The notes under the pieces: model-generated
What the model was told of the DNA's origin: nothing
Databases searched by the model: none
The model's input: only the letters and a program-made list of their open reading frames with translations
In this document: in pieces, positions 1 through 18,776 of the stretch
Layout: every line of letters begins with the position of its first letter
Numbering within the stretch: the stretch's first letter is position 1
Assembly (NCBI GenBank): GCA_031370645.1
Contig: JANMQV010000050.1
Span: 1 to 18,776, forward strand
Source: Candidatus Eiseniibacteriota bacterium
Lineage (GTDB): Bacteria > Eisenbacteria > RBG-16-71-46 > SZUA-252
DNA length: 18,776 bases
Direction of reading: 5' to 3'
Position numbers and translations under genes: made by a program

Positions 1-279
1 CATCACCTCGCCGACGATCGTCGTGGTGACGCCGCCGCCATACGCCGGTTTTCCAGCAGGAACGCCCGGAAGGGTGACCGTCTTGCCGTCGCCCGAGGGG
101 GTCGGCTCTTCGGCCTTCGAGGAGTTGCCCGCCGGTGTGGCGGCCGGATCAGCTCCGCGATTGTGCGCTTCGTGTCCGGTGGCCGTCTGCGACGACACAT
201 CGCCGGGGCGAAGCGCCACGAGCGCCGCGAGGCCGAGAATGAGGGACGTGGCCGCGAGCGCTGTAATGTTCCGCTTCAT
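1..279 (-). CDS. Secreted hypothetical protein, paralog of the 333..869 gene (partial, runs off the window start)
   Basis: Not in the ORF track; translated by hand. ATG at 279 follows an AGGGGG Shine-Dalgarno-like sequence. The frame is open to base 1: MKRNITALAATSLILGLAALVALRPGDVSSQ...GGGVTTTIVGEVM. It has a signal-peptide-like N-terminus and an Ala/Pro/Thr/Gly linker. TIVGEVM matches TIYGEVV(DPGCW) of the neighbouring gene. Confidence 0.75.
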   Translation of the reverse strand, partial: MKRNITALAATSLILGLAALVALRPGDVSSQTATGHEAHNRGADPAATPAGNSSKAEEPTPSGDGKTVTLPGVPAGKPAYGGGVTTTIVGEVM

Positions 280-332
280 GATGAGTTCCCCCTAACGCGC
301 CCCGAATGGATGCTTCGTGCTCTAACTGCCGC

Positions 333-869
333 CTACTTGGCGCCGCCCGGCGTGATGGACGAGATCTTCACCGCCGTCACTCCGCCGCGGGTGAAGAATT
401 TTCCGGTGACCGTCACCTTCATCCCCGCGAAATCGATGACACCCTTGTTCGGGTCCTCACCGGGGTTCTCGGTGGCGATGAGATAAAGCTTGTTGGTCTT
501 CGCTTCGAGAATCGCCAGCACCTGACCCGCCTTGGCGCAGGCGATGATGCAATCCTTGTGCGTGTCACCCTTGGCACCGTTCACGACCCAGCAACCCGGA
601 TCGACGACTTCGCCGTAGATCGTCTTGATGCCCGTGGTCACGCCCTTCGGCGAGGCCGGAGCGGCGGGCGTGGCGGGGGCCGCCGTCGTGGCGGAAGTCG
701 CGCTCACGGCCGCCATCTTGGCGGGAGCCGCCGTCTTCACGGGAGCCGCCGGTGCAGTGGTCTTCGCGGGCGCGGCAGGCGCGGTTTGCCCGAGAGCGAG
801 TGGCGCGAGAAGCGCGATCGAAAGGGTTCCTAGGGCGAGAGCGGCGACAAACGACCGAAACGGCTTCAT
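333..869 (-). CDS. Secreted/periplasmic hypothetical protein with an Ala/Pro/Thr-rich linker and a Cys/His-motif C-terminal domain
   Basis: GGAGG RBS upstream of the ATG. Sec-type signal (MKPFRSFVAALALGTLSIALLAPLALG), low-complexity APAKTTAP linker, then a beta-rich domain with GEVVDPGCW...HKDCIIACAKAG. Confidence 0.8.
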   Translation of the reverse strand: MKPFRSFVAALALGTLSIALLAPLALGQTAPAAPAKTTAPAAPVKTAAPAKMAAVSATSATTAAPATPAAPASPKGVTTGIKTIYGEVVDPGCWVVNGAKGDTHKDCIIACAKAGQVLAILEAKTNKLYLIATENPGEDPNKGVIDFAGMKVTVTGKFFTRGGVTAVKISSITPGGAK

Positions 870-920
870 TCAAGTCCTCCGTGCGTACCTTGGGTGTGGG
901 GGATCCTACCCCGAGCACTC

Positions 921-949
921 AGGGTATCAGAGGGGGTAACCCCCTGCAA
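921..949 (-). promoter_or_regulatory. Putative sigma70-type promoter for the secreted-protein pair, overlapped by inverted repeats
   Basis: Minus strand reads TTGCAG (949-944), a 17-nt spacer, then TACCCT (926-921) preceded by TGA (extended -10 TGn). It lies about 50 nt upstream of the ATG at 869. Confidence 0.45.
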
Positions 950-1014
950 GAATGCCGGGTTCCACGAGAATCGAGTGTCCGCGCCGGGATCCCCGGCAAC
1001 GGTTGCGGCGCTTC

Positions 1015-1023
1015 TGCTATCAT
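1015..1023 (+). promoter_or_regulatory. Putative extended -10 element for the aminotransferase
   Basis: TGCTATCAT (TGn + TATCAT) about 40 nt upstream of the ATG at 1063. No convincing -35. Confidence 0.3.
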
Positions 1024-1062
1024 CGCCCGTCCCGAAGCCCCTGTCTCCATCGAGGAGCCCCG

Positions 1063-2340
1063 ATGCCGCATCCGTCCAAGCGCAGCCAGCAGATCCCCTT
1101 CTCGCCGATTCGCGCCATGTTCCGCCTGGCGGATGAGATGGATCGCGCCGGAAAGGGCCCCGTCATCCGATTCCATGTCGGCGACCCCGACTTCGCCCCC
1201 CCGCCCGCCGTCATCGAGGCGACGCACGCCGCGATGATCGCCGGAAAGACGCACTACCCGCCGAGCGTCGGAGTTCACGAACTGCGCTTGGCGCTTGCGG
1301 AAAAAGTCGACAAGCAAAACGGCATCCGCGCGAGCGTCGAGCAGATCGTCACCTGCCCCGGCTCCACGGAAGCGCTCGTGGCGCTGATGGAGATCGCGCT
1401 CCATCCGGGCGACGAACTCCTGATCCCGGAAATCTACTGGCCGAACTACGTGCAGCAGGCGCTTCTCGTGAGTGCCAAGCCGACGTTCTATCCGCTCGGC
1501 GCGGGATATCAACCCGACATCGAAGGGACGCGGCGTGCGATCACGCCGAAGACCCGCTGCATTCTCGTGAATTCTCCTTCGAACCCGACCGGCGCCGTCA
1601 TACCGGAGGCGACGCTTCGCGCGCTCTACGCGCTCGCCAAGGAACGCGACCTCTGGATCATTTCGGACGAGGCGTACGAGGACATCGTCTTCGACGCGAA
1701 GCACTTCTCCATGGGCTCGATCGAGCGCGACCTCCCCGAGGCGGAGCGGCGCGTCATGTCCCTGTTCACGTTCTCGAAGTCGTACGCGATGACCGGATTC
1801 CGGCTCGGTTACATCGTGGCGCCGACGCTCTTGATCGGGACGATTTTGCGGAAGACGCAGGAGCCGCTCGTGGGGAGCACGGCGTCGATGACTCAGTGGG
1901 GCGGCATGGCCGCCCTTCGCGATTCGGCGCCGATCGCCGCCATGCGGGACGCCTACCGCCGTCGCCGCGACATCGCCACGACGATCTTGCGAGACGCCGG
2001 AATGCTCGACTACACGCCACAGGGTGCGTTTTACGTGCTCGCCGACGTCTCCGCGACTGGGATGACCGGCGACGCCTTCGCGAAGGCGCTCCTCGAGGAG
2101 GAGAAGGTCTGCGTCGCGCCCGCTTCCGGATTCGCCCTGGCGCCCGAGTTCGGCGTTGATGGGTTACCGGTCGGCGCGATGACGGCGGGAGGCGCGCCGG
2201 ATTTTCCCGTCAATCCGAAGGCTCGGCATCTCATCCGGATCGCCTTCTGTGTGTCGGACGACGATGTGCGAGAAGGTCTCACGCGGCTGGTCCGATTCGC
2301 CGAGCGCTGCCGCCAGAAGGTTGTCGCACTCCGAGCCTGA
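1063..2340 (+). CDS. Pyridoxal-phosphate-dependent aminotransferase class I/II (aspartate/aromatic aminotransferase-like)
   Basis: Motifs VGDPDF, THYPPSVG, NSPSNPTG, SDEAY, FSKSYAMTGFRLG (PLP lysine), PQGAFY and IRIAF. Start moved from 952 to the ATG at 1063 because GAGGAG sits at 1052-1057. About 425 aa. Confidence 0.92.
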   Translation: MPHPSKRSQQIPFSPIRAMFRLADEMDRAGKGPVIRFHVGDPDFAPPPAVIEATHAAMIAGKTHYPPSVGVHELRLALAEKVDKQNGIRASVEQIVTCPGSTEALVALMEIALHPGDELLIPEIYWPNYVQQALLVSAKPTFYPLGAGYQPDIEGTRRAITPKTRCILVNSPSNPTGAVIPEATLRALYALAKERDLWIISDEAYEDIVFDAKHFSMGSIERDLPEAERRVMSLFTFSKSYAMTGFRLGYIVAPTLLIGTILRKTQEPLVGSTASMTQWGGMAALRDSAPIAAMRDAYRRRRDIATTILRDAGMLDYTPQGAFYVLADVSATGMTGDAFAKALLEEEKVCVAPASGFALAPEFGVDGLPVGAMTAGGAPDFPVNPKARHLIRIAFCVSDDDVREGLTRLVRFAERCRQKVVALRA

Positions 2341-2393
2341 CCGATGCGTCGGAACCGCTCGCGGACTCGCCAAAAGACTCGGCCCAGCGACCG

Positions 2394-3443
2394 ATGAGCA
2401 GGACCCACGGGGCCGCCCGCCTCCTACCGGCCGTTCAGTGCCTCACCGCCGCGGCGCTCTTTGGGGCGGCCGCACCGTTCTCGAAGTCGCTCCTTGCTTC
2501 GATTGGCCCCCTGTCGCTCGCGGGGCTTCTCTACTTGGGAGCGGCAGCCGCGACCCTTCCGGCGGCGCTGCGCGATATCCGGAAGGCCCGATGGAGCGAT
2601 CGCCGCCAGCAGCTTCTGCTCCTGGGTGCCGTGGTCTTCGGCGGCGGGCTAGCCCCCGCATTCCTTCTCTTCGGCTTGATGGCCGCTCCAGCCGCGTCGG
2701 TCTCGCTGTGGCTAAATCTCGAAGTCGTCGCCACGACCCTTCTCGCCGTGGCGCTGTTCCACGAATCCGCCGATCGCCGCACGGCGCTGGCAGTAGCCCT
2801 GGTATTCCTCGGCGGCCTCCTGCTGGCCGCCCACGAGGGCGCCGCCGGCATCAAGGCGGGCGCGCTCGTTGCCCTCGCTTGCGTCTTCTGGGGCCTCGAC
2901 AACAACTTCACGTCCATTGTGGACGGATTTACGCCGCCACAAACCACCTGTGTGAAGGGCCTCTTCGCGGGAACGGTGAACTTGATCCTGGGGCTCGTGC
3001 TCGGGGAACGCCTCCCCGGCCTCGCCACCGTCGGATTCTCATTGCTGGTCGGCGGAGTCTGCTACGGGGCCTCGATCGTTCTCTACATCTCCGGCGCCCA
3101 GCAGCTGGGCGCGAGCCGGTCGCAACTTCTCTTCGCCACCTCCGGGTTCTTCGGAGTGTTCCTCGCTTGGACCTTTCTCGGCGAGCGCATCTTCCCGGCC
3201 CAGCTTGGCGCCGGCGGGCTGATGGTCGCGGGACTTTTCCTGATGTTCACGGCCCGGCACGAACACGCCCATCGACACGAGGCGACCGCCCACACGCACA
3301 GCCACCGGCACGATGACGGGCACCACAACCACGTCCATCCGGGTCTGCCCGCTGGGGTGCGACACACCCACCTCCACGACCACGAGCCCTTCGCGCATTC
3401 GCATCCCCACGCGCCGGATCTCCACCACCGGCACGAGCACTGA
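2394..3443 (+). CDS. EamA/DMT-family transporter with His-rich C-terminal tail
   Basis: About 10 hydrophobic segments in two EamA-like repeats (AAALFGAAAPFSK, LWLNLEVVATTLLA, WGLDNNFT, LGASR). The last 61 aa contain 23 His. Confidence 0.88.
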   Translation: MSRTHGAARLLPAVQCLTAAALFGAAAPFSKSLLASIGPLSLAGLLYLGAAAATLPAALRDIRKARWSDRRQQLLLLGAVVFGGGLAPAFLLFGLMAAPAASVSLWLNLEVVATTLLAVALFHESADRRTALAVALVFLGGLLLAAHEGAAGIKAGALVALACVFWGLDNNFTSIVDGFTPPQTTCVKGLFAGTVNLILGLVLGERLPGLATVGFSLLVGGVCYGASIVLYISGAQQLGASRSQLLFATSGFFGVFLAWTFLGERIFPAQLGAGGLMVAGLFLMFTARHEHAHRHEATAHTHSHRHDDGHHNHVHPGLPAGVRHTHLHDHEPFAHSHPHAPDLHHRHEH

Positions 3444-3533
3444 TCGACCGGACTTCTTCCGCCTCCAGCCTGCGCGTGATGCGGTCGCATGTAATCACGT
3501 TGAGGCTAGAATAGGTGGCGATCAAGCGACCCA

Positions 3534-4442
3534 TCAGGTGCAATCTCGAACACGCTCGCACTCTGCCTCACCATCACCTCGTTCGATCTGGATCGTCGCG
3601 TGACCAATCCCGAATCGATGGTGCAGCTGATCCGCAATTTGTGCGAGATCCTCGTCCCGCATCTCCTGCCCAGGCACAACCAAATGCGCGGTGAGCGCCG
3701 TCTCGCTGGTGCTCATCGCCCAGACGTGAAGATCGTGCACGCTCCGAACCCCCGGCAAGTCACCCAAGAACTGGGTGACGTCTTTGGGGACGATTTGCTC
3801 GGGAACGGCATCGAGGGCGAGGTTCAACGACTCGCGGAAGACACCCCAGGTGCCGAACGCGATGACCACGGCAATCGCGATCGCCACGGCCGGGTCGATC
3901 CACGCCAGCCCCGTCGCGCGCATGGCAAAACCGGCCAGGACGACTCCAAGGGAGACGGCAGCATCCGCCACGAGATGGAGAAACGCTCCCCGCACGTTCA
4001 GGTCCCCGCGGCGGCCCGACAGAAACAGAAATGCCGATGCGCCGTTGATCAGAATTCCGACGGCGGCGACGACGATCACCGTCCCACTCGCCACGACGTG
4101 GGGCGATCGAACCCGCCCGATCGCTTCCCAGATCAGGCCCCCGACCACGATCAAAAGGACCACGGCGTTCGTCAACGACGCGAGGATCGTCGAGCGGCGG
4201 AAGCCATACGTACGCCGAGCCGTCGCCGGCCGGGCCGCCAGGCCCGCGGCTCCCCAAGCGAGCGCGAGCCCCAGAACGTCGCTGAGATTATGACCCGCAT
4301 CCGAGACCAGCGCGAGCGAATGGGACAGAATTCCGAACGTCGCCTCCGCGATCGTGAACGCGAGGTTGAGCGCGATCCCGATGGCGAACGCGGTGCTATA
4401 ATTGCGTGGCCCGTGTTCGTGGCCGTGGTCGTGGCTGTGCAT
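3534..4442 (-). CDS. czcD: Cation diffusion facilitator (CzcD/ZitB-type Co/Zn/Cd efflux transporter)
   Basis: N-terminal HSHDHGHEH, CDF signature SLALVSDAGHNLSD, TYGFRR, NVRGAFLHLVAD, and C-terminal domain VHDLHVW...TAHLV...HATIQIE. Confidence 0.93.
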   Translation of the reverse strand: MHSHDHGHEHGPRNYSTAFAIGIALNLAFTIAEATFGILSHSLALVSDAGHNLSDVLGLALAWGAAGLAARPATARRTYGFRRSTILASLTNAVVLLIVVGGLIWEAIGRVRSPHVVASGTVIVVAAVGILINGASAFLFLSGRRGDLNVRGAFLHLVADAAVSLGVVLAGFAMRATGLAWIDPAVAIAIAVVIAFGTWGVFRESLNLALDAVPEQIVPKDVTQFLGDLPGVRSVHDLHVWAMSTSETALTAHLVVPGQEMRDEDLAQIADQLHHRFGIGHATIQIERGDGEAECERVRDCT

Positions 4443-4565
4443 TCCGGTCTAAATCGCCTCCTCGTCTGTTACCCGCCTCAGAATGCTGACCACTGTGTCC
4501 AGCTCCGCCACGAAGACCGTCTCGTCCCCTGACGATAGCGTCGATGAGCATGATCATCAAGATCG

Positions 4566-4579
4566 TTGACCGGGATCAA
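4566..4579. promoter_or_regulatory. FNR/CRP-family-like palindromic site in the divergent czcD / czcCBA intergenic region
   Basis: TTGAC-CGGG-ATCAA is one mismatch from the FNR consensus TTGAT-N4-ATCAA. It lies within the inverted repeat CGTTGA-N6-TCAACG (4564-4581). Confidence 0.35.
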
Positions 4580-4605
4580 CGCCTGAGCGAAACTCAACTC
4601 TGACT

Positions 4606-4986
4606 ATGCGTTCTCAACCTTGGATTTTCCGCCGAGCCACTTTCCTCATGATCATTCTGTTTGCTCCAATCGCACTCTCTGGATCGGTCTGCCTGAGCGA
4701 GCGTTGCATTACCGCTTTCACGTTCGCCCCCTGCGATTGCGCCACCCATACGGGGCACGCGCAGTCTACCGAGCGCATGGAGAGGACTCCCGATTGCGGC
4801 GTGTGCCAGAACTACTCGATTTCGGCACTGGCTTCGCGCGGATTGCAGACGCTGACGTTTTCGGGCCCGATTGAACCCCTCCGCCATGGCCAAGAGAGTC
4901 TCCAGCCCACCCTCCGCCCCATCACTGAATCGTTCGCCCGCACGCATGGACCTCCCGACCCCCGCCATTCGATCCTCCGCTGTTGA
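4606..4986 (+). CDS. Small Cys-rich protein upstream of czcC (CzcI / DUF2946-like architecture; candidate regulatory leader)
   Basis: Hydrophobic N-terminal segment, CxC (CDC) followed by HTGH, CxxC (CGVC), and a C-terminal HGPP motif ending ...SILRC. It fills the gap directly upstream of czcC in the same orientation. The exact start is uncertain (no clear RBS). Confidence 0.6.
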   Translation: MRSQPWIFRRATFLMIILFAPIALSGSVCLSERCITAFTFAPCDCATHTGHAQSTERMERTPDCGVCQNYSISALASRGLQTLTFSGPIEPLRHGQESLQPTLRPITESFARTHGPPDPRHSILRC

Positions 4987-5065
4987 TCTTCTGAACTAGT
5001 CTCCCCCGCGACGCGCACGAATGTGCGCCGGACATCCCATTCCATTGATCGAAGGAGAACACTCC

Positions 5066-6364
5066 GTGCTCTCATCCTTGAGGGCCGGCGGCTCCATCGC
5101 GATTTGCGTCATGGCCTTGATGCCATCCCGAGGCTTCGCAAACGCCGCGATGAGCGCGTCGGATCGTCTACCCATCGTTACCGGAGCGCTGACGTTGCCG
5201 CGCGTGCTTGAGCTGGCCGATCGTTATCAACTCTCCCTACGGGCGGCGGATCTGCGCGCCGAGGCTGCCTCCGCGCGGATCCGCGACGCGAACCGGAGGC
5301 CGAATCCACGCCTGACGGCAACGGAGGAGAATTTCGGGGATAGCCGCGCCCCGGGACGAGGAGAAGCGACGCTCGAACTCCAACAAACCCTGGAGCTGGG
5401 AGGGGATCGCGGAGCGCGCACCGCGACGGCCCAGGCCGAATACGAAATCGCTCGCGCCGAGGCGGACGTCCTGCGTCGAGAGCGGCTCGCGGAGGCCGCC
5501 GAACGATTCATCGCCGCCTGGACCCTTCAGGCACGATCCGGCCGATTGCGCGAGGGCGAGCGTCTCACACAGGAGGCGATCACCGCCGCGTCGGACCGCT
5601 TTCGAGCAGGAGCTTCCCTTCTCCTCGAGCGCTCGCGCGCCGAGAGCGACGCCCTATCGCAAGCGGTGGAGCGACGGCGAACGGAGGCCGAGTCGGCCGT
5701 CGCCCGACGATTGGTGGCGGCATTGTGGGGAGCTTCCGAGGCCGCCTTCGATTCCCTCGCCTTGCCGAATCCGGATTTCAGTGGGAACCGCGGGGAGGAG
5801 GATGGTCGCGTCGACGGACACCCCGAACTTGCGCGCGCCGCGGCGAATCAGTCCCTCGCGGCACTGCGCATACGAGCCGCGCGAGCGGATCGAGTCCCCG
5901 ACCTCGAGGTCTCGGGTGGTGTTCGCCGATTCCAGGAGACGCATAGCACTGGGTTCCTAGCGGGGATCCAAATTCCGCTACCGCTCTGGAGCGGAGGAAG
6001 CGGAACCCTCGCCGCTGCTCATCGCGAAGCGGAAGCCGCGAGCGCCGACGCGCGCGATGCCGCCCGACGCCTGACCGTGGCGGCGGCGGGCGCCCTCGAA
6101 CGGGTGCGATCGACGCGGGCGACGTACGACACCCTGCGGGTGAGTGTCCGCCCTGCCCGGGAGCGCCTTGTTCACGAACTACTTCAAGCCTATCGAGCCG
6201 GACGCATGAGTTATCTCGACCTCATCGCCGAGCAGCGGAATCTAGTGCAGACCGACTTGGCGCTCGTGGAGGCGGAGGCGGATCTGTGGCGCGCGCGAAT
6301 GGACCTCGACTTCCTGGTCGGCGGCGCGTTCCTGCCGACTGGCCCACGAAAGGAGGAGCGATGA
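5066..6364 (+). CDS. czcC: Outer-membrane efflux protein, TolC/CzcC family
   Basis: GAAGGAG RBS at 5051-5057 points to the in-frame GTG at 5066 rather than 5021. Signal peptide, RRPNPRL, QTLELGGDRGAR, HPEL, RVPDLEVSGGVRR, IPLPLW and YRAGRMSYLDL are typical of CzcC. First gene of a C-B-A trio. Confidence 0.88.
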   Translation: MLSSLRAGGSIAICVMALMPSRGFANAAMSASDRLPIVTGALTLPRVLELADRYQLSLRAADLRAEAASARIRDANRRPNPRLTATEENFGDSRAPGRGEATLELQQTLELGGDRGARTATAQAEYEIARAEADVLRRERLAEAAERFIAAWTLQARSGRLREGERLTQEAITAASDRFRAGASLLLERSRAESDALSQAVERRRTEAESAVARRLVAALWGASEAAFDSLALPNPDFSGNRGEEDGRVDGHPELARAAANQSLAALRIRAARADRVPDLEVSGGVRRFQETHSTGFLAGIQIPLPLWSGGSGTLAAAHREAEAASADARDAARRLTVAAAGALERVRSTRATYDTLRVSVRPARERLVHELLQAYRAGRMSYLDLIAEQRNLVQTDLALVEAEADLWRARMDLDFLVGGAFLPTGPRKEER

Positions 6365-7329
6365 ACACCCACTTCCGATTCACCCGTGTGCGCGCGCTTC
6401 GTAGTTCCAGTGCCGCTCTTCTTCTGCTCCTCGCGATCGCGGGATGCTCAAAGCCCTCGCCGGAGAGCGCCGCGAAGGAGGAGGATCCACTCAAGGGGCC
6501 GCATGGCGGCGCCGTCGTGTCACTCTCCGATGAGGTCCTCCGCTCCGCCGACATCGCCGTCGACGCGGCGGGCCCGAGACAGATCGAGGTAACGATCGAG
6601 CAGCCGGGTGAGATCAAGCTCAACGGCGAGCAGAGCGTCGACGTGCGACCCTCCTACGCAGGCAGAGTGGTGGCCCTCCAGGCCAGGCTGGGCGACGCGG
6701 TCCGGCGGGGCGAGCCGTTGGCCGTGATCTACAGCAATGAAAGCATGAGCGACTATTCGATCGCGGCCCCGGCGAGCGGAACTGTCGTCGCGCGCCCGGT
6801 AAACGTCGGCTCGGCCGTGGACGCGGGAGCCGTTCTCTACTCGGTCGCCGACATGTCCACGGTCTGGTTGGACTTCCCGATCTACGTGCAGCACCTAGGC
6901 CGCGTTCGCCGCGGCCAAACCGTTCGCGTGCGAACGGAGAGCGGCCCGGATGGCTCGGCCCTCGGTACGGTCAGTTACGTCGGGCCGTTGCTCGACGTGG
7001 ACACGCACACCTCCTATGCCCGCGTTGTGCTTCCCAACCGGGACCACCGCTGGCAGCCGGGTAGGCTCGTGACGGCCGTGGTGGTCGTCGAGCGAGTAAG
7101 TGTCCCGGTCGCCGTGCCGGAGGAGGCGATCGTCCGAATGGGTGACGGACCCGCCGTGTTTCGCGCGGACTCAATGGGGTTCGAGGTCCAGCCGGTGACG
7201 CTGGGCCGAAGCGACGGCATCACCACGGAGATCGTAACGGGGCTCGAGCGTGGAGCCCGCGTCGCGGTGCGGAACGCATTTCTCCTAAAGGCTGAGCTGG
7301 AGAAGGAAGCGGGCGGCGATGAAGACTGA
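6361..7329 (+). CDS. czcB: RND efflux periplasmic adaptor (membrane fusion protein), CzcB family, probable lipoprotein
   Basis: ATGA overlap with the czcC stop and an AGGAGG RBS place the start at 6361. Lipobox-like LAIAGC, lipoyl-like halves (GRVVALQARLGDAVRRGEPLA / IAAPASGTV), ADMSTVW, WQPG, VAVPEEAI and NAFLLKAELEK. Confidence 0.88.
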   Translation: MNTHFRFTRVRALRSSSAALLLLLAIAGCSKPSPESAAKEEDPLKGPHGGAVVSLSDEVLRSADIAVDAAGPRQIEVTIEQPGEIKLNGEQSVDVRPSYAGRVVALQARLGDAVRRGEPLAVIYSNESMSDYSIAAPASGTVVARPVNVGSAVDAGAVLYSVADMSTVWLDFPIYVQHLGRVRRGQTVRVRTESGPDGSALGTVSYVGPLLDVDTHTSYARVVLPNRDHRWQPGRLVTAVVVVERVSVPVAVPEEAIVRMGDGPAVFRADSMGFEVQPVTLGRSDGITTEIVTGLERGARVAVRNAFLLKAELEKEAGGDED

Positions 7330-10300
7330 GGCCGAACTTCCGGTCGGCGTCACCCCGCTGGAGCGGTTACTCCACTTCTCGGTGAAGCACCGCTGGGCGG
7401 TTGTGACCGTAACAGGCGCGTTGGCCCTGTTCGGACTCTTCAACCTGCGGCGGCTCCCGATCGATGCGGTCCCGGACATCACGAATGTTCAGGTCCAAGT
7501 CAACACGGTGGTCGAGGGCCTCCCGCCCCTCGATATTGAGCGGCAAGTCACGTTTCCGATCGAGACGGCGATGGCAGGACTCCCGGGCCTCGTGGAAACC
7601 CGTTCGCTCTCGCGCTACGGGCTCTCCCAGGTAACGGTGGTGTTCCGCGACGGAACGAGCATCTACTTCGCGCGGCAACTGGTGAACGAGCGCTTGCAGG
7701 AAGCACGCGAGGCCCTTCCTCAGGGGATCGCCGAACCGCGCATGGGCCCGATCGCGACCGGCCTCGGGGAGATCTTCCTCTGGGTTCTCGAAGTGTCGCC
7801 CGAAGCTCGGAAATCGGAGGGCGGCGCCTACACGGTCACCGACCTCCGCGAAATCCAAGACTGGGTCATCAAGCCGCAGATCCGGACGGTTCCCGGGGTC
7901 ACCGAGGTCAACACGATCGGAGGCTACCGGAAGCAGTATGACGTCCAGCCCGATCCTGCCCGCCTGCGCGCATACGGACTCACGCTCGAGGACGTGCTGC
8001 TTTCCCTCCAGCACAACAATCAAGCCGTTGGAGCCGGTTTCCTTCCCCGGAAGGGTGAGCAGTACCTCGTCCACACGGATGGAAGACTGTCGAAGCCGGA
8101 GGAAATTCAAGACGTCGTGATCGCTTCGAGAGGCGGAGTGCCGATCCACATCCGCGATATCGCGTCGGTCGGGCTCGGGCAGGAACTCCGCACCGGCGCG
8201 GCGACCAGCCACGGGAAAGAGGCCGTGGTGGGCACGGCCATCATGCTCTTCGGGGAGAACAGTCGCGCCGTCGCCGCGCGCGTCGCCGAACGACTCAAGC
8301 AGGTCAATCGATCGCTTCCGGCCGGAGTGGTTGCCCGCCCCGTCTACGACCGCACCAAGCTGGTCGACGCCACGCTCGAGACCGTGCGCTCCAATCTGCT
8401 CGAAGGCGCCGTGCTGGTCATCGCCGTTCTCTTTGCGCTCCTCGGTAACTGGGTTGCCGCGATCATCGTGGCACTCGTCATTCCCCTCTCGATGCTCGTC
8501 GCGGTGACCGGCATGGTGGAGGGGCATGTCAGCGCCAATCTGTTGAGTCTCGGGGCGGTCGACTTCGGGATCATCGTCGACGCGGCGGTCGTCATGGTCG
8601 AAAACATTCTGCGGCGTCTGAGTCTTCGCCAGCACGAATTCGGACGAATGCTCACGACGCCGGAACGCTTAGCCGAATGTTACGCCAGCGCGCGCGAGGT
8701 GGCCCGGCCCGTGCTCTTCGGTACGGTCATTATCATGATCGTCTATCTGCCGATCCTCTCGCTGACGGGAATCGAGGGGAAGATGTTTCGCCCCCTCGCC
8801 GGCGTCGTGCTCCTCGCGCTCTCCGGGGCGCTTCTTCTTGCGTTCACATTCATTCCTGCCATGGCTGCGCTGCTGCTGCGCGGCCGACTTGGGGCGTCGG
8901 AGAGCCCGGTCGTGACGCGCATTCGGCACGGCTACGTCCCCGCACTGAAGTGGGCGCTGGCTCACCGTCTTGGGGTCATCGCGGGCACAGGGGTGCTCGT
9001 CATCGGCTGCGCCTTCCTCGCCACACGACTCGGCGGAGAGTTCGTGCCCACCCTCGACGAACAGGATGTGCTCATTCAGCCCGTGCGCCTCCCGGGCATC
9101 AGCGTCGATCAGGCGGTTGCCATGCAGCACGGGGTTGAGGCGGCGATCGCCAAATCTCCCGAGGTGCAGGAGGTATTCTCGCGCCTCGGAACGGCCGAGG
9201 TAGCCAACGATCCGATGCCGATCAGCACCGGCGACACGTTCGTCATTCTGAAGCCCCGCCGCGAGTGGCCCGATCCTCGAAGACCGAAGACGGAGATTCT
9301 CGCCGACATGGAGGGGCGCCTCTCCCTCCTCCCCGGCAATGCGTACGAATTCACCCAGCCGATCGAGATGCGCTTCAACGAACTGATCGCCGGAGTCCGG
9401 AGCGATGTCGCGGTCAAAGTCTTCGGCGATGATCTCGATACCATGCTCACGACAGCTCATCGCATCGCTCGCGCGATCAAAAGGGTTCCAGGCGCCACGG
9501 ACATCAAGGTCGAACAGGTTACCGGGCTTCCCACCCTTTCGATCGAGATCGACCGCGTCGCGGCGGCGCGCTACGGCCTCAACCTCTCGGACGTTCAGGA
9601 AGTCGTGCGAACCGCGCTGAGCGGAACGCAGGCGGGTGAACTGTTCCAGGGAGATCGGCGTTTCCCGATCCTGGTGCGCCTGCCCGAATCGGCTCGGCGA
9701 GACGTCGCGGCGCTCGAGCTCCTGCCGATCCCCATCGTGGGAGGGCGGCATGCTGGTTCCGTCGGATCGGCCGACGAGCGCGTTGAATTCGTACCGCTCG
9801 GTTCCGTCGCGCGGATTCGACTTACCGAGGGGCCAAACCAGGTAAGCCGTGAGAATGGAAAGCGAAGGGTGGTGGTCCAGGCGAACGTTCGCGGGCGCGA
9901 TTTGGCCTCGTTCGTCGGTGAGGCACGCCGTGAAATCGACTCGTCCGTCCGAATCCCCGCGGGCTATTGGCTCGGCTGGGGGGGACAATTCGAAAATCTT
10001 GTCGCCGCGCGGACTCGGCTCGCCATCGTGGTGCCGCTGGCGTTGGTATTGATTCTTGCCTTGCTCGTCCTGGCCTTCGGGTCCGTGCGCGATGCGCTGA
10101 TCGTTTTCAGCGGGGTGCCATTGGCGTTGACCGGCGGCGTTCTGGCGCTGGCGGCACGAGGGATGCCCCTTTCGATCACAGCCGGGATCGGTTTCATCGC
10201 GCTCTCCGGAGTCGCCGTCCTGAACGGCATCGTGCTTCTATCGATGGTTCGGCAGCGGCTCGCGGATGGGGTCGAGGTGGAGCTCGCGCTCGTCGACGGA

Positions 10301-10510
10301 TGCGCCCGGCGGCTGCGGCCGATTCTCATGACGGCGCTTGTTGCGGCGCTGGGATTTGTTCCGATGGCCCTGGCGACGGGCACGGGGGCCGAGGTTCAGA
10401 GACCGCTCGCCACGGTCGTCATTGGTGGAATCATTTCATCCACGCTGCTGACGTTGCTGGTGCTCCCGGCGCTCTACAGCGCCGCGAGGCGCCGGTACCC
10501 GCCTCGTTGA
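7319..10510 (+). CDS. czcA: Heavy-metal efflux RND permease, CzcA/CusA family (CzcA-type)
   Basis: 1063 aa. LPIDAVPDITNVQVQVNT, TRSLSRYGLSQVTVVF, TM4 GAVDFGIIVDAAVVMVEN with the acidic residues typical of divalent-cation CzcA pumps, RLRPILMT and GAEVQRPLATVVIGG. Confidence 0.95.
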   Translation: MKTEAELPVGVTPLERLLHFSVKHRWAVVTVTGALALFGLFNLRRLPIDAVPDITNVQVQVNTVVEGLPPLDIERQVTFPIETAMAGLPGLVETRSLSRYGLSQVTVVFRDGTSIYFARQLVNERLQEAREALPQGIAEPRMGPIATGLGEIFLWVLEVSPEARKSEGGAYTVTDLREIQDWVIKPQIRTVPGVTEVNTIGGYRKQYDVQPDPARLRAYGLTLEDVLLSLQHNNQAVGAGFLPRKGEQYLVHTDGRLSKPEEIQDVVIASRGGVPIHIRDIASVGLGQELRTGAATSHGKEAVVGTAIMLFGENSRAVAARVAERLKQVNRSLPAGVVARPVYDRTKLVDATLETVRSNLLEGAVLVIAVLFALLGNWVAAIIVALVIPLSMLVAVTGMVEGHVSANLLSLGAVDFGIIVDAAVVMVENILRRLSLRQHEFGRMLTTPERLAECYASAREVARPVLFGTVIIMIVYLPILSLTGIEGKMFRPLAGVVLLALSGALLLAFTFIPAMAALLLRGRLGASESPVVTRIRHGYVPALKWALAHRLGVIAGTGVLVIGCAFLATRLGGEFVPTLDEQDVLIQPVRLPGISVDQAVAMQHGVEAAIAKSPEVQEVFSRLGTAEVANDPMPISTGDTFVILKPRREWPDPRRPKTEILADMEGRLSLLPGNAYEFTQPIEMRFNELIAGVRSDVAVKVFGDDLDTMLTTAHRIARAIKRVPGATDIKVEQVTGLPTLSIEIDRVAAARYGLNLSDVQEVVRTALSGTQAGELFQGDRRFPILVRLPESARRDVAALELLPIPIVGGRHAGSVGSADERVEFVPLGSVARIRLTEGPNQVSRENGKRRVVVQANVRGRDLASFVGEARREIDSSVRIPAGYWLGWGGQFENLVAARTRLAIVVPLALVLILALLVLAFGSVRDALIVFSGVPLALTGGVLALAARGMPLSITAGIGFIALSGVAVLNGIVLLSMVRQRLADGVEVELALVDGCARRLRPILMTALVAALGFVPMALATGTGAEVQRPLATVVIGGIISSTLLTLLVLPALYSAARRRYPPR

Positions 10511-10528
10511 CGTGTCGGGCAGTTTCGG

Positions 10529-10559
10529 TGAGGGGCGCCCTCGTGGCGGGCGCCCCTCA
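10529..10559. terminator. GC-rich hairpin between the convergent czcA and cph operons (possible bidirectional terminator)
   Basis: Perfect 12-bp stem TGAGGGGCGCCC / GGGCGCCCCTCA with a 7-nt loop. No U-tract on either side. Confidence 0.55.
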
Positions 10560-12263
10560 TCGCTTCGCCTGCCCCGCGGCCCCGAGCCCATCGAGTAGTT
10601 CACCTACTCCCTCCCGGTCCTCGTGCACCGTGAGGAGAAGCAGGTCTGCGGGCTTGAGCCACGCGTGCGCGGCGCGCACGGCGTCGAGCTCGCTCTCGTG
10701 CCGCGAGAGCGCTCCATCGCCTGCCCCGAGGGCACGGAATTCCTGCTGAAGCATTCCCGGCACCACACCCCGCTCGCGCCCGCGCAAATAGGTCTCGAGT
10801 TCCTTCACGAAGATCCGATCAGGGTGCATCGCCCAACCGCTTCGCGCCAATTCGCGGATCGATTCGTCGTCGCGGTCCCCCGCCTGGCCGATCACGAGGC
10901 CGCGGCGTGCGGCCGGCATCGCGGCCATCATGCGGGCGAGCGCTTCCATGCCGTGCGGATTGTGGGCGAAATCGACGATCACTTTCGCGCCGCAAACGTT
11001 CCAGACGTTCGCGCGTCCTGGATTGTGCGCGGGATCGCTAACGAACGACGCGAGGGCGCGTGCGATGGCGTCGAACGGGAGGTCCGCGGCAGAGGCGCCC
11101 GCGATCGCCGCCAGCGCGTTCGCGATATTGTGGCGCGCCGCGCCGCCGAACGTGAGCGGCACTTCGGCAAGGCGCGCGACGACGCGGCGTTCGGCGCCCC
11201 GCGCGAAGACGAGGGCGTCCCCCTCTAGCAGGCAGGCGTCCCCCCCGGTCGCGAGATGCGCCGCCACCTCCCGATGCGCCGCGTCGAGCGTGAACCAGGT
11301 CACCGGCTTCCTCAGCCGCATCCCACGCTCCAGGAGAAGTGGGTCATCGGCGTTCAGGATCACGCGGCCCTCGGGTTCGACGGCTTTCGCCACGACCATC
11401 TTCGCGTCGGCCAACCCGGCAAGATCGTCGATGCCGAACTCGCCAAGGTGGTCGTTCGCGACATTCGTGACGATGGCGGCCGTGACGCGAGGAAGCGGAA
11501 GTCCCCGTCGGAGGATGCCTCCCCGGGCGACTTCCAAGATTCCAATCTCGACGCGGCGGTCGCGTAGGACGGTGCGCGCTCCGTTCGGGCCGGAGAAATC
11601 TCCCTCGGCCACGACGTCAGCTCCGACCGTCACGGTGTCGGTCGAGGTGGTTCCACCCGTCAGACCCGCCGCCGCCGCCATCGCGCCGAGAAGCCGCACG
11701 GTGGTCGTCTTCCCGTTCGTTCCGGTGACGAGAAGCGTGGGAACGTCGTGCACCCACTTCCAGGCCAGTTTCGGAATCACCCGCTCGGACTCCTCGATGG
11801 GCCACGCGACGGAGCCCGTTCCAAGTCCGACCGAGAGGCGGCGATCATCCGCGAGAAGCGTCGCACCCTGGGCGTCTGCCGCCGCGGCGAGCGCGAGAAA
11901 CCACGGCTTTCGTTCTTCGTTGATCGCCGCGCGAAGGAGCGTGAGCGTGCTCTCCCGGTCGGGCGCCGGCGTTCCTTCGAACGCGGCCACCACGCACGAC
12001 CAGGCCGCCTCGTTCACTTCGGTGGAGGCATAGAGCGCATCCGCCGGCGCTCCGAAGGCGAGCATGATGCCGCGGGCGTAGGGTCGTGTGGCGATGGGAG
12101 CGCCGGTCCAGCCGAGCGCGCCGAGGTAATCGGTGAGCGCGCGTCTCCAGAGGCTCTCGGCGCGGCGCGCCTCGCCCCGGTCTACTTCAACGTCCAGAAT
12201 CGCCCCGGGGACGTCGAGCAGGAGACTCGGGCCGGTGAGCCGGCGCGAATCGAGGAGTTGCAT
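10557..12263 (-). CDS. Cyanophycin-synthetase-like Mur ligase protein (CphA N-domain-like + Mur ligase domain, no ATP-grasp domain)
   Basis: The N-terminus MQLLDSRRLTGPSL parallels CphA MKLTDSSVYLGPSI. Mur motifs VTGTNGKTTT, GDFSGP, LEVARGGILRRGL, TNVANDHLG, LNADD, NPGR, VDFAHNP and AGDRDD are present. Coupled to cphA by a TGATG overlap. Confidence 0.85.
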   Translation of the reverse strand: MQLLDSRRLTGPSLLLDVPGAILDVEVDRGEARRAESLWRRALTDYLGALGWTGAPIATRPYARGIMLAFGAPADALYASTEVNEAAWSCVVAAFEGTPAPDRESTLTLLRAAINEERKPWFLALAAAADAQGATLLADDRRLSVGLGTGSVAWPIEESERVIPKLAWKWVHDVPTLLVTGTNGKTTTVRLLGAMAAAAGLTGGTTSTDTVTVGADVVAEGDFSGPNGARTVLRDRRVEIGILEVARGGILRRGLPLPRVTAAIVTNVANDHLGEFGIDDLAGLADAKMVVAKAVEPEGRVILNADDPLLLERGMRLRKPVTWFTLDAAHREVAAHLATGGDACLLEGDALVFARGAERRVVARLAEVPLTFGGAARHNIANALAAIAGASAADLPFDAIARALASFVSDPAHNPGRANVWNVCGAKVIVDFAHNPHGMEALARMMAAMPAARRGLVIGQAGDRDDESIRELARSGWAMHPDRIFVKELETYLRGRERGVVPGMLQQEFRALGAGDGALSRHESELDAVRAAHAWLKPADLLLLTVHEDREGVGELLDGLGAAGQAKR

Positions 12264-15055
12264 CAGTCGGTGACTTCCGTCTCCCGGGCGAGGCGGACGC
12301 CACGCTCGTCGCGGATCAGGAGCTGTCCCTCGTCGAGCGGAATGTCCCCCGCGGCGGAATCGACGAACGCGGGAGTCCCCGCGGGCTCGCCGGTCGTGGA
12401 CGGGGCGTCGGCGGCGCGGAATCGAGTAATCTGGTTCCAGGAGCGGACGAGCGCGTCGGCGAAGATCAGCATGAGATCGCCCGAGCGCCCGCGGCGGAGT
12501 GCCGCCTCGATCGCTTCCTGCTCATCGGGAATCACGTCGATCGCCTGGGGCGAAACACCGGCCTCGAGAAGCGCCTCCCGGAGCATCTTCGGGACTTCGT
12601 CCCCCTTCCGGCCACGAAGGCCGTCGTCGCGCCGGCAGATGTACGTGTCGAAATGCCCCGCCGCGGCGCGGCCGATTTCCACGATGTCCTCGTCGCGCCG
12701 ATCCCCGGGCGCCGAGAGGACGCAGATCCGCTTCCCGCGCACGTCCATCCGATCGACGAGATCGCACATGGAGCGGACCGCGGCCGGATTGTGCCCGTAG
12801 TCCATGATCACCTTGAACGGATGGCGGTCGTGGACATTCATGCGCCCGGGCACCTGCTCGAACGTCGTGTCGAAGGTGCGAAGTCCCTGACGGATGTCCT
12901 CCATCTTCACCCCCATCGCGAAGGCGATCGCGGCGGCGAACATGGAGTTCTGGACGTTGTGGATGGCCCGTCCATCGAGTGTGCAGGGAATTCCGTGCGT
13001 CCAGAGAACCGGCAAGTGAAGTCCGCGGTCAAAGAGCGTGATCATGTTTCCGTTCACGCCTTCTTCCAAGATCACGGCGCGGCCGCCGGCGCGGATGTGC
13101 TCCTTCACAAGCGGGTAGTGCGACTGCGTGGTGACGTAGCAGAGGTTCTTCGCCTTCGTGTGGTCGGCCATGCGAAGGCAGTAGTCGTCGTCGGCGTTCA
13201 ACACCGCGGTGTCCTGCGCTACCTCCACGACGACGCGCTTCACCTCGGCCATCTGCTCCAACGTATCGACACCCCGGAGTCCGAGGTGATCGGCGCTGAT
13301 GTTGAGCACCGCCCCGACCGTGCACTTCCGATACCCAAGACCGCGGCGCAAGATTCCGCCGCGAGCCGTCTCCAATACCGCCACGTCGACACTCGGATCG
13401 CGGAGGACCATTCGGGCGGCCACCGGCCCCGTCATGTCCCCCTTCACGGTCAGTTGCCCGTCGATATAAACGCCGTCGGTCGTCGTGAGTCCCACGTGCC
13501 GGCCGCAAAGTTTCAGAATGTGCGCCACCATGCGCGCCGTCGTGGTCTTGCCGTTCGTCCCGGTGATGGTGGCGATCGGAATTCGGTAGGGCGTCCCAGG
13601 CGGGAAGAGCATCTCCATGACCGGCCCCGCCACGTCGCGCGGCGTCCCTTCGCTCGGGGCGACGTGCATGCGGAAGCCGGGCGCGGCGTTGCATTCGCAG
13701 ATGGCGCCGCCGGAGTCCTTATAAGAGCGCGCGATGTCGGGAGAGATGAAATCCACACCGCCAACGTCGAGCCCGATCGCCTTGATGGCGCGCACGGCCA
13801 TCTCCACGTTGTCGGGGTGGACGATGCCGGTCACGTCGATGGCCGTGCCGCCCGTTGAGAGATTCCCGGTCAAGCGAAGGAGCACTTGCTCCCCCTTCGG
13901 CAGCACCGTGTCGCGCGTGTAGCCCTTGTCGTTCATACAGCGCTGGGCCTGGTCGTCGAGTTCGAGGCGCGTCAGCACCTTCTCGTGGCCGATGCCACGC
14001 CGGGGATCGCGGTTCGTGATCTCCACCAACTGGGCGATCGTGTGCTCGCCATCCCCGACGACATGCCCCGGCACGCGCTCCGCCGCGGCGATCAACTGCC
14101 CGTTCACCACCAGCATCCGGTAGTCGCGGCCGCTCACGAAGTTTTCCACGATGACGGCGCGGCTATGCTCGCGCGCCTTGTGGAACGCCTCGCGCACGTG
14201 CTGCCCGTCCCGGAGATCGAGCGCGACGCCCCGGCCGTGATTTCCGTTGTACGGCTTCACTACGACCGGAAAGCGCAGCCGCTCCGCAGCAACGGCCGCT
14301 TCCTCCTCGGAGTAGACGAGTTTCTGCTGCGGCACCGGAAGTCCGAGGTCGCCGAGAATCCGGTTCGTCTCTTCCTTATCCGAGGCGATCTCGACGGCGA
14401 TGTGTCGCGTCTCGCTCGTGACGGTCGCCTGGATCCGCTTCTGGAAGCGCCCATGGCCGAATTGGACGAGGCTCTGGTTGTTGAGCCGAAGCCACGGGAT
14501 GTCCCGCTCCTCCGCCGCGCGGACGAGCGACGCCGTGCTAGGGCCGAACGCCCGACGCTGGGTGAAGCGGATGAACTCGTCGCGGGCCGATTCGAACGAC
14601 CAGCCGGGCGGAAGCGATCCCGCGGGACGGAGCGCTTCCGGCACGAGCGAGAGGAGGAGAAGAAGGCCGAGTTTTCCCGCCTCCACGCCAACCTCCGCTT
14701 GCTCGTATTGATAGACGATGTCGTAGACGCCCTTCGTCCCGGCGTCGCGCGTCTTCCCAAACGTGACCTTCGCGCCCGCCGCGTTCTGGAGTTCGATCGC
14801 CGTGTGCTCGAGCACATGTCCGAGCCACGTCCCCTCTTCCTCCGTCATGCGGCGGACGAATCCGCCCGGCTCGCCGTACGAGCAGCCGTGCTCGCGGAGT
14901 CCGGGGAGCGCTTCGAGGAGGGCGTTCACGAAGGTGGGGCCAAGGCGTACGGTCGGCCACTGCTCCAACTCGCCCAGGTTGACCGTGAAGCGGATGACGG
15001 GAAAGAGCGCGTAAATGCTGGGGCCAAGGTAAACGGAGGAATCGGTGAGTTTCAT
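12263..15055 (-). CDS. cphA: Cyanophycin synthetase (CphA1-type)
   Basis: 930 aa. N domain HGCSYGEPGGF...GTWLGHVLEH. ATP-grasp GPSTASLV, VVVKPYNGNHGRGV, GNLSTGGTA, ECNAAPGFRMH. Mur domain ITGTNGKTTT, LETARGG, DYGHNP, APGDRRD. Directly downstream of cyanophycinase. Confidence 0.96.
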   Translation of the reverse strand: MKLTDSSVYLGPSIYALFPVIRFTVNLGELEQWPTVRLGPTFVNALLEALPGLREHGCSYGEPGGFVRRMTEEEGTWLGHVLEHTAIELQNAAGAKVTFGKTRDAGTKGVYDIVYQYEQAEVGVEAGKLGLLLLLSLVPEALRPAGSLPPGWSFESARDEFIRFTQRRAFGPSTASLVRAAEERDIPWLRLNNQSLVQFGHGRFQKRIQATVTSETRHIAVEIASDKEETNRILGDLGLPVPQQKLVYSEEEAAVAAERLRFPVVVKPYNGNHGRGVALDLRDGQHVREAFHKAREHSRAVIVENFVSGRDYRMLVVNGQLIAAAERVPGHVVGDGEHTIAQLVEITNRDPRRGIGHEKVLTRLELDDQAQRCMNDKGYTRDTVLPKGEQVLLRLTGNLSTGGTAIDVTGIVHPDNVEMAVRAIKAIGLDVGGVDFISPDIARSYKDSGGAICECNAAPGFRMHVAPSEGTPRDVAGPVMEMLFPPGTPYRIPIATITGTNGKTTTARMVAHILKLCGRHVGLTTTDGVYIDGQLTVKGDMTGPVAARMVLRDPSVDVAVLETARGGILRRGLGYRKCTVGAVLNISADHLGLRGVDTLEQMAEVKRVVVEVAQDTAVLNADDDYCLRMADHTKAKNLCYVTTQSHYPLVKEHIRAGGRAVILEEGVNGNMITLFDRGLHLPVLWTHGIPCTLDGRAIHNVQNSMFAAAIAFAMGVKMEDIRQGLRTFDTTFEQVPGRMNVHDRHPFKVIMDYGHNPAAVRSMCDLVDRMDVRGKRICVLSAPGDRRDEDIVEIGRAAAGHFDTYICRRDDGLRGRKGDEVPKMLREALLEAGVSPQAIDVIPDEQEAIEAALRRGRSGDLMLIFADALVRSWNQITRFRAADAPSTTGEPAGTPAFVDSAAGDIPLDEGQLLIRDERGVRLARETEVTD

Positions 15056-15084
15056 GGTGCCCCCGGCGCGGACGCGAAGTGGCG

Positions 15085-15927
15085 TCAGTCGCCTTCTGTC
15101 GGCGCTCCGGTAGCGCTGGCGATCCGGGTATGGAGATTGAACGCGCCGCCCCGCACGATGACGTGAAGCTTCACGCCGATCAGGCTCACCGGCTCTCCGA
15201 GTTTCGCGGCGTCCATCGAGGAGTATTCGATACCCGACGGATCGACGATCGTGACCGCCCCGCTTCCCACGACTTCCAGTGTTTCATCCGGCGCGATGAA
15301 CGCGGCCGTGTCTTCATCGAGGCCGACACCGACGGCGAACGGATTGAAGGCCAGCGCTGTCAAGAGTCGCCCCAGCCGGTCGCGCTGGCGAAAATGCTGA
15401 TCGACCACGATGCGATTCGTGAGCCCGAGCCCCGGCGCCATCGTCACCATCCCCGCATGCGGGGTCGAACCCTCGTCTCCGTACGCGATCATGTGCTCCG
15501 AAAGAAAGGCCGCGCCGGCGGATGTTCCCGCCACGTGGACGCCGCGCCCGTTCATCACGCGGATCGCGCGAGCCGCGGTCGTGCCTCCGAGCATCGTGCC
15601 GAGACGAAGTTGGCTGCCTCCCGTGAGGAAAACACCGGTCGCCTTCTCGAGGATGGAGAGTTCCTCGGGATCCTCGCACTGCTTGCGACTCTCGAAGTGG
15701 AGCACCGAGACCTTGGGCGCGCGGAGCGACTTGAACACTTCCTCGTAGCGACGGCCGGTCGAGCGGAGTTCGGAGGCGGTCGGAATGACCGCGATGTGCG
15801 CCTCCCGCCCACCGCAAATCTGCACGAATCGCTTGAGGATGACTTCGGGGCCGACCTTGTCTTCGGCGCCCCCGATCGGAACGATGTAGCCGCGGGAGAG
15901 GTTGTCGGGTCCGGTGATCGGGGTCAC
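15085..15927 (-). CDS. cphB: Cyanophycinase (peptidase S51)
   Basis: IGGAEDK, IPTAS, FLTGGSQLRL, nucleophile motif GTSAGA, VDQHFRQRDRLGRL and GLDEDT. GTG start. Adjacent to cphA. Confidence 0.95.
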   Translation of the reverse strand: MTPITGPDNLSRGYIVPIGGAEDKVGPEVILKRFVQICGGREAHIAVIPTASELRSTGRRYEEVFKSLRAPKVSVLHFESRKQCEDPEELSILEKATGVFLTGGSQLRLGTMLGGTTAARAIRVMNGRGVHVAGTSAGAAFLSEHMIAYGDEGSTPHAGMVTMAPGLGLTNRIVVDQHFRQRDRLGRLLTALAFNPFAVGVGLDEDTAAFIAPDETLEVVGSGAVTIVDPSGIEYSSMDAAKLGEPVSLIGVKLHVIVRGGAFNLHTRIASATGAPTEGD

Positions 15928-15977
15928 GAGCGATCTCTCAAAAGGCCTGGGGGTCGATGACGTTAACTGCTAGGGAG

Positions 15978-16006
15978 AGAATAGCATGGCGGGCGCGGGG
16001 TCTCAA
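15978..16006 (-). promoter_or_regulatory. Putative sigma70 promoter of the cphB-cphA-Mur ligase operon
   Basis: Minus strand reads TTGAGA (16006-16001), 17 nt, then TATTCT (15983-15978) preceded by TGC (extended -10). About 50 nt upstream of the cphB GTG. The -35 overlaps the carbonic anhydrase stop codon. Confidence 0.6.
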
Positions 16007-16650
16007 GAGCCGGACGAGGTAACGGCCTCCCGGTAGCGGGCGGTGATCTGCGACTCCCCCTCGATGTCGACGCCGAGATCGCGCACGATGCCGTCCCGGA
16101 CTCCGTACACCCAACCGTGCACCGAAATTTCCTGCCCTCGCGCCCAGGCTTCGCGGAGAACGGTCGTCTGGCAGACGTTCACCGCCTGTTCGATGACATT
16201 CAGTTCGCAGAGCCGCGCGTGGCGGGCTTCCTCGTCGGGAATGGCGCGAAGGAGCACCTGGTGCTTGTCGTGAACGTCCTCGACGTGGCGAAGCCAATTG
16301 TCGCTGAGCCCCATCGTCTTCCGCCGAAGCGCGGCGAGCACACCGGTGCATCCGTAGTGGCCGCAGACGATGATCCGTCGCACGCGGAGAAGATCGACCG
16401 CGAACTGGATCACCGAGAGGCAATTGAGGTCGGTGTGGACGACGACGTTCGCGATGTTGCGATGCACGAACATCTCGCCCGGGAGGAGTCCGACGATTTG
16501 GTTCGCCGGAACGCGGCTATCGGAGCAGCCGATCCAGAGGTACTCGGGCGCCTGCTGTTTCGAAAGGCGCTCGAAGAAGGATGGGTCGTCGCGGAGGACT
16601 CCTTCGGCCCAGGACTTGTTCTTGGCCAATAGTTCATCAAGAGGCTTCAT
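16003..16650 (-). CDS. can: Beta-class carbonic anhydrase
   Basis: YLWIGCSDSRVPAN, GEMFVHRNIAN, VCGHYGCTGV (Zn ligands Cys, His, Cys), LCELNVIEQ and VHGWVY. GGGAG RBS. Confidence 0.95.
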   Translation of the reverse strand: MKPLDELLAKNKSWAEGVLRDDPSFFERLSKQQAPEYLWIGCSDSRVPANQIVGLLPGEMFVHRNIANVVVHTDLNCLSVIQFAVDLLRVRRIIVCGHYGCTGVLAALRRKTMGLSDNWLRHVEDVHDKHQVLLRAIPDEEARHARLCELNVIEQAVNVCQTTVLREAWARGQEISVHGWVYGVRDGIVRDLGVDIEGESQITARYREAVTSSGS

Positions 16651-16678
16651 GCGATCTCCCTATCGGAGGCAGGCGAGT

Positions 16679-16779
16679 TGGTGGAGACTGGTTTCGGAAT
16701 CGAACCGAACGACAACCCTTGCGGGGGTTGCCCAACGGGTTTGAAGCCCGCGGCCGGCGCCAGCCAGCGTGACCAGTCT
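16679..16779 (-). tRNA. selC: tRNA-Sec-like gene, anticodon UCA, with atypical acceptor arm
   Basis: Folded by hand on the minus strand. Acceptor (A)GACTGGT / ACCAGTC(T); 6-bp D-stem GCTGGC / GCCGGC with 4-nt loop TGGC; anticodon stem GCGGG / CCCGT with loop CTTCAAA (TCA at 16744-16742); long variable arm GGCAACCC / GGGTTGTC; T-arm TTCGG-TTCGATT-CCGAA; 3' end TCCACCA. The D-arm geometry, long V-arm and UCA are tRNA-Sec hallmarks. The selC symbol is provisional. Confidence 0.82.
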
Positions 16780-16792
16780 TGCGCTCGCGGCA

Positions 16793-17143
16793 CTATGGCT
16801 CGAAGTGCCGGTCGAAGTAGATCCATAAGATTCTCGAATATCGAAACACGGCCGGGACCATCGGCACGAACAAGATGCCCGCCGCGATGAGGAGCCGCCC
16901 GAGCGGCCAGCCGGGTAGCACGAGGGCGAGAGCCGCCAAGAGCACGAGTATCACGCCGACCGCGAGCGCGTAACTGAAGTACATGGCGCCCGAGAAGTAG
17001 CCGGGCTCGCGGCTGAACGCGATACCGCACGAGGGGCAGTTTTCGTTCATCCGAACCGCCCCCGAGAAGATGCGCCCGGTCCGGCACTGAGGGCAATGTC
17101 CCTTCCAGATCGCGAGCCATCGGCGCGGCTCCCCCGCGGTCAC
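16793..17143 (-). CDS. DUF983-like membrane protein with two CxxC motifs
   Basis: The GTG at 17143 overlaps the upstream stop (GTGA). CPQCRTGRIF...CPSCG...EPGYFSGAMYFSY is followed by two hydrophobic helices and RYSRILW. About 116 aa. Confidence 0.75.
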   Translation of the reverse strand: MTAGEPRRWLAIWKGHCPQCRTGRIFSGAVRMNENCPSCGIAFSREPGYFSGAMYFSYALAVGVILVLLAALALVLPGWPLGRLLIAAGILFVPMVPAVFRYSRILWIYFDRHFEP

Positions 17144-17787
17144 GGCTGCGGCAGGACGGGGCGCGGCAATCCGAAGATCGACTCCGCCGTGACGCGCGTG
17201 TAATTCGGTCCGCCGAGCCGCGCGATCACGTCGAGCTTCGCGGCATCGACGCGTCCGTTCGTGAGGACGGCCTCCGCGAGGTGAAAGTAGACGACTTCCC
17301 CGATCACGTAGTTCGCGTGGTACGGCCCCTCGCCATGCTCCACGATCTTGTACAACTTGCACTCCAACGCCACGGGGCATTCCGCCGCGCGAAACGGCTT
17401 CACCTTCACGCTCGGCGCCTTGGTGAACCCCGCTTCGACGAATTCGTCCACCTCCGGCGGGTAATCGGCCGAGGCCTGGTTCATTCTTTCGCGCAACGCC
17501 CAGGGAACGAGGTGGATGACGAACTCCCCGGTATCGCGGACGTTGTGGAGCGTGTCCTTGTCGCGGCCGGTCCCGGTCGTCACGGGCATGAAGACGACCG
17601 AAGGCGGGTGCGCCCCGCCCGCGTTGAAAAAGGAGAAGGGCGCAAGGTTCGAAACGCCTGTCTTCGAAAGCGAAGAGACGAACGCGATCGGCCGCGGGAC
17701 GACGCAGCCGGTCAGGAGCGCATAGGCATCGGCCGGCGCAATGCTGGCCGGGTCGATGTGGCGAAATGCAGCAGCGTCGGCGCTCAC
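17140..17787 (-). CDS. Flavin reductase family protein (FMN-binding split barrel, DIM6/NTAB-like)
   Basis: VVPRPIAFVSS, NLAPFSFFN, KDTLHNVRDTGEFV, VDEF, PVALECKL and IARLGG. This family is often found next to homogentisate pathway genes. Confidence 0.88.
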   Translation of the reverse strand: MSADAAAFRHIDPASIAPADAYALLTGCVVPRPIAFVSSLSKTGVSNLAPFSFFNAGGAHPPSVVFMPVTTGTGRDKDTLHNVRDTGEFVIHLVPWALRERMNQASADYPPEVDEFVEAGFTKAPSVKVKPFRAAECPVALECKLYKIVEHGEGPYHANYVIGEVVYFHLAEAVLTNGRVDAAKLDVIARLGGPNYTRVTAESIFGLPRPVLPQP

Positions 17788-17797
17788 GAAGTACCCG

Positions 17798-18775
17798 TCA
17801 TCCGGTCGCGCCTTCGCCCGTGAATCCCTCCGGCGTCTCGAGCCACGAGTAGGGATAGCTCTTGTCGTCGTAGGCCTCGGCGTCGGTCGTCACGTTGAGC
17901 GGATAGAACGTGTCGAGCATGACGGCGAGTTCCTTCGTCTCCTTCGCGCCCAGCGACGCTTCCGTCGCGCCCGGGTGCGGGCCGTGCGGGATCCCCGACG
18001 GGTGGAGCGTGAATGAACCGACCTCGATGCCGCGGCGGCTCATGAAATTCCCGTTCACGTAGTAGAGCACCTCGTCCGAATCGACGTTCGAGTGGTTATA
18101 CGGCACCGGCACGGAGAGCGGATGGTAGTCGTACATTCGCGGCACGAACGAGCAGATGACGAAATTCCGTCCCTCGAAGGTCTGGTGGGTCGGCGGCGGC
18201 TGGTGGATCCGGCCGGTAATCGGCTCGAAGTCCTCGATGTTGAAGGCGTAGGGATAGAGATAGCCGTCCCACCCGATGGCGTCGAGCGGGTGGTAGTCGA
18301 ATTGGTACGCGGTGATCTGATTCCGCGCTTTGATCCGGACTTCGAATTTCCCTTTCTCCACGAATGTCTCGAGTCGCTCCGGGCGGCGGAAATCGCGCTC
18401 GCACATCGGAGAATGCTCCAGCAGTTGCCCGTACTCGTTTCGGTAACGCCGCGGTGTTTCCACCGAAGAAACCGACTCAATGACGAGATAGCGCTGCGCG
18501 TCGGCGCTCGGAAGGAATTTGTATGTCGTTCCGCGCGGAATCACGACGTAGTCGCCGGGGCGGTAGTGGAGTTCGCCGAAGATCGTCTGAAGGCGTCCGG
18601 TCCCTTCATGAATGAAGTAGACGTCGTCCCCCTGCCCGTTCCGGTAGAAGTAGGTCATCGGCTTGTCCGGCACGGCGATCGCCATCGAGACGTCGTTGTT
18701 CGCCAGCAACACGACCCGCCCGGTGACCGCATCGCCGCTCTTCACGAGCGGCTTCGTCTTGAAGTGGTAGTGGCG
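17798..18775 (-). CDS. hmgA: Homogentisate 1,2-dioxygenase (5' partial)
   Basis: The frame is open to the window end (RHYHFKTKPLVKSGD...). Motifs YFYRNGQGDD, GDYVVIPRG, HPLDAIGWDG, GRIHQPPPTHQTF, Fe-ligand regions PYNHSNVDSDEVLYY and HPSGIPHGPHPG, and ELAVMLDTF. Confidence 0.92.
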   Translation of the reverse strand, partial: RHYHFKTKPLVKSGDAVTGRVVLLANNDVSMAIAVPDKPMTYFYRNGQGDDVYFIHEGTGRLQTIFGELHYRPGDYVVIPRGTTYKFLPSADAQRYLVIESVSSVETPRRYRNEYGQLLEHSPMCERDFRRPERLETFVEKGKFEVRIKARNQITAYQFDYHPLDAIGWDGYLYPYAFNIEDFEPITGRIHQPPPTHQTFEGRNFVICSFVPRMYDYHPLSVPVPYNHSNVDSDEVLYYVNGNFMSRRGIEVGSFTLHPSGIPHGPHPGATEASLGAKETKELAVMLDTFYPLNVTTDAEAYDDKSYPYSWLETPEGFTGEGATG

Positions 18776-18776
18776 G

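Follow-up and report, generated by a model that had tools for sequence, protein, structure and literature searches.

What use might a bacterium that already encodes a canonical selenocysteine (Sec) tRNA have for a second, tRNASec-like gene, whose anticodon would read UGA and whose discriminator base is that of a cysteine tRNA? The question is posed by an 18,776-nt stretch of DNA (the window), contig C167 of a 3.0-Mb, 247-contig assembly (G000) from Candidatus Eisenbacteria, in which ARAGORN predicts one tRNA, tRNA-SeC (tca), at 16683–16779 on the minus strand. An initial annotation, made from the letters alone, had described here a tRNA-Sec body with an aberrant acceptor arm and had offered three readings: a variant tRNA-Sec, a UGA-decoding tRNA charged with something else, such as Cys, or a selC gene in decay. 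Our analyses favor the second of these. We think it probable that this is a functional second tRNASec-like gene encoding a tRNA-Cys(UCA) of the selC*/tRNAReC type, which would insert Cys at UGA codons.

Architecture of the tRNA and choice of register

First, the body of the molecule is tRNA-Sec-like, and the elements initially described (the UCA anticodon, the D arm, a variable arm of about 8 bp, the T-loop and the 3′ end) are all present, on the minus strand. The Rfam tRNA-Sec model RF01852 matches at 16685–16779 (minus strand; 64.5 bits against a gathering score of 47, E 2.2e-11), in line with the ARAGORN call, and our own covariance model R1, built from the nine sequences of alignment A1 (below), gives 114.5 bits. 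The gene runs for 97 nt from G1 (16778) to A76 (16682). Its acceptor 5′ strand, GACUGGU (16772–16778), pairs with ACCAGUC (16686–16692) in seven perfect base pairs (G1–U7 with A66–C72) and leads through a 3-nt connector, CAC (16769–16771), into a tRNA-Sec-like D arm (16753–16768) with a 6-bp stem, GCUGGC/GCCGGC, and a 4-nt loop, UGGC. The anticodon arm (16735–16751) has a 5-bp stem and the loop CUUCAAA, with the anticodon UCA at 16744–16742; it is followed by a variable arm (16711–16732) with an 8-bp stem and a 6-nt loop, by a T arm (16693–16709) with a 5-bp stem, UUCGG/CCGAA, and the loop UUCGAUU, and by the discriminator U73 (16685) with an encoded CCA (16684–16682). In canonical tRNAs and in tRNA-Sec, the connector between acceptor and D stem is 2 nt long. 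With bacterial tRNA-Sec (RF01852), the gene shares UCA within a CUUCAAA loop, the 6-bp/4-nt D arm, the long variable arm and the above-threshold score; it differs from it in having U73 rather than G73, in a distance of 12 rather than 13 nt from T loop to discriminator (7/5, not 8/5), in a 13-bp branch that is available only if the base at −1 is retained, and in not lying next to sel genes. What emerges is an ordinary 12-bp elongator branch combined with a Sec-type D arm and a long variable arm.

Second, the 3′ end has to be placed, as the CCA that closes the tRNA is followed directly by another, at 16679–16681, outside the tRNA. Orthologues were sought with the Rfam tRNA-Sec model (E ≤ 1e-9) in eight genomes of the genus and 33 other relatives. 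A second tRNA-Sec match, of 55–64.5 bits, was found in six of the eight genomes; the remaining two, G001 (94% complete) and G006 (92%), gave the canonical match only, and none of the 33 relatives outside the genus had a second match at this threshold. All six orthologues keep GUC-U-CCA, divergence begins right past this CCA, and at the site of the following triplet five orthologues read GAC, GAC, TCC, ATC and ACT. The alternative register that had been considered for the second CCA thus depends on a triplet found in this genome alone, and was rejected, whereas the conserved U-CCA identifies U73 as the discriminator and vindicates the register drawn from the first CCA, with its 7-bp acceptor and 3-nt connector. 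An encoded CCA likewise ends 37 of the 48 other ARAGORN predictions in this genome.

Third, the stems covary in this register. Alignment A1 joins the six orthologues to three tRNAs of other phyla that share their layout (L136, L137 and L169; n = 9). Under the 7/5 fold plus the −1:73 pair, 97.6% of its cells are paired and 13 pairs show changes on both sides; none of 500 shuffled controls reaches the observed pairing values, and slid controls are 25–51% paired. In the acceptor stem (A1 columns 2:94 to 8:88), six positions are paired in 9/9 members and U7:A/G66 in 8/9, with both-side changes at two positions. The D stem is 100% paired (both-side changes at three of six pairs), the variable stem has 93% of its cells paired (both-side changes at four pairs), and the T stem is 100% paired, its outer pair, 71:87, being U:A in eight members and C:G in one. 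A would-be sixth anticodon-stem pair (columns 28:46) sets C against U or C in all nine. Positions 1–2 of the connector vary across the orthologues, and connector base 1 is unable to pair with the A past the T stem in any of the six. The 7-bp, U73 register is therefore upheld by homologues, as the initial annotation had suggested it might be, and U73 itself is kept in all ten family members (the nine of A1 and G180). Its other proposal, an 8/4 fold, did not withstand the comparison: the eighth acceptor pair forms in three of the nine A1 members and in none of the six orthologues (C·A four times, A·A, G·A), the fifth T-stem pair is present in 9/9, and this fold was rejected. A 9/4 layout in the Rfam output is imposed by the model and holds a C·A mismatch.

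A further drawing arises from base −1, an A at 16779 that could pair with U73. No register yields 8/5 with G73, as had been noted at the outset; an 8/5 drawing does exist via A-1:U73, without a free discriminator, and the minimum free energy fold includes it (−46.5 kcal/mol, z −3.05). Might the gene then encode a genuine tRNA-Sec, the second in this genome, that is charged with Ser, converted by SelA and delivered by SelB, and in which A-1 is kept after RNase P cleavage to give an 8/5, 13-bp branch with U73 paired? In favor of this idea are the D arm, whose 6-bp stem and 4-nt loop are of the tRNA-Sec type, the predicted fold just described, and the ability of an A or G at −1 to pair with U73 in eight of ten members (within A1, A:U in six, G:U in two and another combination in one). 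Against it, L169 and G180 have C at −1, and an A at −1 also stands ahead of four of the seven ordinary U73 tRNAs in this genome; A-1 is therefore not distinctive and carries little weight, and its case as a meaningful eighth pair is weakened. On comparative grounds, the best-supported mature form of the tRNA would be 7/5 with a free U73.

Is the gene real and maintained? Contigs from two public runs (two studies, sediment metagenomes by record) span 16600–16860 with zero differences listed within the tRNA. The single listed difference among those two runs lies at 16664, and one run may be the source of this DNA. With five orthologues agreeing on the layout as well, there is no slip of assembly here, and the gene is not an assembly artefact. 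The stretch was unmatched in one metatranscriptome (X17) and in the DNA run X5. Across the six orthologues, the CUUCAAA loop, the T loop, U73 and CCA show no variation, and the stems vary by compensation. Given its presence in six of eight genomes of the genus, its relatives in other phyla and its compensatory stem changes, the gene is conserved and evidently under selection rather than decaying; the suggestion of a decaying selC was rejected.

Selenocysteine machinery of the host and identity of the tRNA

Does the host depend on this gene for selenocysteine? A better Rfam tRNA-Sec match (67.5 bits) sits on contig C103 and is a canonical selC, GGGGACGG...ACGUUCCC-G-CCA, with an 8-position acceptor containing one G·A mismatch, a 5-bp T stem and G73-CCA. 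Some 120 nt ahead of it lies selD (353.7 bits), whose frame has one in-frame TGA (product SCAGU-AAK), and a profile search of the genome yields selA (532.5 bits) and a single selB (345.5 bits). The search for selA, selB, selD and a second, canonical selC that the initial annotation had recommended has therefore found all four in the genome. Since a canonical G73 selC exists elsewhere, the UCA/U73 gene is not the cell's tRNA-Sec, and, with U73 kept throughout the family, a variant tRNA-Sec is unlikely. A dedicated second tRNA-Sec that keeps its A-1 sits equally ill with the GCA anticodons among the relatives and with a genome from another phylum, G042, which has such a tRNA and in which selA and selD were not found (the assembly may be incomplete); we regard that scenario as very improbable.

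To which class, then, does the gene belong? The name tRNAReC was reportedly given by Vargas-Rodriguez et al. in 2018. According to its main text, an earlier survey described selC* tRNA-Cys species that are tRNASec-like, carry U73 and either GCA or UCA, and belong to genomes with complete selABCD; one UCA member reads the selD opal codon as Cys in E. coli (Mukai, 2017; PMC5389517). A more recent paper gives in its main text an operational rule for tRNAReC (a length of at least 80 nt, UCA or GCA, discriminator U), under which the present gene falls with its UCA, 97 nt, 8-bp variable stem and U73, and describes the physiological role of such tRNAs as still unclear (2026 paper, PMC13582414). Our gene shares with this class the tRNASec-like body, the long variable arm, the 6-bp D stem with its tetraloop, U73, the opal anticodon UCA (with GCA in sister sequences), recognition by the tRNA-Sec covariance model, and coexistence with canonical selC, selA, selB and selD. 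It differs in several respects. In the selC* forms, as characterized in the main text of PMC5389517, both the acceptor and the anticodon stem are lengthened, the deltaproteobacterial ones being 8/4 with an A51a bulge, whereas ours has a 7-bp rather than an 8-bp acceptor, a 5-bp T stem without the A51a bulge, a connector of 3 nt and an anticodon stem of 5 bp. Firmicutes selC* forms are 8/5 by our reading of the matches listed in a pattern scan (below). The first pair is G1:C72 in ours and A1:U72 in the cysS*-linked UCA forms (PMC5389517, main text), no selB* or cysS* is linked to our gene, and the host phylum, Candidatus Eisenbacteria, is not named for selC*/tRNAReC in the main texts of these papers.

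The amino acid is suggested by identity rules and kinship. The tRNA-Cys of the genome has G1:C72 and U73, and shares G1:C72, C3:G70 and U73 with the UCA/U73 tRNA; all four tRNA-Ser and selC have G73. In published E. coli tests, Ser was inserted only by a G73 allo-tRNA variant, as far as the main text reports (PMC5389517). The uniform G73 of the serine tRNAs, this published result and the kinship together lead us to prefer Cys, and a UGA decoder charged with Cys, one of the options initially raised, is the reading that we favor and that matches the selC*/tRNAReC class as presented in the main text of PMC5389517. We hold the cysteine identity to be reasonably probable, with several points standing against it. 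A main determinant for the cysteinyl-tRNA synthetase (CysRS) is G34, which a UCA anticodon does not contain. The sole cysS of the genome (480 aa, matched by TIGR00435 over nearly its full length) keeps its anticodon-binding domain, and neither a cysS* nor a selB* paralogue was found in the genome, the weak CysRS-like match being MetRS and the weaker SelB-like matches LepA and IF2. The 7-bp acceptor contrasts with the 8-bp stem of the D. biacutus selC* tRNA, in which, per the main text, it mattered for opal suppression (PMC5389517). A U73 with a long variable arm is, moreover, counted as SerRS-compatible in the main text of the same paper (PMC5389517), and the tRNA is missing in G001 and was not found in G006.

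That last compatibility invites a different possibility, namely, a general opal suppressor of Ser or mixed identity resembling the allo-tRNAs, charged by SerRS through the long arm and delivered by EF-Tu, which would let a small share of normal UGA stop codons be read through or would act in a setting of stress or toxins. The 7/5 branch of the present tRNA, 12 bp long, resembles that of an elongator. By the main text of PMC5389517, EF-Tu uses allo-tRNAs with 12-bp branches in E. coli, and allo-tRNAs are reported near toxin–antitoxin genes; the copy in genome G004 lies beside a weak AbiEii-like match, which, however, is below the Pfam cut-off. The present tRNA shares with the allo-tRNAs (8/4, 9/3; Mukai et al., 2017, main text) the 12-bp acceptor/T branch, the long D stem with its tetraloop, the long variable arm and perhaps a role in suppression. 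In contrast to them, it is split 7/5 rather than 8/4 or 9/3, its UCA is fixed in the genus, and its kin bear the identity marks of Cys rather than those of Ser or Ala; GCA, the Cys anticodon, is even found in relatives that have this body. The G73 of all four tRNA-Ser and of selC, and the published finding that only the G73 variant inserts Ser, count against serine as well. Stop-codon usage argues in the same direction: TGA ends 541 of 1137 long ORFs here (48%), compared with 44/96 (46%) and 85/159 (53%) in two congeners without the tRNA, so that this genome gives no sign of TGA-stop avoidance relative to them. In other genera of the family, the proportions are 41%, 50% and 31% (10/32). We consider a general serine-type suppressor unlikely.

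Three observations on the genome stand apart from this argument. The TAG stop is unusually common for a G+C content of 66% (35% in G000 and 37–53% in relatives, with TGA at 31–53%). ARAGORN also calls three long "tRNAs" without CCA in G000 (C94:24349-24445, C189:3763-3852 and C204:29354-29444; 97, 90 and 91 nt); the anticodon of one is undetermined, and all three look like false calls or unusual elements. Finally, two contigs start with the same short EF-Tu-like N-terminal piece beside tRNA clusters (C111:12-98 and C177:12-98), as would be expected had duplicated tuf genes interrupted the assembly at these points.

Relatives, neighborhood and origin

Where else do such tRNAs occur? A pattern scan of species-representative genomes for long-arm tRNAs with U73-CCA and UCA or GCA returned at least 120 stretches, and among the matches listed ARAGORN predicts at least 47 long tRNAs, 34 with GCA and 13 with UCA. 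The matches listed include published selC* types, in deltaproteobacterial, Nitrospirota, Thermodesulfovibrionales and Firmicutes records, and three with the layout of our tRNA: L136 (UCA; a record titled Clostridia bacterium), L137 (GCA; a Thermoleophilia MAG) and L169 (GCA; an Acidobacteriota MAG). Among the matches listed, L137 is 79% and L136 77% identical to our tRNA, and a Sulfobacillus GCA form with an 8/5 fold is 74% identical; the selC of its own genome is 64% identical. Within the phylum, the picture is very different. When run on 151 sampled genomes, R1 scored 108–118 bits in five of seven sampled genomes of the genus and at most 58.8 bits elsewhere, and the lower R1 matches, as far as these were listed and compared, fall on the canonical selC sites of a class scan, from which overall tallies and the listed selC coordinates of other genomes were used and the matches of G074, a genome marked unpublished, were left out. 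The U73 tRNA gene is thus confined to one genus among these 151 genomes. This restriction to one genus, together with the likeness to genes from distant phyla, is a pattern that fits horizontal acquisition of the gene. As to the host itself, the named proteins nearest to one neighboring gene product mostly bear the label Candidatus Eisenbacteria, with identities of up to 88%, which makes this the likely phylum; LepA was uninformative, with 59–62% identity to four phyla. Carriage by phage was considered and rejected, 53 viral stretches having no close copy of the tRNA (best score 46.5 bits).

The hosts of L136, L137 and L169 differ in their Sec genes. G042, the host of L136 (2.2 Mb), encodes a full-length SelB of 685 aa with β-barrel and winged-helix domains on a 74-kb contig (L344, G042:C12:13000-29000), without an adjacent selA; a search of this assembly, which may be incomplete, revealed neither selA nor selD nor a canonical selC, and the U73/UCA 7/5 form (L136/L279, G042:C6:28673-28770) is the one tRNASec-like gene in it. 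G041 and G043, the hosts of L137 and L169, have the full Sec machinery, and the second model match of G180 is probably a canonical selC. Several details of these genomes may be recorded here. G041 holds, besides its selA–selB pair on C201, a second, shorter SelB-like frame of 442 aa (G041:C170:3107-4255; 190 bits, below the cut-off), which could be a selB*-like paralogue. G043 has further tRNA-Sec matches at C1151:2023-2117 (70.8 bits) and C1003:3348-3439 (66.5 bits), which brings its tRNASec-like genes to three. A divergent MsrB (SelR domain) gene without an in-frame stop (L136:4961-5383) is found some 190 nt from the L136 tRNA, and a RusA resolvase gene (L137:5192-5575), perhaps a prophage remnant, about 1.1 kb from the L137 tRNA.

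In the window itself, the tRNA lies among genes of the same strand. Upstream is a gene for a DUF983 zinc-ribbon membrane protein (16793–17380, minus strand; PF06170, 27.2 bits), whose stop precedes G1 by 14 nt, and downstream a β-carbonic anhydrase gene (16003–16650, minus strand; PF00484, 173 bits, Atlas search), whose ATG follows the CCA by 31 nt. A flavin reductase gene lies upstream of these three minus-strand genes and a cyanophycinase/cyanophycin synthetase cluster downstream (10557–15927, minus strand), which encodes a cyanophycin synthetase of 930 aa, followed directly by a Mur-ligase-only paralogue of 568 aa, and a cyanophycinase-like S51 peptidase. The order carbonic anhydrase–tRNA–DUF983–flavin reductase is common to G003, G005, G002 and G007. 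Neither a promoter-like or terminator-like site next to the tRNA nor a selenium-related gene linked to it was found. As the tRNA sits within the DUF983/carbonic anhydrase string without a promoter-like site of its own, it is probably cut from a longer transcript.

The placement also varies. In G001 (L199, G001:C140), cyanophycinase and DUF983 are about 230 bp apart, with neither carbonic anhydrase nor tRNA in the gap, and these two genes thus share their presence and absence (16003–16779 compared with G001). In G004, the copy has another context: it adjoins a 189-aa ORF with below-cut-off AbiEii/DUF6036 nucleotidyltransferase matches (L055:3125-3694) and overlaps the end of an acetyl-CoA-synthetase-like ORF. 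Its absence from the syntenic site of G001 and the failure to find it in G006 make the tRNA gene dispensable. Could it, then, have no translational use at all, and serve as a processing signal or integration target, or be a recently acquired, unexpressed passenger? Such a reading draws on the tight placement between two genes, with no promoter- or terminator-like site, on the variable presence within the genus with one copy in another context, and on the RusA gene near L137. It is countered by the invariance of loops, U73 and CCA in all six orthologues with compensating stems, which is the pattern expected of a decoding tRNA, and by the viral stretches free of close copies. To us, a purely non-translational role seems quite improbable, and a Cys-type decoder remains the preferred reading.

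Delivery, targets and significance

How would a Cys-type decoder work in this cell? The single CysRS of the genome would charge the tRNA with Cys by way of U73, G1:C72, C35 and A36, the tRNA probably having been processed from the longer DUF983/carbonic anhydrase transcript, and the charged tRNA would then read UGA as Cys. The likeliest targets would be the UGA codons of selenoprotein genes, for example that of selD (SCAGU-AAK), and with Cys placed at Sec sites, selenoproteins could be made without selenium. A TGA is present in selD of all eight genomes of the genus and of many relatives without the tRNA, so that no target accounts for the presence of the tRNA, and a specific link to the UGA-bearing selD was rejected. 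A hairpin past the selD UGA folds no better than shuffles (z 0.09), a Sec-type formate dehydrogenase was not found with PF00384, the examined match being NuoG-like by sequence reading, and a scan for genes with in-frame TGA (220 candidates) was dropped when nine that were checked proved to be adjacent genes or non-coding frames.

Either SelB or EF-Tu could carry the tRNA to the ribosome. According to the classical rule, the eighth acceptor pair steers tRNA-Sec to SelB and away from EF-Tu. The 7/5 (12-bp) elongator geometry favors EF-Tu, and, combined with this rule, predicts EF-Tu delivery and general read-through of UGA as Cys; that about half of the long ORFs end in TGA, as in the congeners without the tRNA, speaks against an efficient general suppressor. 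G042, with its SelB and no apparent Sec synthesis genes, hints instead at SelB. A bolder proposal, which we put forward tentatively and think rather doubtful, is that the 7/5 tRNAs make up a separate lineage of opal decoders of the Cys type, with the geometry of ordinary elongators, spread by horizontal transfer and delivered either by EF-Tu or by SelB. If by EF-Tu, such a tRNA would be a naturally occurring suppressor that turns UGA into Cys, in a genome that tolerates it with TGA closing about half of its genes. If by SelB, then SelB in these lineages would accept a 12-bp tRNA with a 7-bp acceptor, the eighth-pair rule for sorting between SelB and EF-Tu would be overturned, and G042 would be a cell that keeps SelB and SECIS-directed UGA decoding for Cys after the loss of Sec synthesis.

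Finally, what does the locus add? A second, Cys-marked, UGA-reading tRNASec-like copy is of a kind already described in other bacteria. New are the 7/5 architecture, the lineage, the absence of dedicated partner genes, and the presence or absence within one genus, with the proviso that the supplement of PMC5389517 may hold a similar form; among the papers of the library searched, none names both "Eisenbacteria" and "selenocysteine". For annotation, tRNA-Sec calls from ARAGORN or Rfam alone mislabel such genes, and the UGA of selenoprotein genes in such genomes may be read as Cys. A body plan without the eighth acceptor pair offers a natural test case for the rule that separates SelB from EF-Tu, and tRNAs that place Cys at Sec codons blur the line between stop codon, selenocysteine and cysteine.
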